Origin: an uncultured Clostridia bacterium
GTDB taxonomy: Bacteria; Bacillota; Clostridia; Christensenellales; CAG-917
Reading direction: 5' to 3'
Length of the DNA stretch: 64,000 nucleotides
NCBI GenBank assembly: GCA_947589475.1
Contig: CANQBO010000001.1
Coordinates: forward strand, 149,136 to 213,135
Shown: positions 1 through 64,000 of the stretch, one piece after another
How the letters are laid out: every line of letters starts with the position of its first letter
Numbering within the stretch: position 1 is the first letter of the stretch
Program-made: the position numbers and the translations under genes
The notes under the pieces: model-generated
What the model was told of the DNA's origin: nothing
The model's input: only the letters and a program-made list of their open reading frames with translations
Database searches by the model: none

Positions 1-2
1 GC

Positions 3-272
3 GGCGGGCAAAATGCGGACGCGAGAGCGGGGCAATGCGGACAGGACGGCTCGCAGGGCGTAGGCTGCGATTTTTATGATAGACTGAGCGGATTTACGGA
101 CAAGAGCGAGGAACAGCTCATGTCCGAACTCACGAGCGCCGTGGACAGAATGAAAGCGGAGGGCAGTTTCGATCCCGCCTCGCTCGAGAGGCTGTATTTG
201 ACCGCGTCCCCATTTTTATCCGAGGGACAGAGGGAGCGCATGCGCAAAATCATAGATATGCTTATCAAGTGA
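3..272 (+). CDS. 3' end of an upstream gene (partial, unknown function)
   Basis: Frame 3 is open from the window edge for 89 codons (...SEEQLMSELTSAVDRMKAEGSFDP...RMRKIIDMLIK) and stops at TGA 270-272, overlapping the next ATG (TGATG). No family recognised. Confidence 0.4.
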   Translation, partial: GGQNADARAGQCGQDGSQGVGCDFYDRLSGFTDKSEEQLMSELTSAVDRMKAEGSFDPASLERLYLTASPFLSEGQRERMRKIIDMLIK

Positions 273-1378
273 TGGACAAGTTGGACAGGAGTATCATAGA
301 AGAGCTTAAGGACAGCCGAAAGTTGGACGGCGGCGTTGTGGGCGTGCTCGCTTCCGAGAGTAAAGTGGACGCGCTTGTGAGGGTGCGCAGTCCGCTTGAG
401 CTGGGAGTTTTGGAGCGACGCTTCGAGGTCAAGCATATGTACCCGTTTATACGCTCCGTCGGGATATCCTGCGGACTTGAGGAGGCGATAAGACTCGAGC
501 GCATGCAGGAGGTGGAGTACGTTTCCGCGCAGGGCAAGGTTTTCGCGCTTGCGGACTCGGCGGACGCGGGGGCGAGGGAAATAAAGATCTGCGCCGACAA
601 TAGACTGGACGGCAGGGGAGTGGGCGTGTGTATCATGGACACGGGCGTATCGCCGCACAGCGACATATCCATTCCGCGCGAGAGGATAGTGCATTTCGAG
701 GACATGATCTCGGGCGAGGAAGCGCCGTACGACGACAACGGACACGGCACTTTTGTCGCGGGCGTGGCGTGCGGAAACGGAATGCTGTCGGGAGGGGAAG
801 TGCGAGGAGTCGCGCCCGCTTCCAACATCATCGGACTTAAAGTCATAGGGAAGAGCGGGGAGAGCGGCGCGTTCAAGATTTTGGACGGCATGCAGTGGCT
901 GTTTGACAACTTCCGCACGTACGGCATACGCGTGGTGTGCATGAGTTTCGGCGCGGAACCTCAAAGCTATGCGGATCCGCTCAAGGCAGGGGCGGATATG
1001 CTTGCGAGGAGCGGGCTTATCGTCGTCGCCGCTGCGGGAAACAGCGGGCAGGGCGGACTGAGATCACCCGCCATAAGCGGCGAGATCGTAGCGGTCGGAG
1101 CGGTGGACGAAGAGGACAAAGTGGCGCCGTTTTCGTCGCGCGGCAGTTATATGGGAGTGTCGCGCCCGGACATCTATGCGCCCGGGGTGAACGTCAAAGG
1201 CATAGAGGCGGGCGGCACGTATTCGCATATGAGCGGAACGTCCGCGGCGGCGCCGTATGTTGCGGGAGCGTGCGCTTTGCTCTGCCAAAAGTACAGAAGT
1301 CTCTCTCCCGAGCTTGCCAAGCGCATTTTGATCGACGCCTCGAGCGACGTGGATGGAGTCAAAGTGCTCAAACTTTGA
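272..1378 (+). CDS. subtilisin-like serine peptidase (S8 family)
   Basis: Catalytic triad motifs IMDTGVS (Asp), NGHGTFVAG (His) and SGTSAAAPYVAG (Ser). No obvious signal peptide. The track ORF starts at GTG 269; ATG 272 is preferred. Confidence 0.85.
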   Translation: MDKLDRSIIEELKDSRKLDGGVVGVLASESKVDALVRVRSPLELGVLERRFEVKHMYPFIRSVGISCGLEEAIRLERMQEVEYVSAQGKVFALADSADAGAREIKICADNRLDGRGVGVCIMDTGVSPHSDISIPRERIVHFEDMISGEEAPYDDNGHGTFVAGVACGNGMLSGGEVRGVAPASNIIGLKVIGKSGESGAFKILDGMQWLFDNFRTYGIRVVCMSFGAEPQSYADPLKAGADMLARSGLIVVAAAGNSGQGGLRSPAISGEIVAVGAVDEEDKVAPFSSRGSYMGVSRPDIYAPGVNVKGIEAGGTYSHMSGTSAAAPYVAGACALLCQKYRSLSPELAKRILIDASSDVDGVKVLKL

Positions 1379-1422
1379 CGCGCAAATGCGACTAAAAGAT
1401 ATAATTTGGGAAAATCTATCGA

Positions 1423-1447
1423 CGCCGAAAATATCGGGCGCCTTTTT
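1423..1447 (+). terminator. putative rho-independent terminator after the S8 peptidase gene
   Basis: CGCCGA/TCGGGCG stem with one bulge, followed by CC and a T5 run. Confidence 0.45.
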
Positions 1448-1543
1448 GTATTTATAAAGTATAGCGGAATTTAAGGCGCGTCCTTAAGGCGCCTCGATTT
1501 TAAAAGAGTAAAATGCGTAAATGGGTAAGGTTACGCGCCCTAG

Positions 1544-2671
1544 TCACGTCACCTTTTTGGCGATTTTGCTCACCGTGGAGCATAGATAGAGCATGTCGCG
1601 AGGCGTGGTCTCTACGCCCAGACTCACGCGTACCATGCCTTGCTCCAGCGTGCCGAATTTACGATGTACGAGGGGCGCGCAGTGCAGACCGCTTCGTACT
1701 GCGACGCCTTCTCTGTCGAGCAGGGTGGCGACGTATCCGCTGTCCGCGGTTCCTATGTTGAAAGCGATGACGCCGCTGTCGGAATTTGTCGAATAGAGGG
1801 TACAACCTATGCTTTTGAGGTCGTAAAGCGCCTGTTGTGTGAGTTTGCGGAATTTTTCGCGCGTTGAGGGCGCGTTTTCGAATGACCATTTCGCCCCCTC
1901 CGCAAGCGCCGCTATTCCGCCCGCAAACTGCGTGCCCGCCTCGAAGCCTTCGGGTATGTCTACGGGCTGTATCACACTGCCCGAATACGTTCCCGTGCCG
2001 CCGTAGACGAGTGGTCTCAAGTCTATGCCGTTTCTCACTGCGAGAAAGCCCGTCCCTTGCATGGCGTGCAGACCCTTGTGTCCCGCGCATGCGAGCATAT
2101 CTATCCCCATATCATCAAGTCGCAATTGCCGAATGGGTACGCATTGCGCGCCGTCCAATATGAGCGTACAACCCGCCGCTTTGACGACCTTTGCGGCTTC
2201 CGCTATGTCCAAAGTCGCGCCCGTAACATTGCACGCTCCGCCGAACACGGCTATGTCCGCGCGCTTCGCCGCCTCGCCGAGTTTTGAGATGTCAATTGTA
2301 CCGTCGTCCTCTTGTTCGAGCACCTCGAGGGATATGATATTCCGCCTTTTAAGCTCATAGAGCGGGCGCAGGACGGCGTTGTGATCGTTGGCTGTCGTCA
2401 GCACGCGTTCGCCGCCTTTAATAAAGCCGAATATCGCCAAATTCAAAGCCTCGGTGCAACTCTTTGTGAAGATGACGGAGTGCGTGCCCTCGCCCCCGAG
2501 CGCGCTCAGAAGATATGCGCGACATTCCTCTATTTTAAGTCCCGCATTTACGGCGTCCGCGTGTCCGCTGCGCCCGCTGTTCGCGCTGTGCTTAAGATCG
2601 TAGAGGAGCGCGTCGTACACGCCTTGCGGCTTGAACCTCGACGTCGCCGCGTTGTCAAGATAAACGTACAT
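1544..2671 (-). CDS. class V aminotransferase / cysteine desulfurase family protein
   Basis: N-terminal YLDNAATS, PLP-lysine motif AGHKGL and C-terminal active-site Cys loop RSGLHCAP. Confidence 0.85.
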   Translation of the reverse strand: MYVYLDNAATSRFKPQGVYDALLYDLKHSANSGRSGHADAVNAGLKIEECRAYLLSALGGEGTHSVIFTKSCTEALNLAIFGFIKGGERVLTTANDHNAVLRPLYELKRRNIISLEVLEQEDDGTIDISKLGEAAKRADIAVFGGACNVTGATLDIAEAAKVVKAAGCTLILDGAQCVPIRQLRLDDMGIDMLACAGHKGLHAMQGTGFLAVRNGIDLRPLVYGGTGTYSGSVIQPVDIPEGFEAGTQFAGGIAALAEGAKWSFENAPSTREKFRKLTQQALYDLKSIGCTLYSTNSDSGVIAFNIGTADSGYVATLLDREGVAVRSGLHCAPLVHRKFGTLEQGMVRVSLGVETTPRDMLYLCSTVSKIAKKVT

Positions 2672-2817
2672 GATATACCTCGCTTTATACTATGCGCAAG
2701 GTAAGCGCAAGTTTAATGAAGAGCATATTGATGGGCGGATGTGAGCTTATCTTCGACAAAATTCGCGGTTTTTTCATATATTGTACGGAGCGGCTACATA
2801 TATTTTCGGAGGAAGCT

Positions 2818-3066
2818 ATGAGAGAATTCTTTATCCCGTTCCGCTCGCGCTCCGAGGCGATACGCTTCTATGAAGCGCTCATAGGCTATGGCGTCACCTG
2901 CAAGATCATCAATACGCCGTCATCGGCAAAGGTGGGATGCGGGCTGTCGGTGAAGTTGTTCGCGCGCGATATGCAACTTGCGAGGATGGTGCTGACAAGA
3001 GGCAGATATCAAAGCGCGGTGGGCGTATTCTATTTTTCGCAGAACGGCTCCGCTATAAGGGTGTGA
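2818..3066 (+). CDS. DUF3343-like small protein (putative S/Se-handling partner of the desulfurase)
   Basis: An 82-aa product, MREFFIPFRSRSEAIRFYEAL...CKIINTPSSAKVGCGLSV, resembles the small family often paired with class V desulfurases. GGAGGAAGC RBS lies before ATG 2818. The upstream part of the track ORF was discarded. Confidence 0.6.
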   Translation: MREFFIPFRSRSEAIRFYEALIGYGVTCKIINTPSSAKVGCGLSVKLFARDMQLARMVLTRGRYQSAVGVFYFSQNGSAIRV

Positions 3067-3244
3067 CGGGGAAGTTGTGCCGCTCGGAGCTGTGCGGCTT
3101 AAGTTGCGTCTAAGGACTGCGCGGTCTTATTCGACGGCTTAAGTCGCATTTGCTTTCATACGCGCAACATCGGCATTTGCTTTGGGTTTTATTTTGCGTT
3201 TGTCAGCGCTTGCAAAAATCCTCGTCATATGCAATAATATTGCT

Positions 3245-3871
3245 ATGACGGAGCAGAACGAGAGGATATTCAAGTTGCTCGAGGAGAGGCACGGCGGCGC
3301 GCATTGCGAGCTTGAGTTCGATACGCCCTTCGAGCTTCTTGTCGCGGTGGTACTGTCCGCGCAATGCACGGATAAGCGCGTGAACGCCGTGACGCGCGAG
3401 CTTTTCAAAGTCGCTTCCACTCCCGAGGCGTTTGTCGAGATGCCCACGGAAGAGCTTGAGCGGCGCATATATTCCTGTGGCTTTTACCACAATAAGGCAA
3501 AGGCGATAAAGGAGCTGAGCTTGAGCATACTCGAGAGGAGAGGCATGCCCGAAACGCGCGAGGGACTTATGCAATTAAGCGGCGTGGGACGAAAGACCGC
3601 CAACGTCGTGTATGCCGTCGCGTACGGCGGCAACGCCATAGCCGTGGATACGCACGTATTTAGGGTGGCGAACAGGCTGGGACTTGTGGACGCAAAAACT
3701 CCCGAACAGACCGAGGAAGGTCTTATGGCGGCGTTTGACGAGGACAAGTGGTCGAGACTGCATCACTTGCTCATCTTTCAGGGAAGATATGTGTGCCACT
3801 CGCAAAAACCCGCGTGCGAGGAGTGCAATTTGCGGGAATATTGCAAATACTATTTGGGGCTTATAAAATAA
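3245..3871 (+). CDS. nth: endonuclease III
   Basis: ELEFDTPFELLVAVVLSAQCTDKRVN, the HhH motif LMQLSGVGRKTANVV and the 4Fe-4S ligand cluster CHSQKPACEECNLREYC. Confidence 0.9.
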   Translation: MTEQNERIFKLLEERHGGAHCELEFDTPFELLVAVVLSAQCTDKRVNAVTRELFKVASTPEAFVEMPTEELERRIYSCGFYHNKAKAIKELSLSILERRGMPETREGLMQLSGVGRKTANVVYAVAYGGNAIAVDTHVFRVANRLGLVDAKTPEQTEEGLMAAFDEDKWSRLHHLLIFQGRYVCHSQKPACEECNLREYCKYYLGLIK

Positions 3872-4716
3872 TGTCGGGGGAAAGGAAAAATTACGCCATA
3901 CTTTCAAAACGTCGCCTTGCGGATAACGTTTGCGAGTTCAAAATATACGCGCCGCTTGTTGCGAGACATTGCAAGGCGGGGCAATTTTTGATATTGCGCG
4001 CGTCTAAGGACGGCGAGAGGGTGCCTTTCACCATTTGCGACTATTCGCGCGAAGAGGGCAGTATATGCGTACTTGTGCAGGAAGTCGGATATACCACTGT
4101 GATGATGTCCCGCCTCTGCGAGGGGGACGCGCTTGAAGATGTTGTAGGACCTTTGGGCAACCCTACGGACTTGAGCAGATTTGAAAATATATGTCTTGTC
4201 GGCGGCGGGATAGGAAGCGCGGTCATATATCCGCAAGCGAAACAGCTTTTTGCGGACGGCAAGGCGGCGGATATAATCGTCGGCGCGAGGACAAAGTCCC
4301 TGCTTATGTACAAGGACGAGTTTATGGCGTGCGCAAAAGGCGCGTACTTTGTGACGGACGACGGCTCAAACGGCGATCGAGGGACGGTCGTGGATATGCT
4401 GTCGAGACTTATAGAGCAAGGAAAGGAGTACGACTGCGTTTTTGCGGTCGGTCCCCTCGGCATGATGAAGGCGGTGAGCGAGTTTACGAAGGCATACGGC
4501 ATACCCACCGTCGTCAGCATGAATTCGCTTATGGTGGACGGTACGGGAATGTGCGGATGTTGCAGGCTCACCGTGGGCGGCAAGATTAAGTACGCTTGCG
4601 TCGACGGTCCCGAATTTGACGGGCACGCGGTCGATTTTGACGAGGCTATCAAAAGGAGTCGCATGTATAAAGAGCAGGAAGCGGAGCATCTTTGCCGCTT
4701 GAGAGGTGAAAAATGA
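3871..4716 (+). CDS. nfnA: FAD/NAD-binding ferredoxin-NADP reductase-like subunit (NfnA / PyrK-like)
   Basis: PyrK-like fold (FKIYAPLVARHCKAGQFLILR) with C-terminal 2Fe-2S cysteines GMCGCCRL...YACVDGPEF. TAATG junction with nth and a 4-nt overlap with the next gene. Confidence 0.7.
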   Translation: MSGERKNYAILSKRRLADNVCEFKIYAPLVARHCKAGQFLILRASKDGERVPFTICDYSREEGSICVLVQEVGYTTVMMSRLCEGDALEDVVGPLGNPTDLSRFENICLVGGGIGSAVIYPQAKQLFADGKAADIIVGARTKSLLMYKDEFMACAKGAYFVTDDGSNGDRGTVVDMLSRLIEQGKEYDCVFAVGPLGMMKAVSEFTKAYGIPTVVSMNSLMVDGTGMCGCCRLTVGGKIKYACVDGPEFDGHAVDFDEAIKRSRMYKEQEAEHLCRLRGEK

Positions 4717-6137
4717 ACGGCTCGAGACATTTGATGCCCGCGCGAGATCCCGCCGAGCGCATAAAGAATTTTGAGGAAGTGGCGCTCGGATACACTCGTG
4801 ACATAGCGCGCGAAGAGGCGGCAAGGTGTCTGAATTGCAAAAACGCGCCGTGCATGAAGGGGTGTCCCGTGGGCGTGCGCATTCCGGAGTTCATCGCAAA
4901 GGTCAAGGCGGACGACCTCGACGCGGCGGCGGAAATTTTGCATGCGGACAACAACTTGCCTGCGATATGCGGCAGGGTATGCCCTCAAGAGAAGCAGTGC
5001 GAGGGCTTGTGCGTAAGGGCAAAAGCGGGCGGCGCAATCGCTATAGGCGCGCTTGAACGCTTTGTCGCGGATTTCGCGCTGAGCAAAAAAGCGGACGCTT
5101 CTGGCGCGGCGCAAAACTCGTATAAAATAAAAAACGACGCTCAAAATGACGCGAACGTCGATTTTTCGGGAAAGAAGATCAAAGTCGCGGCGATAGGTTC
5201 GGGACCCGCGTCCCTCTCCTGCGCGGCGGACCTTGCAAGGCGGGGCGTACAGGTCACGGTGTACGAGGCTTTGCACAAGGCGGGCGGCGTGCTGGTGTAC
5301 GGAATTCCCGAATTCAGACTGCCTAAGGATATAGTCTTTAAAGAGATAGAGGGGCTTAAGGCGCTCGGCGTAAATATGGTCACGAACGTCGTCGTCGGCA
5401 AGACGTTGTTTATAGACGAACTGCTTGAGGAATACGACGCTGTGTTTATAGGAAGCGGCGCGGGACTTCCCATGTTTTTGGGAGTCGAGGGCGAAAATCT
5501 CTGCGGCGTATATTCCGCAAACGAGTATCTCACTCGCGTCAATCTCATGGGCGCGTACAAGGAGGGCGCGGTCACGCCCGTGCTTCGCGGGGGCAAAGTC
5601 GTCGTCGTAGGCGCAGGCAACGTGGCTATGGACAGTGCGCGTACTGCGCGCAGGTTGGGCGCGGAAGTTCGACTTGTTTACAGACGAAGTCGCGCGGAAA
5701 TGCCCGCAAGAGAGGAGGAAATTTTGCATGCGGAGGAGGAGGGAGTCATCTTCGATCTGCTTGTAAATCCCGTCAAGATTTTAGGGGACGAAAACGGCTT
5801 TGTCCGCGGGTTAAAACTTATCAAGATGAGGCTGGGCGAACCCGACGCGAGCGGCAGGCGCAGTCCCGTACCTATAGAGGACAGCGAGTACGACATCGAG
5901 GCGGACGAAGTCATAGTCGCTTTGGGGACTACTCCCAATCCGCTCATAAAAAACAGTATGCCGTCTCTTGAAGTCGGAAGGAAGGGAGTCATCTCCGTGG
6001 ACGGCGAGGGCAGGACGTCGATACCGCGCTTGTACGCGGGAGGAGACGCGGCGACGGGCGCGGCGACCGTCATTCTTGCAATGGGCGCGGGCAAGCGCGC
6101 GGCAAAGGCAATACTCGAGGACTTAAAGGTCAGGTGA
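4713..6137 (+). CDS. nfnB: NADPH-dependent glutamate synthase small-chain-like oxidoreductase (NfnB / GltD-like)
   Basis: N-terminal Fe-S cysteine motifs (CLNCKNAPC, CGRVCPQEKQCEGLC) and two dinucleotide-binding motifs (AAIGSGPAS, VVVGAGNVAMD). Confidence 0.75.
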   Translation: MNGSRHLMPARDPAERIKNFEEVALGYTRDIAREEAARCLNCKNAPCMKGCPVGVRIPEFIAKVKADDLDAAAEILHADNNLPAICGRVCPQEKQCEGLCVRAKAGGAIAIGALERFVADFALSKKADASGAAQNSYKIKNDAQNDANVDFSGKKIKVAAIGSGPASLSCAADLARRGVQVTVYEALHKAGGVLVYGIPEFRLPKDIVFKEIEGLKALGVNMVTNVVVGKTLFIDELLEEYDAVFIGSGAGLPMFLGVEGENLCGVYSANEYLTRVNLMGAYKEGAVTPVLRGGKVVVVGAGNVAMDSARTARRLGAEVRLVYRRSRAEMPAREEEILHAEEEGVIFDLLVNPVKILGDENGFVRGLKLIKMRLGEPDASGRRSPVPIEDSEYDIEADEVIVALGTTPNPLIKNSMPSLEVGRKGVISVDGEGRTSIPRLYAGGDAATGAATVILAMGAGKRAAKAILEDLKVR

Positions 6138-6140
6138 ATT

Positions 6141-7409
6141 ATGAATATGTTTTTGGACTATGTGAAGATCTTCATCAAAGCGGGCAACGGAGGGGACGGA
6201 AAGATATCCTTCCACCGCGAAAAGTTTGTGCCCAACGGCGGCCCCGACGGAGGAGACGGCGGCAAGGGCGGCGACGTCATTTTTGTCGCGGATAAGGGCA
6301 TAAATACGCTTATAGACTTCAGATTTCAAAAGTTTTACAGGGCGGAGGACGGCGGCGACGGCGAAAACAAAAACAAGACGGGTCGCTCCGCTCCCGACCT
6401 TGAAATAAAGGTGCCCGTCGGGACCGTCGTGCGCGATACGGAAAGCGGCAAAGTCGTCGCGGACCTGTTTGAGGACGGCGAGAGGGTCACTCTGCTCACG
6501 GGCGGGCGCGGAGGAAAGGGCAACAACCGCTTTGTGCACGCGCAAAGGCAGGCGCCCACATTCTCCCAACTGGGCGAAAAAACAAAGGAGCATCAGGTCA
6601 CGCTGGAGCTTAAGACTATAGCGGACGTGGGGCTTGTCGGCTTCCCGAACGTGGGCAAGAGCACTCTGCTTTCAGTGCTCACCTCGGCAAAGCCGAAGAT
6701 AGCAAATTATCACTTCACGACGATAAATCCAAATCTCGGCGTGGTGCAACTTTATGACGACAGCTTCGTCATCGCGGACATCCCGGGACTCATCGAGGGC
6801 GCAAGCGAAGGCGCGGGGCTGGGACATTATTTCCTCAGGCATATAGAGCGCGTGCGCCTCATCGTGCATATCGTGGACATAAGCGGAAGCGAGGGCAGAG
6901 ACCCCATCGACGATTACAACAAGATAAACAAGGAGCTTGCCGCCTACAGCGATACGCTTGCAAACATTCCTCAGCTTGTCGTCGCGGGCAAGGCGGACCT
7001 GCTTGAAGACAGGAGCGAGATTGAAAAATTCGAAAAGGCGATAGGAAAGAAGGTGTACGTCGTTTCGTCCTTGACGCACGAGGGACTCGAAGAGTTGCTT
7101 GCGACCATCAAGAGCAAGGTGGATGAGTTGCCGCCTCCCAAACGCATCGCTCCAGACGAGGATTTCGAGCTTGAACCCAAAGCGGATCAGCGCTTTGAGA
7201 TATATCGCCTCGACGACGGCTCCTTTGTCGTGGAAGGCGGGCTTGTGGACTTCCTCGAGCAAAACATCACGCTGGATTCGCGCGAGAGTTTTGCGTTTTT
7301 CCAAAAGGTGCTCAAGGACCGCGGAGTCATAGCTGAACTGAAGAAGCGCGGCATGAAAGAGGGAGACACCGTCATCATCGGCGACATAGAATTCGAGTGG
7401 GTCGATTGA
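6141..7409 (+). CDS. obg: GTPase Obg
   Basis: Gly-rich Obg fold (GNGGDGKISFHREKF...GGDGGKGGDV), G1 GFPNVGKST, G3 DIPGLIEGA and a C-terminal Obg extension. Confidence 0.95.
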   Translation: MNMFLDYVKIFIKAGNGGDGKISFHREKFVPNGGPDGGDGGKGGDVIFVADKGINTLIDFRFQKFYRAEDGGDGENKNKTGRSAPDLEIKVPVGTVVRDTESGKVVADLFEDGERVTLLTGGRGGKGNNRFVHAQRQAPTFSQLGEKTKEHQVTLELKTIADVGLVGFPNVGKSTLLSVLTSAKPKIANYHFTTINPNLGVVQLYDDSFVIADIPGLIEGASEGAGLGHYFLRHIERVRLIVHIVDISGSEGRDPIDDYNKINKELAAYSDTLANIPQLVVAGKADLLEDRSEIEKFEKAIGKKVYVVSSLTHEGLEELLATIKSKVDELPPPKRIAPDEDFELEPKADQRFEIYRLDDGSFVVEGGLVDFLEQNITLDSRESFAFFQKVLKDRGVIAELKKRGMKEGDTVIIGDIEFEWVD

Positions 7410-7494
7410 AAAATTGCGCAAGCGCTTATTAGCCGAGCTTAATATAATATCTTACATCGTCAAAACCATAAGGTATTTATGGCGATGACATCAG

Positions 7495-7518
7495 CGGAGG
7501 CATATGCTTCCGTTTTTT
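7495..7518 (+). terminator. rho-independent terminator after obg
   Basis: CGGAGGCA/TGCTTCCG stem with an ATAT loop, followed by T6. Confidence 0.7.
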
Positions 7519-7563
7519 CAAAATGATCAGAAACCGCGCCTGCGACATTTTTTGACGGAAAGC

Positions 7564-8361
7564 TTAGTCGGCGTCGTCCTTCAAAGAGGCTTCATATTTT
7601 AAAAGTTTGTTGTATTGCATGTGCCAATACAGTCTCTTTAGCGGCGGGAAAAGCGTCGAGAGAGTGGTGAGAAGAGGAAAAAGCGGGAAAGGATAGACTC
7701 GGTTTTTCCTTTCCTCTATGCCGCGGAGTATCGAATTTACGGCGCTCGAGAGCTTTTGTTTGGGGGTTGGCAACTCAAGCGCTTCAACATTTATGCCGTT
7801 CACTGCGGACGCGTAAAAATTTGTGTTTATCGCGACGGGATAGACCGCCGTCAGACATATGTTTTCGGGCAGTTCGGGGCGCACGGCTTCTTCAAAGGCG
7901 TTGAGGGCGGCTTTGGTCGCGCTGTACAGCGAGTAGCCGGGCACGGGTATTTTGCCTATCCCGGAGGCTACGATCACAAATTGACCGCTTCTGTTTTCGT
8001 TGAGCGCAACGAACTTTTTAAGGCTGTATATGGGCGAAAATACGTTTGTGGAAAATATGGCTTCTATCTTGTCGAAATTTATTTTGTCCATGCGCTCGAA
8101 ATAGCCGAAACCCGCGTTTGCTATGAAAACGTCGATATTTCCCAAAGTATCCTGCGCATACTCAAACAGGCTGTCCACGTTTTCCTTCTTCGAGATGTCC
8201 GAAACAAAAGTCTTTATCCCCAAAGCGGACAATTTTTCAAATTCAGAGTCGTCCTTGTCTGATGCGACGACGTTGTTTTCAATAGCGAGCTTGCAAGCAA
8301 GTTCATAACCTATGCCGCTGTTCGCGCCTGTCACGACGATATTTTTTCGTCTATCCTTCAT
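7564..8361 (-). CDS. short-chain dehydrogenase/reductase (SDR)
   Basis: Cofactor motif VTGANSGIG and catalytic YSATK (Tyr-x3-Lys). Confidence 0.85.
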   Translation of the reverse strand: MKDRRKNIVVTGANSGIGYELACKLAIENNVVASDKDDSEFEKLSALGIKTFVSDISKKENVDSLFEYAQDTLGNIDVFIANAGFGYFERMDKINFDKIEAIFSTNVFSPIYSLKKFVALNENRSGQFVIVASGIGKIPVPGYSLYSATKAALNAFEEAVRPELPENICLTAVYPVAINTNFYASAVNGINVEALELPTPKQKLSSAVNSILRGIEERKNRVYPFPLFPLLTTLSTLFPPLKRLYWHMQYNKLLKYEASLKDDAD

Positions 8362-9167
8362 TATTCAAACTCCTCCATGGAAATTTGTTCGGGACGGGAA
8401 TTCAGTTCGGCTTCAAATTCTTCCGCCATCCTAGGCGAAGAAAACGATCCGTTGCCGAGCGGAGTGAGCGTGAGCGCCGCAAGCAAGAGCGAGAGCGATC
8501 CTATCACGATGTAGTATATCTTCAGCGGGGTCAGAAAGGAAACGAGCACCAGCAGTACGCCCGAAAAGGCATATCCTTTAAAGTTAGAGCGCATGAGCAA
8601 CCTTTGAAATACGTCCTTTAGAGTGATCTTTTCTTTGACGGGCTTAAGTGGCGGGAGCGCGCCGTGCTTTTTGAGCAGTTTGTATACAGTCTTGACGCGC
8701 ACGGGGGTGAGGCGTACGCCCTCGAGTTGCGCGACGGTGTACGCTCGCCTGTCCACGCTTTTGCAGATCAGGAATATCCTGTCCCTGTCGTATTTTTTCG
8801 CGAGCAGCGCCGCCGCGCCTATATCCGAGATCCCAAGCGCGGAAAAGCGGAAATTTGCGATTATGATGCTCCTATCAAGCAAGATGCAGTTGTTCCCACC
8901 GCACATGTCCGGGTCCTTCAAGATGCCTTTGAGAAGGGATATGACATAGTCGTTGCCTCTTATTGCAAACTCCAAGGCGAGCCTGTCGTATGTATAGGGC
9001 TTGCCCGTCTTGACCCTGATATACTTCAGCGTTATCACCGCGATCAGCGTGAGCGTGCACGACATTATGAGCGCCGGCGCCGTCCCCGAGAATGCAAGCG
9101 CCGTCCATACGAACGTCAAAAGAAATGTTATCACCGTAAGCGAAATGTAATCGAATATCCTTGCCAT
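8361..9167 (-). CDS. hypothetical membrane protein (2 TM - soluble core - 2 TM)
   Basis: Hydrophobic helices at both ends flank a ~140-aa soluble core. Overlaps the downstream SDR gene by 1 nt. No family recognised. Confidence 0.55.
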   Translation of the reverse strand: MARIFDYISLTVITFLLTFVWTALAFSGTAPALIMSCTLTLIAVITLKYIRVKTGKPYTYDRLALEFAIRGNDYVISLLKGILKDPDMCGGNNCILLDRSIIIANFRFSALGISDIGAAALLAKKYDRDRIFLICKSVDRRAYTVAQLEGVRLTPVRVKTVYKLLKKHGALPPLKPVKEKITLKDVFQRLLMRSNFKGYAFSGVLLVLVSFLTPLKIYYIVIGSLSLLLAALTLTPLGNGSFSSPRMAEEFEAELNSRPEQISMEEFE

Positions 9168-9267
9168 ACGCCTATTGTTGCCCGAATTTTGCTTTTTTAA
9201 TGCGGAATTCGACTTATTTTTGAATGTCGCTATTGAAATAACGCGCTTTAAACTGTATAATGAAGAT

Positions 9268-10392
9268 ATGGCAAAGACATTGATATTCGGGGGAGCTTTC
9301 GATCCTCCTCACATAGAACACGTCGCCATGTGCAGGGCGGCGATGAAAGAGCTTGACATAGACAGGCTCGTCATCGTGCCGACATATCTCCCTCCGCACA
9401 AGAGCGCGGGAATGTTGTCCGTTGAAACGCGCGCGAAGCTCATCGCGGCGGCATTCGAGGATATGCGACCGGTTGTGGACTTCATAGAGCGGGAGCGCGG
9501 CGGAAACAACTATTCCGCGCTTGTTTTGCCCATACTCAAGGAAAAATACGGAGACATAATATATCTCGTCGGCGGAGATAGTCTGCAACATCTTAGCACG
9601 TGGTATAAGCCCGAAGAAGTGCTGAAGATATGTCCCATAGCCGTGTGCGGGCGCGAGGGGTATGAGGACGTCAAAGAGACAGCGCAAAGGGCGCAGAGCG
9701 AGTACGGCGGACGCATAATCCCGCTTGAATATATGGGCAGAGACGTCTCGTCGTCAATGCTCAGGGCGCGACTGCTCCTAGGCGAGGAGCCTGATACGTT
9801 GCCTAAAGCGGTTTTGGACATTATAGAGAATGAAGGGCTGTTCGAGCAGTACTTTCCGATGATAGAAAAACTTAGGGAATATCAAACGGATGAGTTGTTC
9901 GAGCACAGCAAGGCGGTCGTGAAGCGCGCGGTCGATTTCAACTCCAAACATGACCTCAAACAACCCTTTGAAAAGGTGTTTTTGGCGGCGCTTCTGCACG
10001 ACAATGCAAAACAGCGCCCGGCTCTCGACGGACTCAGCGTGCCAAAGGACGCTGTAGGCACTCCCGTTCTGCACCAATTTTTGGGCGCGGAAAAGGCGAG
10101 ACGGGATTTTGGGGTCACGGACGACGACATACTCGACGCGATACGTTACCATACGACGGCAAAGGCGGATATGACGGGGCTTGAAAAGTTGATATACACC
10201 GCGGACAGCCTCTCCGACGACAGAATGTACGCGCCTATCCCGGAGCTTAGGCGCCTCGCGATAGAGGACTTCGAGGCGGGATTTAAGGCGACGCTGAAGT
10301 TTACATACGACAAATTGCTCTCTAGGGGGAAGGGCATTTATCCGCTCACCGTCGAGGCATACGAATATTATATAATTCAAGGAAAAAAATAA
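9268..10392 (+). CDS. nadD: nicotinate-nucleotide adenylyltransferase fused to HD-domain YqeK-like hydrolase
   Basis: N-terminal nucleotidyltransferase (IFGGAFDPPHIEHV, ISSS-like VSSSMLR) continues in one frame into an HD domain (LLHDNAK...IRYHTT...TADSLSD). ATG 9268 was chosen over the longer track ORF. Confidence 0.85.
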   Translation: MAKTLIFGGAFDPPHIEHVAMCRAAMKELDIDRLVIVPTYLPPHKSAGMLSVETRAKLIAAAFEDMRPVVDFIERERGGNNYSALVLPILKEKYGDIIYLVGGDSLQHLSTWYKPEEVLKICPIAVCGREGYEDVKETAQRAQSEYGGRIIPLEYMGRDVSSSMLRARLLLGEEPDTLPKAVLDIIENEGLFEQYFPMIEKLREYQTDELFEHSKAVVKRAVDFNSKHDLKQPFEKVFLAALLHDNAKQRPALDGLSVPKDAVGTPVLHQFLGAEKARRDFGVTDDDILDAIRYHTTAKADMTGLEKLIYTADSLSDDRMYAPIPELRRLAIEDFEAGFKATLKFTYDKLLSRGKGIYPLTVEAYEYYIIQGKK

Positions 10393-10439
10393 AAACAGCG
10401 GCGGCGCTATTTGCGCCAAAGCGACTTTGGGAGGAAAAT

Positions 10440-10793
10440 ATGCAACCAATTGAACTCAAACAGATCATCTGCAAGGAGCTTGACGAACACAAGGCGGTGG
10501 ACATCACCGTGCTGTATGTCGAGCAGCTTACGGTCATGGCGGACTATTTTGTGATATGCACGGCGAAGAGCGCAAGGCAGGTGAACTCTCTCGCGGAGTT
10601 TGTCATCGAGAGGGTGGAGAAGGAGGGGATCCGCCCATTGCATACGGACGGACTCGGCGACGGCAAGTGGTGCGTGCTTGACTACGGCGGAGTGATAGTG
10701 CACATCTTCAACGACGAAACGCGCATGTTCTACTGCCTCGAAAAGCTGTGGTCCGATGGCGGGAATATCGAAAAATATCCAAATAAAAACTAA
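10440..10793 (+). CDS. rsfS: ribosome silencing factor RsfS
   Basis: VDITVLYVEQLTVMADYFVICTAKSARQV...WCVLDYGGVIVHIF is typical of RsfS/YqeL. Sits in the nadD-yqeK-rsfS order. Confidence 0.9.
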   Translation: MQPIELKQIICKELDEHKAVDITVLYVEQLTVMADYFVICTAKSARQVNSLAEFVIERVEKEGIRPLHTDGLGDGKWCVLDYGGVIVHIFNDETRMFYCLEKLWSDGGNIEKYPNKN

Positions 10794-10861
10794 AAGTATT
10801 CCAAATTATCCAAAATTCAAGAATACTTTATTCCGAAATTTTTAAATATGATTAAAAAATC

Positions 10862-10897
10862 AAGCAAATGCGCATGTTTTACGCATTTGCTTTTTTC
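10862..10897. terminator. bidirectional rho-independent terminator between convergent genes
   Basis: Perfect 11-bp stem AAGCAAATGCG/CGCATTTGCTT with an A-run upstream and T6 downstream. Confidence 0.8.
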
Positions 10898-10927
10898 ATA
10901 TGTGCTTTTTACGTTTTCGTTTCATAC

Positions 10928-11473
10928 TCAATGGCGTTGAGCCGTCTGATTTGCAGTCTGCTTCTCTCGCCTCAACTTCGCGATGTTGTAAAGTTCGATG
11001 ACGTCTTGAGCGGACATGTCGTCGTCTATCCTTCTGAAGATGTCGAGGTCAAAAGCAACGATTAAGTCGTCGCTTGAGATAAGTTCTTTGAGTTCGGCTT
11101 CCAGCGAGAGCATGGCTTTGTCGCGCTCGCTTTTTAGATAAAACGGCTTTGTGAGTACGGCGATGACTATGCATCCCTCCGCTTCCGCGACGCGCGCCGC
11201 CTGAACAAACTCTTTTTCATATACGCGGTTTATCGCCGTCTTTGCGCTGTCGCTTAGACCCGTAAGCGTTTGAGTCACATCCGTGCCGAAATACGGCAGT
11301 TTGAACATCTTTCCGTCCTCGTCGGGATACAGCGGCAAGGGCGTCGGCACGTCGATATTCGCATAGAGAATGTAGCGCTCGCTCTTATGCGCATACAGCG
11401 CGTCAAATTTGGCGCTTTCGACATAGCGCACTTCGCTTGTTTGATACATTTGTTGTATATAAGGCGTTTGCAT
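10928..11473 (-). CDS. hypothetical protein
   Basis: 181 codons from ATG 11473. The longer track form would run through the FMN riboswitch on the other strand. No family recognised. Confidence 0.5.
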   Translation of the reverse strand: MQTPYIQQMYQTSEVRYVESAKFDALYAHKSERYILYANIDVPTPLPLYPDEDGKMFKLPYFGTDVTQTLTGLSDSAKTAINRVYEKEFVQAARVAEAEGCIVIAVLTKPFYLKSERDKAMLSLEAELKELISSDDLIVAFDLDIFRRIDDDMSAQDVIELYNIAKLRREKQTANQTAQRH

Positions 11474-11548
11474 ATCCCTATTATGTTTCGGATTTTCAAA
11501 AATTTGCATAAATTGTTGACATGGCGTGCGGCAGGGTATAACATAATA

Positions 11549-11706
11549 TCTGCTTCGGGGCGAGGTGCAACTCCTCACCGGCGGTATAGTCCGCGAGCCG
11601 CAAGGCCGATCGGGTGAAATTCCCGAACCGACGGTATAGTCCGGATGATAGAAGCGGCATAAAAAATTCGTATTTGCCGTGACCCTCCCGAGCAGGAGGT
11701 TTTTTT
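11549..11706 (+). promoter_or_regulatory. FMN riboswitch (RFN element) with SD-sequestering hairpin and U-tract
   Basis: P1 is CUGCUUC...GAAGCGG. Conserved cores are CUUCGGGGCGAGGUG..ACCGGCGGUAUAGUCCGCGAGCC and GGUGAAAUUCCCGAACCGACGGUAUAGUCCGGAUGAUAGAAG. A CCUCC(11684-88)/GGAGG(11695-99) hairpin plus T7 then ends at ATG 11707. Confidence 0.9.
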
Positions 11707-13104
11707 ATGGAAAGCGAACAAATTTACGTATCGGACGAAGAGCGCTCGGCGGACCTCTCAACATATTGCGCGGACGTCGAAAATGACGAAGTTCAAACTT
11801 CGGGCGTCGCAAGCGCGGACGATTGGAATGATGACGTCAAGTGCGTCAAGCGCGATGAAAGCGCGGAGGAAGCTGCTCCCTCATACGACTGCGTAAAAGC
11901 GGTCGCGACAAATCAAAAGAGTGAAAAAAGCGAAGTTTCCACGCAGACGACTGAGAAAAAAACAGGCATTCTAAAGGCATTTTTCGCAAAACTCAAAGCG
12001 ACTTTGATAAAATTCAAAAGTCCGAGATTTTCCGCGGCATACGTGGCGAAAATGGCGGTCTTGACTGCGATTTCCTTTCTACTATACTATTTGGGACGAT
12101 TTGTCAAGTTGCCGTTTATGTTTCCGAGCTTCTTCGATATGCAGATCTCCGAGCTTCCCGCGCTTCTTGCGGGCTTCTCGCTGGGACCCGTCAGCGGATG
12201 TCTCGTCATTGTTTTCAAGTGTCTTTTGAAGTTGCCGCTTTCGTCTACGCTATACGTCGGCGAACTTACGGATATGTTGCTCGGAGTGATGTTTGTGTTG
12301 CCCGCCTCCCTCATATACAGACTGCGCCGCGACAAGGAGTCCTCAAAGAGCGGCATAAAGCACGCGCTCATCGGGCTTGCGGTAGGGAGCGTTCTGCTTA
12401 CGGGCGCGGCGATGCTGGTCAACGTCTATATTTCCGTGCCTTTTTATGTGGAGCTGTTCTTCCACGGCGATTTCGCAGGCATAGTCGGCATGCTCGGCTC
12501 GCTGTACAAGAATATAACGACGGAAACTTTCTACACCTATTATTTACTGCTCGGAGTGTTGCCTTTCAATCTTTTAAGATGTATAATAGTGTCTGCGCTC
12601 ACGTTCTTACTGTACAAGCGGCTGAGCGCGGCGTTGCATTGGGAGGGTACGAGCTTGCAGAAAAAAAATGCACTTCCGAACATTTCGGGCACCCACATCG
12701 TGCGCTCCGTCGAGGAGACATATAAACTTGCGGACAGCCTCGCGAGCGAGCTTGACGGCGGCGAGATCATACTGCTGGAGGGCGACCTCGGGGCGGGAAA
12801 GACGACGTTTACAAAGGGTCTTGCGAAGGCGCTCGGAGTGGAGGAGGAAGTCACAAGTCCGACATTCAGCCTGCTCAATGTCTATGAGAGCGGCAGGGTG
12901 AAACTCAACCATATCGACCTCTACCGCGTGGAAAGCGAGGAGGAACTTGCGGAGCTGGGAATAGCGGACAGCATTGACGGCGAGAGCGTCACGGTCATCG
13001 AGTGGAACAAGCTTTCGGGGTTGAAAGGGAAGATATACACCGTGAAGATAACTCTAGGCGAGGACGAAAATTCGCGCATATTCGACATCGGACTGTCGAT
13101 GTGA
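11707..13104 (+). CDS. fusion protein: acidic N-tail + RibU-like ECF S-component + TsaE ATPase
   Basis: Single 465-codon ORF. The membrane part resembles RibU (FDMQISELPALLAGFSLGPVSG; GVLPFNLLRCIIVSALTF). The C-terminal part is TsaE (ILLEGDLGAGKTTFTKGLA, TSPTFSLLNVY, HIDLYR). Confidence 0.8.
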   Translation: MESEQIYVSDEERSADLSTYCADVENDEVQTSGVASADDWNDDVKCVKRDESAEEAAPSYDCVKAVATNQKSEKSEVSTQTTEKKTGILKAFFAKLKATLIKFKSPRFSAAYVAKMAVLTAISFLLYYLGRFVKLPFMFPSFFDMQISELPALLAGFSLGPVSGCLVIVFKCLLKLPLSSTLYVGELTDMLLGVMFVLPASLIYRLRRDKESSKSGIKHALIGLAVGSVLLTGAAMLVNVYISVPFYVELFFHGDFAGIVGMLGSLYKNITTETFYTYYLLLGVLPFNLLRCIIVSALTFLLYKRLSAALHWEGTSLQKKNALPNISGTHIVRSVEETYKLADSLASELDGGEIILLEGDLGAGKTTFTKGLAKALGVEEEVTSPTFSLLNVYESGRVKLNHIDLYRVESEEELAELGIADSIDGESVTVIEWNKLSGLKGKIYTVKITLGEDENSRIFDIGLSM

Positions 13105-13167
13105 CGGCTTCGGACAGGTGAAATGCGGACGCGCATGGCGCGCTAAATCAAAATCGGAGACAAAATT

Positions 13168-13737
13168 ATGACATGCTTGGCGATGGATACGACCTCATCG
13201 AAGCTCGCGCTTGCTCTCATCAAAGGGGAGGATATGTTCTGCCTCTCACGCGAGGTGGGAAAGAGCGGACATTCCGCGTTGCTTCTGCCCGCGATAGACG
13301 AGCTGATGAAAGAAAACGGAGTGGCTCCCGAGACGCTCGACGCGGTGGCAGTCAATGTCGGTCCCGGCTCTTTTACGGGGATAAGGATCGGCGTTTCGAT
13401 GGCGACGTCGCTTGCGTTCGCGACGGGCGCGAAGAGGATAGCCGTCACATCCTTCGACATCATCGCGTACAATAGAGGGCGAATAATCGCGGCGGTGGAC
13501 GCTGGACACGGCAACGTCTATGCCGCCGAGTGCGACGGAGGCAAGACCCTAAGCACGCGATTTATCGAGGCGGACGGCGATGATACGGCGCTTGAAGGCG
13601 CTATATACGAACCTATCGGAGACGCGGCGCGCACGCTTGCGGCTGTGGTCATGAAAAAAGCGGAAAGAGGAGAGTTCTCCGCCGTTTTCGAGCCTTTTTA
13701 TATGCGCAGATCGCAGGCGGAGAGGGAGAAAGAATGA
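13168..13737 (+). CDS. tsaB: tRNA t6A biosynthesis protein TsaB
   Basis: MDTTSSKLALAL... and GPGSFTGIRIGVSMA, typical of TsaB/YeaZ. Follows tsaE. Confidence 0.9.
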   Translation: MTCLAMDTTSSKLALALIKGEDMFCLSREVGKSGHSALLLPAIDELMKENGVAPETLDAVAVNVGPGSFTGIRIGVSMATSLAFATGAKRIAVTSFDIIAYNRGRIIAAVDAGHGNVYAAECDGGKTLSTRFIEADGDDTALEGAIYEPIGDAARTLAAVVMKKAERGEFSAVFEPFYMRRSQAEREKE

Positions 13738-14186
13738 GATTCGAGCGACTAAAGAGCAAGTATATTCCCGAAGTCGCGGCGATAGAACGCGAGGCGATGG
13801 CGGAGCCGTGGAGCGAGAATATGATCGCTTCCGAACTCGAAAACCCGAATTCGACGATTGTCGTCGGGATAGAGGGGGAGCGCGTCATCTGTTACGGCGG
13901 ATTCAGGCGCACCCTCGACGAGGCGGATATACTCAATATCGCCGTCATAAAAGATTTGCGCGGACAAGGAATAGGAAAAGGGCTTATGGCTCGTCTCATA
14001 TCCGAAGCAATGGCGTGCGGCGTGAGAGTCCTCACGCTTGAGGTGAGCGAACAAAATACGGCGGCGATCGCCCTCTACGCGGGGTTCGGCTTTGAAAGAG
14101 CGGGAGTACGAAAGAGGTATTACAACAATAGCTTCGACGCGCTCATCATGAGGCTGAAGCTCGGGGAGGGAGTTGACAAGACCTGA
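13734..14186 (+). CDS. rimI: ribosomal-protein-alanine N-acetyltransferase (GNAT)
   Basis: GNAT acetyl-CoA motif LRGQGIGKGLM. Has a 4-nt overlap with tsaB, in the canonical tsaB-rimI order. Confidence 0.8.
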   Translation: MRFERLKSKYIPEVAAIEREAMAEPWSENMIASELENPNSTIVVGIEGERVICYGGFRRTLDEADILNIAVIKDLRGQGIGKGLMARLISEAMACGVRVLTLEVSEQNTAAIALYAGFGFERAGVRKRYYNNSFDALIMRLKLGEGVDKT

Positions 14187-14922
14187 ATTTGAGGACAAAA
14201 ATTTGTCTATAGGCGCCCGAAATGTGCACGTGATGTGCGCGGGAGCGGGCGAGGACGTAGTGTTTTTGCATGGCTGGGGCTCTTCTGCCTCCGCCTTTTT
14301 GTTTGTCGCGGGGAGGCTTGCGGACAAATTTCGAGTCACGCTGATCGATTTTGCGGGCTTTGGCGGAAGCGACCCTCCCGAGTATCCATACGGAGTGTCG
14401 GACTACGCGGCGGACGTGTTGAGCGTAATGGGAATCTTGGGAATTTGTCGCGCGCACTTTGTTGGGCACTCATTCGGCGGGCGGGTATGCCTCGAACTTG
14501 CCGCAAAGCACCCCGACGCGGTGAGGAGCATATCCCTCGTGGACAGCGCGGGACTTAAGCCGAGGCGTGGCCCGAGATACTATGTCAAAATTTCGCTCCA
14601 CAAGTTCCTTAAAAAGTTGGGATTTAAGGGACTTGCGGGTTCTGCGGACTACAGGGCGCTCTCTTTCGATATGCAAAACACTTTCAAAAAAGTGGTGAAT
14701 TACGACCAGACTCCTCTGCTTTGTCACATTTTGTGCCCGACCGCAATATTCTGGGGGAGAGACGACCGCGTGACTCCCATGTATATGGCGCGTAAGTTCA
14801 AAAAGGGGATAGCGGACAGCGCGCTGTTTATGCTTAAAGGCGGGCACTTCGCGTTTGCAGAGGACGGAGCGACGTTTTATGCGGTCTTGCGGGCGTTTTT
14901 GAGCGGACAGGAGGGCAGATGA
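14173..14922 (+). CDS. alpha/beta-fold hydrolase
   Basis: HGWGSS oxyanion region and nucleophile elbow VGHSFGG. TTG start follows a GGGGAGGGAG RBS. Overlaps both neighbouring genes. Confidence 0.75.
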   Translation: MTRPEFEDKNLSIGARNVHVMCAGAGEDVVFLHGWGSSASAFLFVAGRLADKFRVTLIDFAGFGGSDPPEYPYGVSDYAADVLSVMGILGICRAHFVGHSFGGRVCLELAAKHPDAVRSISLVDSAGLKPRRGPRYYVKISLHKFLKKLGFKGLAGSADYRALSFDMQNTFKKVVNYDQTPLLCHILCPTAIFWGRDDRVTPMYMARKFKKGIADSALFMLKGGHFAFAEDGATFYAVLRAFLSGQEGR

Positions 14923-16520
14923 CGCTGCTTAGAGGGGATTGGTTTTATGTGGTTATCGTGGCGCTGGACGCGTTTTTCATGACGCGACCGTATCTATACG
15001 TCATACAGCAGGACAACTATAGGGTGGGCGAGATCTTCAAGTCGCGCAGACTTGCCTTTGTGTACATATTCGACATCTGCGCGGTCTCCGTTTTCACGGC
15101 GATATGGCTTGCGTTCTACTTCTTTTCTTCGCGCGCGTTCTGGGGCTTTGCGACGGTGCTCTTCTTTTTCATCGCTGAATTCGCGATGTACTTTATGGAG
15201 GACATTCCAAAGCGCAAAAAACCGCTCAAATATACCAAGAGAGCGGTGAGATGTTTGCTGTTTGTGACAGCATTTACGACTGCCGCGGTGATATGCTTGT
15301 TTGGCGTCGCCACGGCAAGCCTCAAGCAGAGCTACTTGAGATACCTTGTGTTGTTCTGTTTTCCGCTCGCATATCCGGCGCTGTTCTGCATAGGGGCGAG
15401 CGTCATCAACGTACTCGAGAGGTTGAACAACGCGAGATACGCGCGGCGCGCACGCAAAACGCTTGCAAAGCGGGGTGATCTCATCAAGATCGCCGTCACG
15501 GGAAGCTATGGCAAGACGTCCGTCAAGAATTTCCTTAAGGCGATGCTCGAAAAAAAGTACAACGTGCTCGCCACGCCCGCAAGCTACAACACTCCTATGG
15601 GCATAGCCAAAACGGTAAGCTCGCTTGATGAAACATACGACGTGTTTATCGCGGAATTCGGCGCGAGAAGAGTGGGAGATATACGCAAGCTTATGAAAAT
15701 CGTGAGGCCGTCGCTGAGCATTTTGACGGGGATAAACGCGCAACATCTTGAGACCTTCGGCAGTGAAAATAATATCGCGCGCGAAAAATGTCGTATTTTG
15801 GAGGTGGGAGAGCGCGGGCTGTGCGTTGTGAATTCCAAAGTCAAGGATAAGGCGGAATTCGCCCTCGAAAAGCTGAAAAAGAGACCGAACGTCATATATG
15901 CGGGAGTGATGGGCGACGTGTGCGCGCGGGATATTGCGATGAGCGAGGACGGCTCGAGCTTCAAACTTGCGTTTGCGGGGGAGGAATATCTCGTGAGGAC
16001 ATCTCTCATAGGCAGACACAACATCGAAAACATCGCGCTTGCGGCGGCGATGGCGCACGCGCTCGGGGTCGAGGCGCCTTACATACTCGAGGCGATAGAG
16101 GAACTGGAGCCTGTGCCGCACAGGATGCAACTTATCAAGGGAGAGGGGATAACGATCATCGACGACAGCTTCAACTCAAATCCCGACGGCGCGGTCTGCG
16201 CACTGGATACGCTCGCGCTTTTCCCGTGTCGCAAAGTGGCGCTCACTCCGGGGCTTGTGGAGCTTGGAGGAAAGGAAAGGGAAGAGAATTATAAGCTGGG
16301 ACTTAAGATGGCGGAAGTAGTAGACCTTGCGCTTTTGGTCGGAGTCAAGCGCACGGATCCGATAAGGCGGGGACTCCTCGACGGAGGCTTCGGCGGGGAG
16401 ATACACATCTACGACTCGCTCGACGGCGCGCGCGAGGACTTTAAATGCAGACTGCTCGCGGGAGACGTGCTGTTGATTTTGAACGACCTTCCCGACATAT
16501 ATGACGACATCGGAAGATGA
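14919..16520 (+). CDS. murF: MurF-type UDP-MurNAc-tripeptide--D-Ala-D-Ala ligase with N-terminal multi-TM domain
   Basis: Mur ligase P-loop VTGSYGKTS, ASYNTPMGIAKT (compare MurF NLNNxIGVP), central and C-terminal domains (PHRMQL, IIDDSFNSNP, LVELGGKE). The first ~170 aa are 4-5 hydrophobic helices instead of the usual N-domain. Confidence 0.75.
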   Translation: MTLLRGDWFYVVIVALDAFFMTRPYLYVIQQDNYRVGEIFKSRRLAFVYIFDICAVSVFTAIWLAFYFFSSRAFWGFATVLFFFIAEFAMYFMEDIPKRKKPLKYTKRAVRCLLFVTAFTTAAVICLFGVATASLKQSYLRYLVLFCFPLAYPALFCIGASVINVLERLNNARYARRARKTLAKRGDLIKIAVTGSYGKTSVKNFLKAMLEKKYNVLATPASYNTPMGIAKTVSSLDETYDVFIAEFGARRVGDIRKLMKIVRPSLSILTGINAQHLETFGSENNIAREKCRILEVGERGLCVVNSKVKDKAEFALEKLKKRPNVIYAGVMGDVCARDIAMSEDGSSFKLAFAGEEYLVRTSLIGRHNIENIALAAAMAHALGVEAPYILEAIEELEPVPHRMQLIKGEGITIIDDSFNSNPDGAVCALDTLALFPCRKVALTPGLVELGGKEREENYKLGLKMAEVVDLALLVGVKRTDPIRRGLLDGGFGGEIHIYDSLDGAREDFKCRLLAGDVLLILNDLPDIYDDIGR

Positions 16521-16697
16521 GAATAAAAACGTCATGACTATTCTAAATTATTGCATTTTTTAAAATACTTTTGCAAAATTTTGCGTATTTTCAGACGGAT
16601 ATTGCGCGCAAATTTCATTTTTATATGTTGAACGATGTTGAAGAGTCGCATATGCACACTTGAGCGCGTTTCGACATAATTTGTGGGGAGGTGGCGT

Positions 16698-17804
16698 ATG
16701 AAAAAGAAAATAGCACTGTTTTTCGGAGGTAGGTCGCTAGAGAGCGACATTTCGGTCATCACCGCGTTGCAGACGCTGGGCGCGATCGATAAGTCCGCGT
16801 ATGAAGCGGAGCCTGTATATATGTACGGCGGCAAGATGTATGTCGGCGGAGTAAACAAAATATCCGCGTTTTCGCCTTTCAATGAAGGAGAACACACTGT
16901 CGTGCATCTTGTATCGGGCGGGCTTTACGAGGTGAAGCGAGGAAAACTCAAGCGCAGATTTGTGCCCGACGTCGCTCTCATTTGCTGTCACGGCGGAGAG
17001 GGCGAGGGTGGAGTGTTGCAGTCGATGCTCGAATACAACGGCATACGCTACACCTCGTGTTCGCCGCTTGCGTCCGCGCTGTTGCTGGATAAACTCGCCT
17101 CGAAGAGGATGTTTGAGAGTCTGCTTTTCAACGTACTTCCGTACAGGGACGCGACTCATAAGGACTATATAGAGAACGGCAGTGCGGTCATAGACTCGCT
17201 CGAGGAGCTGGAATATCCCATAATAGTCAAACCCGCGCGCCTCGGAAGCAGCATAGGAATACGCGCCGCGCACAACAGGGAAGAGCTTGAATACGCGCTG
17301 GACATAGCGTTCAGTTTTGACAAGGAAGTCGTCGCGGAGCATATGCTCACGGACTTTATAGAGGTGAATTGCGCCGCGTACAGGGACGGGGAGGACATTG
17401 TCGTGTCCGAGACGGAGCGTCCCATTTCATGCGGCGATTTTTTGAGTTTCGAGGACAAATATATGGCAAACGGCAAGATGGGCGGAGGAGAACACAGAAT
17501 ACCCGCGGGCATAGGACCTGCGGAGCTTATCGTCAAAGCCGCCACCGAGCGCGTATATAAAGAACTATGTCTTGACGGAGTCATAAGAGCGGATTTTCTT
17601 GTGGACGGAGACTCTAAGGTCTATCTCAACGAGATAAACACCGTCCCCGGCTCGCTTGCGACATATCTATTCAGGGACATTTCGCACACGGATATGCTGT
17701 CCGCGCTCATACGCAACGCCTCATTGAAACAGCCGAGCGCGCCTGCGTCCTTCAAAACGGACGTATTGTCGCGATTTTCGGGAGGAGGAAAGCTTGCAAA
17801 ATGA
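16698..17804 (+). CDS. ddl: D-alanine--D-alanine ligase
   Basis: KIALFFGGRSLESDISV, an ATP-grasp core (IIVKPARLGSSIGI) and the C-terminal LNEINTVPGS. GGGGAGGTGG RBS before ATG 16698. Confidence 0.9.
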   Translation: MKKKIALFFGGRSLESDISVITALQTLGAIDKSAYEAEPVYMYGGKMYVGGVNKISAFSPFNEGEHTVVHLVSGGLYEVKRGKLKRRFVPDVALICCHGGEGEGGVLQSMLEYNGIRYTSCSPLASALLLDKLASKRMFESLLFNVLPYRDATHKDYIENGSAVIDSLEELEYPIIVKPARLGSSIGIRAAHNREELEYALDIAFSFDKEVVAEHMLTDFIEVNCAAYRDGEDIVVSETERPISCGDFLSFEDKYMANGKMGGGEHRIPAGIGPAELIVKAATERVYKELCLDGVIRADFLVDGDSKVYLNEINTVPGSLATYLFRDISHTDMLSALIRNASLKQPSAPASFKTDVLSRFSGGGKLAK

Positions 17805-17972
17805 GCGCGCATGCTCCATTAAAGCAAAAAGGGCACGGCGCGCGCAACACGATGTATAAAATGCGAATAAAAATTTATAATTTTACTTAATGCCCGCGGC
17901 GCCGAAGGGAACTTCGATTGCATTATGCGCGCGTTTTACGGGAATTGATTATCTGCAAATCTAATCGGCTGT

Positions 17973-18015
17973 AATGTTTAAAATGTCAACCGAAAACGGT
18001 CGACATTTAAACATT
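17973..18015. terminator. imperfect 19-bp inverted repeat between convergent genes (possible terminator, no T-run)
   Basis: AATGTTTAAAATGTCAACCG ... CGGTCGACATTTAAACATT. Confidence 0.35.
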
Positions 18016-18101
18016 CCTTTAAGTTTCGGAATTTGCGGAAATGTATTTACAAAATTCAAATTCGATTGTATAATATTCAATAGTTACGAACATTGAAAAC
18101 A

Positions 18102-18968
18102 TCATTCTTTCGCAAGGATATAGTCGCCGTTTATTTGCACCTTGTCCTTAAGCGCGAGCGGCAGGTAGATCCTCACTTGTTTTTCGGACGGCACCGACCT
18201 CAGCACGTCTTCCGCGAAGAAAAGCAACTTGTCAAGCGTCGTTTCCGGCGTTTCGGGCGCAGGCGTTTCTGAGATGGAGAAGCGGGTTATGGGCGGACTG
18301 TCGTTGGCGAATGTCAGTTGATCCTTGTAGGAGATGTACGCTTCGACCGTCAAAAGCCCCAACTTGTCGCTGTCGTCGGTGAAGATGACGATCACTTGTT
18401 TGGAGATGAGATCAACGTCTATTTCCTCAAGTGTGTAGTCATGAGCGGACGCATCCTCGACTGAGAAGGAGAGCGCGATCTTCTGCACGTCGCCAAAGTA
18501 GCCGTGATCTTCGCGGTAGGGGCGTATGGCGCTCACCCACTTGTCGCGGCTTATGCAACCGAGCGCGGCGGAAACTATGGTGAATATTGCGCCGAACAGC
18601 AAAAATGCAAGCGCGATGTTGGAAAGAGAAAAGTATGCCTTGAGCGGCTTTTTTCCATCCACTGTCGTCACATCCTCGGGAGGTTTGCGGTCGGGATATT
18701 CCCAGCCCATCTGCTTGTCGTAAAAGACGTAATAACGCTTGAAGGCAAGTATAAGTCCCAGCCCCGCGCCGATGAGTATCAGCCCTGCGCCGATGAGTAT
18801 GAGGCTTATCATTGCGGAATGAAATGCGGCAGCGGTCACAAAACAGTAGAATACCAAAACCGCGCCGCCGAAAAAACATGCCGCCGTAAGCGTCACTATG
18901 AGCACAAACGGTATGTTGATGAGCAGGCGTTTGAGAAAGCTGTTTTTCTGTGTGCTTATCCTTTTCAT
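18102..18968 (-). CDS. hypothetical membrane protein
   Basis: 288 aa from ATG 18968 (MKRISTQKNSF...). Four or five TM helices are followed by a soluble C-terminal domain. No family recognised. Confidence 0.55.
   Translation of the reverse strand: MKRISTQKNSFLKRLLINIPFVLIVTLTAACFFGGAVLVFYCFVTAAAFHSAMISLILIGAGLILIGAGLGLILAFKRYYVFYDKQMGWEYPDRKPPEDVTTVDGKKPLKAYFSLSNIALAFLLFGAIFTIVSAALGCISRDKWVSAIRPYREDHGYFGDVQKIALSFSVEDASAHDYTLEEIDVDLISKQVIVIFTDDSDKLGLLTVEAYISYKDQLTFANDSPPITRFSISETPAPETPETTLDKLLFFAEDVLRSVPSEKQVRIYLPLALKDKVQINGDYILAKE
18759..18800. repeat. 2 x 21-bp tandem duplication inside the membrane-protein gene
   Basis: CAGCCCCGCGCCGATGAGTAT / CAGCCCTGCGCCGATGAGTAT (1 mismatch), encoding LILIGAG-LILIGAG. 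Confidence 0.9.
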
Positions 18969-19138
18969 GACAATCATTATACTCGCGAAAAAATTCAAAG
19001 TCAAACCAAAAGAGAAAATCAAGTAAAGTCGCATATATTTCAGGGGTAGGACATATGCTCCTATAGACGTAATTCGACGAAGGTCGGGCAAATTCGCCCG
19101 CATTCGCGCGAATGGACGTGCTAGGATAGAGGAGTGAG

Positions 19139-19912
19139 ATGTTTATAACCCTGAAGCGAAAGAGCATTGTCGCATTCATGGCGCTCGCGATCGTCGGCCT
19201 TGTGCTGATGAGCGCGCTTGGAGCGTCGTCTGCGGCGGCGGTATTCTTCGGAAAGACGCCACGCAAGATCCCCGTATACGCGGTAGATACGGGCGAGGAA
19301 AGAAAGGTGATCGCGCTAACGTTCGACGCGGCGTGGGGCGCGGACAAGACGCAGGGCATTTTGGACATCATGGCTAAGTTCGGCGCAAAAGGCACTTTCT
19401 TTTTGGTGGGGTTTTGGATAGACAAATATGCCGACGAGACAAAGGCTATTGCGGACGCGGGTTTCGAGATAGGCAATCATTCGCGCAATCACCTCAATAT
19501 GCCGAAGCTCTCCGACGGCGAGATAAGGGCGGAAATAGAGTACGTCAACGAGAAGGTCGAGACTTTGACGGGCAAAAGACCGACATATTTCAGGGCGCCT
19601 TTCGGCGATTACAGCGACAGGCTGGTGAGCGCGGTCGAGGGGCTTGAAATGGTCGAGGTGCAGTGGTCCATAGACAGTCTGGATTGGAAGGGCTTGAGCG
19701 CAAAACAGATATACGAGCGCGTAGTCCCCAAAGCGAAGAGCGGCGATATTGTGCTCTTCCACAACAACTCCGATCACGTGCTGGACGCATTGCCCATGGT
19801 GCTCACGGGGCTGAAGGCGCAGGGCTTCGAGTTTGTGACTATGAGCGAACTCGTATGGACGGAAGGCTACACCGTAGACAACAACGGTATACAGCATAAG
19901 ACCGTACAATAA
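19139..19912 (+). CDS. polysaccharide deacetylase (NodB homology, PdaB-like)
   Basis: N-terminal TM/signal anchor, IALTFDAAWG, FFLVGFW and IGNHSRNH metal-binding motifs. Confidence 0.8.
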   Translation: MFITLKRKSIVAFMALAIVGLVLMSALGASSAAAVFFGKTPRKIPVYAVDTGEERKVIALTFDAAWGADKTQGILDIMAKFGAKGTFFLVGFWIDKYADETKAIADAGFEIGNHSRNHLNMPKLSDGEIRAEIEYVNEKVETLTGKRPTYFRAPFGDYSDRLVSAVEGLEMVEVQWSIDSLDWKGLSAKQIYERVVPKAKSGDIVLFHNNSDHVLDALPMVLTGLKAQGFEFVTMSELVWTEGYTVDNNGIQHKTVQ

Positions 19913-20020
19913 GAACGACAAAAGCGTCGTCCTCGCGTACGGCGCAATGAAAATCAAAACATATCAAAGGGCACAGCCCAAAATAAACCTTTAAAGCGCA
20001 TACGCGCTTATCGGAGGAGT

Positions 20021-20764
20021 ATGAGTTACGAACAAATGCAGAACAACAAGGTTTTCCTGACGGGAAAGGTAGTGAGCGAACCCGAGTTTTCTCACGAGAT
20101 GATGGGGGAGGGTTTCTATGATTTCTCTCTCGCGATCAAGCGTCTGAGCGGACAGGACGACATAATCCCCGTCACGATCTCCGAGAGGCTCATGGACGGC
20201 GTCGATTTTTCCGTCGGCGCGCAAATCGGCGCGGTGGGACAATTCAGAAGCTACAACAAACTTGTCGGGGACAGGAGCAAACTTGTGCTCAGAGTTTTTG
20301 TCAGAGAGCTTGTGGAGCCGAACGAGGACAACCCCAACATCATCGAGCTTGACGGTTTCGTGTGCAAACCGCCCATCTACAGGCAGACACCCTTCAAACG
20401 CGAGATCGCGGATATGCTCATCGCAGTCAACCGCGCGTACAACAAGTCCGACTATATCCCCGCCATCGCGTGGGGCAGGAACGCAAGATTTGCGGGCGGC
20501 TTCGAGGTCGGAAGCAAGGTCCATTTGACGGGGCGCATACAGTCGCGCGTCTATCAAAAACAGCTCGAGGACGGAGTGGTCGAGGAAAGGACGGCATACG
20601 AAGTGTCCGTGTCAAAACTCGAACTCACCGAGGCAAAACAGCCCGCTCATTCGGCGCACTACGGCTCCGAATCGGGAATGAGCGCAGAGTCAAGCGGCGA
20701 CGCGCCCATAGAGACTCATGACGAGGAGTTGCCGCCCATCGCTCCCGACTATAAACAACAATAA
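20021..20764 (+). CDS. single-stranded-DNA-binding-like protein with two OB-fold halves
   Basis: NKVFLTGKVVSEPEFSHE... and a second half, IELDGFVCKPPIYRQTP...VHLTGRIQSR, both have SSB/OB-fold character. GGAGG RBS. Confidence 0.55.
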   Translation: MSYEQMQNNKVFLTGKVVSEPEFSHEMMGEGFYDFSLAIKRLSGQDDIIPVTISERLMDGVDFSVGAQIGAVGQFRSYNKLVGDRSKLVLRVFVRELVEPNEDNPNIIELDGFVCKPPIYRQTPFKREIADMLIAVNRAYNKSDYIPAIAWGRNARFAGGFEVGSKVHLTGRIQSRVYQKQLEDGVVEERTAYEVSVSKLELTEAKQPAHSAHYGSESGMSAESSGDAPIETHDEELPPIAPDYKQQ

Positions 20765-20870
20765 GACCGAGATGCCTGTAAAAGTACGAGTTGACAAAGG
20801 GAAATGCGCCGCATGGATCGCCCCTTTGTAAAATCGTGTTTGAAATTTACATCGACTATACACAGCTTGT

Positions 20871-20906
20871 GGCATGGCGACACTTCCATTGTCGCTATGC
20901 CTTTTT
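20871..20906 (+). terminator. rho-independent terminator after the SSB-like gene
   Basis: GGCATGGCGACA/TGTCGCTATGCC stem (11 of 12 bp) followed by T5. Confidence 0.8.
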
Positions 20907-20970
20907 ATTCCGCCCTCGTATAAAAGCGCTCGTACTTTGCGGGCGTTTTGCACAAAATTTGAGGTTTGTC

Positions 20971-20999
20971 TTTACATTCCGTGAATTCTGTTATATAAT
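20971..20999 (+). promoter_or_regulatory. sigmaA-type promoter upstream of the alpha-galactosidase gene
   Basis: TTTACA - 17 nt - TATAAT. Confidence 0.55.
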
Positions 21000-21056
21000 A
21001 AACTATCTATAGATGTATTTTGCGTGCGCGACGGCGTATGCTCAAAGGGAGAAATT

Positions 21057-22754
21057 ATGAAATTGAAGGAATTTACGCTCAAGCTTGGGTATAAGCTAAG
21101 CGGGAAGGAAAGCACGCTCATTTTGGACGGAAGCGACGTCTTTGCGGGCTACGGCAACAATGTGTTTCGCATTACGGCGCAGGGCGGCGAGGGCGCGCTG
21201 AAGATCGTACTCAAGACTGAAAGCGCGGTCGAGCTTACGCTTGCGGAGCTGATCTACGACAGGTATTTCGAGAAGGGGGACGCGTTTTTCGCAAACGGTT
21301 TCCAGTCGTGGACGGTCTCGAGGGAATATCGCCACGGCGAACAGCAGAAGGGACTGAGCGCCATATGCCGCGCCATACCCGTTGCAAAAAAGTTTGCGGG
21401 CGCGAGCGGAGATTATCATTTCACGCAATACGGCCGCGACCTCTATCATTCCTTCACCTATACGTATGTGCGCAGCGGCGACAAAGTCGATCTGCTCGGC
21501 TCGCTCAACGAGAGGACGGGATACACCGTCTTTTATGCGGACATGCGCGAGAACATACTCGCCATAGTCAAGGACGTTGACGGCCTTGCATTAAACGGCG
21601 AGTACGAACTTTTCGACATCGTGGAATTCGTCGGCGGATACGACGCGGTGTTCGACGCCTACTTTGCGGCATATCCTAAAAAGCATACGGGAAGGGTGAA
21701 ACACTTTGCGGGCTACACCTCGTGGTACAACTACTATCAGAACATAGACGAAAAGATAATTATGCGCGACCTCGAAGGCCTGCGCAGGGCGGATGATGAG
21801 GCGGATATATTCCAGATCGACGACGGCTTCGAGACTATGGTCGGCGATTGGAAAATAGACGAAAACAAATTCCCCAACGGGCTTATGCCCATAGTTGAGA
21901 AGATACACGCGCAGGGGCTAAAGGCGGGACTGTGGCTGGCGCCGTTTGCCGCGCAGTTCAAGGCGGAGATCGTCAAGGAGCATCCCGAGTGGCTCATAAA
22001 GAATAAGAAGGGCAAGCCTCTCGTAAGCGGCATCGCGTGGATGGGATTCTACGCGTTTGATTTCGAGCTTCCCGAGGTCAAGGCGTACATACGCGAGCTT
22101 TTCGGGCGGGTGTTCGACGAGTGGGGCTTCGACATGGTCAAACTGGACTTCCTCTACAGCACGGCGATATATCCCAGAAACGGCAAGACCCGCGGACAGC
22201 TCATGTGCGAGGCTATGGACTTTTTGAGAGAGTGTTGCGGGGACAAGATAATTCTGGGATGCGGCGTTCCTCTCGGTCCCGCTTTCGGGATCGTTGACGC
22301 TTGCAGGATAGGGTGCGACGCGGAAAACAGCTTCAAAGACAAGTTCTATGTCAAGCTGACAAATCAGGAGATCGTTTCCACGCGCAACTCCATGAACAAC
22401 TCCGTGTTCAGGCGGCACCTCGACGGCAGGATATTCGCAAACGATCCCGACGTATTCTTCCTGCGCGACGGCGGCATGAAAGTCGCAAAATACACTATGC
22501 AGCAAAAGAAGTTGCTCGCAAAGGTCAACAATATGTTCGGAAGCGTGCTGTTTGTAAGCGACGACGTCGGAGAATATACGGACGAGGCGCTCGCCATATT
22601 GAAAGAGGCGTATATCCCCTTCGAGGGCAAGGTGACAAGCGCGGAATATGTCAGCAGCGACATAATAGCCGTCAACTATGTCCTCAAGGGCGAGAAACAT
22701 CGCTTCACTTTCGATACGCGCTCGGGCGCGCATGAGGACAGTGTTCTCAAATGA
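21057..22754 (+). CDS. alpha-galactosidase (GH36-like)
   Basis: IFQIDDGFETMVGDW, GLWLAPF, and VKLDFLY and RIGCDA regions typical of melibiase-type enzymes. Confidence 0.75.
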   Translation: MKLKEFTLKLGYKLSGKESTLILDGSDVFAGYGNNVFRITAQGGEGALKIVLKTESAVELTLAELIYDRYFEKGDAFFANGFQSWTVSREYRHGEQQKGLSAICRAIPVAKKFAGASGDYHFTQYGRDLYHSFTYTYVRSGDKVDLLGSLNERTGYTVFYADMRENILAIVKDVDGLALNGEYELFDIVEFVGGYDAVFDAYFAAYPKKHTGRVKHFAGYTSWYNYYQNIDEKIIMRDLEGLRRADDEADIFQIDDGFETMVGDWKIDENKFPNGLMPIVEKIHAQGLKAGLWLAPFAAQFKAEIVKEHPEWLIKNKKGKPLVSGIAWMGFYAFDFELPEVKAYIRELFGRVFDEWGFDMVKLDFLYSTAIYPRNGKTRGQLMCEAMDFLRECCGDKIILGCGVPLGPAFGIVDACRIGCDAENSFKDKFYVKLTNQEIVSTRNSMNNSVFRRHLDGRIFANDPDVFFLRDGGMKVAKYTMQQKKLLAKVNNMFGSVLFVSDDVGEYTDEALAILKEAYIPFEGKVTSAEYVSSDIIAVNYVLKGEKHRFTFDTRSGAHEDSVLK

Positions 22755-23422
22755 TAGACAAAGACGCTTTAAACTCAATACGTGCGCTTGCGGCGGAGCG
22801 CGGGGCAGTGCTCGTCGCCGCCACCAAAATGCAGGACAGCGCGACCATTGCCGAATTGCACCGCCTCGCTCCGGAGGTCATCGTGGGAGAAAACCGCGTG
22901 CAGGAGCTTGTCGAGAAGTACGATCCCGCCCTTGAGTGGCACATGATCGGCAGGCTTCAGACAAACAAGGTGAAGTATATCATCGACAAGGTGAGCCTAA
23001 TACATTCGCTTGACAGGATAGAACTTGCCGAAGAGATAGAAAGGCAGGCGGCAAAGCGCGGCAAGGTGCAGGACGTGCTTGTCGAAGTGAATATGGGCGG
23101 CGAAGAGTCCAAAGGCGGCGTGGAGCCTACGCAGGCAAAGAGCTTTATAAAAAGCCTGTCCGCGTATGAGCGCATAAGGATATTGGGAATAATGAGCGTG
23201 ATGCCGCGCACGGACGACGAGGACGCGCTTAGAAAGCTGTATGCCTCGCTCAAGGCGCTTTTTGAAGACGTGAAGGGCATACAACAGGGAAACGCGGACA
23301 TAAAATATCTCTCGGCGGGCATGTCGGGAGACTACAAAACGGCGCTGGAGTACGGCGCGAATATGGTGAGGATAGGCAGGGCTATCTTCGGAGAGAGGCC
23401 CCGCAATACGCAGGAAATATAG
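22751..23422 (+). CDS. yggS: YggS/YlmE-family PLP homeostasis protein
   Basis: LVAATKMQ (PLP Lys), WHMIGRLQTNKVKY and LSAGMSGDY. Lies directly upstream of sepF, as ylmE-ylmF does. Confidence 0.9.
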   Translation: MIDKDALNSIRALAAERGAVLVAATKMQDSATIAELHRLAPEVIVGENRVQELVEKYDPALEWHMIGRLQTNKVKYIIDKVSLIHSLDRIELAEEIERQAAKRGKVQDVLVEVNMGGEESKGGVEPTQAKSFIKSLSAYERIRILGIMSVMPRTDDEDALRKLYASLKALFEDVKGIQQGNADIKYLSAGMSGDYKTALEYGANMVRIGRAIFGERPRNTQEI

Positions 23423-23430
23423 GAGAAATT

Positions 23431-23856
23431 ATGGCAGACAGAAGCTATTTCGGAAGTCGCGAGCCACGAGGCTTGTCGGCGAGACGCGGACGCGAGGAGT
23501 ACTCTCCTCAACCGCAATACCCGCAGAGCGGAGGATATGCGCCTCAGGGCGGATACGCGCCTCAAGGGGGATACGCTCCGCAGGGCGGCTATGCTCCCGC
23601 GACGAGCAACGTGACGATAAGACACCCGCGCACCTATCAAGATGTGCAAAACCTCATTGACCGCCTCAAGATGAGAGAGCAGGTCATTGTGGATTTTTCC
23701 ACGCTCAACAGGCAGTCCGTTTTCAGGATATTGGACTTTTTGAGCGGCGCGATATACGCGCTTGGCGGAAGCGTCCAACAGCTTGGGGAAAACATGTTTT
23801 TGTTTGTGCCGTCGGGCGTCGCCATAAACGTTCCTCCCGAACTCATGAGGAAGTGA
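23431..23856 (+). CDS. sepF: cell division protein SepF
   Basis: The C-terminal domain IRHPRTYQDVQNLIDRLKMREQVIVDFS...FLSGAIYALGGSVQQLGENMFLFVP is typical of SepF/YlmF. Confidence 0.9.
   Translation: MADRSYFGSREPRGLSARRGREEYSPQPQYPQSGGYAPQGGYAPQGGYAPQGGYAPATSNVTIRHPRTYQDVQNLIDRLKMREQVIVDFSTLNRQSVFRILDFLSGAIYALGGSVQQLGENMFLFVPSGVAINVPPELMRK
23530..23601 (+). repeat. 4 x 18-bp in-frame tandem repeat (GGYAPQ)4 in sepF
   Basis: GGAGGATATGCGCCTCAG-like units differ mostly at wobble positions. Confidence 0.9.
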
Positions 23857-23857
23857 T

Positions 23858-24757
23858 ATGGCGCTCTTTTCAAAGGAAAATTTCAGCAAGGAAAAGCTGA
23901 AAAAATTTGCCGTAGACGCGCGCGAGGTCATAAAAAAGCGGTGGTGGGTGATGCTCATAGAGCTTGCCGCGCTTGCCGTTTTGCTTGTAGCGGACCTCGT
24001 GAGCAAACATTACGTCGTGCCTTTTTTGAAGGGACAGCCGGAGGAGACGTACAAACTCATCCCGGGCTTTATCCACCTTACATATTCCGAAAATACGGGC
24101 GCGGGCTTCGGTTTTTTGTCGGGCAATACGACGCTTCTCATCGTCGTCACGTTTTTTGTCATAATAGGATTGACCATTTTCCTCATTTTCGCGCAAAAGC
24201 AGAGCGAGTGGCTCAGGGCGTCCCTTTTGCTGATATTGGGCGGAGGCATAGGCAATCTGGTGGACAGGTTGGGACTCGGTTATGTGCGCGATTTCATAGA
24301 CTATGCATTCCTTAAAAACTTCGCGATCTGCAACGTTGCGGACGTATTTGTGACGGTGGGCGCCGTCATGCTTGTCGTCGTGCTTATCGTCATGCTCGTC
24401 AAGGAAGGGCGCAAAAATCAAAAGGAATTTGAAAAAGAGAAGGCGGGCAAAGCTCCCGAGCAGGGTGTAGACCCTCTCGACGCGCCGATAAACCTCAATC
24501 CCATGCTGTCCTCGCCAAACGACTATACTTTCGAGGAAGGCGCGACTTCTGAGACAGAGTCTGAGACAGAGGAAACAAAAGAACCTTTAGACGGCGATAG
24601 TCAAACAGACGGCGAAATTCAAAATGCGGCTGAAACTCCGACGGAGGACGGCACGCCAAAGACGGAAGAAACCGCATCGGATACGTCTTTCACTCAAAGC
24701 GCGGAGGCGAATAGATCGAAAGACGGAGAGGGCGCGGATGCGTCCGAGGACAAGTGA
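23858..24757 (+). CDS. lspA: signal peptidase II with long acidic C-terminal tail
   Basis: YSENTGAGFGFL, NLVDRLGLGYVRDFID and ICNVADVFVTVGA (the catalytic Asp regions). The last ~115 aa are a D/E/T-rich extension. Confidence 0.85.
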   Translation: MALFSKENFSKEKLKKFAVDAREVIKKRWWVMLIELAALAVLLVADLVSKHYVVPFLKGQPEETYKLIPGFIHLTYSENTGAGFGFLSGNTTLLIVVTFFVIIGLTIFLIFAQKQSEWLRASLLLILGGGIGNLVDRLGLGYVRDFIDYAFLKNFAICNVADVFVTVGAVMLVVVLIVMLVKEGRKNQKEFEKEKAGKAPEQGVDPLDAPINLNPMLSSPNDYTFEEGATSETESETEETKEPLDGDSQTDGEIQNAAETPTEDGTPKTEETASDTSFTQSAEANRSKDGEGADASEDK

Positions 24758-24758
24758 T

Positions 24759-25652
24759 ATGCGCGTCGAAGGCACGGACAGGATAAGACTTGACGTCTTT
24801 ATATCCGAAAACTATGACATTTCGCGCTCGCAGGCAAAGTCCGCCATCGAGAGCGACGGAGCGAAAGTCAACGGCGTTTTACGTTTCAAATGCGGCTTCG
24901 AGTTGAGGACGGGGGACGAAGTGGAATTTTGCGTTCCGCCTCCGCGTGAACTTGAGGTCAAAGCGGAAAATATCCCATTAGATATCGTATTTCAAGACGA
25001 ATATATTGCGGTCATCAACAAGCCGCAGGGCATGGTCGTGCATCCCGCGCAGTCCTATACGAAGGGGGATACGCTTGTGAACGCGCTCCTTTTCGAGTTT
25101 GACGACTTGAGCGGCATAAACGGCGTGATACGCCCGGGGATTGTGCACAGGTTGGACAAGGACACTTCGGGTCTTATCGTCATCGCCAAAAACGACGAAG
25201 CGCACAGGTCTCTCGCCGCGCAGATAGAAAAAAAGACGGCTAGGCGCATATACATAGGGCTTTGCGACGGCAATTTCAAGCAGGACAGCGGCACAGTGGA
25301 CGCTCCCATAGGCAGAAACAAGCGCGACCGCAAAAAGATGGCTATTGTGGAGGGCGGAAAACGTGCCGTCACCCACTTCCGCGTGATCGAAAGGTTTGGG
25401 GCGTATACTCTCGTGAGATTCGAGCTTGAGACGGGGCGAACGCATCAAATTCGCGTACATATCGCGTCACTCGGACATCCCATCGCGGGCGACAGCGTTT
25501 ACGGCGGCTCGACAAAGCTGTACGGGAAGGGGCAATTGCTCCACGCATGTATGCTCACCCTTTCGCATCCGCACTCGGGCGAGAGCATGAGTTTCACCGC
25601 TCCCATTCCCGAAGCCTTCAAACAAGCGCTCCGCACCCTCCGCAAGAAATAA
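24759..25652 (+). CDS. rluD: RluA-family 23S rRNA pseudouridine synthase (RluD-like)
   Basis: S4 domain (RLDVFISENYDISRSQAK), the catalytic HRLDKDTSGLIV and GRTHQIRVH. ATG 24759 was chosen; the upstream track extension overlaps lspA. Confidence 0.9.
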   Translation: MRVEGTDRIRLDVFISENYDISRSQAKSAIESDGAKVNGVLRFKCGFELRTGDEVEFCVPPPRELEVKAENIPLDIVFQDEYIAVINKPQGMVVHPAQSYTKGDTLVNALLFEFDDLSGINGVIRPGIVHRLDKDTSGLIVIAKNDEAHRSLAAQIEKKTARRIYIGLCDGNFKQDSGTVDAPIGRNKRDRKKMAIVEGGKRAVTHFRVIERFGAYTLVRFELETGRTHQIRVHIASLGHPIAGDSVYGGSTKLYGKGQLLHACMLTLSHPHSGESMSFTAPIPEAFKQALRTLRKK

Positions 25653-25694
25653 ACACAGTTTCGGGCAATCTAATCGTATAAATCAAAAAATGCG

Positions 25695-25716
25695 TCGGCG
25701 AGTCTGCCGATTTTTT
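25695..25716 (+). terminator. short rho-independent terminator after rluD
   Basis: TCGGC/GCCGA stem followed by T6. Confidence 0.5.
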
Positions 25717-25725
25717 ATTTTATCG

Positions 25726-25754
25726 TTGATATTTTCGCACATTGATGATAAAAT
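25726..25754 (+). promoter_or_regulatory. sigmaA-type promoter of the SLOG-gene transcription unit
   Basis: TTGATA - 17 nt - TAAAAT. The predicted start is about 25761. Confidence 0.5.
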
Positions 25755-25758
25755 ATGC

Positions 25759-25899
25759 TTGCAGAACCAATTGGATCAAATTTTTATTGTGGCAGTTTAG
25801 ACTGTTTATTTTCACTAAATTACGCACATAACTCTGGTAGTTATGCCTGTTTCCGACCGTAGTTTAGTGAAAACAGCGAATGGTCCATCGGTTCTGCAA
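25759..25899 (+). promoter_or_regulatory. candidate structured 5' leader / ncRNA (three nested inverted repeats)
   Basis: Outer stem TTGCAGAACC(25759-68)/GGTTCTGCAA(25890-99). Middle stem CTGTTTATTTTCACTAAATTACG(25802-24)/CGTAGTTTAGTGAAAACAG(25858-76). Inner stem CATAACT(25827-33)/AGTTATG(25839-45). Confidence 0.4.
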
Positions 25900-25993
25900 A
25901 CCTTGGGAACGGTATGCTACATGCCGTTCCTCGCGGACGGCATTTGTTTTTATGCCAAATATATATTCCGCGAATGTATGGAGAGCAGAGCGT

Positions 25994-26479
25994 ATGGCAA
26001 ATAGCGACAGTTTTGGGAGTATAGTAAAGACATGTTCATGTTTCGGACACAGAGACGTGAATATAACAGATGAATTGCGCGCCGGTGTGCGCGAGGAGAT
26101 CTGTGCCGCGCTCGACGACGGCGTCAAAATGTTTTTGTTTGGCGGATTGAGCGATTTTGACGACCTTGTATACGACATAGTTTCCGATTTAAAGAAAGAG
26201 CGCGGGGACGAAGCTATTAAAAGGATATTTTGCTTCCCGTTGGACAAGCATTTGCACAGAGCGCCGAATTGGTTTGTGAAAAAAGATTACGAGGAGTTGA
26301 CCTGTCCCGCAAAGTCCTTTGACGGTTGGTACAAATCCATTTATTTCCGCAATTGCGCCATGATAGATATGAGCGATATTGTGTTGTTCTTTACGGACGA
26401 CAGCGGAAGAGGCGGATCTTTCAAGGCATACGAATATGCCCTAAAAAAGCATAAGAAATGTATAAATTTCCATCATTGA
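25994..26479 (+). CDS. SLOG-superfamily protein (DUF1273/YpsA-like)
   Basis: The N-terminal KTCSCFGHRD (compare the CxFTGHR start of DUF1273 proteins), MFLFGGLSDFDDLV and a C-terminal GGSFKAYEYA. GGAGAG RBS lies 8 nt before ATG 25994. Confidence 0.65.
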   Translation: MANSDSFGSIVKTCSCFGHRDVNITDELRAGVREEICAALDDGVKMFLFGGLSDFDDLVYDIVSDLKKERGDEAIKRIFCFPLDKHLHRAPNWFVKKDYEELTCPAKSFDGWYKSIYFRNCAMIDMSDIVLFFTDDSGRGGSFKAYEYALKKHKKCINFHH

Positions 26480-26528
26480 TGACAAGGATAAGCAAGCAAA
26501 ATGCTTTTTGACTTAAACGCGCTTAAAA

Positions 26529-26906
26529 TCAGTCGTCAGGGAAATCGTCGTAATTTCCATCGTCCGAGAAGACGTCGTACAATTCTGTTTGTTCGCCGCT
26601 TTCCTCATCCCAAACATAGGGGCGACGCTTGAGAAATTTTTTGTACAGCGCGTCGTATTCGGGAGCGCCTTTCGCCACGCGGCCTTTGATGCGTTTGAGC
26701 TTCTCGAAGGGGTAGGGCGCCTTGTCCGCCGTCGTCCTGTCAATGTAGGCGACAAGGACGTATTTTGTTCCTTCATCGGTCAAGACCTGCGCTAGGTCGC
26801 CCGCGTGTATCTCCTCATCCGCGATATAGCAATACGTCGTCTCGTCGTCCTCTTTGAAGATGACGTTGGCAAACGTATATATTTTGTCGTCGGCGCTGTC
26901 TCTCAT
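26529..26906 (-). CDS. hypothetical acidic protein, translationally coupled to rqcH
   Basis: 125 aa. Its ATG overlaps the rqcH stop (ATGA). The C-terminus is D/E-rich. No family recognised. Confidence 0.6.
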   Translation of the reverse strand: MRDSADDKIYTFANVIFKEDDETTYCYIADEEIHAGDLAQVLTDEGTKYVLVAYIDRTTADKAPYPFEKLKRIKGRVAKGAPEYDALYKKFLKRRPYVWDEESGEQTELYDVFSDDGNYDDFPDD

Positions 26907-28594
26907 TTTTTTATTAAAAACTCCTCGTGTTTGTCGGGCGTCGCCAAAATCGTCTTATAGTTGACGTAAATGACCTGCCCCGGGTGTCCGCCCGGTTGAC
27001 GCTTGACGTTTCTGCGCTCGGTATAGTCGACGTCGAAGCTCGCGTTCTTTGTGCTTGCTGTGATCTCGGCGGCTGTTTTGAGCACTCTGTCGGGGACGGG
27101 GCGACCGTCGACGATTATTATCGTATGCGCGCCGTGCTCCGCCTTAAGATGCATCCAAATGTCGTTTGATGAGGCGATCTTGAATGTAAGCTCGTCGTTT
27201 TGCAGATTGTTTTTCCCGCGATAGATGTAAAATCCGTCCACAAGATAGACGTAGGGCGGGTCGGGCTGTTCCTTGCGCACTTTTCCTTTTTGCTTAGGCT
27301 TGTTTTTGGAACCTGTAACAGCGGCAATTTCCTCCTCTATGGGGGCGAGGGAAGCGTCATAGGGCAGGTGCTCAAGCTCGTCCTCTATCGAGAGCACATA
27401 TGAAAGCAACTCCCTGTCCTCCACAAGCTTTTTGCTCACAAACTCCTTTGTGCGCTTGAGCTTGTTGTACTTTGCATAGTAGTTTGCGGCGTTGCGCGAG
27501 GGCGGAAGTTTGACGTCCAGCGGAATGTCGACCTCTTTGCCTTGATAATAATCGAAGCAATGCAGGACGTCGTCGCCGCGCTTTAGGGCATAGATGTTGT
27601 TTATGATAAGCTCCCCCCAAATGCGATATTTTTCCATATCCTCGCATTCCTTGAGCTTTTGCAGGTCGTCCGCGATGTTCTTCTGTATGCGCTGTACGGA
27701 GCGCTTTACTTGAGAGGATAGCGACTTCATCCTCGCCTTGTTGCGGTTGTCGCGATCGAGGGAGGTGTAAATGAAGTCGTACGCTTCGCTCATAGTGTCA
27801 AAGCGTTGCACGTTGTCGCCCTGCGCCAAACTCCTGTAGACGGTGGGGTAGACTTCGCCCGCAATTATGCAGGGTTCGGGGGTGAGAGTGCGGAATTGCA
27901 GAAGCGTTCTGTCGAGAGACTCCCGCGCTCTCTCCGTGAGGGCGGACGTCATATCCTCTATGCCCGCACGGGTGAGAAGCTCCTCCACGGTAGCGCCCGA
28001 AAAGCCCGAAATGTTCGACATTATGTATTTCCTGAGATCCCCGCCCTTAAAGGCGTCCAAAACCGCAGAACAGTCGTTCAGATAGCTTATTTTCGGTTGC
28101 GGGACAGGGGAATACTTCACGCCGCGCAACACGACGTGACTGCGCTGTATGTCGAGGGGAAGATGCTTTATCGCGTCCAACACGACGAGATCCTCGTCCG
28201 TGAATACGAGGTTGGAATATCTGTTCATGATCTCGACGAACATAAAATAGACCGCGTCGTCCTTAAGCTCCGTTTTGGCGTTGAATTTGACGCGGATTAT
28301 CCTGTCCGAACCGTATATCGACACGCTGTCTATGCTTGCTACGCTCAGATATTTCCTGAGCAACATGAGCATGGCGGGCGCGACGACGGGACTTTGCTTT
28401 TTCGAGACTGTGAGATGAAGCCTGGGCGTCTGCGCGTTGCAGGACATCACAAGGCATTGATTTTTTCCTTGAGCGCGCACGAAAAAACGCAACTCGTCCG
28501 CTTCGGGCTGTTGTATTTTGTCTATTCTCGCGCCTTTGAGCGCGACGTTCAGCTCGTCGGCAAGTGCCTTGAGTGCAAACAAATCGCTTCCCAT
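26903..28594 (-). CDS. rqcH: ribosome quality control protein RqcH (NFACT / FbpA family)
   Basis: NFACT-N (LFALKALADELNVALKGARIDKIQQP), a coiled-coil middle region and an NFACT-R/DUF814 region (DIWMHLKAEHGAHTIII). Confidence 0.9.
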   Translation of the reverse strand: MGSDLFALKALADELNVALKGARIDKIQQPEADELRFFVRAQGKNQCLVMSCNAQTPRLHLTVSKKQSPVVAPAMLMLLRKYLSVASIDSVSIYGSDRIIRVKFNAKTELKDDAVYFMFVEIMNRYSNLVFTDEDLVVLDAIKHLPLDIQRSHVVLRGVKYSPVPQPKISYLNDCSAVLDAFKGGDLRKYIMSNISGFSGATVEELLTRAGIEDMTSALTERARESLDRTLLQFRTLTPEPCIIAGEVYPTVYRSLAQGDNVQRFDTMSEAYDFIYTSLDRDNRNKARMKSLSSQVKRSVQRIQKNIADDLQKLKECEDMEKYRIWGELIINNIYALKRGDDVLHCFDYYQGKEVDIPLDVKLPPSRNAANYYAKYNKLKRTKEFVSKKLVEDRELLSYVLSIEDELEHLPYDASLAPIEEEIAAVTGSKNKPKQKGKVRKEQPDPPYVYLVDGFYIYRGKNNLQNDELTFKIASSNDIWMHLKAEHGAHTIIIVDGRPVPDRVLKTAAEITASTKNASFDVDYTERRNVKRQPGGHPGQVIYVNYKTILATPDKHEEFLIKK

Positions 28595-28728
28595 AGCTAT
28601 ATGCTAACATCATTTTTGTGAATTTTCAACAGTGTTTGCCGATTTTTATGTTGCATTTTGATTTATCATCTGTTATAATCTCTATTACTTGTGAAATTAT
28701 TATGTGCCTAAAGGCATTTGGAGGAGCA

Positions 28729-30210
28729 ATGAACTTTACACTTGAGAAGCTCGAAAAGAGCCAAATCAAATTTTTCTACACCGCTTCAAGCGACGAGTAC
28801 AACGAGACCGTCAACGCCGTCTACAACAAGACGAAGGGCAAGTATGCCATTCCCGGTTTCAGAAAGGGACACGCCCCGCGCAAAGTCATCGAGGGCATGT
28901 ACGGTCCCTATGTGTTCTTCTCGGACGCGGTAAACGAACTTGTCGACAAAGCTTTGAGTGAGCTTGACGCGTCGAAGGAATACGACATCGTATCCGTCGA
29001 CAACGTGGACGACGTGGATATGACGGAGGACGGCGGGGTCAAATTCACCCTTCTCGTCACTGTGAAGCCCGAAGTCAAGCTCGGCGAGTACAGAGGTATG
29101 GGCGTCGAGAAAGAGGAAGAAGAAGTCACCGATAAAGACGTCGACGAATATATCGGCAATCAACAGCTCAAGCAGGCGCGCTTTATCGACGTCGATACGG
29201 CGGCAGAGATGGGCAACACCGTCACGATCGACTTCGTCGGCAGACACGACGGAGTGGAATTCGAGGGCGGCGCAGGCACCGATTACGACCTCGAGCTGGG
29301 TTCGGGCACATTCATCCCCGGGTTTGAGGAACAGCTTGTCGGCTTAAAGGCGGGCGATGTCAAGGACGTAAACGTGACATTCCCCGCGGAATATCAGGCG
29401 GAGGAGCTTGCGGGCAAGGAAGCCGTGTTCGCCTGCACCGTAAAAGCCGTCAAGAAGAAGGAACTTCCCGCGCTCGACGACGAGTTTGCAAAGGATATTT
29501 CCGAGTTTTCCACATTCGAGGAGTACAAAGCGGACGTGCGCGCTACCCTCGAAAAGCAAGCCAAAGAGCGCAGTGACCGCGCATATGAGGACGCAATAGC
29601 GGACAAACTTGTCGAACTTAGCGAGGTCGAGATCCCCGACAGCATGATAGAGCGCGAGGCGGAGGACATGGTCCGCGATTTCGAGACGCGCCTCTCTTAT
29701 CAGGGACTTAAGCTTGAGCAATATCTCGAATACGTGCAGATGACGAAGGAACAACTCCTCGACGAGTACAGAAAGACCGCGGGGGAGAGAGTTAAGATCC
29801 GCCTCGTCATGGAAGCTGTGATAGAAAAAGAAAACTTGCAAATTTCCGACGACGAGATAAACGCGAAGATCGCCGAGATCGCGGAGGAAAACTCGATGAC
29901 GGAGGAGGAGTATCGCAAAAACCTCAATCGCGACGAATTCGAGTACATCATCAATTCCGTCATGTCCGCAAAGCTCATAGCCTTGCTCAGAGAGTGCAAC
30001 GAAGCGCCCGCTCCCGAAGCGGCTCCCGCAAAGAAGCCCTCAAAGAAGAAGGCGGCAAAGAGCGAGGACGCAAAGCCTCAAGATGAAGCGGCAAGCGAGG
30101 AAACCCCCAAGCAGGAAGAGGAAGCTCCCAAGGAGGAGGCTCCTAAAAAGAAGGCTCCCGCCAAAAAAACAACAAAAAAAGCAGAGCCTAAGGACGGAGA
30201 GGCAGAATAA
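28729..30210 (+). CDS. tig: trigger factor with Lys/Glu/Pro-rich C-terminal tail
   Basis: N-terminal ribosome-binding domain (GFRKGHAPRKVIE) and FKBP PPIase (VTIDFVGRHDGVEFEGG). GGAGGAGCA RBS before ATG 28729. Confidence 0.9.
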   Translation: MNFTLEKLEKSQIKFFYTASSDEYNETVNAVYNKTKGKYAIPGFRKGHAPRKVIEGMYGPYVFFSDAVNELVDKALSELDASKEYDIVSVDNVDDVDMTEDGGVKFTLLVTVKPEVKLGEYRGMGVEKEEEEVTDKDVDEYIGNQQLKQARFIDVDTAAEMGNTVTIDFVGRHDGVEFEGGAGTDYDLELGSGTFIPGFEEQLVGLKAGDVKDVNVTFPAEYQAEELAGKEAVFACTVKAVKKKELPALDDEFAKDISEFSTFEEYKADVRATLEKQAKERSDRAYEDAIADKLVELSEVEIPDSMIEREAEDMVRDFETRLSYQGLKLEQYLEYVQMTKEQLLDEYRKTAGERVKIRLVMEAVIEKENLQISDDEINAKIAEIAEENSMTEEEYRKNLNRDEFEYIINSVMSAKLIALLRECNEAPAPEAAPAKKPSKKKAAKSEDAKPQDEAASEETPKQEEEAPKEEAPKKKAPAKKTTKKAEPKDGEAE

Positions 30211-30287
30211 ACCTTTCGCTAAATGTGTAAAATAAAATAACTGCCATTATCATGGCGGCCGACTCAGTCGGATACGGAGGAATTATT

Positions 30288-30887
30288 ATGGAAATAATCA
30301 GAAATCAAGTTGTCCCCTATGTTGTGGAGCAGACGGGAAGAGGCGAACGCACATACGACATTTACAGCCGCCTCCTCGAGGATAGGATCATCTTCCTCAC
30401 GGGCGAAGTCAACGACGTTACGGCGGATCTTATAGTCGCTCAGCTCATCTATCTCGAGGGCAAGGACGCAACAAAGGATATAAGCCTGTACATCAACAGC
30501 CCCGGCGGTTCGGTGAGCGCGGGATTTGCAATCTACGACACGATGAATTACATCAAGTGCGACGTTTCGACTATATGCATAGGTCTCGCCGCCTCTATGG
30601 GCGCATTCCTGCTTTCTTCGGGCGCGAAGGGCAAGAGATATGCGCTTCCCAATTCCGAGATCATGATACATCAGCCTCTCGGCGGCGCGCAGGGTCAGGC
30701 GAGCGATATTGCAATACAGGCAAACGCCATTTTGAGGACGAAGAAGCGCCTCAACACCATCCTTGCCCAAAATACGTCTCAACCCATCGAGAAGATCGAG
30801 ATCGATACGGACAGGGACAACTTTATGAACGCCGAAGAAGCGTTGGCATACGGACTTGTGGACAAGATATTCTACACAAGGAAGTAA
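30288..30887 (+). CDS. clpP: ATP-dependent Clp protease proteolytic subunit
   Basis: [26 protein letters not shown] (Ser) and MIHQPLGG (His). Confidence 0.95.
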
Positions 30888-30920
30888 AAAATCTCATAGA
30901 CATAGCTTTCAAGAGGGCAT

Positions 30921-32171
30921 ATGGATAAATATAGCAGGAAACAGATATGCAGCTTTTGCGGCAAGAGCGAGGACGAGGTCGAAAAACTCATAAGCGGTCC
31001 AAACGACGTCAACATCTGCAACGAGTGCGTCGAAGTGTGCGAGTTGATAATGTCGGGCAGTCGCAAAGAGGACAATACGGGACTTAGTCTGTATACTCCC
31101 GCAGAGATCAAGCAAAAGCTGGATGAGTACATCATCGGTCAGGAGAGCGCAAAAAAGGTGCTCTCCGTCGCGGTGTACAATCACTATAAGCGCATAAACC
31201 GCATGCGCAGCGGCGCGCAGGACGACGACGTCATGATCGAGAAGAGCAACGTGTTGCTTTTGGGGCCTACGGGTTCGGGCAAGACTCTGCTTGCAAAGAC
31301 GCTTGCGAAGATACTCAACGTGCCGTTTGCCGTCGCGGACGCGACTACGCTCACCGAGGCGGGCTATGTCGGCGAGGACGTCGAAAACATTCTGCTCAAG
31401 CTTATTCAAGCGGCGGACGGCGACCTTAAACGCGCCGAGATAGGCATCGTCTACATCGACGAGATAGACAAGATCGCAAAGAAGGGCGAGAATGTATCCA
31501 TTACGCGCGACGTGAGCGGCGAGGGCGTCCAGCAAGCTCTGCTCAAGATAATAGAGGGCACAGTTGCAAACGTCCCTCCGCAGGGCGGCAGAAAACATCC
31601 GAATCAGGAGTGTTATCAGCTTGACACAACAAATATACTGTTCCTTTTGGGCGGCGCGTTTGTCGATCTCGACAAGATAATCGACAATCGCAAGGACAGC
31701 TCAAAACTCGGCTTCGGTTCCGCCGTCAAGGGCACAAAGGACTATCGCTATGACGAGCTTATACGCGATCTACAGCCCGCGGACCTCATCAAATACGGAC
31801 TCATCCCCGAATTCGTGGGAAGAGTGCCCATAGTCGTCGGTCTCAACGCGCTTGACGAGGAAGCGCTTGTCAAGATACTCACCGAGCCTAAAAACGCGCT
31901 TGTAAAGCAGTATAAGACGCAGTTTGAGATAGACGGCGTCGAACTTGAGTTTGAGGACGAGGCGGTCAGAGCGGTCGCAAACAAGGCGATACGGCTGGAT
32001 ACGGGCGCGCGCGGACTCAGAGCGATACTAGAGGACGTGCTTTTGGACCTGATGTACGAGATACCTTCCGAGCGCGATGTGGAAAAAGTCATAGTGACAA
32101 GGGACTCGATAGACAAAAAGACAAAGCCCGTCGTCGTGAAAAAGCGGATCGGCGAGGACAAGCTCGCTTGA
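30921..32171 (+). CDS. clpX: ATP-dependent Clp protease ATP-binding subunit ClpX
   Basis: Zinc ribbon CSFCGK...CNEC, Walker A GPTGSGKT and Walker [10 protein letters not shown]. Confidence 0.95.
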
Positions 32172-32246
32172 CGAGGAAGCGCATTCCCAAACGGAAATGC
32201 GCTTTTTCATAGTCAAACGAGACTATTTTTCAAAATACGTCGGAGA

Positions 32247-32849
32247 ATGATCATGATCAAACAGGCAAAATTTGTGACATCCGTCGCGGACGCAGGCAAG
32301 CTCCCCGACTTCGGCGCGCCCGAGATCGCCATCGCGGGCAGATCCAACGTCGGGAAATCCTCGTTTATAAACATGCTCACGGGACAGGGGAAACTTGCTC
32401 GCACCTCATCCGAACCGGGCAGGACGAGGCTCATCAACTTTTTCGAGATAAACAAGGGGGAGTACTACTTCGCGGATCTTCCCGGGTACGGCTTTGCAAA
32501 GGTAAGCAGGGCGGAGAAGGATAAGTGGGGCGCCCTCATCGAAAACTATCTGAGCAAAAGCGAAAATCTCATCAACGTGTTCGTGCTTGTGGACTTGAGG
32601 CATGAGCCGACGGACGACGATAAACTTCTTCTGAACTATCTGTACGCCTATTCGATACCCTTTACCATCATAGCGACAAAGGCGGACAAGCTGTCCCGCC
32701 TTCAGCAGGGAAAGTGCAGACAGATCGTGGCAAACGCTTTGGGCGTAGGCACGTCCGACGTGATCGTCACTTCGTCCGAAAAGGGAATGGGAAAGCAGGA
32801 AGTATTCGAGCGGATAGACAGGTTGCTGGAGACGGCAAGCAAGTTGTAA
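32247..32849 (+). CDS. engB: ribosome biogenesis GTPase EngB/YsxC
   Basis: G1 GRSNVGKSS, G3 DLPGYGFA and G4 TKADK. Confidence 0.9.
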   Translation: MIMIKQAKFVTSVADAGKLPDFGAPEIAIAGRSNVGKSSFINMLTGQGKLARTSSEPGRTRLINFFEINKGEYYFADLPGYGFAKVSRAEKDKWGALIENYLSKSENLINVFVLVDLRHEPTDDDKLLLNYLYAYSIPFTIIATKADKLSRLQQGKCRQIVANALGVGTSDVIVTSSEKGMGKQEVFERIDRLLETASKL

Positions 32850-32918
32850 TCTGCCTAAAATATCGTAAAACAAGTCGAAACTATTCCAAAATATTTGACA
32901 ATTTAGAATACTATACTT

Positions 32919-32948
32919 AAAAAAATCGCGCTGTAGGGCGCGGTTTTT
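32919..32948. terminator. bidirectional terminator between engB and the phosphoesterase gene
   Basis: A7 - TCGCGC/GCGCGG stem - T5. Confidence 0.6.
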
Positions 32949-32961
32949 GATATTTGCGAGT

Positions 32962-33729
32962 TTAAATTTCAAGGACGAATTGCAACTTGTTTCCTATAAG
33001 ATCACATGAAGTCAAGATGTATTCTATGCCGTTTTTTGCAAGTCTCAACGTGACCCTTGCGCCCTTGCCGTGAAGATGTCCGTACAGCGCGTGCTTGACC
33101 CCGTAGCTTTCGAGCAATTCGGTGACGGCGGTCGAGGCATAGTCCGCGTCAAAGGGCGGGTAGTGTAACAGCGCAATGAGAATGTCGCCGTCCTTCATCA
33201 GCGCCTTCGCCGAGGACAGGGAAAGCTCCAATCGTTTGAGTTCGTGCTCATAAATCTTTACGTCCTGCTCAGAGCTGTCGCTTGTCGGAATATTCCAGCC
33301 TCTCGAGCCTGCGATGACGACGCCCCGCTCCTCGCGAGAGGAAAGTTCGCCCTTTTTGCGCGCCGCCGTAGCGTAGCGGTAGCTTGTGCCGTCGCCCATT
33401 ATGCGAAAGGCGTTGTTTTGCAAAAACATAAAGTTTTTGAAGCGTTCTTGCATCTTGCTAAGCGACGACCAATAGTAGTCGTGATTGCCTTTGCCCACAA
33501 GCTTTATGCCCGGCAGGGCTTCCACAAGCGCATAGTCGGGCGCGGCTTCGGCGAGCGTCATGCCCCACGACATATCTCCGCCAAGCAAAACGAGGTCCCC
33601 GTCCGAGACCTTCTCCCGCCAATCCTCGCATATCTTCTCGAAGTGATTTTCCCAACCCGCGCCGAAGATGTCCATAGGTTTCTCGACGGCGGTGGAAAGA
33701 TGCAGATCGCTTATCGCAAACACTTTCAT
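32962..33729 (-). CDS. metallophosphoesterase
   Basis: ISDLHL, LLGGDMSWG, GKGNHDYYW and YGHLHG, the calcineurin-like motifs. Confidence 0.85.
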   Translation of the reverse strand: MKVFAISDLHLSTAVEKPMDIFGAGWENHFEKICEDWREKVSDGDLVLLGGDMSWGMTLAEAAPDYALVEALPGIKLVGKGNHDYYWSSLSKMQERFKNFMFLQNNAFRIMGDGTSYRYATAARKKGELSSREERGVVIAGSRGWNIPTSDSSEQDVKIYEHELKRLELSLSSAKALMKDGDILIALLHYPPFDADYASTAVTELLESYGVKHALYGHLHGKGARVTLRLAKNGIEYILTSCDLIGNKLQFVLEI

Positions 33730-33770
33730 ATATTTATAATATCATAATAACTATTCTTTTTCAACTTTAT

Positions 33771-33803
33771 AAAAAAAATAATGCCCGCCCTAAGACGGAC
33801 ATT
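33771..33803 (-). terminator. rho-independent terminator of the Cys-bracketed protein gene
   Basis: On the minus strand, an AATGTCCGTC/GGCGGGCATT stem (8 of 10 bp) is followed by a T-run. Confidence 0.6.
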
Positions 33804-33819
33804 ACTTTTCGCATGTCGA

Positions 33820-34452
33820 TCATACGGGGAATATCGGCAGATCGAACACTCCTTGACATGCGTCCTGCGAAAACTCCGTGCACTGCGGTATTTTGCAGTA
33901 GCCGTAGGATGGGATGAGCAGGTTTACATCCGCTTGCACCTTGAGTATGACGGTTATGCAACTTGTAATCGAGAATGTGTAGTCCGAGACATATGTACCT
34001 CTCGGCGCCGCCATATTCACGGTTGCGGCGATGACGGGGGAAATGACGCTTCCCGTCGGGACGCACATGATGACGTCCTCCGTCACAGATACCGTGCTTA
34101 CGCCCACGCCCGCGACTCCGTTCGCGTCCGTATACGCAATTTGTACGGGGATAGAGACCGTCGTCGTCACTCTGCTAAGCCCGGGACGATCGGATATGGG
34201 CGTTATCGTGAGCGCGGTTATCGTGCCTACGCTCGACGTCGACGACCCGCTGACAAAGGTCAGGGGAAGGGCGGGAGACGCGGGCGTAAGATTTGTGAGC
34301 GTCACGGTGCTGTCAAGGCTTGTCTGAAGCATGCACGCGTCGAATATCTTCGTTGTTTGCACGCACACCTTTTCGCACAGTCCGTTGAGCGGATTTCCGT
34401 TGATGCTTCCGGGGCACCCCGCGTTTTGATTGTTGTTATTGCAAAAAGACAT
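33820..34452 (-). CDS. orphan Cys-bracketed, Thr/Ser/Val-rich predicted beta protein (candidate spore surface structural protein)
   Basis: 210 aa with a strong RBS (AAAAGGAGG, 5 nt before the ATG) and its own terminator. Cys clusters occur at the N-terminus (CNNNNQNAGC, LCEKVCV, DAC) and C-terminus (YGYCKIPQCTEFSQDAC). No signal peptide or TM helix. No family recognised. Confidence 0.7.
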   Translation of the reverse strand: MSFCNNNNQNAGCPGSINGNPLNGLCEKVCVQTTKIFDACMLQTSLDSTVTLTNLTPASPALPLTFVSGSSTSSVGTITALTITPISDRPGLSRVTTTVSIPVQIAYTDANGVAGVGVSTVSVTEDVIMCVPTGSVISPVIAATVNMAAPRGTYVSDYTFSITSCITVILKVQADVNLLIPSYGYCKIPQCTEFSQDACQGVFDLPIFPV

Positions 34453-34476
34453 AGCTACCTCCTTTTATTTCTTGTA

Positions 34477-34503
34477 TACAATATGCGTGGGCAAACGATT
34501 TGT
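34477..34503 (-). promoter_or_regulatory. putative mother-cell (sigmaK-like) promoter
   Basis: The minus strand reads AC - 16 nt - CATATTGTA (consensus AC-16/17-CATAnnnTA), about 25 nt upstream of the ATG. Confidence 0.35.
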
Positions 34504-34654
34504 TGAATGGACGACCATATAGGTCGAAATGATACAAAGAAAAGTAAACAAGTAAATCTATCTTTGTTTGGAAATAAGTTTACAAATCAACAATCGATTT
34601 AAAAAATTTTTTTAAATTTGTCAAAATATGCACTAAACAGCTGAAAAAAATAAA

Positions 34655-34677
34655 GTGGGTAAAAATGGGAAAAGTGC
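34655..34677 (+). promoter_or_regulatory. putative MraZ operator repeats
   Basis: GTGGG (34655-59), ATGGG (34665-69) and AGTGC (34673-77) at ~10-nt phasing, abutting the -35 box. This is the known arrangement of TGGGN direct repeats at mraZ promoters. Confidence 0.4.
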
Positions 34678-34706
34678 TTGACAGATATAAATGGCGATGA
34701 TATAAT
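34678..34706 (+). promoter_or_regulatory. sigmaA promoter of the dcw cluster (Pmra)
   Basis: Perfect TTGACA - 17 nt - TATAAT. Confidence 0.75.
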
Positions 34707-34734
34707 GTCCTCAACAATAAAAGGAGAAGTGACG

Positions 34735-35208
34735 ATGTCCGAGATCAAGTTTTCACCGATAGGTTCGCAAAGATACACCCTCGACGACAAAAATCGCGTG
34801 AGAGTTCCCGCGGAAATTTTCGCGAAGTTTTCGGACGAAGAGATCGTCATTGCTCCGGGTGTACAGGGCAACCTCAGTCTTATGACGAGGGCGGCATACG
34901 ACAGAAAATTTGCCGCGCTTGCAGAAGCAGATTATTTCGATATAGAGTTGCAAAGCAAGTATACATTTCTCTCTTCGTACTCCAAGACGGTGGAGCGCGA
35001 CACTCAAAACAGGATAGTCATCCCGCAGGACATAAAGGACGCTTTCGGGATCGCGAGGGAAGTCGTGTTTGTCGCGAAGTTCGATTTTGTAGAGATATGG
35101 CCCGCGGAGCTGTTCGACTCCAAACCCGTCGTCATGGGCGCCGAAGCGATAAGCAAGGCGATGCAAAACCTCGGCGAGCTTCTGAGGGCGCACGCCTCGA
35201 AACAATAA
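34735..35208 (+). CDS. mraZ: transcriptional regulator MraZ
   Basis: Two SpoVT/AbrB-like halves (LDDKNRVRVP and DTQNRIVIPQ). It is the first gene of the dcw cluster. AAAGGAGAAG RBS. Confidence 0.85.
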   Translation: MSEIKFSPIGSQRYTLDDKNRVRVPAEIFAKFSDEEIVIAPGVQGNLSLMTRAAYDRKFAALAEADYFDIELQSKYTFLSSYSKTVERDTQNRIVIPQDIKDAFGIAREVVFVAKFDFVEIWPAELFDSKPVVMGAEAISKAMQNLGELLRAHASKQ

Positions 35209-35212
35209 GAAT

Positions 35213-36145
35213 ATGGAATTCGCACACACTCCCGTAATGCTTAAAGAGTGCATAGATGGGCTGAACATAAGAAGCGACAAGACCTATGCGGATCTGACCG
35301 TGGGCGGCGCGGGACACTCTATAGAGATCGTCAAGCGGCTGGACGCGGGAAGGCTCATCGCCGTCGACAAGGACGAGGACGCGCTTATCGCGGCGGGGGA
35401 AAGGTTGAAGGACTATATGGACAAAGTCACGTTTGTCCATGACGATTTCAAAAATCTGCCTTCCGACCTCGACGCTCTGAAGATAGATACGCTGGACGGC
35501 GTGCTCATAGACCTCGGAGTGAGCAGTTATCAGATTGACAATCCCGAAAGGGGCTTCAGCTATATGCAGGACGCGCCGCTCGACATGAGGATGGACAGGG
35601 GACAATACCTGACCGCATTCAACATCGTAAACGAGTACAGCGCGGCGGAAATTTCCAAGATACTCTTTGAGTACGGTGAGGAAAAACTTGCGAGGCGCAT
35701 TGCGGAAAACATAATAGCTCAGAGGCAGAAGGGCACGATCGCCACGACGGGACAGCTTGCGAAGATAGTTGAGATGAGTTATCCCGCCTCAACAAGGTGG
35801 AAGTACGGACATCCCGCAAAGCGCACTTTCCAAGCGATAAGGATCGCCGTCAACGGAGAACTTACGGGGCTGGAAGAGGCAATAAAGCAGGTGGCGAGGA
35901 GACTTGCTCCCGAGGGCAGAATGGCGGTGATGACCTTCCACTCGCTCGAGGACAGGATAGTCAAAAACGCCTTTAAAGAACTCACTTCGGAGTGCATATG
36001 TCCGCCCGATATGCCGATATGCGTATGCGGACATCATAAGGAAGCGGAACTTGTCAACAAAAAGCCTATCGAGGCAAGCGAGGAAGAAAAAAAAGCAAAT
36101 TCGAGATCACTCAGCGCAAAGCTTAGGATAATAAAAAAAATATAA
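35213..36145 (+). CDS. rsmH: 16S rRNA (cytosine1402-N4)-methyltransferase
   Basis: HTPVMLKE, DLTVGGAGHS, DLGVSSYQID and FHSLEDRIVK. Confidence 0.95.
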   Translation: MEFAHTPVMLKECIDGLNIRSDKTYADLTVGGAGHSIEIVKRLDAGRLIAVDKDEDALIAAGERLKDYMDKVTFVHDDFKNLPSDLDALKIDTLDGVLIDLGVSSYQIDNPERGFSYMQDAPLDMRMDRGQYLTAFNIVNEYSAAEISKILFEYGEEKLARRIAENIIAQRQKGTIATTGQLAKIVEMSYPASTRWKYGHPAKRTFQAIRIAVNGELTGLEEAIKQVARRLAPEGRMAVMTFHSLEDRIVKNAFKELTSECICPPDMPICVCGHHKEAELVNKKPIEASEEEKKANSRSLSAKLRIIKKI

Positions 36146-36189
36146 ACACATCCGAATATCTAATCGGATAAATGTTGGGGAGAAGGGAT

Positions 36190-36921
36190 ATGTCACCATA
36201 CACGTTGGACCAAATTTTGGGAAGAGCAGACAACAAAAATGCGTCCTCTGACGCAAATATAAACGAAAGGCCCGTAGGACAGGGCACACCGTCCTACACG
36301 GAGTTCAGGGAAGCTCATCGTTATATGGGAGAGGTGGATGTCGCGCCTCGTCAATTTGACATACGCTCGCCGTATGGCGAGACCGTTCCTCGCGGCGGAT
36401 ATGCGGGACAGGGCTACGCCCCCGACGGATATGCCGCTCCGCAACAGGGATATGCCGCTCCTCAAGACTACTCGAGGCAGGGATATGCGGGACAAGACTA
36501 CGCGCGCCCCAACTACGAACCGCGCGGATATGATATGAATATGAGGCAGGACTCCGCTCAAGGCTATTATACCCCCGACTATTACAGGGACGCGGCGGTA
36601 AATCAAAACGCGTGGCAGGGTCAATTCTACGGAAGCACCGCGAGTCAAGAGATGGGAAGAATGGCGGAGCTTGACGGCAAGCTCGCCTCCGTCAACGGAT
36701 ACTCGAGGACGCAGGAAAATACCGAAGTACACGAAGAAGTACAGGGCAAGACAAAGATGAAAAAGAGGCTCAACGCAAAAGGAGCAATAATCCTGTCGCT
36801 CTATCTCATCGTAGTCGCTGTGGTGATAACGCTCATCGGAGTCAACGCGGGCAAGATCAACAGCGGAAAGGCGGTAGTCCCCGCTTCCGAAGTGGCGGCG
36901 CAGATATCCGAACAATATTGA
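36190..36921 (+). CDS. FtsL-slot bitopic protein with long Tyr/Gly/Gln-rich cytoplasmic region
   Basis: Occupies the position of ftsL. Has a single TM helix (AIILSLYLIVVAVVITLIGV) only ~27 aa from the C-terminus. The N-terminal ~190 aa is low complexity (GYAGQGYAPDGYAAPQQGYAAPQDYSRQGYAGQDYARPNY). GGAGAAGGG RBS before ATG 36190. Confidence 0.65.
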   Translation: MSPYTLDQILGRADNKNASSDANINERPVGQGTPSYTEFREAHRYMGEVDVAPRQFDIRSPYGETVPRGGYAGQGYAPDGYAAPQQGYAAPQDYSRQGYAGQDYARPNYEPRGYDMNMRQDSAQGYYTPDYYRDAAVNQNAWQGQFYGSTASQEMGRMAELDGKLASVNGYSRTQENTEVHEEVQGKTKMKKRLNAKGAIILSLYLIVVAVVITLIGVNAGKINSGKAVVPASEVAAQISEQY

Positions 36922-36957
36922 GTCATAGTATCGGGAGTTTTCAAATAAACTCTCAAT

Positions 36958-38874
36958 ATGATAGATCCGCAACAAATCAAGAGACATTATAACCCAACAA
37001 AAAGGCTTCCGGCAGTTATACTGCTGGTCGTCTTTTTATTTTCCGCGGTTTTGGCGAAGATGATCGCCGTAATGATATTCGACAGCGGCGAGCTTCAGAT
37101 AAAGGCGCAGGATCAGTGGCTCCGCGATCTTCCGACGGACGCGCCGCGGGGCAGGATAGTGGATACGAACGGCGACGTACTTGCGGCGACGGCGACCCGC
37201 TACAACCTGTATGTGCGCCCAAACGATACCCCCGACAAGCCCGCAGTGGCGAAGTTGCTCTCCGAGGTGTTCGGATATGAATATAAGAGTACGCTTGAGA
37301 AAATTTCAAAGCGCACCTCCGAGGTCACCGTAGCGACGGGTGCGACAAAGGAGCAACTCGGCAGGGTGTATGCGAGCGGACTTGAGGGGATATATTACGC
37401 CGAGGACAACTTCAGATATTATCCGTACGGGGATTTCATGACGCAGGCGCTCGGATTTTGCGGTAGCGACGGGAACGGGCAGACGGGGCTGGAGGCATAC
37501 TACGACAAGTATCTCACGGGCGTAAACGGAAGAATGCTCACAGAGAGCGATCTCGTGGGCAGACATCTTTCGGGCACCGCCTATTATCAGCCGCCGATAG
37601 AGGGACTTACGCTTGTGACTACGCTGGACAGCGGCATACAGCGCATAGCGGACGGGGCTATATCCGCGGCGGTCGCGAAATTCGATCCCAAAGCAGTGCA
37701 ATGCATAGTGATGAACTACAAGACGGGTGGCATCGTCGCGCTGAGCGAATATCCCTCTTTTGACCTCAACGACGTGCCGAGGGATGACCTCGAGGCGCTG
37801 TTTTCGCGCTCCAAAAGCAATGTCGTATCCTCCGTGTACGAGCCGGGGTCCACATTCAAGATACTCACCGCGGCGGCGGCGCTGGACTCGGGAGCTATAT
37901 CTACTTCGGACGCGTTCTATTGCGGAGGCGCCAAAATAGTGGACGGCAAGCGCATAAGATGTTGGAAGGCAAAGGGGCACGGCTCCATAGATTTCGGCGG
38001 AGGAGTGGAGGGAAGTTGCAACGTCGTGTTTATGGAAAGCGCTCTGAGAATGGGAACCGCTACGTTTTACGATTATCTTCGCCGCTTCGGGTTGACAAAA
38101 CGCACGGGCGTGGATATTACGGGGGAGACGAGCGGCATTTTCATCGCGGAAAAGGATGTCAAGACCGTGGATCTTGCGCGCATAGGCTTCGGGCAGGCGG
38201 TCGCGGTCACGCCCATAGGTCTGGTTGCGGCTACGTCCGCCGTCATAAACGGAGGGTCGACCGTCACGCCTCATCTGTATGCGGGACTCAAGGATAAGGA
38301 CGGGAAGTACGTCGCGGGAGAAGAGTACGGAAGCGGAGGGGAAAGGGTGATAAGCGCTGGCACGTCCGAGACTATGCGCTCACTGCTTACGCGCGTGGTG
38401 ACGGCGGGCAGCGGCAAGAGCGCGTATGTGCCGGGATACAGCATCGCGGGCAAGACGGGAACGGCGCAAAAGTATCAGAACGGCGCGATCGCAAGCGGCA
38501 AATATATCTCTTCGTTTTTGGGGTTTTCGTTGAGCGACGAGGCGCCGTATGCGGTGTTGCTCATCGTGGACGAGCCTAAGGGCTATATGTACTACGGCTC
38601 GTTGGTGGCGGCGCCGCTTGTGGGAGAGATGTTCAAGAGCATTTTCGACTATAAAGCCGTGCCCCCGCATTTCGAAGGGGACGAGAAAGACATAGTGGGC
38701 GAACCGTTTTCGCTTCCGAGTTTTGTGGGGATGAGCCTTGCCGAGGCAAGAGCGGCGCTGAATAAACTCGGTCTGTACTGCGAGGTGGACGGAGATGGAA
38801 GCGAGGTCATAGGGCAATATCCCTCCGCAGGCGTGACAGTGGACAAGCGCAACGCCGTGCTTTTGATGACGTGA
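36958..38874 (+). CDS. class B penicillin-binding protein (FtsI / SpoVD-type) with one PASTA domain
   Basis: N-terminal TM helix, PBP dimerisation domain, then STFK, SCN and KTGTA motifs, and a C-terminal PASTA domain (LPSFVGMSLAEARAALNKLGL). Confidence 0.9.
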   Translation: MIDPQQIKRHYNPTKRLPAVILLVVFLFSAVLAKMIAVMIFDSGELQIKAQDQWLRDLPTDAPRGRIVDTNGDVLAATATRYNLYVRPNDTPDKPAVAKLLSEVFGYEYKSTLEKISKRTSEVTVATGATKEQLGRVYASGLEGIYYAEDNFRYYPYGDFMTQALGFCGSDGNGQTGLEAYYDKYLTGVNGRMLTESDLVGRHLSGTAYYQPPIEGLTLVTTLDSGIQRIADGAISAAVAKFDPKAVQCIVMNYKTGGIVALSEYPSFDLNDVPRDDLEALFSRSKSNVVSSVYEPGSTFKILTAAAALDSGAISTSDAFYCGGAKIVDGKRIRCWKAKGHGSIDFGGGVEGSCNVVFMESALRMGTATFYDYLRRFGLTKRTGVDITGETSGIFIAEKDVKTVDLARIGFGQAVAVTPIGLVAATSAVINGGSTVTPHLYAGLKDKDGKYVAGEEYGSGGERVISAGTSETMRSLLTRVVTAGSGKSAYVPGYSIAGKTGTAQKYQNGAIASGKYISSFLGFSLSDEAPYAVLLIVDEPKGYMYYGSLVAAPLVGEMFKSIFDYKAVPPHFEGDEKDIVGEPFSLPSFVGMSLAEARAALNKLGLYCEVDGDGSEVIGQYPSAGVTVDKRNAVLLMT

Positions 38875-39448
38875 TATATGCGCAAACTTTGTCTGAGTTT
38901 ATTACGCAACACTTGTCAAGGCATATTTATGAATGGACGGACGCCTTGTCCGAGCGATTGTACAAACTCTGTATGAGCGCACTTATACACGCTGTACGCC
39001 TTGTCTGAGTGACGTCGCGGAGCGAGCGGGATATACTCACGTACGCAGTGAGGGCGTGTCTGCACACTATAAAATCGCCACGCAATTTTTTGGGGACAAC
39101 TAGGGGATGTTTCGACTCCTTACCCCACAAAAACATTTCATATTTTTGCGGGGACCCCGTTCCGCTCAACATGACATGTTATATATATAATCATTCCGAG
39201 CAACGTCGAGGAATCCCCTTGTCTGAGCGACACGGGGTCCCCATAGCGGGTCCCAAGAAAAGCACGAAGTGATTTTTTTTGGGTGCAGATATGAGTGACG
39301 ACGTAACGCAGTGTAGAAATGCACAGCCGGTGGAACGAATTTTATGGGGTAAATAAAAAGAAATTCCGTTGATGTCTAGTTTTGCCTGGCTGTTGATAAT
39401 CTTTGATAACATAATTATCATTGTTATATCAAACCTCGGAGGGATGGC
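38875..39448. repeat. repeat- and palindrome-rich non-coding spacer inside the dcw cluster
   Basis: Four copies of CCTTGTCYGAGYGA-like motif (38890-98 partial, 38944-57, 38999-39012, 39217-30). A perfect 11-bp inverted repeat GGGGACCCCGT(39150-60)/ACGGGGTCCCC(39232-42). A further T6GGGG/CCCCACA5 inverted repeat (39086-39133). Confidence 0.7.
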
Positions 39449-40888
39449 ATGAAACTTAAAGACCTATTGAAAAACGTCGACGTTTTGGAAACAAATGCCG
39501 ATATGGACGCTCAGATGAAAGAGATCAAATCAGACTCCCGTCAAGTGGAGGCAAACGACCTTTTCATATGTATGGAAGGCATAAACGCGGACGCGAACGA
39601 CTTTTTGGGGGATATAAAACTTCCGTTTGTTGCGGTGACTGCAAAACGTCCGCCCGCGGGCATAAAGTATGTGCTTGTAGACGACGCGCGCCTCGCGTAC
39701 GCGAAGATATGCGGCAACAGATTTTTGCGTCCTTTGGACGATATGCGCTTCATCGCGGTGGTAGGGACAAACGGCAAGACATCGACGGCGCACTACATCG
39801 AGTCGATACTGACCTACGCGGGGTTCAGATGCGGGCTGATGGGTACGGACGGACACTACATTTTGGGCGAAAAAGTAGGGGAAAGCCTGACTACGCCCGA
39901 TCCGTACGAATTCAACGATCTGCTTTTCAAAATGCGCGCGAAGGGTTGCGACGTCGTCATATCCGAAGTGAGCGCGCACGCAATATATCTTGAAAAGCTG
40001 GGCGACATCAAGGCGGACATCGCCGTGCTTACGAACATATCTCAGGATCACCTCGATTTTTTCAAGAGCTATGAGGAGTACCTCGGCGTCAAAATGTCAT
40101 ATTTTACGTCCGAACACGTCAAGCGCGCCGTCGTGAACGTGGACGACAAGAGCGGAAAGATTTTGCTTGACAGACTGCACGAAGCGTCGCTGCCATGCGT
40201 GAGCTACGGGCTTGAAAACCCCGCGGATTGCTTTGCGGTGAACGTGAGAGAGGACATGGACGGCATAGGCTTTGTCGCAAACCTCAACGACGAGCTTGCG
40301 GAAGTGAGGTCGGGGCTGTACGGCGAATTCAACGTGTACAATATTCTCGCCGCTATGACGGTCGCGCATCAAATGGGCGTGGACGCGAGGACGATCGCTC
40401 AAGCGGTGAGGCGAGTAAAGCCCGTAAAGGGCAGATTTTCCGTACTCAGGAGCGACAAAGGCACGATAATCATAGACTTCGCGCACACTCCCGAAGGCTT
40501 GCGCAGTCTGTTGAGCACGGCGCGTATGCTCACAAAATCGCGCCTCATCACAGTGTTCGGTTGCGGAGGGGAAAGGGACGTGTTGAAGCGTCGTATCATG
40601 GGCGAAGTTGCGTCTAAATACAGCGACGCGATAATACTGACTTCGGACAATCCGCGCGGCGAGGATCCTCGCGACATAATCCGCGACATAGAGGCGGGCG
40701 TGTGCATAAAAGACGTTAAATGCATCGTGGACAGGCTTGAAGCCGTGCGCACCGCGCTTTCCGAGATGGAAGAGGGGGACACCCTCGTCATAGCGGGCAA
40801 GGGAAGCGAGACTTACATCGAGATCAAGGGGCGGAAGATCCCGTATAGCGACTTCGACGCCGTCGCGAGGTACGGACAGCTGAAATGA
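39449..40888 (+). CDS. murE: UDP-MurNAc-L-Ala-D-Glu--2,6-diaminopimelate ligase
   Basis: P-loop VGTNGKTST, DFAHTPEGL and the DAP-type DNPR motif (TSDNPRGEDP). Confidence 0.9.
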   Translation: MKLKDLLKNVDVLETNADMDAQMKEIKSDSRQVEANDLFICMEGINADANDFLGDIKLPFVAVTAKRPPAGIKYVLVDDARLAYAKICGNRFLRPLDDMRFIAVVGTNGKTSTAHYIESILTYAGFRCGLMGTDGHYILGEKVGESLTTPDPYEFNDLLFKMRAKGCDVVISEVSAHAIYLEKLGDIKADIAVLTNISQDHLDFFKSYEEYLGVKMSYFTSEHVKRAVVNVDDKSGKILLDRLHEASLPCVSYGLENPADCFAVNVREDMDGIGFVANLNDELAEVRSGLYGEFNVYNILAAMTVAHQMGVDARTIAQAVRRVKPVKGRFSVLRSDKGTIIIDFAHTPEGLRSLLSTARMLTKSRLITVFGCGGERDVLKRRIMGEVASKYSDAIILTSDNPRGEDPRDIIRDIEAGVCIKDVKCIVDRLEAVRTALSEMEEGDTLVIAGKGSETYIEIKGRKIPYSDFDAVARYGQLK

Positions 40889-41880
40889 GCGGCGGAATAA
40901 GATTGCTATTGTATTTTGTGGGGAGCGCGTTGCTTTCCGCCGTTTTGGGCATACCCATCGTAAAGCTGATGAAGAGCCTAAAAGCGAAACAGACTGTGCT
41001 CGGCTATGTCAAACAGCACGAGCACAAGAGCGGCACTCCAACAATGGGCGGGTTCATCTTTTTGATACCCGTCGTCATAGTGTCCTTGATAGAGTGGACT
41101 CCGTTTTCGCTCGTTTCCCTCGCGCTCACGTTCGGCTTTTGCATGCTGGGTTTCCTTGACGACTTCATCAAGATACATTACGCGCGCAATCTCGGGCTGA
41201 AACCGTATCAGAAGATTATAGGACAGCTGGGTCTATCCGCCGCGGCGGGATATTTCGCGTATGCGTCGGGCTATATCGCGGGGCAGATATACATTCCGTT
41301 TTTCGGCAACGTGAGTTTGGGGTGGGGGATCATACCCTTCGTCATGCTGGTGTATATCGCGACGACGAATTCCGTAAATCTGACGGACGGGCTGGACGGA
41401 CTTGCCGGCAACACTTCCGTCGCGTATTTCATAGGTTTCGCATTGCTTTGCTACCTGCTTTTCAAAGACGCGCTCGCGACGGGGGACGAAGCGTACGCAA
41501 GAGAGTTGCTTTCGCTTGCGGCTGTATGCGTTTCGACGCTGGGCGGTCTGCTCGGATACCTGCTCTTCAACGGTTATCCCGCGAAGATAATGATGGGAGA
41601 CACGGGGTCGCTCGCGCTGGGCGCGACGTGCGCGTCCGTTGCGGTTTTTTGTAAAAATCCGCTTTTGATCGCAACTTCGGGCATAATGTACGTATGGACA
41701 AGCATATCTGTTATATTGCAGGTGCTAAGCTTCAAGCTCACGAAAAAGCGGATATTCCTTATGGCTCCGTTCCATCATCATCTCGAGCTTAAGGGGATGA
41801 GCGAAACAAAAATCGTGACGCTTTACTTCTTCATAAGCATGCTTGCAGCCGCCCTGACGATAATTTTTGCGAGGGCATAA
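40885..41880 (+). CDS. mraY: phospho-N-acetylmuramoyl-pentapeptide transferase
   Basis: KSGTPTMGG, NSVNLTDGLDGLA, MGDTGSLALG and APFHHHLE. Confidence 0.95.
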   Translation: MSGGIRLLLYFVGSALLSAVLGIPIVKLMKSLKAKQTVLGYVKQHEHKSGTPTMGGFIFLIPVVIVSLIEWTPFSLVSLALTFGFCMLGFLDDFIKIHYARNLGLKPYQKIIGQLGLSAAAGYFAYASGYIAGQIYIPFFGNVSLGWGIIPFVMLVYIATTNSVNLTDGLDGLAGNTSVAYFIGFALLCYLLFKDALATGDEAYARELLSLAAVCVSTLGGLLGYLLFNGYPAKIMMGDTGSLALGATCASVAVFCKNPLLIATSGIMYVWTSISVILQVLSFKLTKKRIFLMAPFHHHLELKGMSETKIVTLYFFISMLAAALTIIFARA

Positions 41881-43187
41881 TGAATTTACTTGGCAGGAGC
41901 GTAGTCGTTTACGGCGCGGGGAAGAGCGGACTTGCCGCATACGAGCTTGCGCGCGAAAAGGGCGCGAGAGTCACAGTCTACGACGACGATCCGCGCGCGG
42001 CGAGAGCGACAAACAGCGTCGGCGTATTTCGTGACGCGGACATCATAGTTTTGAGTCCGGGCGTGAGCGGAGACAAGGACTTTATCCTGGACGCACGTCT
42101 CGAGGGCAAGACCGTAGTGAGCGAGCTTAAGTTAGCCTCGGACATATGCCTTGCGGAACAGATCATGGTGACGGGCACAAACGGCAAGACAACAACGACC
42201 ATGCTCATCGACGCCATTTTGAAGCGTGCGGGCATAAAGAGCTATGCCGTGGGCAACATAGGCACGCCCTTTTCGTCCATAGCGGACAAGCTGGACGCGA
42301 CGGAGACCGCGGTCGTTGAGGCGAGCAGTTTCCAGCTTGAGAGCAGTGAGGGCGTCTCTCCCGACATAGCCGTCTTGCTGAACATAACTCCCGACCACCT
42401 CGAGAGGCACGGAAGTATGGAAAAATACGTCGCGGCAAAGGCAAACATCTTTTTGAGGCAATGCCCGCAGGACGTCATAGTTTACAACGACGATGACGAC
42501 GAGATCCGCGCTTTAGCGCCTCAAATGAATGCGAAAAAAGTGCCGTTCAGTCTCACCCATCCCGTGAAGGGCGGCGCGTACATATCCTCGGACTTCGTGT
42601 GTTTCGACGCGCGTCCCGTCGTGCACATCGACGACATCGACATGCGCGGACGAGAGCTTGAAAACGTGCTCGCGGCGACTGCGGTCGCGGCGGTGAAGGG
42701 CATATCTCCGTTTACCATAGGCAGCGCGATCACGGAGTTTTCGCGCCCCGCGTTCAGGCGTCAATACGTCGGAAGCAAGGACGGAATAAGCGTATACAAC
42801 GATTCTAAGGCGACAAACGTCTCCTCCTGCATATCAGCTTGCGAGAGTATGGAGGGCGGGGTCGCGCTCATTTTGGGCGGCGCGCTTCGCGAGGAGGACT
42901 TCGACGCGCTGTTTTCAAAGCTCCCCGAAAAAGTCGGGGCGGTGTGCGTATGCGGCGAGAATTCCAATGAGATATTGCGCTCCGCCGCGCGCGCGGAATT
43001 TGAAAACATAAGCCGTTTCGACTCCATATCCTCCGCGCTTGACGGGGCCATGGGAAAGGCAAGGGAAATGGGTTTGAAAAACGTGCTGTTTTCGCCCGCC
43101 TCCAAAAGTTTCGACCTCTTTGACAACTATATCGAACGCGGCAAATTTTTCGACGGCGTATGCCGCGCGCTGGGCATAAGCAAATGA
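41880..43187 (+). CDS. murD: UDP-MurNAc-L-alanine--D-glutamate ligase
   Basis: N-terminal Rossmann motif (VYGAGKSG), VTGTNGKTTTT and NDSKATN. Confidence 0.9.
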   Translation: MNLLGRSVVVYGAGKSGLAAYELAREKGARVTVYDDDPRAARATNSVGVFRDADIIVLSPGVSGDKDFILDARLEGKTVVSELKLASDICLAEQIMVTGTNGKTTTTMLIDAILKRAGIKSYAVGNIGTPFSSIADKLDATETAVVEASSFQLESSEGVSPDIAVLLNITPDHLERHGSMEKYVAAKANIFLRQCPQDVIVYNDDDDEIRALAPQMNAKKVPFSLTHPVKGGAYISSDFVCFDARPVVHIDDIDMRGRELENVLAATAVAAVKGISPFTIGSAITEFSRPAFRRQYVGSKDGISVYNDSKATNVSSCISACESMEGGVALILGGALREEDFDALFSKLPEKVGAVCVCGENSNEILRSAARAEFENISRFDSISSALDGAMGKAREMGLKNVLFSPASKSFDLFDNYIERGKFFDGVCRALGISK

Positions 43188-44395
43188 CGGCGCGAGGAGA
43201 AAGCGGGCTTCTTTTAGAGAGGGCGAAGCCGCAAGGTCTTAAAATGGCGTCGGGAAGGGTGGACATACCGCTTGTAGCGGCGACTGTCGCGCTTGCTCTT
43301 TTGGGGATCGTTTTCATATACTCCGCTTCATGCTACAGCGCGCAGATACAGCTGGGCGACGCATTCCACTACGTCAAAACGCAGGCGATCGCGCTCGCCA
43401 TAGGACTGTTTGCCATGGTGGGTATGGCGTATGTCCCCACAAGTACGATCAAAAAACTTGCGATCCCCCTCTATCTTTTGGGGTTGCTTTTGCTCGGACT
43501 TGTATTTTTGCCCGTCATAGGTGTGGAAAGTTACGGCGCAAAACGCTGGCTAAACCTCGGATTTTTCACTATTCAACCCTCGGAATATGCCAAATTCTTT
43601 ATGGTGATGGCGATCTCGTTGTTTGCTTGCAAAGCGGATATGAAAAAGTTTTCGAGCGTCATTGTGACTCTGCTTTTGGGCGGGGCGGTATGTCTTTTGT
43701 TGATACTCGAGCCTAATATGTCCATAACCGTATGCGCCGCCGCGGTCATATTTGTCATGCTGTTTGTAAGCGGGGCGAGAGGACGGCATCTCGTGCTCAT
43801 CGTCATACCCGCCGTCATAGGCGCCGTATTGCTTATTTTGCTGGAGCCGTACAGACTGCAACGACTCCTAGCATTTTTGGATCCGTGGAAGTCGCCTCTT
43901 GAAGAGGGTTATCAACTGATCCAGTCCTACTACGCGCTGGGAAGCGGAGGGCTGTTCGGAGTGGGACTGTTCGCATCTCGTCAAAAATATCTGTTTTTGC
44001 CATTTGCCGAGAGCGATTTCATACTTTCCGTCATAGGCGAGGAGACGGGGATAGTGGGGGTCATGCTTGTGATGTCGCTCTTCCTCATCATAGCGTTTCG
44101 CGGCTTCAAGATCGCGCGCGAGGCGGAAAATCGCTTTGATTGCTACCTCGCGGCGGGCATAACGGCGGTCACTACTATACAGGCGCTCGTCAATATGGCG
44201 GTCGTGTGCGGCGCGATCCCGCCCACAGGACTGCCTCTGCCTTTCGTGAGCGCGGGCGGAAGTTCGCTTGTGGCGTACATGGGCGCCGTCGGCATTTTGC
44301 TGTCCATATCCAGACGGCGCTCGCCGTATATCGCCGTAGGAGCGCTCTCGGAAGGAGATGCAGGGCACGGTATTTCACGTCGACGCATACGGTGA
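43184..44395 (+). CDS. ftsW: SEDS-family peptidoglycan polymerase FtsW/SpoVE
   Basis: A 10-TM protein with IYSASCYSA, RWLNLGFFTIQPSE and LPFVSAGGSS. The start is taken at the ATGA overlap with murD; ATG 43244 is an alternative. Confidence 0.85.
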   Translation: MTARGESGLLLERAKPQGLKMASGRVDIPLVAATVALALLGIVFIYSASCYSAQIQLGDAFHYVKTQAIALAIGLFAMVGMAYVPTSTIKKLAIPLYLLGLLLLGLVFLPVIGVESYGAKRWLNLGFFTIQPSEYAKFFMVMAISLFACKADMKKFSSVIVTLLLGGAVCLLLILEPNMSITVCAAAVIFVMLFVSGARGRHLVLIVIPAVIGAVLLILLEPYRLQRLLAFLDPWKSPLEEGYQLIQSYYALGSGGLFGVGLFASRQKYLFLPFAESDFILSVIGEETGIVGVMLVMSLFLIIAFRGFKIAREAENRFDCYLAAGITAVTTIQALVNMAVVCGAIPPTGLPLPFVSAGGSSLVAYMGAVGILLSISRRRSPYIAVGALSEGDAGHGISRRRIR

Positions 44396-44400
44396 TAGTG

Positions 44401-45684
44401 ATGGAAGAGATGCTTGTGATAAGAGGAGGCGCTCCCTTGAGAGGAGAGGTCACGGTGCACGGCGCGAAAAATGCCGTGCTTCCTTTGCTTCTTGCGGGGA
44501 CGCTCACGGACGAGGAAGTCGAGATATGCGACTGTCCATTTATATCCGACGTCGAGGCGATGACTCTGCTCATGCGCTCGCTCGGGGTGGACGTGGCGCG
44601 CGAGGGCAGGCGCATACGCGTACGCGGCGGCGCGAAGAGGGCAAGCGCGGACGGCGCGCTGTCAAAGACGATGCGCTCGTCGATGTTTATGTTGGGAGCG
44701 TTGCTCGCCACTGTGCGAGAGGTACATATGCCTCTTCCCGGAGGCTGTAACATAGGGGCGAGACCACTCGACATACATATAGACGGTCTGCGAGCTATGG
44801 GCGCGCGCGTAGAGGCGCGAGACGACATGTTGCACTGCTGTGCGGACGAACTTCACGGCGCGGATATAGTCATGCGCTACCCGAGCGTGGGCGCGACGGA
44901 AAATCTAATGATGTGCGCAAGCCTCGCGAGAGGAGATACTTGCCTCATAAACTGTGCGCGAGAGCCGGAAATAGTCTGCCTCGCAAGGGGACTTAAGGCT
45001 ATGGGCGGAGACATAAGCGGAGAGGGCACTTCGGTCATGCGCATACGCGGGGTGAGGAAACTTCGGGGCGCTTCTCTCATGCCGTGCGGAGACAGGATAG
45101 TCGCTGGGACGCTTGTCGCGGCGACAGCCGTAGCTGGAGGAGACGTCGCCATATACGGAGTCGATCCGTGCGATATAGCAAGCGTGACGGACGCCTTCAA
45201 AAGCGACCATTGCTTAATTGACGACGACGGCGTCTGCGTGAGGGTGCGCGCGGACGGACGCATACGCCCCGTAAACATCTCGACCGCGCCGTTTCCGCTT
45301 TTCCCGACGGATATGCAAGCGCAACTCATGGGCGCGATGTGTTTTGCGGACGGCGTCAGCGTGATAGACGAGACGGTGTTCGAGAGGAGGTTCGCTCACG
45401 CGCGCGAGCTTGTGAAGTTGGGCGCGGACATAACCCTCGACGCGGGCAGAGCGATAGTGCGAGGAAGCGGGCTTACGGGCGGCAGACTCAAGGGCGCGAC
45501 TATGTACGCGCGCGATTTGAGAGGGGGCGCGGGGCTTGTCATTGCCGCTCTCGGCGCGGAGGGGGAGAGTAAAATTTTCGACATCGGCTATATAGACAGG
45601 GGCTACGAGAGGCCCGAGGACATGCTGTCCTGTTTGGGCGCGGACATTTCGAGGCTCCCCGTCGCAGGCGTAGAGGCGAGATGA
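44401..45684 (+). CDS. murA: UDP-N-acetylglucosamine 1-carboxyvinyltransferase
   Basis: LVIRGGAPLRGEVTVHGAKNAVLPLL and the active-site loop LPGGCNIGARPLDIHI. ATG 44401 was chosen; the track extension overlaps ftsW. Confidence 0.9.
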   Translation: MEEMLVIRGGAPLRGEVTVHGAKNAVLPLLLAGTLTDEEVEICDCPFISDVEAMTLLMRSLGVDVAREGRRIRVRGGAKRASADGALSKTMRSSMFMLGALLATVREVHMPLPGGCNIGARPLDIHIDGLRAMGARVEARDDMLHCCADELHGADIVMRYPSVGATENLMMCASLARGDTCLINCAREPEIVCLARGLKAMGGDISGEGTSVMRIRGVRKLRGASLMPCGDRIVAGTLVAATAVAGGDVAIYGVDPCDIASVTDAFKSDHCLIDDDGVCVRVRADGRIRPVNISTAPFPLFPTDMQAQLMGAMCFADGVSVIDETVFERRFAHARELVKLGADITLDAGRAIVRGSGLTGGRLKGATMYARDLRGGAGLVIAALGAEGESKIFDIGYIDRGYERPEDMLSCLGADISRLPVAGVEAR

Positions 45685-45760
45685 GCATGCGCGATCGTAG
45701 TGTAAAAAAGCCGTCGCATTTAGGCTTAGACTTGCGCATATGTCGGCGCTGAGTTTCTTA

Positions 45761-45808
45761 AAGCGGGAGTTTTTGAGGCGCAATGCGCTCCCTAAACCCC
45801 CGCTTTTT
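45761..45808 (+). terminator. compound hairpin + T-run after murA
   Basis: AAGCGGG...CCCGCTT outer stem encloses a GCGC-rich inner hairpin and is followed by T5. Confidence 0.55.
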
Positions 45809-45871
45809 GCAATAATAGCAAAAAAATATAAAAAACAGTGCGGTTTATGACATATTTTTGCAAAAAATCGA

Positions 45872-45901
45872 TTGACAGCCGCATTATAATATATTTATAA
45901 T
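45872..45901 (+). promoter_or_regulatory. sigmaA promoter upstream of ftsA-ftsZ
   Basis: TTGACA - 18 nt - TATAAT. Confidence 0.6.
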
Positions 45902-45953
45902 AAATTAGATTATAGTTTGCGCCTGCGGGTGTTTGCGCGCAGGCGGAGGAAAT

Positions 45954-47120
45954 ATGAGCAGTTTGTTTAATAAGGACATAGCCGTGCTGGACATCGGGTC
46001 CCACTCTCTGAGCGCCATCGTAGGTACGAAAAAAGCTCAGACCGTTTTCGGGATAAAGGCGGTCTCGCAACGACTTCATCAGGGCTATGAAAATGCGCAG
46101 TGGTACGATCTTGACGACACTGTCGCAAAAGTCAAGGAAGTGCTCAGCGAGGCAATGAAAGCGGCGGGGTCGAGGACGAAGCGCCTCTTCATAGGCGTTC
46201 CCGCGGAATTCGCTTCCGTGGTCACGCGCGAGGTTGAGGTAAGTTATGACAAAAAGCGCTCCGTCGCCGACGACGATATAGATTATTTGTTGACAAAGGG
46301 CAACAGTTTCGAGGTCGGAGGGCAGTACGTCACCGTCAATATGTCCGCCGTATACTTCATGCTCGACGACAGCGACAGGATATATTCTGACGTCAGAGGT
46401 ATAGACGCTAAAAACGTCAAAGCGCTCATATCCTACATCCTTGCCGACAAGAGCTACGTCGACGTTTTCGACGGCGTTGCGGAGGAACTGGGCTTCACGG
46501 ACGTCAGATACATATCCACGGAGTGGGCGCAGTGCATGAGCTTGTTGGAGCAGGAACAGCGCGACGAAGTGTATGCGATCGTCGACATCGGTTATATAAG
46601 CTCGTCCGTATGCGTGGCGAAGGGCGACGGCATTTTGGATATGAAATCCTTCTCCATGGGCGGCGCGCACATAGCCGCCGACATAACGGAGTATCTGGGC
46701 GTGTCGTTTGAGATGGCGGAAGAGGCGAAAAAGCTTCTCGATCTCAATCTCGACTATGACGACGACGCGGTGCTCGTCAGCGCTAAGGACGAGGAGGTCA
46801 AAGCCGCTTATGCAAGCGAGCTTGCAAAGGAAAGACTTGAGATGTTCGCGCAGATCATCGGCGGCATCCTTTCCGCTCACGACGATCTTCCGCCGTATGC
46901 CGCTATATACCTCACCGGCGAGGGCATAGCGTCCATGCGCGGCGCAAAGAAGTATTTGGGCGAATTGCTCGGCAGAAATATCGAACTTATCACATCCAAG
47001 CTTCCCGGCTTCGTAAAGCCGGAGGACAGCTCGAAGGCGTCCCTTCTCGTCATGGCGGATACGCTGTCCAAGACGACGGTCGCAAGCTTTTTCAAACATT
47101 TATTCGGAGGTAAAAAATGA
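45954..47120 (+). CDS. ftsA: cell division protein FtsA
   Basis: Actin-like phosphate motifs (VLDIGSHSLSAIVG, IVDIGYISSSV) and a C-terminal amphipathic helix (VASFFKHLFGGKK). GGCGGAGGAAAT RBS. Confidence 0.85.
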   Translation: MSSLFNKDIAVLDIGSHSLSAIVGTKKAQTVFGIKAVSQRLHQGYENAQWYDLDDTVAKVKEVLSEAMKAAGSRTKRLFIGVPAEFASVVTREVEVSYDKKRSVADDDIDYLLTKGNSFEVGGQYVTVNMSAVYFMLDDSDRIYSDVRGIDAKNVKALISYILADKSYVDVFDGVAEELGFTDVRYISTEWAQCMSLLEQEQRDEVYAIVDIGYISSSVCVAKGDGILDMKSFSMGGAHIAADITEYLGVSFEMAEEAKKLLDLNLDYDDDAVLVSAKDEEVKAAYASELAKERLEMFAQIIGGILSAHDDLPPYAAIYLTGEGIASMRGAKKYLGELLGRNIELITSKLPGFVKPEDSSKASLLVMADTLSKTTVASFFKHLFGGKK

Positions 47121-48463
47121 TGTATGACGATATGGATCTCGGATCCTCATATGAAGATACTTATCAGCCCGATCTCGAGCACGCGGAGATAGGCGGGAGC
47201 GAGGACTCCCCCAAATACGGCCCCGTTTCGCCCAAGATCAAGGGCAAAGCGAACATTGTCGTGTGCGGCATAGGCGGAGGCGGTTGCAACGCTGTAAACA
47301 ACATGGTCAAAAAGAACATCACAAGCGCGACCTTTGTTGTAATGAACACCGATCTGCAAGCGCTCAATATGTCTCCCGTCCCCGACAATTGCAAGATACA
47401 GATAGGCGAGAATACGACTCAAGGTCTCGGCGCGGGTTCCGATCCCGAAGTGGGCAAGCAAGCCGCCGAGGAGTCGAGCGAGCGCATCAAAGCGGCGCTT
47501 CAGGGCGTCGATCTGCTGTTCATCACCGCGGGCATGGGCGGTGGCACGGGTACGGGCGCGGCGCCGATCGTGGCGAAGATCGCGCAGGATCTCGGCATAT
47601 TGACTGTGGGCGTCGTCACAAAACCATTCGTGTTTGAGGGCATGCCTCGTATGCGCAATGCGGACGAGGGCATAAAGAAACTCAAACAGTATGTCGACAC
47701 TCTGCTTGTCATCCCCAACCAAAAGCTTACCACGGTATTCGGCGACAACAAAAAGATGCCCATCACGCAAGCGTTCGCATATGCGGACGACGTGCTTAGA
47801 CAGGGCATACAGGGGGTGAGCGACGTCATCGCCAATCCGGGACTTATCAACCTCGACTTTGCCGATGTCAAGACCATACTTTCAAAGAAAGGGCTTGCGC
47901 ATATGGGCATAGGCTTCGGCAAAGGAGAAAAGCGCGTTATGGACGCTGTGCGCGGCGCTATATACTGCCCGTTGCTCGAAAACGACATCGAGGGCGCGAC
48001 GGCGCTGCTCATCAACATCATAGGCGGCGACGATATGACCATCGCGGAAGTCGAAGAGGCGTGCATGATCGTCAATCAAGTCACCGACCCCAACGCGAAC
48101 ATAATCTTCGGCACCGCCACAAGGTCGGAGTCGCAGGGCATAGAGATCACGATCATAGCGACAGGTTTTTCTGAGCAGAGGACTGCTTCAAAGGCGTTCT
48201 CAAATCCGCCTTACGGACAGCAGGACGGTCAGGGCGTGCGCCCGCTCAATCCCGCGCAGTCTCAGCCGCAGGATCCCTATGGCAGAGGCGGATACGGCGG
48301 ACTCTACCCGGGATATCCCGCTCAACAACCTCAGTCTCCGAAGCCGGCGCCTCCTCAACCTCCCAAAGCACCCGCGCCGTCATCTTCCATAGTGGACGTT
48401 CCGCAGAGGAAAGTGCCGATGTTCATGCGCAAACTTAAGGACAACGAGAACGACGAACAATGA
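47117..48463 (+). CDS. ftsZ: cell division protein FtsZ (with ~35-aa acidic N-extension)
   Basis: GIGGGGCNAVNNM and the tubulin signature GMGGGTGTGAAP. ATGA overlap with ftsA. Has a Pro/Gln/Tyr-rich linker and a C-terminal peptide. Confidence 0.95.
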   Translation: MMYDDMDLGSSYEDTYQPDLEHAEIGGSEDSPKYGPVSPKIKGKANIVVCGIGGGGCNAVNNMVKKNITSATFVVMNTDLQALNMSPVPDNCKIQIGENTTQGLGAGSDPEVGKQAAEESSERIKAALQGVDLLFITAGMGGGTGTGAAPIVAKIAQDLGILTVGVVTKPFVFEGMPRMRNADEGIKKLKQYVDTLLVIPNQKLTTVFGDNKKMPITQAFAYADDVLRQGIQGVSDVIANPGLINLDFADVKTILSKKGLAHMGIGFGKGEKRVMDAVRGAIYCPLLENDIEGATALLINIIGGDDMTIAEVEEACMIVNQVTDPNANIIFGTATRSESQGIEITIIATGFSEQRTASKAFSNPPYGQQDGQGVRPLNPAQSQPQDPYGRGGYGGLYPGYPAQQPQSPKPAPPQPPKAPAPSSSIVDVPQRKVPMFMRKLKDNENDEQ

Positions 48464-48534
48464 TTTTGAAATGTAAGCGTCTCCTGCCTTTGAATATGTC
48501 TTAGGTCGGTTTTGAATTTTTCATTCATAAAAAC

Positions 48535-48569
48535 GTCAAGCTTTGTCATTTGACAGGCTTGACTTTTTT
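48535..48569 (+). terminator. rho-independent terminator after ftsZ
   Basis: GTCAAGC/GCTTGAC outer stem with an inner GTCA/TGAC stem, followed by T6. Confidence 0.8.
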
Positions 48570-48625
48570 ATACCGCGAGCGACCGTCTACAGATAAACAG
48601 TGGATATTTTAAATTCTATGCGGTT

Positions 48626-48658
48626 AGAATATCGAAATATTCTGGAAATTTTTCGACA
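48626..48658 (+). promoter_or_regulatory. palindrome and 0A-box-like sites upstream of spoIIGA
   Basis: Perfect palindrome AGAATAT-CGAA-ATATTCT (48626-43), which contains TATCGAA. TTCGACA at 48652-58 is the reverse complement of the Spo0A box TGTCGAA. Confidence 0.35.
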
Positions 48659-48701
48659 TCAAAGGAATGATTGTTTGTAGGAGCGGGCTTATCATAGCGC
48701 C

Positions 48702-49463
48702 GTGAAAGTGTACATAGAGCTTGTGCTCTTCAACAATTTTGCGGTGGATATATTGCTTGAGGTCTGCACTCTGTCAATATTCGGGACGAGAGGAGGCAAG
48801 GCGAGATGCATCTTTGCCGCTCTTGTCGGCGCTGTCGCGGGCACGGCTTATGCCGTAGTTTCAAAACCGTGGAAGATCGCGATAAGAGCGCTGCTTGCGC
48901 CGTTGATGACCGTCATCTTTTTCAAAACGAAGAAGGGGAGGGTCGCGGGACGTGTCCTGCAACTTGTTGCGGCGACAGCCGTGTTCTGCGCGCTGACTTT
49001 CCTCGTGGGCGGAGCGACAAAAGGCATGAGTTATCTGCTTGGAGTGGACGTAAACGGCTATGCGGAGCTTGGTCTCGTGGCGGGCGCGCTTGCATTGGCG
49101 ATAATTTGCGCGCGTGCTATATCTCGTAAAAGAGCGCGTAGCGGAGCGCGTATTAAGCAGGTGTATTTGTGCGCGTCGGGGCAAAAGATAAGTTGCAACG
49201 CGCTTCTGGACAGCGGGAATCTGCTTGTGGACAGCTTTAGCGGTCTGCCCGTAGTTATAATCTCGGACAGTCTTGCGGGAAGTTTATGCGAGTGTCCCGC
49301 GGAGGGCTTCATCAACGTAAATTCCGTGGGAGGCAGCGGTACGCTTCCTCTCATCGGCATAGAGGGCGTTGAGGTGGACGGCGTAAAACTCAAAGCTCTC
49401 GGCGCGCTCAGCTTTACGGCGCTTGAAGGATACGACGTCATTTTGCAAGCGGGAATGTTTTAA
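48702..49463 (+). CDS. spoIIGA: sigma-E processing peptidase SpoIIGA
   Basis: N-terminal multi-TM domain and a C-terminal aspartic protease motif (LLDSGNLLVD). Position ftsZ-spoIIGA-sigE. GTG start, uncertain. Confidence 0.85.
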   Translation: MKVYIELVLFNNFAVDILLEVCTLSIFGTRGGKARCIFAALVGAVAGTAYAVVSKPWKIAIRALLAPLMTVIFFKTKKGRVAGRVLQLVAATAVFCALTFLVGGATKGMSYLLGVDVNGYAELGLVAGALALAIICARAISRKRARSGARIKQVYLCASGQKISCNALLDSGNLLVDSFSGLPVVIISDSLAGSLCECPAEGFINVNSVGGSGTLPLIGIEGVEVDGVKLKALGALSFTALEGYDVILQAGMF

Positions 49464-49518
49464 AATCGGCAATCTAAACGTATTGATTTGGTATGTTTAA
49501 AAGAGGAGGGAAATTATT

Positions 49519-50229
49519 ATGCTGAAACTGAGAGACCTGTGGGAAAAGATCATGGCTTTTTTCGGAATAAAAACCGAAGGAAGCGTCAACTATATCTCGG
49601 CGGGCAACAGTCTGCCCGCTCCGTTGTCGCCCGAGGAAGAGGCGGCGCTGGTGAGACGCTTTCTCGACGGAGACGAGCAAGCGAGGCTTACGCTCATCGA
49701 ACACAATCTGCGCCTTGTTGTCTACATAGCAAAACGCTTTGACAACACGGGCATAGATATGGACGACCTCGTGTCCATAGGCACGATAGGTCTCATCAAA
49801 GCGGTGAGCAGTTACGACCCCGACAAGAATATCAAACTCGCCACTTTTGCCTCGCGCTGTATCGAAAACGAGATACTTATGCACATACGCAAGACGGGGC
49901 GTACGCGTACGGAGCTTTCGCTCGACGAACCGCTGAACGTTGATTTCGAGGGCAATATGCTGTTGCTTAGCGATGTGCTGGGCACGGATCCCGATTGCGT
50001 ATTCAGCGACGTCGAAGGCAGTGCGGAAAGGGAAATGTTGCGCGCGTCATTCGATAGGCTTCCCGAACGCGAAAGGCAGATACTCTCGCTACGGTTCGGA
50101 CTGTACGGGAAGGAGGAGATGACTCAAAAGGAAATCGCCGATATGATGGGGATATCGCAGTCCTACATATCCCGCCTCGAGAAGAAGATCGTCGAGACCC
50201 TGCGCAAGAGTTTGGAGCAGTTGGGCTGA
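49519..50229 (+). CDS. sigE: RNA polymerase sporulation sigma factor E (pro-sigmaE)
   Basis: Pro-sequence LKLRDLWEKIMAFFGIKTEGSVNYISAGNSLPAPLS, then LIEHNLRLVVYIAKRF and CIENEILMHIRK. Confidence 0.9.
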   Translation: MLKLRDLWEKIMAFFGIKTEGSVNYISAGNSLPAPLSPEEEAALVRRFLDGDEQARLTLIEHNLRLVVYIAKRFDNTGIDMDDLVSIGTIGLIKAVSSYDPDKNIKLATFASRCIENEILMHIRKTGRTRTELSLDEPLNVDFEGNMLLLSDVLGTDPDCVFSDVEGSAEREMLRASFDRLPERERQILSLRFGLYGKEEMTQKEIADMMGISQSYISRLEKKIVETLRKSLEQLG

Positions 50230-50246
50230 AAAATCGTATGTCTATA

Positions 50247-50275
50247 CGAACAAATTGTGTCGAATAATTTGTTCG
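50247..50275 (+). terminator. perfect 10-bp hairpin between sigE and sigG (attenuator-like, no T-run)
   Basis: CGAACAAATT/AATTTGTTCG with a 9-nt loop. Confidence 0.35.
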
Positions 50276-50366
50276 GGGGATAAAAATTTTTTAATGCGCG
50301 CATAAAACTTTGTTTCGGGCGCAGAATAGTGAAAGCATCTCTACATATCTCAGGAGGTGCTTTTTT

Positions 50367-51137
50367 ATGGGCAGAGTAACAATTTGCGGGCTGGATACAT
50401 CCACATTGCCGCGGCTTGGCTCGGCGCAGTGCGACGCTCTCCTCAAGCGTATAGACGAGGGCGACGCGGAGGCGCGCGACCTGTTTTTAAGGGCTAATAT
50501 GCGCCTTGTTCTGTCCTGCGTAGGACGGTTTTCAAAGTCGCAGGAAAGCGCGGACGACCTGTTTCAGGTGGGTATGGTGGGACTTCTCAAAGCTCTCAAC
50601 AACTTCGACCGCTCTCTTGACGTCCGCTTTTCGACATACGCGGTGCCTATGATACTCGGCGAGATCAAGAGGGCTTTGCGCGACAGAACTACGGTCAAAG
50701 TGTCGAGGAGCATGCGCGATACAGCCTATAGAGCGCTGAAGGCGCGTGAGAAGATGATGGAAGCGGGGCAGGCGGAACCCGACCTCATGGAAATATCCGC
50801 GGAAATCGGCGTCCCCCTCAAGGAGGTTGCGTGCGCGCTTGACGCGGTGAGCGAGCCTATATCCTTCTACGAGCCTGTGTTCGGCGACGGCGATGACAGC
50901 CTCGAACTCGTCGATCAACTTGCCGACAGCAAGGAAACAAGCGAAAATTGGTCGGAGCGGCTTTCCCTTCACGAAGCGCTCAAAAACGTACCCGCGCGCG
51001 AGCTTGAGGTCATAAAATTGCGCTATTTCGACGGCAAGACGCAGGTTGAGATAAGCAAGATCGTCGGCATCTCGCAAGCGCAGGTCTCGCGTCTTGAAAA
51101 GACCGCCATCGCCCGCATAAGAGAAGCTATGGAATAA
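50367..51137 (+). CDS. sigG: RNA polymerase sporulation sigma factor G
   Basis: The N-terminal ICGLDTSTLPRL matches the sigmaG ICGVDTSKLPVL signature. Also DLFQVGMVGLLKA and FSTYAVPMILGEIKR. Lies after sigE. AGGAGGTG RBS. Confidence 0.85.
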   Translation: MGRVTICGLDTSTLPRLGSAQCDALLKRIDEGDAEARDLFLRANMRLVLSCVGRFSKSQESADDLFQVGMVGLLKALNNFDRSLDVRFSTYAVPMILGEIKRALRDRTTVKVSRSMRDTAYRALKAREKMMEAGQAEPDLMEISAEIGVPLKEVACALDAVSEPISFYEPVFGDGDDSLELVDQLADSKETSENWSERLSLHEALKNVPARELEVIKLRYFDGKTQVEISKIVGISQAQVSRLEKTAIARIREAME

Positions 51138-51181
51138 AAGCGCAAATCGGATTGACCAAACTCTTGCGTAAGACGCTCTAT

Positions 51182-51204
51182 ATGCGCCCGTACATTGGGC
51201 GCAT
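51182..51204. terminator. 8-bp GC-rich hairpin between convergent sigG and ylmC-like genes
   Basis: ATGCGCCC/GGGCGCAT. The flanking T-run is weak. Confidence 0.4.
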
Positions 51205-51224
51205 GAGCATTTTACGCAGGTTTT

Positions 51225-51728
51225 TTATTCCGCATGGTAGTAGGTGTGCGGAGAGGATGGATCGTCCCTCGGCGGAGTAGGCGGCGAAGGTGGAGCAAAG
51301 GAGTCATCGGGGCGGTACATAGGTTCTGCGGGCATGCTGTATGCCGTTGTGTCCGCGGTCTGGGCGTCCGCATAGGGCGAGGAATACGCGGCTTCGGGGG
51401 CATAACTTGCCTGTCTCACGTTTTGAGAATACGCGCCGTCCTGCCTTTGAGACGCGGTGGAAGCGGAGCACGCGCTCGCCATAGAGCCTATTATGTCTGT
51501 CAAAATTACGTCGGAGCCTATCTTCACGATACGGTTGAAGGGAATGATGAGGTTTTCGGACGAGGTCAAGCTTTTGAAAAGGCTCTTTTTGCCGGGGACG
51601 ACGACGGCGAGCACCTGTCCGCAGTTGTTGAATATGAGGTCGCAGACATGCCCCAACTCGCGCCCGTCGCAGACGTTTATCACCATCTTTTTTGTGAAAT
51701 CCGAAAATGTGTACTGTTTGGAGTTCAT
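51225..51728 (-). CDS. YlmC/YmxH-family PRC-barrel sporulation protein with low-complexity C-tail
   Basis: FSDFTKKMVINVCDGRELGHVCDLIFNNCGQVLAVVVPG is typical of YlmC/YmxH. About 85 extra C-terminal residues are rich in A/S/Y/P. Confidence 0.8.
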   Translation of the reverse strand: MNSKQYTFSDFTKKMVINVCDGRELGHVCDLIFNNCGQVLAVVVPGKKSLFKSLTSSENLIIPFNRIVKIGSDVILTDIIGSMASACSASTASQRQDGAYSQNVRQASYAPEAAYSSPYADAQTADTTAYSMPAEPMYRPDDSFAPPSPPTPPRDDPSSPHTYYHAE

Positions 51729-52058
51729 ATCCAAAATATATTCGCGCCTTCTGCAAATTATGACGCGGAAAGAAAAAATTTTTGTCATATGCAAATTTGA
51801 GGCGCAATTTGCGATTTTGACGCGTTTTAAAGTATGAAACGACTTAGCGGCGCGTTTATATCTGCGCGGCGCAACCTAAATTTCAGCGCGGTCAAAAGCG
51901 TTTTAAATATAGTCTTGGACCAAAGAATGTAAAATAAGGCGCAGTATCGTTCATTTTGCGCGCGAAAACGCTCAAAATACGGGAAATGAAAATGAATTCT
52001 TTACTTTTTTGTGCGCGCGTGTTATAATTTTCACAATAAAGTTTTCGGAGGGAGAGAT

Positions 52059-52556
52059 ATGAGGTGCATTTATTGCGGCTGTCTCGAAAGCAAGGTCGTG
52101 GACTCAAGACAGAATGAGGACGGCACGTCCATTCGTCGTCGTCGCGAGTGTATCCGTTGCGGAAAACGCTTTACGACATACGAGACTGTGGAAAGCACGC
52201 CCATTATGGTGATAAAAAAGGATGGGAGCAGACAGGCTTTCGACATCACCAAAGTCAAGACGGGCATCATGAAGGCTTGCGAAAAGCGTCCCATCTCCAT
52301 AAGCGTGATAGACAAGCTTGTCGGCGACATTCAGCATGAGATAAACAATTCGCTCGAGCAGGAGGTGTCCTCGGGCTATATAGGCGAGCTTGTCATGGAA
52401 GGACTTAAGACCATAGACGAGGTCGCATATGTGCGCTATGCCTCCGTACACCGTCAGTTCAGGGATATAAACACCCTCCTGGACGAGATAGAGGGTCTTG
52501 TCAAGATAAAGGCGGAGAGCGCCGCAAAGCCAAACGATCCAAACGTCGCAGGTTGA
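52059..52556 (+). CDS. nrdR: transcriptional repressor NrdR
   Basis: Zinc ribbon MRCIYCG...CIRCGKRFTTYE followed by an ATP-cone domain. Confidence 0.95.
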   Translation: MRCIYCGCLESKVVDSRQNEDGTSIRRRRECIRCGKRFTTYETVESTPIMVIKKDGSRQAFDITKVKTGIMKACEKRPISISVIDKLVGDIQHEINNSLEQEVSSGYIGELVMEGLKTIDEVAYVRYASVHRQFRDINTLLDEIEGLVKIKAESAAKPNDPNVAG

Positions 52557-52677
52557 GCATTTGGCGCCGATTTTAAAAAGCGGAGATCAAAACGGTTTTG
52601 TTTGCACTTTGTCCAAACTCATGCGAAGTTTGGGACAGGGCAAATGAAACCGTATTTTGTTTACATTTTTGTTTACA

Positions 52678-53373
52678 TCAAAACATATCTTCCTTTTCTA
52701 TCCTCGCTCGCACCTTTTCGAGGGCTTTTTTCTCTATACGGGACACATAGGAGCGGGATATTTTGAATTTGTCCGCTACCTCGCGCTGGGTGAGCGCCCC
52801 TATGCCGCCCAGACCGTAGCGCAGACATACGATCTCGTACTCGCGCGAGTCCAGCTCTTCTTTCAAAATATCCATGAGTTTTTGCATCAGTATGCTGTTT
52901 TCGACGTCGTCTATGACGGAGCACTCGTCCGAGAGCATATCCATTATAGTCAGTTCGTTTCCGTCCTTGTCCACGCCTATAGGCTCGTTTATCGACACGT
53001 TTTGCCTGTGCTTTTTGGAGGTGCGCATGGTCATCAATATCTCGTTTTCGATGCACCTCGAGGCGTAAGTCGCAAGTTGCGTGCCCTTGTCGGGAACGAA
53101 ACTGTCTATCGCCTTTATAAGTCCTATGGAGCCTATGGATATAAGCTCGTCATTGTCGCCGTAATTCGTGTATTTTTTTGCGATGTGCGCGACAAGGCGC
53201 AGGTTGTGCTTGACCAGCACTTCCTTTGCTTCGGGGTCGCCCGCGCGGGCTTTATCTATGTATTCGCGCTCCTTTTCTTTTGAGAGCGGCTTCGGAAAGG
53301 AGCTTTTAGCCGTCACATAGGAAGAAAAAATTATCAAATTTTTCAGCAGTAATAAAAGACTCTCCAAAGCCAT
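52678..53373 (-). CDS. sigK: RNA polymerase sporulation sigma factor K (pro-sigmaK, uninterrupted)
   Basis: Pro-sequence ...IFSSYVTAKSSFPKPLS (compare B. subtilis SYVKNNAFPQPLS), then VKHNLRLVAHIAKKY and CIENEILMTMR. The ORF is contiguous with no intervening element. Confidence 0.85.
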   Translation of the reverse strand: MALESLLLLLKNLIIFSSYVTAKSSFPKPLSKEKEREYIDKARAGDPEAKEVLVKHNLRLVAHIAKKYTNYGDNDELISIGSIGLIKAIDSFVPDKGTQLATYASRCIENEILMTMRTSKKHRQNVSINEPIGVDKDGNELTIMDMLSDECSVIDDVENSILMQKLMDILKEELDSREYEIVCLRYGLGGIGALTQREVADKFKISRSYVSRIEKKALEKVRARIEKEDMF

Positions 53374-53394
53374 CCAGCCCTCCTAAGTTATACT

Positions 53395-53403
53395 ATTCTA
53401 TGC
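53395..53403 (-). promoter_or_regulatory. possible mother-cell-type -10 element upstream of sigK
   Basis: The minus strand reads CATAGAATA (CATAnnnTA), about 20 nt upstream of the AGGAGGG RBS. No convincing -35 element. Confidence 0.25.
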
Positions 53404-53524
53404 TCGACCCTTCAAAAATTGACATCTTTCGACAACTTTGTCTCTTAAATGCGAGAGTAAAGTTTTTGATATGTTCTTAAAGTACTTCTATATGTGAAAG
53501 GGCGGATACACAAAAAAATTTTTA

Positions 53525-53553
53525 TTGACAGATGACAAAATCGGGCTTATAAT
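53525..53553 (+). promoter_or_regulatory. sigmaA promoter of the FAD-oxidoreductase gene
   Basis: Perfect TTGACA - 17 nt - TATAAT. Confidence 0.7.
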
Positions 53554-53642
53554 TCGACAGGTCGCAAGAGAATATTTCGTTTTGGATAATAATAATTTAT
53601 ATTGCGTATTTATTGCGGCAAAATCAAATGCGGAGATGTTGT

Positions 53643-55052
53643 ATGAGAAAATACGATATTTGCATAGTCGGCGCGGGTCCCGCGGGAATATTTACGGCGA
53701 TAGAGCTTTTAAAGCACGGTTACGGCGGGAAGATGTGCATCATCGAGAAGGGACAGCCCATCGAAAGACGCGCTTGTCCAAAGACAAAGGGCGGCGAGTG
53801 CAGAAATTGCAAGCCGTATTGCCATATAACCACGGGCTTTTCGGGTGCGGGCGCGTTTTCGGACGGCAAGCTGTCTTTAAGCTATGAGGTGGGCGGCGAG
53901 CTTCCGCAACTCATAGGCGAGCAAAAGGCGCAGGAACTCATCGACTATACGGACGGCATATATCTCGAGTTCGGCGCAGACGAGCATGTCGAGGGTCTCG
54001 GCAATGACGAAAAAGTCAAAGAGATCCGCAAAAAGGCGATAAAGGCGGGCCTCAAGCTTGTGGATTGTCCCATACGTCACTTGGGGACGGAGAAGGCGCA
54101 AGCGCTTTACGGCGCGATTGAGGAGCACCTCAAGGCGAACGGCGTGGAGCTTATCTTCGGCAGACAGTGCGACAATATCATTCTGGACGGCGACGTATGC
54201 AAGGGCGTATACATCGAGGACAGCAAAGGGCAGAACAGAGAGGAAATATTCGCGGACAAGACTATAATCGCCACTGGGCGCAGAGGCGCGGAGTGGCTTG
54301 AGAAGATGTGCGCGCAACACAATATCGCTCATGCGCCCGGAGTCGTCGATATAGGCGTCAGGGTAGAGGTGCGCAACGAAATTATGGAAGAGATAAACTC
54401 CGTGCTGTACGAGAGCAAGCTTATAGGTTATCCCGAACCTTTCAAAAACAAGGTGCGCATATTCTGTCAAAATCCGGGCGGATTCGTTTCGCAGGAAAAC
54501 TATGACAACGACCTCGCAGTCGTCAACGGACACAGCTACAAAGAAAAGAAGAGCGACAACACAAACCTCGCGATCTTGTGCTCGCATTCTTTTACGGAGC
54601 CGTTTAAACAGCCCATTGAGTACGCGCAGAAGGTGGGAGAACTCACGAATATGCTGGGCGCGGGCAAAATCTTGGTACAGCGTTACGGCGATATTTTGAG
54701 CGGCAAGCGCACGTGGCAGAGAGAACTCAGCTATTCAAACGTCCGTCCCACGCTTAAGGACGCGGTGGCGGGGGACATAACCGCCGCTATGCCGTACAGG
54801 GCGATGCTCAACATCATCAACTTCATACAATCGGTGGATAAGGTGGTGCCGGGCTTCGCGGGCTATGAAACGTTGCTGTACAGCCCCGAACTCAAGTTTT
54901 ACTCAAACAAGATAAAGATGGACGAGCACCTCAACACATCCATTCGCGGACTGCATTGTTTGGGGGACAGCAGCGGGTGGACGCGCGGACTTATGATGGC
55001 GTCAGTCATGGGCGTGCTTATGGCGCGCAACTTGCTCGGAATAGACAATTAA
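53643..55052 (+). CDS. FAD-dependent oxidoreductase (COG2509-like)
   Basis: The N-terminal YDICIVGAGPAGIF dinucleotide motif. About 470 aa, of the uncharacterised NAD(FAD)-utilising dehydrogenase type. Confidence 0.75.
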   Translation: MRKYDICIVGAGPAGIFTAIELLKHGYGGKMCIIEKGQPIERRACPKTKGGECRNCKPYCHITTGFSGAGAFSDGKLSLSYEVGGELPQLIGEQKAQELIDYTDGIYLEFGADEHVEGLGNDEKVKEIRKKAIKAGLKLVDCPIRHLGTEKAQALYGAIEEHLKANGVELIFGRQCDNIILDGDVCKGVYIEDSKGQNREEIFADKTIIATGRRGAEWLEKMCAQHNIAHAPGVVDIGVRVEVRNEIMEEINSVLYESKLIGYPEPFKNKVRIFCQNPGGFVSQENYDNDLAVVNGHSYKEKKSDNTNLAILCSHSFTEPFKQPIEYAQKVGELTNMLGAGKILVQRYGDILSGKRTWQRELSYSNVRPTLKDAVAGDITAAMPYRAMLNIINFIQSVDKVVPGFAGYETLLYSPELKFYSNKIKMDEHLNTSIRGLHCLGDSSGWTRGLMMASVMGVLMARNLLGIDN

Positions 55053-55078
55053 ACCGTTTAGATGCTTTGTTTGCAATT

Positions 55079-55105
55079 AAAAAGGAGTCTTCGGCTCCTT
55101 TTTTG
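55079..55105 (+). terminator. rho-independent terminator
   Basis: AAGGAG/CTCCTT stem with loop TCTTCGG, followed by T6. Confidence 0.75.
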
Positions 55106-55255
55106 ATAAGTTAAAGATTTATAATAATATATATTTTGGATCGAAATTAAAAATTAAGCATAAGAAGTAGTTTTAAAATTTTTCGACCTTAGGTCTGTCC
55201 CTCATATCCAAAAATTACTTGCTATAATTTCCACTCGCGGGCAAAAGATAATAGC

Positions 55256-56380
55256 ATGCGGATGACAGATGATTTGAGATGCAGAAGGAGGATACGTATC
55301 GCGTGGACAGTCGCTATATTGACTGTGGCTGTCCTCGCGATATTACTGTTTCCGTCGACTGAGGGTACGCTATCCGAAATAGGCTCAAACTTCCCCATGC
55401 AGGCGATAGGTCTGACGTCGAAGGCGGCAAGCGAGGAATATGTCTACATCGGAGGCATACCAATCGGAATTTCCATAGGCGCAAACGGACTTATCGTAGA
55501 GGGGCAGAGCGGAGTCGTCACTCAAAGCGGCGAGGCATTCCCGTCAAAGGACAGCGGGATACAAAAGGGGGATATAATATACGAAGTCGACAAAGAGCCG
55601 ATAAGCTCGCTGTACATTTTGAAGCGCACGCTTGACGACGGCAAGGGCGCCGTAACGCTGTCCGTAAGAAGAAAAGGAAACAGTTTCGAGGCAAAGATAA
55701 CGCCTGTCGAGGATCTTAGCGGGTCGAGGAGGCTGGGACTCATCCTCAAGGAAGATATAGGCGGCATAGGTACGCTCACTTTTGTGACGAAGGACGGGCG
55801 TTTCGGCGCGCTGGGACACTATATACAGGACGGAGAGACGGGACTTAAAGACGAACTGAACAGCGGCAAAATTTATCCTACGTCCGTCACGGGCGTTACT
55901 AGGGGCGAGATCGGAAAGGCGGGCGGTCTGCAAGCGGATGTAAACAGGCTTCTCAAGCCGCTCGGCACAATAACCGAGAATACGCTCATAGGAATATACG
56001 GCGACTATGCGGACAAGCCGAAAGGCGAACTCATGCGCGTGGCGACAAAAGGCGAAGCAAAGATGGGCGCGGCGCAAGTGCTCACCACCATCGATGGCGA
56101 CGAGCCGACGCTTTATGACATAGACATAGTGAAAGTAATTTCGCAAAGCGAAGCGAATGAGAAGGGTATGGTCATATCTGTGCGCGACAAGCGCCTCCTC
56201 GAAAAGACGGGCGGCATAGTGCAGGGAATGAGCGGAAGTCCGATAATCCAAAACGGCTTGTTTATAGGCGCCGTCACGCACGTTTTTGTGCAGGATCCCA
56301 CGCGGGGATACGCCGTGCACAGCCGCTTTATGGTGGACGAAGCGGACGCGGGCGCAGACTTTATGAGGTACGCCGCTTAA
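55256..56380 (+). CDS. spoIVB: SpoIVB signalling serine peptidase (S55)
   Basis: N-terminal TM helix, PDZ region (GIQKGDIIYEVD) and the catalytic region GIVQGMSGSPIIQNGLFIGAVTHVF. Confidence 0.9.
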   Translation: MRMTDDLRCRRRIRIAWTVAILTVAVLAILLFPSTEGTLSEIGSNFPMQAIGLTSKAASEEYVYIGGIPIGISIGANGLIVEGQSGVVTQSGEAFPSKDSGIQKGDIIYEVDKEPISSLYILKRTLDDGKGAVTLSVRRKGNSFEAKITPVEDLSGSRRLGLILKEDIGGIGTLTFVTKDGRFGALGHYIQDGETGLKDELNSGKIYPTSVTGVTRGEIGKAGGLQADVNRLLKPLGTITENTLIGIYGDYADKPKGELMRVATKGEAKMGAAQVLTTIDGDEPTLYDIDIVKVISQSEANEKGMVISVRDKRLLEKTGGIVQGMSGSPIIQNGLFIGAVTHVFVQDPTRGYAVHSRFMVDEADAGADFMRYAA

Positions 56381-56721
56381 GCTTGGTTGCTCAAGCGCTC
56401 AACCGCAGTAAGCACAAATTGTTTGTTTGTCGGTTTGCCTTTGTTTTCGTCGAGGGTCTCGCCGAATTCGCGATACAGGACATCTACGTCTCCTCTCAGC
56501 CATGCGGCGGAGATAGCGTTTTGGATGTCCTTTTCGATCGAAGCCGCGTCAACGTCGAATATGCTCGCAAGCCGTCTGTAGCCGTTATACTTGAGGGGGA
56601 GGATCTGTTCTCCGTTTAAGGCAAGCTCTATGAGTGCCGCAAGCAACTTGTAGCCTTTGAGGTTTGGCGCGAAGCCCAGAGAAAGTAGATATTTTTTTGC
56701 TTTGATAATATTTTCGCTCAC
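56377..56721 (-). CDS. stand-alone Spo0A C-terminal (effector/DNA-binding) domain protein, no receiver domain
   Basis: The 114-aa product aligns by eye with the Spo0A C-domain: NLKGYKLLAALIE (compare HIKGYLYLREAI), ASIEKDIQNAISAAWLRGDVD (compare [21 protein letters not shown]) and KGKPTNKQFVLTAVERL (compare KAKPTNSEFIAMVADKL). GTG start, with no ATG anywhere in the ORF and a weak RBS. Confidence 0.65.
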   Translation of the reverse strand: MSENIIKAKKYLLSLGFAPNLKGYKLLAALIELALNGEQILPLKYNGYRRLASIFDVDAASIEKDIQNAISAAWLRGDVDVLYREFGETLDENKGKPTNKQFVLTAVERLSNQA

Positions 56722-56832
56722 GGCTAGAGAATAGCATACGCCATATCCTCGGCGCTTGACCGAATTGAGGTTACTTTAAGAATTTTTGTGCGATTTTGTC
56801 ATAATCTATGCGCTAAAAGCGTACTGTTTGGT

Positions 56833-57429
56833 ATGTCATCCGCAAAGTCGAGGATATTGAAGAGCGAAATTTCCGCCTATTTCAAAGCCAACGCGAAGAT
56901 CGTCGTCAGCGCGCTTGTTATACTTGTCGTCGGCGTGATCGCGGGCGTTGCGCTTGTATATAGGGAGGTCGGCGGAGAATTCGAGACGGTCACGAGAGTG
57001 GACGCGGAGACGGGCGCGGGGAAGATATTTTTTCTCGCTTTGGCGACGCTTGCGGCATGCTATGCGCTTGTACTCTTGTCCGGACTCAACAAAAAGACGG
57101 TGTTTCTATGTTGTATACCGTACTTCTTTATAGGTTTTATTTTGGGAAGATGCTCGACGGCGCTTATTTGCCGCTATGAGATATTCGGCTTGCTCAACTT
57201 CCTGCTTGTCTATCTTCCCGTATTTTTGATAAGTATATTTTTGCTAGTAATCGCCACGGCGCGAGTGCTGTCCGCCTCATGCACGGAGTGCGGAGTCGGG
57301 AAACTCAAACCGTCTTTTGTCGCTCTGATGAAAATATTTGCGATAAATGCCGCCGTGTGTTTTGTGTTTATCGTGCTCGTAGGCCTATTAGTGGGCGGAG
57401 TCATCATACCCACTCCTTTCGACGCATAA
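56833..57429 (+). CDS. hypothetical polytopic membrane protein (SpoIIM-like topology, unverified)
   Basis: Five hydrophobic helices. Start uncertain (GTG 56788 or ATG 56833). No diagnostic motif recognised. Confidence 0.5.
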   Translation: MSSAKSRILKSEISAYFKANAKIVVSALVILVVGVIAGVALVYREVGGEFETVTRVDAETGAGKIFFLALATLAACYALVLLSGLNKKTVFLCCIPYFFIGFILGRCSTALICRYEIFGLLNFLLVYLPVFLISIFLLVIATARVLSASCTECGVGKLKPSFVALMKIFAINAAVCFVFIVLVGLLVGGVIIPTPFDA

Positions 57430-57588
57430 ATTTTGAATACCTCGACCGTGAAATTTTTATGAATAGTATAAAATAAAAAATTATTTTTGAAAATGTTCGG
57501 TTGGAATTATTGAATTTGCAAACTCGACAAGCGTAGAGAAAAAATAAACCCCGCCGAGGCGTGGAGCAGTGCCTCTCAAAATATGCCC

Positions 57589-57617
57589 GCATATTTTTTT
57601 CAGACTTAGACACGCTA
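57589..57617 (+). promoter_or_regulatory. possible forespore-type (sigmaF/G-like) promoter upstream of the Dac gene
   Basis: GCATA - 17 nt - CACGCTA (sigmaG consensus GHATR-N17/18-CATxxTA, one mismatch), 24 nt before ATG 57641. Confidence 0.3.
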
Positions 57618-57640
57618 AGAGAAAAGGAAGTGAGGCAATT

Positions 57641-58849
57641 ATGAACATTTCAAATTCAAGATCCAAAATTTTGGTTGCGGCGGTCGTGGCGCTGTTTGCA
57701 GTCGCGATCGTAGCCGCTTCGATATGCGTCGTTTTTGCGAGCGGCGGGGAATACGCGTATGCGACATCCGATATAAACAGCGTTGGCAAGGCGGCTTATA
57801 TGGTCGATTGCTCTACAGGTACGGTCATTTATGCGCGCAACGAGAAGGAAAGGTTGCCCATCGCCAGCATGGTCAAGATTATGACCGCGCTCCTCACGCT
57901 CGAAGCGGTGGACAGAGGCGAAGTCTCGCTTGCGGACGGCGTAGCCGTAAGCGAAGAGGCGGCAGGCATGGGCGGTTCGCAGGTGTTTTTGGACGCGGGC
58001 AGTACTCATAATCTGGGCGAGCTTTTAAAGACCGTCATAGTGGCGTCCGCAAACGACAGCTGCGTCGCGCTTGCGGAGCATGTCGCGGGCAGCGTCAGCG
58101 GCTTTGTGGCGCGTATGAACGCCCGAGCCAAAGAGCTGGGCATGCAAAACACATCATTCAAAAACTGCACGGGTTTGCCCGCGGCGGAAAGTTTCTCCTG
58201 CGCGCAGGACGTTGCGGCTATGTTCGGAGAGCTTATTAAACATCCGACATACTTCGAGTACGCGGGAATTTGGATGGAAGATTACGTCCACCCGAGCGGC
58301 AGAACGACCTCGATATCCAACACGAACAAGCTGGTACGCTTCTATAAGGGTTGCGACGGAGGTAAGACGGGTTATACGAGCGAGGCGAAATTCTGCCTTG
58401 CCGCGACCGCAAAACGCGATGATATGCGCATAATCGCGGTCATGATCGGCGCGCCGTCCTCAAAGGAGCGCAATGCCGCAGTCAGCGCGATGTTTGACGA
58501 AGCTTTCGGCAATTATACCAACAAGATATTGCTCAAGGCGGGCGATCCGATCGACAGGCAAGTGGGCGTAGCGGGCGGCAAGAAAGACAGCGTATCCGTT
58601 ACGGCGGCAAGCGACGTGGCGCGCTTTATGGCGAGGAACGAGAGCGCCGATTACGAAGTTAGATACGATCTTAAAGAAAGGGTAAAGGCGCCCGTGAAGC
58701 AGGGCGACAGGCTGGGTACGGCGTATCTTGTCAAAAACGGCGAGATCGTAAGCGAGACCGCCCTCGTCGCCGCCGAAAACGTGGAGCGCATGAATCTTTT
58801 CGACGCCATAGGCGAGATAGGCAGACATTGGGCAACGGGCAGACGATGA
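57641..58849 (+). CDS. D-alanyl-D-alanine carboxypeptidase (S11, DacF/DacA-like)
   Basis: Signal anchor, then SMVK (SxxK), SANDS (SxN), KTGYT (KTG) and a C-terminal PBP5 beta domain. Confidence 0.9.
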   Translation: MNISNSRSKILVAAVVALFAVAIVAASICVVFASGGEYAYATSDINSVGKAAYMVDCSTGTVIYARNEKERLPIASMVKIMTALLTLEAVDRGEVSLADGVAVSEEAAGMGGSQVFLDAGSTHNLGELLKTVIVASANDSCVALAEHVAGSVSGFVARMNARAKELGMQNTSFKNCTGLPAAESFSCAQDVAAMFGELIKHPTYFEYAGIWMEDYVHPSGRTTSISNTNKLVRFYKGCDGGKTGYTSEAKFCLAATAKRDDMRIIAVMIGAPSSKERNAAVSAMFDEAFGNYTNKILLKAGDPIDRQVGVAGGKKDSVSVTAASDVARFMARNESADYEVRYDLKERVKAPVKQGDRLGTAYLVKNGEIVSETALVAAENVERMNLFDAIGEIGRHWATGRR

Positions 58850-58905
58850 AATTTCAAACCGTGGCGGAAACATTTTATAAACTCTGAATTTTTAAACCGT
58901 CATTT

Positions 58906-58939
58906 ATACGCGCACATTCCTTATGGGGTGTGCGCGTAT
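58906..58939 (+). terminator. perfect 11-bp hairpin after the Dac gene (weak T-run)
   Basis: ATACGCGCACA/TGTGCGCGTAT. Confidence 0.5.
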
Positions 58940-59107
58940 TTCAACAACTGTCTAAGACGCATACCGTCGTATTGTACGAAAGCGTTTACACATTTATCAA
59001 AAACAACAAAATATCAAACGAAAGCTTATAATATTTAGCCTTTGACTTTTGGCTCTCGGCGTGTTAATATTTATTGTAATACGTTTACTTTAATTTGCGG
59101 AGCACAG

Positions 59108-60025
59108 ATGTCAGAAGACGACGAATTGAAAAATACTTCTCAAACCGACGCGCCGATGGACGAAGAAACAGGCGAAACAGGGGACGCAGACGTCTCGGGT
59201 TTTTCCATGTCCGACGTTGATATGGAGGACGGCGATCTGCCGTATGAAAAGCCGAAGATAGTTTATCATATTACGGATTTCGACGGACCGCTGGATCTTT
59301 TGTACCAACAGATAAAGGACGCGAAGATAGACATCGAGGACATATTTATTTCGGACATCACAAGTCAATATGTGCAGATAATCAACAATGCGCCGAAGGA
59401 AGAGCTGGACTATGAATATGCGGGCGAATTCATCGTCATGGCGGCAGAGCTTATTTATCTGAAGTCGCTTCGTTCGTTGCCAAAAGAGGACGATGAGGAG
59501 CTGTCCGAGGACGATCCCGCCTACGAGAGACAACTTTTCATCAACAAGCTCAAACAATATGCGCTTTTAAAGGAGCAGAGCGAAAAGTTGCGAGAGATAG
59601 AGACTATAAATCGTTTCTACCGCATGCCGACCTATACGGACAAGGACTACCGCGTCGCGCTTGTCAACTTCTCGTTGCCAAAACTTGTGGAAGCGTTTGC
59701 AAAGGTGCTTGCTTCCGCTGAGCGCCGCGGGCAGGAAATTATACCGAAAAAAGTCGTCAAGGACAGATTTTCCGTGCACGATCAGATGGAATACATTCGC
59801 TCGATAATCGCCGAGAGGCTTGAGGTCGAATTTACGGAGCTGTTCGAGCCGGACTATGACAAGGCGGACATCGTGACTACTTTCCTTGCCACGTTGGAGC
59901 TTGTCAAATACGGCATAATCTCCGTCACGCAAGAGGAAAATTTCGGCGTTATCATGCTTCACGCGCTTGACGGCACGGCGGACGCCACAATAAACTTCGA
60001 GGAGGGCGACGATGGAAAATATTGA
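59108..60025 (+). CDS. scpA: segregation and condensation protein A
   Basis: FDGPLDLLYQQIKDAKIDIEDIFISDIT is typical of the ScpA kleisin N-domain. Has an acidic N-extension. Overlaps scpB. Confidence 0.9.
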   Translation: MSEDDELKNTSQTDAPMDEETGETGDADVSGFSMSDVDMEDGDLPYEKPKIVYHITDFDGPLDLLYQQIKDAKIDIEDIFISDITSQYVQIINNAPKEELDYEYAGEFIVMAAELIYLKSLRSLPKEDDEELSEDDPAYERQLFINKLKQYALLKEQSEKLREIETINRFYRMPTYTDKDYRVALVNFSLPKLVEAFAKVLASAERRGQEIIPKKVVKDRFSVHDQMEYIRSIIAERLEVEFTELFEPDYDKADIVTTFLATLELVKYGIISVTQEENFGVIMLHALDGTADATINFEEGDDGKY

Positions 60026-60764
60026 GAATGTTGTGGAGGCTATAATCTTTGCAAGCGGCAGCGCTATAGCGAGGACGGACATCATCGAAAAGGTGCCCGA
60101 ACTCACTCATCAAAAGCTCAACTCAATCGTCAGGTCTCTGCAGAAGCGCTACAGCGGAGAGTCGGGCATAGTGCTCCTCGATTTCAACGGCAAACTGCAA
60201 TTCAGTTCAAATCCCGTCTACGGGGACACGGTCGCGGACGTGCTCACTCCCCTCAAGGAGAAGGAACTGACGCGCACGCTTCTCGAGGTGCTGTCCACAG
60301 TCGCGTACAAACAGCCCATAACCAGGCTGGAGATCGACGATATGCGCGGAGGAACAAACTCCGAGTACGCGCTTTCCGGACTGCTGAAAGCGGGGCTGGT
60401 GCAAGCGGTCGGGCGCAAAGACACCGTCGGCAGACCGTTGCTTTATGGCACCACGGACGAATTTTTGAAAAAATTCGGCTTGAGCGACATCACCGATCTG
60501 CCCGATTATTCCGAAGTGCTTGAAAAACTCATGCTCATCGACGCTCCCATATCGGACAGCCTCTTTCACAATCGTTCCATTTTGGACGGCGACGAAGGCG
60601 AAGGAGACGGAGATGGCGAAGCCGTCAAAACTCCCGATGACGCCCTCGAGGAGGCGGCAAGCGACGCCGAAACCGCGCCCGAACCCGAGACGGACGACTT
60701 CTTTGACGACGACGATGAACTACCGGATTTCCTCATCGGCGAGGACATCGACACTTACGAATGA
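60012..60764 (+). CDS. scpB: segregation and condensation protein B (with acidic C-tail)
   Basis: VEAIIFASGSAI, VAYKQPITRLEIDDMRG and GRPLLYGTTDEFLKKFGL. Confidence 0.9.
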   Translation: MENIENVVEAIIFASGSAIARTDIIEKVPELTHQKLNSIVRSLQKRYSGESGIVLLDFNGKLQFSSNPVYGDTVADVLTPLKEKELTRTLLEVLSTVAYKQPITRLEIDDMRGGTNSEYALSGLLKAGLVQAVGRKDTVGRPLLYGTTDEFLKKFGLSDITDLPDYSEVLEKLMLIDAPISDSLFHNRSILDGDEGEGDGDGEAVKTPDDALEEAASDAETAPEPETDDFFDDDDELPDFLIGEDIDTYE

Positions 60765-60904
60765 CGCATTTCGCGGCATAGCCGAACCTGCTATGCCGCG
60801 AGTTTTTTAAAAGAAAATATAATCAGATGAGTGTATTTTTTGAATTTGCGCTTTATACGGCGCATTTTTTTCATATAATCTCAAAATTCGCACAAAATAT
60901 CACT

Positions 60905-61372
60905 ATGGCGGTGCAAATCGTGCTGATATGCCTTGAAACAATAATAGCGTTGACGTTCTTGCCCATGCAAATAAGTCTCACGGGGCATGTCTCGCTTGCG
61001 CGGTCTTGCGCGGAGCTGGATGTAAAGCTGTTTGCTTTCAGGGTCGTCAAAACCAGAGTTTTCGCGCAAGGAGGACGCTTCAATTGCACCGTCAACGGCA
61101 AGAAGCCAAAAAAGTCGTCCTTAGATCCTATGAAAATGATTAAGATCGCGATAAACTTTCAAAATTCAGATGTAAGAAGGGCGGGCGTCGTCGCGCTGAA
61201 GATAGGTCTGAATGACGCGATGAAGTCTGCGGCGGTCGGAGCTTTAGTTCAAACGCTGTTTGCGCCGTTTGCAAAAGGCGGGGCGTATATAAGCGAGACG
61301 GACAGCTTCGAGTTGGACATCGGCTTTAAAATGAGGATAAATTTGCTTCAGGTCGCCGAGATCGCGATTTGA
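60905..61372 (+). CDS. DUF2953/YtfI-like sporulation-associated membrane protein
   Basis: N-terminal TM helix. Sits immediately upstream of the ytfJ/gerW-like gene, as in ytfI-ytfJ pairs. The family call is by context and general resemblance only. Confidence 0.45.
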   Translation: MAVQIVLICLETIIALTFLPMQISLTGHVSLARSCAELDVKLFAFRVVKTRVFAQGGRFNCTVNGKKPKKSSLDPMKMIKIAINFQNSDVRRAGVVALKIGLNDAMKSAAVGALVQTLFAPFAKGGAYISETDSFELDIGFKMRINLLQVAEIAI

Positions 61373-61387
61373 TACGGAGGGGAATAT

Positions 61388-61732
61388 ATGCAACTTGAAG
61401 AAATGTTGAAGCGCACCGTGGAATGTATACGTTCCGCGGTCGAAAGCGACGAGATCATAGGAAAGCCCATAGTGACGGGGGACGGAAGCGTAGTGTTGCC
61501 CGTCAGTAAACTAAGTTACGGTTTTGTGTCGGGCGGAGGCGAGTATGGCGACGCGAGCGAGGGCAGACTGCCGTATGCGGGCGCGTCGGGAGGAGGAGTG
61601 ACGGTGACGCCGCTCGGCTTTTTGATTTGCGGCAGGGAAAAGAAGTTTGTATCTTTGGACAGCGGACAGACGGACGGCAAGTGGAGCGACCTTGTGCGCA
61701 CGGTGCTGAAAACATTCAAAAAGGAGGACTGA
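61388..61732 (+). CDS. ytfJ: GerW/YtfJ-family sporulation protein
   Basis: IIGKPIVTGDGSVVLPVSKLSYGFVSGGGEYG...GGGVTVTPLGFLI is typical of YtfJ/GerW. Confidence 0.85.
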   Translation: MQLEEMLKRTVECIRSAVESDEIIGKPIVTGDGSVVLPVSKLSYGFVSGGGEYGDASEGRLPYAGASGGGVTVTPLGFLICGREKKFVSLDSGQTDGKWSDLVRTVLKTFKKED

Positions 61733-61733
61733 T

Positions 61734-62924
61734 ATGAAAAACTTCGGAGGCAAATTTCTTGTTGTGTTCGCGTTTCTCGTAATATCTTTGCTTGCGGCGA
61801 ATGCTTTCATTGTAAATTCCGATTTTAAAGGCGGATTTGAACCCAGATTTGCAAAAAGTATTCTAAATTATGTCAAAAATGATAATAGTTTAGTTGAAAA
61901 AAGCGTGGATAATTTAGACGCAAATGCAGACGGCTACTCCGAGCGCAAAAGCGGGGAGTATGACCCCGACGACGATGTTTCGGACGGAGAAAATTCAAAA
62001 CGCGTAAAGAGAGAAAGGGACGAAAGCGGCGTCGGCGGCGATAAGAGCATAGTTGCATCTAAGACTGTCGGAAGCGGCAAGGCGCTCATTGAGCAATCGT
62101 CGAGGCGGGTGTTGTACGGAGTCAACGAACACGCGAGGTGTTATCCCGCAAGTACGACTAAAGTGCTGACGGCGTATGTTGTGCTGAAAAATCTGCCTCT
62201 CGACCATATAGTGACAGTGCCAAAGCAAGCGGTGGGCGTTGAAGGGTCCTCGATATATCTCAAAGAAGGGGCGCAGATCACAGTCGAAGATCTGCTGTTC
62301 GGACTTATGCTCAGAAGCGGCAACGACGCGGCGACGGCGCTTGCCATCGAGACGGCGGGAAGCGTACAAGCTTTTGCCGCGCTCATGAACGAGACCGCCA
62401 TGTCTCTAGGCGCAAAGGAGTCCCACTTTGTAAATCCGCACGGTCTGCACGACGACGAGCATTATACGACCGCATACGACCTTGCGCTCATCACAGCCGC
62501 GGCGTACGAGCTTGACGATTTCAAGCGCATAGTCGGCACAACTTTGAGGCGTATCGAGATAGACGGCGAAGTCACGGCGATTGCAAACAAAAACAAGCTT
62601 TTGAAGCTGTACAAGGGCGCAAACGGAGTAAAAACTGGCTTCACCAAAAAGAGCGGGCGCTGTCTCGTGAGCGGAGCGAAAAGAGACAATATGCAACTCA
62701 TTGCGGTCGTTCTTAATTGTCCCGATATGTGGAATGAGAGCATAAATATGCTGGATCACGGTTTTGACAACTTTGAAATGGTGCCTCTTGACAGCGCGCT
62801 ACTCACCTATGGCGAAGGCAAAAATAGGGTAGAAATCAGCGCGCCGTACAACGTCACGGCGGATTGGCATGACATATATTATCCGCTTGCAAAGGACGAG
62901 TATCTCGTCGTAAACGCGCTGTGA
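61734..62924 (+). CDS. dacB: D-alanyl-D-alanine carboxypeptidase (S11, DacB-like)
   Basis: Signal anchor, then STTK (SxxK), SGND (SxN) and KTGFT (KTG). Sits in the scpAB-...-dacB context, as in Bacillus. Confidence 0.85.
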   Translation: MKNFGGKFLVVFAFLVISLLAANAFIVNSDFKGGFEPRFAKSILNYVKNDNSLVEKSVDNLDANADGYSERKSGEYDPDDDVSDGENSKRVKRERDESGVGGDKSIVASKTVGSGKALIEQSSRRVLYGVNEHARCYPASTTKVLTAYVVLKNLPLDHIVTVPKQAVGVEGSSIYLKEGAQITVEDLLFGLMLRSGNDAATALAIETAGSVQAFAALMNETAMSLGAKESHFVNPHGLHDDEHYTTAYDLALITAAAYELDDFKRIVGTTLRRIEIDGEVTAIANKNKLLKLYKGANGVKTGFTKKSGRCLVSGAKRDNMQLIAVVLNCPDMWNESINMLDHGFDNFEMVPLDSALLTYGEGKNRVEISAPYNVTADWHDIYYPLAKDEYLVVNAL

Positions 62925-63010
62925 GATTTTGCGCCGTTTTTGGCGGAAATAAGCGGAGAAAAGAAAATACGCAAATTTAAATGCGGCTCAAACGGCTGTA
63001 ATATACGAGG

Positions 63011-63046
63011 ACCTTTGAGGCATCGCCGCCGAGGGTTCTTTTTTTT
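63011..63046 (+). terminator. rho-independent terminator after dacB
   Basis: ACCTTTG/CGAGGGT stem (two G-U pairs) followed by TC and T8. Confidence 0.55.
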
Positions 63047-63282
63047 GCGCGAGTTTAGCCACAACTTGGGAAATCACGATTTAAAAAGGCGAATGTGCGG
63101 TCTTATCTTTATTTGAGACGCAATAACTTCAATATTTTCACAAATCGTCGCTCGACTCGACAAATAAGTGCGCAACAGACAAATTCCGCTTGCGGAATAT
63201 AGATTTTTAATATATACTAGTTTTGTATATCGATTTTCGGCTGTAGTCCGTCCCGCAATGTGCGGCGGGCGTTTGGAGGCGT

Positions 63283-64000
63283 ATGAGGATAAACAGATAC
63301 CTTGCAGAGTGCGGAGTCGCTTCGCGCAGAAAGGCGGAGGAGCTTGTGCTCGCGGGCAGGGTGAGCGTAAACAAGAAAGTCGTCACATCCTTGGCTACGG
63401 ACATAGGCGACAAGGACGTCGTGTACGTGGACGGCAAAAAGGTCGTGCGCGTAACGCATTACGACTATATCATGCTGAACAAGCCGAAGGGATGCGTTAC
63501 GTCCGTCGACGATGAGGCGGACAACAAAAGCGGCATTCCTCAAAGGAAGGAGGAGCAGTCGGGACGCGCGTCCGAGCTTGGCAAGGGCACTGCTCAACCT
63601 GCGCAAAAGCCCGCGCACGCGGACAGGAAGCGTCGCACTGTCATGGACTATCTCACGGACGAGTGGAAAAATAAGCGCCTCTATCCCGTCGGCAGATTGG
63701 ACTATGACAGCGAGGGACTGATTTTGCTCACAAACGACGGCGAACTGACTTACAAACTCACGCATCCGTCCTCTGAGATCGCAAAGACATACGTTGTGCG
63801 CATTGAGGGCGATATAGAGGAGAGCGATCTTGCCACGCTCCGCAAGGGAGTGACAGTGGACGGCGTCAAATACGGCAAATGCAAGGTCAAGGTCACGGGG
63901 GTGGAGGAAGGTTCTACCCGCCTCGAAGTCGTGATATTCGAGGGAAAAAACAGGGAAATTCGCCGCATGTTCGAGGCTGTGGAGAAGAATGTCACTCTGC
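63283..64000 (+). CDS. rluB: RsuA/RluB-family pseudouridine synthase (5' part, runs off the window)
   Basis: Not in the track because the frame stays open to the window end. S4 domain MRINRYLAECGVASRRKAEELV, the catalytic PVGRLDYDSEGLILLTNDG and KTYVVRIEG. Confidence 0.85.
   Translation, partial: MRINRYLAECGVASRRKAEELVLAGRVSVNKKVVTSLATDIGDKDVVYVDGKKVVRVTHYDYIMLNKPKGCVTSVDDEADNKSGIPQRKEEQSGRASELGKGTAQPAQKPAHADRKRRTVMDYLTDEWKNKRLYPVGRLDYDSEGLILLTNDGELTYKLTHPSSEIAKTYVVRIEGDIEESDLATLRKGVTVDGVKYGKCKVKVTGVEEGSTRLEVVIFEGKNREIRRMFEAVEKNVTL

Follow-up and report, generated by a model that had tools for sequence, protein, structure and literature searches.

The gene ribU is a long-established target of FMN riboswitches (PMC4418817), and the ribU/ypaA genes of Firmicutes controlled in this way share a full RF00050 aptamer, an OFF-type hairpin followed by a U-run, and a RibU-type ECF S-component as the first protein encoded. 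The genes tsaE, tsaB, rimI and tsaD, in that order, form another known Firmicutes operon, representatives of which are found in Soehngenia (locus L002) and Terrisporobacter (L039). A single reading frame can also specify two products, as in E. coli ClpB, IF2 and CheA, for which in-frame internal initiation yields long and short isoforms. Finally, there is precedent for a tsa-operon promoter embedded in an upstream coding sequence, because the PtsaD promoter of the M. tuberculosis alr-groEL1 operon lies within the rimI coding sequence (PMC5335608).

The locus described here resides in a 64-kb stretch of DNA that was analyzed as a whole and is called the window below. It has all the listed features of Firmicutes ribU/ypaA genes, but its frame continues past RibU into TsaE, its Shine-Dalgarno (SD) sequence is the 3' arm of the hairpin with the AUG abutting the U-run, and its S-component is preceded by an acidic, disordered head of ~95 aa. 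It likewise matches the tsa operons in the order TsaE, tsaB, rimI and in carrying intact TsaE motifs. In contrast to those operons, no separate ORF encodes TsaE, the 64-kb window contains no tsaD, and the operon's putative promoter, SD and start codon are located within the coding sequence upstream. We judge, with a probability of about 0.6, that the locus is a classical FMN-riboswitch/ribU uptake unit whose frame has run on into the tsaE of a tsaE-tsaB-rimI operon, and that the tsa operon keeps its own expression signals, now embedded in the 3' end of ribU.

In this reading the promoter would be embedded as PtsaD is, albeit in another organism, gene and position; PtsaD was established experimentally, whereas the promoter proposed here is deduced from synonymous constraint. 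As with ClpB, IF2 and CheA, an SD and start codon within the same frame would give a C-terminal product next to the full-length one. In contrast to those proteins, the long product would be a fusion to a membrane transporter and the short one a soluble enzyme from an unrelated pathway, transcribed from a promoter of its own. A search of the open-access subset of the literature found no published description of a RibU-TsaE fusion or of an FMN riboswitch upstream of tsaE, which agrees with an earlier reading made from the DNA letters without database searches (the sequence-only reading), in which no description of a membrane-tethered or flavin-controlled TsaE was known.

The regulatory elements at the 5' end of the transcript are as follows.

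11516 to 11544, forward strand: sigma-A-type promoter of the riboswitch-led transcript, TTGACA-17-TAACAT, 10/12 match
11547 to 11660, forward strand: FMN riboswitch aptamer (RFN element), RF00050
11654 to 11680, forward strand: candidate anti-sequestor hairpin from the co-transcriptional fold, GCGGCA (11654-11659) with UGCCGU (11675-11680)
11684 to 11706, forward strand: sequestor and weak terminator, CCUCC (11684-11688), a 6-nt loop, GGAGG (11695-11699) and U7 (11700-11706)

The sequence-only reading had placed an FMN aptamer at 11549-11660, closed by a CUGCUUC/GAAGCGG P1 stem and followed by a CCUCC/GGAGG hairpin that buries the SD and runs into U7 just before ATG 11707. Each of these assignments held up. 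The RF00050 match at 11547-11660 scores 112.9 bits (gathering score 66.2, E 1.6e-25), covers model positions 1-138 of 138, and is the sole Rfam match in the 64 kb. P1 is formed by CUGCUUC (11550-11556) and GAAGCGG (11651-11657) with one G-U pair. The promoter -10 element ends 3 nt ahead of the Rfam match, and in 21/21 related loci examined the aptamer is preceded by a perfect TTGACA whose spacer measures 16-18 nt. The aptamer lies 46 nt upstream of the RibU-type ORF on the same strand. By these sequence criteria, a genuine FMN riboswitch precedes the single-ORF fusion, and a response to FMN is predicted.

The sequestor hairpin has a folding energy of -7.7 kcal/mol. Its GGAGG arm is the SD of ATG 11707, which follows directly after U7, and when P1 is formed an outer helix (11667-11682 with 11705-11718) is predicted to cover the AUG as well. 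A hairpin with a U-run occurs at the equivalent position in homologues. The candidate anti-sequestor overlaps the 3' strand of P1 and is mutually exclusive with both P1 and the extended sequestor helix. Thus, in silico, the platform offers an alternative to P1, in which an SD-containing hairpin is combined with a competing hairpin on the P1 3' strand. The competing hairpin appears when the P1 5' strand is blocked, and only in the co-transcriptional fold. Minimum free energy folding reveals no clean thermodynamic switch, and the full-length leader with P1 blocked still favors the sequestor. An equivalent hairpin of different sequence is predicted in 17/19 related platforms, and we infer from these models that 11654-11680 would act as an anti-sequestor.

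The coding region behind the riboswitch comprises the following parts.

11707 to 13104, forward strand: RibU::TsaE fusion ORF, 465 codons in a single uninterrupted frame
11707 to 11991, forward strand: acidic, disordered, hypervariable N-terminal head (aa 1-95), from composition, pLDDT and alignment
12004 to 12648, forward strand: RibU-type ECF S-component (aa ~100-314; Pfam PF12822 at aa 113-303)
12649 to 12702, forward strand: linker (aa 315-332) from the S-component to TsaE, predicted to be flexible and modeled with low confidence
12703 to 13104, forward strand: TsaE P-loop ATPase domain (aa 333-465) and the stop codon, from Pfam, TIGR00150 and PDB matches
13168 to 13737, forward strand: tsaB, 189 aa (TIGR03725, 124 bits)
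13734 to 14186, forward strand: rimI, 150 aa, overlapping the tsaB stop codon (TIGR01575, 117.9 bits)

Profile matches bear out the earlier proposal of a 465-codon frame that joins a RibU-like S-component to a complete TsaE. The Pfam family ECF_trnsprt matches aa 113-303 with 80.1 bits (cut-off 30.7) over profile positions 3-169 of 169, and the same half matches S. aureus RibU 3P5N (1.3e-14) and T. maritima RibU 5KC0 (6.9e-10) and 5KBW (4.9e-09) in the PDB. An AF2 model of moderate confidence (pLDDT 50-80) places helices at residues 106-132, 140-158, 161-178, 184-208, 213-252 and 275-310, which corresponds to the roughly six-helix membrane bundle of RibU proteins. For the second half, Pfam TsaE (PF02367) matches aa 333-452 with 122.7 bits (cut-off 26.6), the equivalog model TIGR00150 gives 116.9 bits (cut-off 60.1), and PDB matches include 5MVR, 6N9A and 1HTW. 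As sequence matches go, those to the PDB settle the identity of both domains. The TsaE domain is modeled at pLDDT 80-90, and its motifs are invariant in 22 homologues, namely the Walker A sequence LGAGKTT (L361, G362-T367), TSPTF (T383-F387), H402/D404/Y406/R407 and IEWNK (I431-K435). Instead of a free-standing soluble protein of ~140-160 aa, this TsaE lacks a separate ORF, and it is therefore a variant architecture and not a typical member of the family. A free form, of 149 aa, could arise only through initiation within the frame at TTG 12655.

The remaining parts of the protein are poorly conserved. The sequence-only reading had described a ~100-aa acidic low-complexity tail; the region is indeed acidic (22 D+E versus 11 K+R in ~95 residues) and predicted to be disordered (pLDDT ~30), but it is an N-terminal head and not a tail. 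It shows no conservation and is short or absent in many homologues. The linker varies in length and sequence among homologues, and pLDDT falls below 50 for aa 305-323. The geometry between RibU and TsaE is of low confidence (pTM 0.36), with no confident docking of TsaE on RibU. The S-component ends in the clade-typical YKRLSxxLHW(E/D)G. We considered whether LHW(E/D)G is kept merely because it encodes an SD and rejected this, as unfused S-components of the clade likewise end in LHWE or LHK, and with Asp at the variable residue the DNA (GGGAYGG) matches an SD poorly. The motif belongs to the protein, and where the variable residue is Glu (GAG) its codons also read as an SD.

One possible concern is that two separate genes have been joined into the single ORF by an error of assembly or sequencing, for example through an indel in the homopolymer A8 at 12661-12668 near the junction. 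The identical 465-aa product is present on four contigs from at least two independent assemblies. A further 46 fused loci were recovered from many other samples and assemblers, and their junction sequences differ yet are all in frame. The alternative frame through the A-run opens only a 77-aa Arg-rich ORF. Because the identical protein occurs in independent assemblies and the 46 fused loci accompany it, the fusion is not an artefact, and the probability left for that explanation is negligible.

The fusion recurs across a large clade of uncultured gut and rumen Clostridia. At least 120 clusters (90% identity) carry both Pfam domains, and both halves are spanned by 27 of the best 150 representatives (50% identity). 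It had been anticipated that novelty would be lost if the architecture proved to be common and annotated; it is common in metagenomes, but it carries no name there. RF00050 lies upstream of 17/17 fused loci that have enough upstream sequence, and the family also precedes unfused ribU in L001, L002, L039, L128 and L129.

The origin of the fusion can be approached through gene order. The contig scan used for taxonomy was dominated by the P-loop pattern and left four informative loci (L001, L002, L003 and L039). In Soehngenia longivitae, Terrisporobacter mayombei and the Clostridia MAG L001, ribU lies immediately upstream of a separate tsaE-tsaB-rimI(-tsaD) and an FMN riboswitch precedes ribU, as in the window, but a stop codon separates ribU from tsaE. 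A terminator follows ribU in Soehngenia and Terrisporobacter, and Soehngenia has a clear promoter (TGCTATAAT) ahead of tsaE. Only 8 nt lie between ribU and tsaE in L001, a spacing that is plausible as an intermediate toward fusion. In the Christensenellaceae MAG L003 the block recurs, but ribU is inverted and the free tsaE encodes 137 aa. To judge from this synteny, the fusion arose where ribU and tsaE were already neighbors, as they remain, unfused, in Soehngenia and Terrisporobacter, and the source lineage would be among uncultured Clostridia near Christensenellaceae.

Gene content also bears on whether the TsaE-like domain has been recruited to RibU, perhaps as a regulatory or energizing ATPase, and serves t6A synthesis only in part or not at all, with another tsaE elsewhere or none. 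Retention of the in-frame fusion over the deep divergence noted above would fit such a role, as would the conserved LHW(E/D)G linker motif. The 64-kb window also yielded no tsaD and no tsaC, and no ECF energizing module (EcfA, EcfA', EcfT) was present among the ORFs scanned in it. A second tsaE was looked for in the window and not found. Against recruitment, ECF modules are normally encoded elsewhere and shared among S-components. Moreover, the next two genes are tsaB and rimI, the usual order in tsaE operons, with tsaB unchanged in position across all related loci; rimI is followed by genes for an alpha/beta hydrolase, murF and ddl, and tsaD is missing from the cluster. The invariance of all TsaE signature motifs, a score above the TIGR00150 equivalog cut-off, the presence of LHW in unfused S-components of the clade, and a variable linker, predicted to be flexible, with no confident docking make recruitment a very improbable explanation.

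We prefer the reading in which the tsa operon keeps its own expression signals. Two elements near the end of the RibU codons are central to it.

12559 to 12587, forward strand: putative internal sigma-A-type promoter, TTGCCT-17-TATAAT, 10/12, with a predicted transcription start at ~12594
12641 to 12657, forward strand: internal SD GGGAGGG (12641-12647) and in-frame TTG (12655-12657, codon 317), candidate start of a free 149-aa TsaE

The promoter-like element is overprinted on the codons V-L-P-F-N-L-L-R-C-I-I, ~70 nt upstream of the SD and start at the junction. Its homologues score 9-11/12 and are present in 37/46 fused loci and absent from all unfused loci. The element scores the same as the conserved, bona fide promoters that precede the riboswitches of this clade. 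Among 173 conserved degenerate columns in 23 non-redundant, phylogenetically related homologues of the window's promoter-bearing clade, five are fixed for one codon at 95% or more (12541, 12556, 12559, 12577 and 12580), and all five fall within 12541-12582, on or beside the hexamers (permutation p ~2e-5). The hexamer codons Leu TTG, Arg AGA and Cys TGT are each found in 23/23 sequences, whereas spacer codons and other Leu and Arg columns vary freely. The Ile codon is ATA in 19/23 and is replaced in the other four by Thr ACA, which converts the hexamer to TACAAT. In this alignment, synonymous-site constraint exactly preserves TTGCCW-N17-TATAAT inside RibU codons, and we infer that 12559-12587 acts as a promoter.

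Conservation at 12541-12587 might instead reflect binding by a regulator, folding of the RNA or pausing of translation. The constraint is known at the level of sequence, and TAT TAT TTG immediately upstream (12538-12546) is conserved too, although it lies outside the hexamers. Such roles would not obviously account for fixed positions that match both hexamers, 17 nt apart, around a drifting spacer, for an Ile-to-Thr change that still gives TACAAT, or for the co-occurrence of the element with a downstream start codon. We therefore consider a function other than transcription initiation to be improbable.

The start codon that would accompany an internal promoter is less uniform. According to the sequence-only reading, the junction has neither a Met codon nor an RBS. 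An in-frame ATG is indeed absent; an RBS candidate does exist, in that GGGAGGG, a strong SD by sequence, ends 7 nt ahead of the in-frame TTG 12655, which is followed by A-rich Lys codons and the A8 run. Within the 23 homologues of the promoter clade, codon 317 is ATG in 14, TTG in seven and another codon in two. The TTG cases have GAG (GGGAGGG) in 6/7 and GAA in one (L172), and the ATG subclade has a weak SD (GGGAYGG). Enrichment of TTG among junction Leu codons is modest for these phylogenetically related sequences (p ~0.03). Promoter and start co-occur across lineages (Fisher p 0.001-0.008), with exceptions in L115 and L118, where the promoter is retained although the start position reads TTC or CTC. 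An internal start that is universal among fusions was rejected; CTC, CTG, ATA, TTC or GCA occupies the codon in 8/30 distinct junction DNAs, and for this reason the start is claimed only for the promoter-bearing clade.

These observations can be weighed against a simpler view, in which the internal element is inactive and TsaE is made solely as a C-terminal domain from the riboswitch-gated start, such that supply of the t6A ATPase is tied to flavin. Several facts are compatible with it. The ORF is single and has no ATG at the junction, the riboswitch is upstream of every fused locus tested, and folding predicts a largely paired internal SD (P(unpaired) 0.17-0.19). Furthermore, L084, L121 and L125 combine the fusion with a strong terminator-type riboswitch and have no recognizable internal promoter or start, which indicates that a fused-only state can persist. 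But at the very place where tsaE would need a promoter, synonymous constraint keeps a sigma-A promoter that matches at 10-11/12, and GGGAGGG with TTG here, the ATG that most relatives have at this codon, and the co-occurrence of promoter and start all speak for separate production of TsaE. Unfused relatives transcribe tsaE from its own promoter, and TsaE is essential in many bacteria (PMC12632869), so that its shut-off under plentiful flavin would be costly. Exclusive flavin gating is a possibility that we regard as rather unlikely overall, and the earlier inference that an independent tsaE is unlikely, and hence that TsaE is under flavin control, is probably wrong for the window, given its constrained internal promoter, SD and TTG/ATG start.

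Strict flavin gating may apply instead to the sister lineages L084 and L121-L126. Nine fused loci (L084 and L119-L126) have no promoter, and most of these have no junction start, and all keep the riboswitch and the fusion. A fused-only, riboswitch-gated TsaE thus seems viable in these lineages, unless a second tsaE exists. We hold it doubtful that in part of the clade (the lineages without internal promoter and start, L084 and L121-L126, and conceivably the organism of the window) the only TsaE is a membrane-anchored domain from an FMN-gated message, or that the TsaE ATPase has gained a role in riboflavin uptake.

With internal expression signals that remain active, the locus would operate as follows. 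When FMN is high, P1 would close, the SD would be sequestered in its hairpin ahead of the U7 tract, and the outer helix would cover the AUG, such that no long RibU-TsaE is made. The switch would thus be of the OFF type and mainly translational, perhaps partly terminating. When FMN is low, the 11654-11680 hairpin would form and ribosomes would start at ATG 11707, to give a membrane S-component that bears TsaE on a flexible cytoplasmic tether of ~20 aa. Independently of FMN, RNA polymerase would start at ~12594 from the internal promoter, and ribosomes that start at TTG 12655 behind GGGAGGG would produce free 149-aa TsaE along with TsaB and RimI. The internal promoter probably lets the ATPase be made separately as well, and the likely output is free TsaE at all times with additional tethered RibU-TsaE when flavin is scarce. 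The tethered copy is probably a tolerated passenger. Only two codons lie between the end of RibU and the internal start, and the fusion would be hard to undo for this reason.

If the fused protein is functional, it represents a natural membrane-tethered TsaE and is relevant to how much freedom TsaE needs to bind and leave TsaBD during t6A synthesis; t6A genes would also join the FMN-riboswitch regulon in widespread uncultured gut Clostridia. Should the exclusively gated reading be true, the capacity for a universal tRNA modification, t6A, would be coupled both physically and by regulation to flavin status. The putative embedded promoter would illustrate cleanly how regulatory signals can be overprinted on the codons of a conserved membrane helix once two genes have fused, and it is detectable from synonymous-site constraint alone. 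If the fusion is merely a tolerated by-product of adjacency, "Rosetta stone" inference from domain fusion would wrongly link riboflavin transport to t6A.

Gene callers annotate the locus as one protein, and in some relatives the ORF is called through the riboswitch. Database entries that derive from such calls therefore hide the likely second product and the true N-termini.

The gene at 11707-13104 on the forward strand is a single 465-codon frame, and the elements that lead into it are the following.

11516-11544, + strand: riboswitch promoter, consensus-like TTGACA-17-TAACAT, from a promoter scan
11547-11660, + strand: FMN riboswitch aptamer, a full-length match to Rfam model RF00050
11550-11556 (CUGCUUC) with 11651-11657 (GAAGCGG), + strand: P1 stem, by base pairing
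11684-11688 (CCUCC) with 11695-11699 (GGAGG), + strand: SD hairpin, -7.7 kcal/mol, then U7 and directly after it ATG 11707

The FMN riboswitch proposed in the sequence-only reading was borne out when the RF00050 search was run (112.9 bits, gathering score 66.2, E 1.6e-25); the 64 kb gave no further Rfam hit. The 3' end of its promoter lies 3 nt upstream of the aptamer match, and a perfect TTGACA promoter with the same layout lies 5' of the aptamer in 21 of 21 related loci examined. An FMN riboswitch precedes the fusion in all 17 fused loci with enough upstream sequence. The hairpin, U7 and ATG are as originally read, and the predicted folds around them suggest how they might be switched. With P1 enforced, the SD hairpin is predicted to nest within an outer helix (11667-11682 with 11705-11718) that covers the AUG too. 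With the 5' strand of P1 blocked, co-transcriptional folding predicts that GCGGCA 11654-11659 pairs with UGCCGU 11675-11680, a hairpin (11654-11680) in competition with P1 as well as with the outer helix. Competing hairpins of this kind, with other sequences, are predicted in 17 of 19 related platforms. High FMN would thus, on predicted structure, prevent synthesis of full-length RibU-TsaE, and low FMN would permit synthesis of a membrane S-component with TsaE attached by a flexible tether. In many relatives the hairpin and U-run stand alone as a strong terminator, and the SD and AUG come 40-60 nt later. In the subclade of the window the 3' arm of the terminator has been turned into the SD and the AUG adjoins the U-run, which is why the protein carries an extra N-terminal head.

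The two domains of the product were recovered when the profile check was run, in one frame as first described.

aa 113-303 of the fusion: ECF_trnsprt (Pfam)
aa 333-452 of the fusion: TsaE (Pfam)

TIGR00150, the NCBIfam TsaE equivalog, scores 116.9 bits on the fusion. PDB sequences of RibU from S. aureus (3P5N, 1.3e-14) and T. maritima align with the first half, and those of TsaE from B. subtilis, T. maritima and H. influenzae with the second. The acidic low-complexity part reported earlier is present, at about 95 aa, but it is an N-terminal head and not a tail; residues 1 to ~95 (22 D+E, 11 K+R) lack conservation and are predicted to be disordered. The structure model gives the linker a pLDDT below 50 and the TsaE domain 80-90. 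Because the termini of S-components are cytoplasmic in RibU structures, the TsaE domain would be on the cytoplasmic side. Every component belongs to a known family, and the fused architecture is a variant: typical TsaE is a free-standing protein, whereas at the ORF level TsaE of the window is not.

Four contigs, drawn from two or more independent assemblies, encode the identical protein, and metagenomes of human gut, pig, rumen and other origin yielded 46 fused loci whose 3' end is complete. Such repetition across independent assemblies and fused loci rules out an assembly artefact. Among the matches listed, all of at least 120 clusters carry both Pfam domains, down to 56% identity. Of the 150 top-scoring 50%-identity representatives in an exhaustive HMMER search, 27 cover both halves in one matched stretch, down to 35% identity. 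Wherever the flanks of a locus extend far enough, the gene order is nadD-HD / rsfS / small unknown ORF / riboswitch / fusion / tsaB / rimI / alpha-beta hydrolase / murF / ddl. The more divergent fused proteins have unrelated linkers, which indicates that the fusion is ancient or recurrent. No paper tying TsaE to RibU or to an FMN riboswitch was found in the literature searched, and the fusion is unmentioned in a review of t6A-enzyme diversification, a survey of riboflavin transporters and a survey of S-component fusions. Within that literature, the earlier impression of novelty stands and this widespread RibU::TsaE fusion is previously undescribed, but the architecture itself is common in metagenomes, where source databases leave its proteins without names.

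Unfused relatives point to how the fusion arose. Soehngenia longivitae and Terrisporobacter mayombei carry ribU as a separate gene, led by a riboswitch and directly 5' of tsaE-tsaB-rimI-tsaD; an intrinsic terminator follows ribU in both, and a clear promoter (TGCTATAAT) precedes tsaE in Soehngenia. In L001, a Clostridia MAG from the Hadza gut, only 8 nt separate the ribU stop from the tsaE ATG. L003, a Christensenellaceae MAG, has the syntenic block of the window, but its tsaE is free (137 aa) and its ribU lies inverted together with the riboswitch. These are the only RibU neighbours among 80 taxonomically broad tsaE loci (4/80). Unfused S-components of the clade end in ...YKRLSxxLHK/LHWE..., and the window protein reads on at exactly that end (...YKRLSAALHWEGTSLQKK...). 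That the former stop where the latter continues argues that the fusion arose by read-through across an old ribU/tsaE adjacency. In L003 the inverted segment (5028-5877, - strand) is divergent from tsaE, so the neighbourhood is kept and the orientation changed.

A second promoter appears to be overprinted on RibU codons.

12559-12587, + strand: internal promoter TTGCCT-17-TATAAT, from a promoter scan, within the V-L-P-F-N-L-L-R-C-I-I codons and ~70 nt upstream of the junction

It is found in 37 of the 46 fused loci and in 0 unfused loci, and scores as well as the conserved riboswitch promoters of the clade. Constraint was assessed with 23 promoter-bearing sequences of less than 95% nucleotide identity (mean pairwise 69%). 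Across 173 codon columns with a conserved, degenerate amino acid, the mean major-codon frequency is 0.63, and just five columns are fixed at 95% or more (TAT 12541, GTG 12556, TTG 12559, AGA 12577 and TGT 12580), all within or next to the hexamers (permutation p about 2e-5). By contrast, codon choice varies at an invariant Arg (12619, six codons) and an invariant Leu (12622, five codons). Where Ile is replaced by Thr (ATA to ACA), the box is left as TACAAT. The bioinformatic case for overprinting is clear, and a promoter here is well supported at the level of sequence. Just 5' of the -35 box, TAT TAT TTR (12538-12546) is likewise near-fixed at its synonymous sites (TAT 20/23, TAT 23/23, TTG 19/23); the hexamers leave this unexplained, and it may be an AT-rich UP-like element. 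Experimental precedent for a tsa-operon promoter within an upstream coding sequence is provided by PtsaD inside rimI of M. tuberculosis (PMC5335608).

It had been reported that the junction holds neither a Met codon nor an RBS. There is indeed no in-frame ATG, but a candidate ribosome-binding site and start are present.

12641-12647, + strand: internal SD GGGAGGG, read as TGG GAG GGT (W-E-G)
12655, + strand: internal start candidate TTG, codon 317, 7 nt after the SD

Codon 317 is ATG in 16, TTG in 6 and another codon in 8 of 30 distinct junction DNAs; in the 23 promoter-bearing sequences the counts are 14, 7 and 2, and A-rich Lys codons follow. The SD is a strong GGGAGGG in 6 of the 7 TTG cases and GGGAAGG in the other (L172, a fused locus), and GGGAYGG in the ATG cases. 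Lineages with the promoter tend also to have the junction start (Fisher p 0.001; 0.008 with a one-codon-shifted start counted). Such patterns lend moderate support to internal initiation. An indel-prone A8 homopolymer (12661-12668, + strand) comes right after the TTG in Gln-Lys-Lys-Asn codons, and 20 of 23 homologues have AAA for the matching Lys; A-rich stretches are usual downstream of start codons.

We give a probability of roughly 60% to a composite model, in which riboswitch-gated RibU-TsaE is made alongside FMN-independent free TsaE. Of its parts, the riboswitch and the fusion are nearly certain. In the FMN-independent part, transcription from ~12594 and initiation at TTG 12655 would yield a free 149-aa TsaE together with TsaB and RimI. 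The fusion may persist because only codons 315-316 could become a stop without damage to either product. Several observations resist the composite model. Folding predicts a mostly paired internal SD, and the fused loci L115 and L118 keep the promoter and lack a start at codon 317. Nine fused loci (L084 and L119-L126) have the riboswitch without the internal promoter; a strong terminator accompanies the riboswitch in L119-L121 and L125, and the junction SD and start are absent too from L084, L121 and L125. If such promoter-less genomes have a single tsaE, the stricter original reading, that TsaE is solely riboswitch-gated and fused, would hold there.

The genes directly 3' of the fusion are those of an ordinary tsaE operon, tsaB and then rimI.

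13168-13737, + strand: tsaB, 3' of the fusion
13734-14186, + strand: rimI, 3' of tsaB

The tsaB product has 189 aa versus 231-238 aa in Soehngenia and Terrisporobacter, with a Pfam TsaD-family match only at aa 33-122, and its C-terminal part seems shortened across the clade (186-205 aa). Throughout the fused clade, rimI is followed by alpha/beta hydrolase, murF and ddl (14173-17804 in the window) and not by tsaD as in Soehngenia and Terrisporobacter. No tsaD, tsaC or second tsaE lies within the 64-kb window.

Upstream, a 405-aa ORF (9175-10392, + strand) combines NadD (cytidylyltransferase-like, PF01467) with an HD domain (PF01966), which may be YqeK-like, given the yqeJ-yqeK adjacency of B. 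subtilis. This makes two fusions of adjacent genes in the syntenic block, and related loci reaching that far have a two-domain product of 350-403 aa at the same position. Between rsfS and the riboswitch, a mechanically called ORF (10928-11578, - strand) without a Pfam match reaches into the riboswitch; the gene called in this slot on an identical contig encodes 181 aa (~10928-11473). Related loci have an ORF of 86-181 aa there, also without a Pfam match, on the + strand in L003 and L090. Called ORFs begin upstream of or inside the FMN riboswitch in the related locus L087 (3001-3161; ORF start 3001, aptamer 3043-3161) and in protein entries P0010, P0012, P0013 and P0112, and their N-terminal ~50-90 residues are translated riboswitch or leader, an annotation artefact. 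A 247-aa protein (20021-20764, + strand) has an SSB domain at aa 107-201 only, with either an N-terminal extension of ~100 aa or a mis-set start. ORFs of 268 aa (8361-9167, - strand) and 333 aa (18102-19103, - strand) have no Pfam match; the former product looks membrane-associated from its sequence, and related loci have a similar-sized ORF (262-276 aa), again without a Pfam match, 5' of nadD. Among labelled relatives, the nearest are MAGs named 'uncultured Clostridia' and 'uncultured Christensenellaceae'. With 52% GC and with obg, nadD-HD, rsfS, murF, ddl, tig-clpP-clpX, the dcw cluster, spoIIGA-sigE-sigG and spoIVB, the window is unremarkable chromosomal DNA from a spore-forming Firmicute.

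Follow-up and report, generated by a model that had tools for sequence, protein, structure and literature searches.

A receiver-less Spo0A effector domain in the spo0A slot of uncultured gut Clostridia

Introduction

To our knowledge, phosphorylation of the protein's own chain is the control step described for every Spo0A that has been studied. In Bacillus and Clostridium, spo0A lies directly downstream of spoIVB on the same strand, known autoregulated spo0A genes carry a 0A box in their own upstream region, and the spoIIGA-sigE operon is the classical first mother-cell operon to be activated by Spo0A. Deletions of the receiver (REC) domain of the Sad67 type render Spo0A constitutive, and another regulator of sporulation, GerE, is a stand-alone effector domain of the LuxR/FixJ type that regulates late mother-cell genes. 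The isolated DNA-binding domain of Spo0A binds its targets unphosphorylated (PMC3485338). The survey of sporulation genes by Galperin et al. treats Spo0A only as a REC plus a DNA-binding domain, and reports paralogues in 11 of 118 Spo0A-positive genomes, with multi-copy spo0A in some Clostridia. Literature searches on Spo0A that is truncated, stand-alone, or devoid of a receiver, and on spo0A in Christensenellales or Christensenellaceae, found no description of such a protein.

Here, we analyze a gene for a Spo0A effector domain in a 64,000-nucleotide stretch of DNA from an uncultured Clostridia bacterium (hereafter, the window), together with related loci. A clade with an effector-only spo0A locus that retains the genes for sigma-E, sigma-G, and sigma-K would provide an example in nature of initiation without phosphorylation, and would bear on how the sporulation decision can be rewired.

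Results

The gene encodes 114 amino acids from a GTG start in a frame without a Met codon, and its position and those of the associated features are collected in Table 1. An earlier note on this DNA had aligned the product along its length with the C-terminal domain of Spo0A, and profile searches confirm this. The sole domain in a Pfam scan is Spo0A_C (PF08769; E=5e-20), matched over nearly the full profile (positions 3-104 of 104) at 71.9 bits, above the gathering score of 25 bits, and the best phmmer match in the PDB is the C-domain of Bacillus subtilis Spo0A with DNA (1LQ1_A; E=4e-12; residues 13-110). The Spo0A equivalog TIGR02875 scores 57.1 bits against a cut-off of 200 and aligns at its C-terminal positions only (155-256 of 262). 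An AF2 model of the protein (pLDDT 92.8) contains six helices and was matched by Foldseek to 1LQ1 (TM 0.84-0.89) as well as to 1FC3; as modelled, the protein folds like Spo0A_C.

Table 1. Positions of the features discussed, numbered within the window
Feature	Position	Strand	Evidence or remarks
Perfect 0A box TGTCGAA (TTCGACA on +), candidate target site	48652..48658	-	Motif search; ~48 nt upstream of spoIIGA start
-10 hexamer TATCAT	48690..48695	+	6 nt before spoIIGA GTG; putative leaderless layout as well
spoIIGA-sigE operon, presumed target	48702..50229	+	TIGR02854 E=4e-21; SigE NF006158 341.8 bits vs cut-off 339
sigK	52678-53373	-	
Perfect 0A box TGTCGAA	53428..53434	-	~61 nt upstream of sigK start; second box 53553-53559
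spoIVB (S55 peptidase + PDZ)	55256..56380	+	Peptidase_S55 PF05580 E=4e-67; TIGR02860 296.5 bits
Spo0A_C-only CDS, class A	56377..56721	-	PF08769, 1LQ1 match, AF2 model, dN/dS 0.01-0.2
Extended -10 TGcTATTCT	56728..56736	-	Ends 6 nt before GTG; computational only
-35-like GGTCAA	56756..56761	-	22-24 nt upstream of -10; weakly conserved; meaning uncertain
Conserved intergenic element ATTATGACAAAA (gene strand) / TTTTGTCATAAT (+ strand)	56794..56805	.	Upstream alignments
Divergent polytopic membrane protein, 198 aa, unclassified family	56833..57429	+	Gene call in L001, synteny

A REC domain (PF00072) with its phospho-acceptor Asp is missing from the protein. For the surrounding DNA, a REC profile was built from the N-domains of 174 full-length Spo0A proteins and run against six-frame translations with filters off and E<=10. 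In the window as a whole and in 89 related loci, it recovered only the three positive controls and nothing in the 86 family loci, and another 1.06 Mb, from clade and other loci, likewise contained no REC match; in all, no REC-bearing Spo0A was seen in ~2 Mb from the clade and related loci, mostly one and the same neighborhood. The assertion of the earlier note that neither a REC domain nor a remnant of one lies near the gene thus stands for every frame of the window, and a REC remnant or split gene at the locus is ruled out. Longer N-terminal extensions were also considered, as some loci have open frames 5' of the conserved start, but these carry no REC signal and were treated as chance frames over the divergent gene. 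Lacking a receiver, the 114-residue Spo0A cannot be activated through phosphorylation of its own polypeptide.

The recognition helix reads EKDIQNAIS (residues 63-71) where Spo0A has ERAIRHAIE, confirming the Arg to Lys and Arg to Gln replacements that had been noticed before, and this sequence is invariant in 75 of 75 family proteins. Among full-length Spo0A proteins, by comparison, 173 of the 174 sampled have E-R-x-[I/L]-R-[H/N/T], nearly all of them E-R-x-I-R-[H/N], and the one exception, RNAIRHAIE, may reflect a shift in the alignment; the E-R-x-I-R-H helix of Spo0A is therefore not present in the 114-residue protein. The preceding helix differs as well, with LPLKYNGY where Spo0A has SITKVLYP. 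We define as class A those proteins of 110-145 residues that are encoded after spoIVB and combine an [E/D]-K-[D/N]-I-Q-N helix with an L-P-L-K-x-x-G-Y motif, and the 114-residue protein has every one of these features. Class B stand-alone Spo0A_C proteins have the canonical ERAIRHAIE helix and unrelated N-terminal extensions. Besides class A, public data contain many stand-alone Spo0A_C proteins with the canonical helix, and some proteins with 3-4 tandem copies of the domain. As a literature search turned up nothing on which Spo0A residues contact bases, residue-to-base assignments were left out of the evidence.

Relatives of the gene occur in 84 GTDB species genomes, apparently all MAGs or bins. 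Of 223 homologues, the best 120 all stand alone, at 99-158 residues and 71-98% identity, with PF08769 as the sole precomputed Pfam domain. Against the nearest relatives, dN is 0.008-0.011 and dS 0.74-0.81 (dN/dS ~0.01), and the median dN/dS for the family is 0.17 (234 unsaturated pairs). In the comparison with L001, the Spo0A_C protein is 98% identical, while spoIVB, the membrane gene, and dac are at 79%, 82%, and 84%. By these measures, the gene is intact and under strong purifying selection. In a representative search, the closest full-length Spo0A was at 41% identity, and the gene is thus not a recent duplicate. Members of the family are filed as Christensenella sp., Christensenellales, or Clostridia, in a clade without any cultured member, and NCBI already names members of the family 'sporulation initiation factor Spo0A C-terminal domain-containing protein'. 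One of them (P0048) was found in 1111 assembly-index blocks, counted on 596 contigs, so the host organisms are common in gut samples. A mobile origin was rejected: the sole tblastn record labeled as phage (61% identity) proved to be a bacterial contig filed in error, with recN-spoIVB-Spo0A_C-dac, and the plasmid matches are ordinary spo0A genes at 28-33% identity.

The gene lies next to spoIVB, as spo0A does, but inverted. The earlier note had placed the two genes on opposite strands with overlapping stop codons, and this is correct for the window, where the stops of spoIVB (56378-56380) and of the minus-strand ORF (56377-56379) share TTAA. The orientation survey shows that in deeper relatives spoIVB instead lies upstream on the same strand: the order recN-spoIVB-Spo0A_C-membrane ORF-dac is on one strand in L072, L074, and L079, and likewise in L170, L172, and L173, relatives at 50-61% identity. 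The Spo0A_C gene follows spoIVB by 79-107 bp in L072, L074, L079, and L170 and by 184 bp in L172. The full-length spo0A P0184 likewise sits in the order recN-spoIVB-spo0A-membrane ORF-dac, and because this is the order of the deeper relatives, the 114-residue gene is, as judged by synteny, the positional orthologue of spo0A, and its convergent orientation in the window is a later inversion. Convergence and stop overlap, which the earlier note stressed in its title, are lineage-specific and secondary rather than traits of the family. Adjacency to spoIVB is constant, with Spo0A_C adjoining it in all 28 of the 28 clade contigs that were found independently via sigE and show spoIVB. Also intact in the window are sigE, sigG, sigK, spoIIGA, ytfJ/gerW, and ylmC/ymxH.

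On the other side of the gene, relatives have a membrane ORF of similar size in the corresponding place, whether Spo0A_C or a full-length spo0A precedes it. The window's divergent membrane protein has only 11 homologues and no Pfam or NCBIfam match, either singly or across 16 members; its AF2 model (pLDDT 80.6), with five long helices, matched no fold in the PDB. It recalls SpoIIM in size and topology, but this is only an impression.

The translation start had been described as the only one possible, with a poor ribosome-binding site, and both statements need qualification. The frame does lack an ATG, but there is an in-frame TTG at codon 26. GTG 56721 is nevertheless the real start, since relatives show little or no variation at residues 9-24 and nearly all of them have GTG or ATG at the same codon, often with an in-frame stop 3 codons 5'. 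The poor ribosome-binding site is real, but it is probably not a defect, and would be explained by a conserved, putatively leaderless layout in which 6-7 nt separate an extended -10 from the start codon. A TAnnnT hexamer is found at this distance in 67 of 77 loci, preceded by TG two bases 5' in 52 of the 77, and there is no Shine-Dalgarno sequence; position counts over 61 distinct loci pick out T-15, G-14, T-12, A-11, and T-7, followed by a pyrimidine at -1 (59/61) and a purine at +1. The Spo0A_C mRNA is accordingly predicted to be leaderless, with transcription starting at or beside the start codon.

Further upstream, the -35-like element reads TTGTCA or TTGCCA in the alignments of relatives, and its bases in the window appear on the plus strand as TTGACC in a generic promoter scan. 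The sequence TATGACA keeps a constant distance to the Spo0A_C start, -81/-82 in 36 loci and -51 in 10, and the promoter scan gave TTAAGA-18-CATAAT with TG on the plus strand at 56776-56805. The conserved intergenic element may serve the divergent membrane gene as its extended -10 or -35 region, or be an operator, or both. A sigma-H or sporulation-sigma reading of two conserved blocks, AAAGGAAAGATTTT upstream of spoIIGA and TATGACAAAA upstream of Spo0A_C, was rejected, as the spacings misfit the consensus promoters. The upstream region of the Spo0A_C gene itself contains no canonical 0A box.

Sites of the 0A type are present upstream of spoIIGA and sigK. In 17 of 27 distinct clade spoIIGA promoters, CGAC[AG] is found at -48/-49, and in 22 of 27 it lies within -70..-40, compared to 11% of background windows; the TGTCG core is kept across the clade, and only positions 6-7 of the box have lost conservation. 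A hexamer is located 6-8 nt before the spoIIGA start in 23 of 27 loci. The perfect box is also found upstream of sigK in 19 of 75 distinct clade sequences, with a cluster at -58..-71, where we estimate that chance would give ~2, and the window contains 21 copies of TGTCGAA where 11.7 +/- 3.2 are expected. Spo0A itself binds such boxes and activates spoIIG, spoIIA, and spoIIE; the conserved core and the enriched boxes are circumstantial evidence that the 114-residue protein may act on sporulation genes in the same way. The altered specificity proposed in the earlier note is only weakly suggested: the helix is changed and positions 6-7 of the spoIIGA box are unconserved, but the TGTCG core is kept and boxes are enriched upstream of sigK. 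A Lys/Gln helix beside retained TGTCG boxes would fit the persistence of a canonical reader as well as it would fit retained specificity.

Discussion

Taken together, these data lead us to favor, with a little better than even confidence, the reading that the gene is the functional spo0A of its lineage, reduced to the effector domain. The receiver may have been lost in place in the ancestor of a deep clade of uncultured gut Clostridia, from an ancestral order recN-spoIVB-spo0A-membrane gene-dac, and the shortened gene would later have been inverted in the window's sub-lineage, where it now converges on spoIVB. The protein would have retained the six-helix Spo0A_C fold while its recognition helix became fixed as E-K-D-I-Q-N, and the gene is probably transcribed from its own extended -10 promoter into a leaderless mRNA that begins with the GTG or ATG start codon. 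Binding to boxes with a TGTCG core, such as that ~48 nt upstream of spoIIGA-sigE, would then turn sporulation genes on. Without a receiver, activity could be governed by partner proteins or by the amount of protein made, through promoter control and the low efficiency of translation from a leaderless GUG, and control by amount would resemble that of GerE or of the engineered constitutive Spo0A C-domain. The natural phosphorelay-independent factor with an altered helix that the earlier note offered as one explanation is thus supported insofar as sequence can support it, with synteny pointing to loss of REC in place.

We infer that the protein acts in sporulation and that the genome has no other Spo0A. 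The fuller proposal, that the receiver-less protein is the only Spo0A of the clade and that entry into sporulation proceeds without phosphorylation input, as set by the amount of a constitutively active effector translated from a leaderless GUG/AUG mRNA, is more tentative, and we give it somewhat less than even odds. If it is true, a large and widespread clade of gut Clostridia has no kinases, phosphorelay, or phosphatases acting on Spo0A, the Arg to Lys and Arg to Gln changes retuned DNA affinity or specificity and so made a threshold switch workable, and lineages whose full-length Spo0A has Glu or Ser at the phosphorylation site could be intermediate stages.

A possible but less likely explanation is that the protein is an accessory paralogue, with a canonical full-length Spo0A encoded elsewhere and the receiver-less form modulating it at 0A boxes as a phosphorylation-independent competitor, co-activator, or antagonist, or governing a separate regulon by way of its changed helix; the competitor version in particular requires a full-length Spo0A elsewhere in the genome. 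Both helix Arg residues are replaced, yet the TGTCG core upstream of spoIIGA is kept and TGTCGAA upstream of sigK is enriched, which such a canonical protein would account for; multi-copy spo0A is known in some Clostridia, and the many stand-alone Spo0A_C proteins with canonical helices in public data offer further precedent. However, the gene fills the single canonical spo0A slot, with both flanks as for full-length spo0A, and no full-length relative is closer than the 41% identity noted above. The lack of REC-bearing Spo0A from the loci searched, mostly the same neighborhood, argues weakly in the same direction.

It is improbable that the gene is a repurposed regulator in lineages that have ceased to sporulate, with the nearby sporulation genes as relics or put to other use. 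The clade is uncultured and no spores of it have ever been demonstrated, many non-spore-formers have Spo0A, and SpoMAG, a MAG-based predictor, calls most Christensenellales MAGs non-sporulating (PMC12536801). However, the window retains sigE, sigG, sigK, spoIIGA, spoIVB, ytfJ, and ylmC intact, with synteny that extends over dozens of species, and 0A-type boxes are found at conserved positions upstream of spoIIGA and sigK. The idea of a decaying, unexpressed spo0A fragment left by inversion, or of an annotation artefact, could appeal to the GTG start, the missing Shine-Dalgarno sequence, the frame without ATG, and the overlap with the spoIVB stop, but it is refuted for practical purposes by dN/dS of ~0.01-0.2 and an invariant helix, by a start codon and extended -10 at fixed spacing in 67 of 77 loci, by the presence of the gene, better conserved than its neighbors, at this locus in 84 species genomes, and by its constant adjacency to spoIVB.

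A reduction of spo0A to its effector domain would also bear on genome surveys. Some family members carry the JGI label 'response regulator (stage 0 sporulation protein A)', and MAG surveys take annotated spo0A as a marker of sporulation potential (PMC11536998); such surveys therefore probably count these genomes, with the missing receiver going unnoticed.

In comparison with known systems, the 114-residue protein shares with Spo0A of B. subtilis and C. difficile the Spo0A_C fold, the GKPTN and W-x-R-G motifs, the slot after recN-spoIVB, and the 0A-box cores upstream of spoIIGA-sigE, but it differs in having no phospho-Asp, phosphorelay input, or REC-mediated dimerisation or inhibition, in its E-K-D-I-Q-N in place of E-R-A-I-R-H, and in its predicted leaderless GTG/ATG start and a promoter of its own without a canonical 0A box. 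Like the isolated C-domain and the Sad67-type forms of constitutive Spo0A, it is a receiver-free effector, for which phosphorylation-independent behavior is so far only proposed; those, however, are laboratory constructs with a canonical helix, whereas this form is natural, ancient, and selected, has a promoter of its own, and differs in its helix. GerE is similar in being a small sporulation regulator that consists of an output domain only and is presumably set by timing and amount made, but its HTH family is unrelated to Spo0A_C and it acts late in sporulation rather than at initiation. Other stand-alone Spo0A_C proteins also have PF08769 without REC, although in class B the helix is canonical. 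Finally, the P0184-type full-length Spo0A has the same locus layout, recN-spoIVB-spo0A-membrane ORF-dac, and, as the P0184 family and other full-length Spo0A proteins have Glu or Ser at the Asp56 position, is apparently also free of phospho-Asp control, but its REC fold is still present and its recognition helix is canonical.

Results

As the earlier note had proposed, the 114-aa ORF encodes a Spo0A C-domain, which in the Pfam scan it had called for matches the entire Spo0A_C profile (PF08769; E=5e-20, 71.9 bits). With the Spo0A equivalog model TIGR02875 the match is limited to the C-terminal 100 positions and reaches 57 bits, against an equivalog cut-off of 200 bits. The best PDB sequence match is 1LQ1, the DNA-bound C-domain of B. 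subtilis Spo0A (E=4e-12), and in this alignment EKDIQNAIS stands opposite ERAIRHAIE, the helix change that the note had reported. An AlphaFold2 model built from 30 family sequences predicts six helices (pLDDT 92.8), and among PDB structures only 1LQ1 and 1FC3 are significantly similar to it (TM 0.8-0.9). A receiver-domain (REC) profile made from the N-domains of 174 full-length Spo0A proteins (REC plus Spo0A_C), run with all filters off against the window and 89 loci translated in six frames, matched the three positive controls and nothing else, so the claimed absence of REC holds for every frame of the window. The convergence with spoIVB and the overlap of the two stop codons, in a common TTAA, were likewise as described. 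The note was right that the frame has no ATG but wrong that GTG 56721 is the sole possible start, as there is an in-frame TTG at codon 26; the GTG is nevertheless the true start, because residues 9-24, which precede the TTG, are invariant or nearly so among relatives.

Coordinates of the features discussed (window positions)
Feature	Position	Strand	Remarks
Receiver-less Spo0A ORF	56377..56721	-	114 aa, GTG start
spoIVB	55256..56380	+	Peptidase_S55 E=4e-67; convergent on the receiver-less Spo0A ORF
TATGACA(AA) element	56794-56805		Equivalents in 46 loci, at a fixed distance from the Spo0A_C start
Divergent membrane protein	56833-57429		198 aa
sigK	52678-53373	-	
Region upstream of sigK	53374-53612		TGTCGAA, then TGTCAAT 10 bp on
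Start region of spoIIGA	48640-48704		Leaderless layout, TATCAT 6 nt 5' of its GTG; same region in 27 clade loci
Leaderless-type ORFs	269, 26903(-)/28618(+), 32962(-), 36958, 43330		TAnnnT 6-7 nt before first start codon, no Shine-Dalgarno sequence

The pattern of conservation is that of a maintained gene rather than a remnant. Of 5.8 billion proteins searched, 223 matched, and the best 120 of these are all stand-alone Spo0A_C proteins (99-158 aa, 71-98% identity), some named 'sporulation initiation factor Spo0A C-terminal domain-containing protein' by NCBI or 'response regulator (stage 0 sporulation protein A)' by JGI. When one genome was scanned for each GTDB species, relatives were present in 84 species, all apparently represented by MAGs or bins, judging by titles, with labels including Christensenella sp. 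UBA..., Christensenellales, Clostridia, CAG:475, CAG:1138, CAG:917, and Ca. Limadaptatus. Bins titled Bacteroides sp., Bacteroidaceae, Butyrivibrio crossotus, Phascolarctobacterium succinatutens, and Anaeroplasmataceae also hold this clostridial sporulation cluster (L012, L016, L026, L028, L052, L059, and others), and these labels are probably wrong. In comparison with the nearest relatives, dN of the gene is 0.008-0.011 and dS 0.74-0.81, and the family median dN/dS is 0.17 (234 unsaturated pairs); compared with L001, a close relative's locus, the receiver-less Spo0A is 98% identical, and spoIVB, the membrane neighbour, and dac are 79%, 82%, and 84% identical, respectively. GTG or ATG serves as the start at one shared codon position in nearly all of the 86 loci, frequently with an in-frame stop codon three codons upstream. 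Among 78 distinct family proteins, the helix E63-K-D-I-Q-N-A-I-S71 is invariant in all 75 having that region, and GKPTNKQF and LPLKYNGY are likewise conserved; the equivalent helix in the 174 full-length proteins reads E-R-x-I-R-[H/N] with almost no exceptions.

Most relatives share the layout of the window: a convergent spoIVB, a divergent membrane gene of ~200 aa and, past it, the D,D-carboxypeptidase gene dac, then scpA and scpB. In deeper members, at L072 (CAG:1138), L074, and L079, recN, spoIVB, Spo0A_C (112-116 aa, 79-92 bp 3' of spoIVB), a membrane ORF (178-210 aa), and dac lie on a single strand, an order also found in members of 50-61% identity (P0137 at L170, P0123 at L172, and L173). 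A full-length Spo0A, P0184, with a C-domain 37% identical to the receiver-less protein, sits in the order ftsJ-nadK-argR-recN-spoIVB-spo0A-179-aa membrane ORF-dac. Because the deep relatives and P0184 have this gene order in common, the receiver-less gene is orthologous to spo0A by position and has lost REC in place. This loss came before the inversion in the window's lineage; at L059 and L069-71 the Spo0A_C gene and membrane gene are inverted as one unit, and only close relatives of the window have the 4-nt stop overlap, other loci having a gap of 9-425 bp. Among contigs recovered independently via sigE, the Spo0A_C gene adjoins spoIVB in all 28 where spoIVB was found. Unlike these, L103, a 20.7-kb clade contig, carries ftsZ-spoIIGA-sigE-sigG with neither spoIVB nor Spo0A_C within 10 kb downstream, possibly through local rearrangement. 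L173 (MT835614.1 1-13781, from human faeces) is filed as 'UNVERIFIED: Bacteriophage sp.'; we rejected a phage origin, as its recN-spoIVB-Spo0A_C-dac content is plainly bacterial and looks chromosomal.

The poor ribosome-binding site mentioned in the note is real, in that no Shine-Dalgarno sequence was found at loci with the following layout among the 77 compared, and is explained by a predicted leaderless mRNA. In 67 of the 77, the end of a TAnnnT hexamer falls exactly 6-7 nt 5' of the start codon, with TG two bases further 5' in 52. Across 61 distinct main-clade loci, T-15, G-14, T-12, A-11, T-7, and a purine at +1 are conserved, and -1 is a pyrimidine in 59. This geometry is that of a putative extended -10 promoter with transcription from the first base of the start codon. 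A Shine-Dalgarno-like sequence is found instead in the deepest members (L074, L078, L079, L081, L082, L084, L085). Such layouts precede ~8 of the window's 56 ORFs, and 38 have Shine-Dalgarno candidates, which suggests that leaderless mRNAs may be fairly common in the source organism. The aligned regions upstream of the Spo0A_C genes contain no canonical 0A box (TGTCGAA).

The TATGACA(AA) element lies at -81/-82 (36 loci) or -51 (10 loci) from the Spo0A_C start, two spacing classes ~30 bp apart, with a second CAAAAT ~11 bp beyond. Its opposite strand reads TTTTGTCATAAT, which a generic promoter scan places in the membrane-gene promoter; the element may be a promoter element of that gene, an operator, or both. 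The membrane protein family had no match in Pfam, NCBIfam, or PDB; GEFERV, KVFF, NxKTVFL, and NLLFVYLPFF are conserved within the clade. Distant relatives also have a similar-sized membrane ORF 3' of Spo0A_C or spo0A, with no BLASTP similarity between the clade and distant versions.

The window contains 21 copies of TGTCGAA against 11.7 +/- 3.2 expected, five of them intergenic, upstream of spoIIGA, sigG, sigK (two), and a D-Ala-D-Ala ligase gene. CGAC[A/G], the reverse of TGTCG, occurs at -48/-49 in 17 of 27 distinct clade spoIIGA promoters and within -70..-40 in 22, versus 11% of background windows. Box positions 6-7 (canonically AA) show no conservation there, by a count that is weak because these sequences share ancestry and were chosen by the core motif. 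Between this core and the -10 lies a strongly conserved block, AAAGGAAAGATTTT, to which no promoter consensus could be assigned. In the 0A box, the bases that Spo0A contacts specifically are G2, C4, and G5 (PMC3485338). These are the bases kept fixed in the clade boxes. A perfect box precedes sigK in 19 of 75 distinct loci, clustered at -58..-71, where we estimate ~2 by chance. In the window, CATAGAATA lies in front of sigK, just past the adjacent TGTCGAA/TGTCAAT pair of 0A-type boxes, and matches the sigma-K/E type -10. In the B. subtilis model, sigK is not known to be under the direct control of Spo0A.

Discussion

Because TGTCG cores before spoIIGA have been kept and perfect boxes before sigK are enriched, 0A-type regulation persists in this clade, and the protein encoded at the spo0A locus would be its obvious reader. 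We lean, by a modest degree, toward the receiver-less protein being the functional Spo0A of its lineage. It could instead be a paralogue alongside a canonical Spo0A encoded elsewhere in the genome, which would make it an accessory factor. Known cases of spo0A paralogy, and the survival of canonical boxes in spite of the Arg-to-Lys and Arg-to-Gln helix changes, speak for this reading, but the receiver-less gene fills the single canonical spo0A slot and its closest full-length relative in the representative search is at most 41% identical, so we consider it the less probable one. The window's sporulation genes sigE (341.8 bits, above the cut-off of 339), sigG, sigK, spoIIGA, ytfJ/gerW, and ylmC/ymxH are intact, and a regulator repurposed in non-sporulating lineages seems improbable. 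The earlier note's alternative, a decaying remnant of spo0A left by rearrangement, is contradicted by the dN/dS, the fixed start codon, and the presence in 84 species, and we give it almost no credence.

A functional Spo0A without REC would have parallels among full-length proteins. The phospho-acceptor Asp is missing in 32 of the 174 sampled, a set biased to relatives of the queries, with 14 carrying Glu and 10 Ser in its place. The 32 include the family of P0184, which has synteny in common with the receiver-less gene and occupies the canonical recN-spoIVB-spo0A slot; proteins of this type may be natural pseudo-receiver Spo0As, and the biased sample suggests that Spo0A acting without phosphorylation may be no rarity in uncultured Clostridia. 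Glu or Ser takes the place of the Asp in P0184, P0290, P0291 (L087-L089), P0319, P0363, P0293, and others, with a canonical helix and an often degenerate acidic pocket. Another full-length Spo0A, P0292 (315 aa), has an exact internal duplication of ~45 residues, from the recognition helix to GKPTNSEFIAIIA, which could be real or an assembly artefact.

Databases already contain proteins of this domain-only architecture. Among the 3086 Spo0A_C relatives from the representative search are many stand-alone proteins with a canonical helix and odd N-termini (class B), the EKDIQN-type receiver-less proteins (class A), of which every member traced is of metagenomic origin, and proteins with three or four tandem copies. 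P0121 (394 aa), P0122 (454 aa), P0126, and P0130, among the top-scoring relatives, are of this last kind and have no receiver. Searches of the accessible literature found no statement of a clade with spo0A replaced at its own locus by a receiver-less form, and no study of such a protein. The receiver-less protein differs from Spo0A proper in three tested features, REC, equivalog score, and helix, and has the Spo0A_C domain and the locus in common with it; its closest functional analogues would be the engineered constitutive Spo0A C-domain and the GerE-like effector-only regulators.
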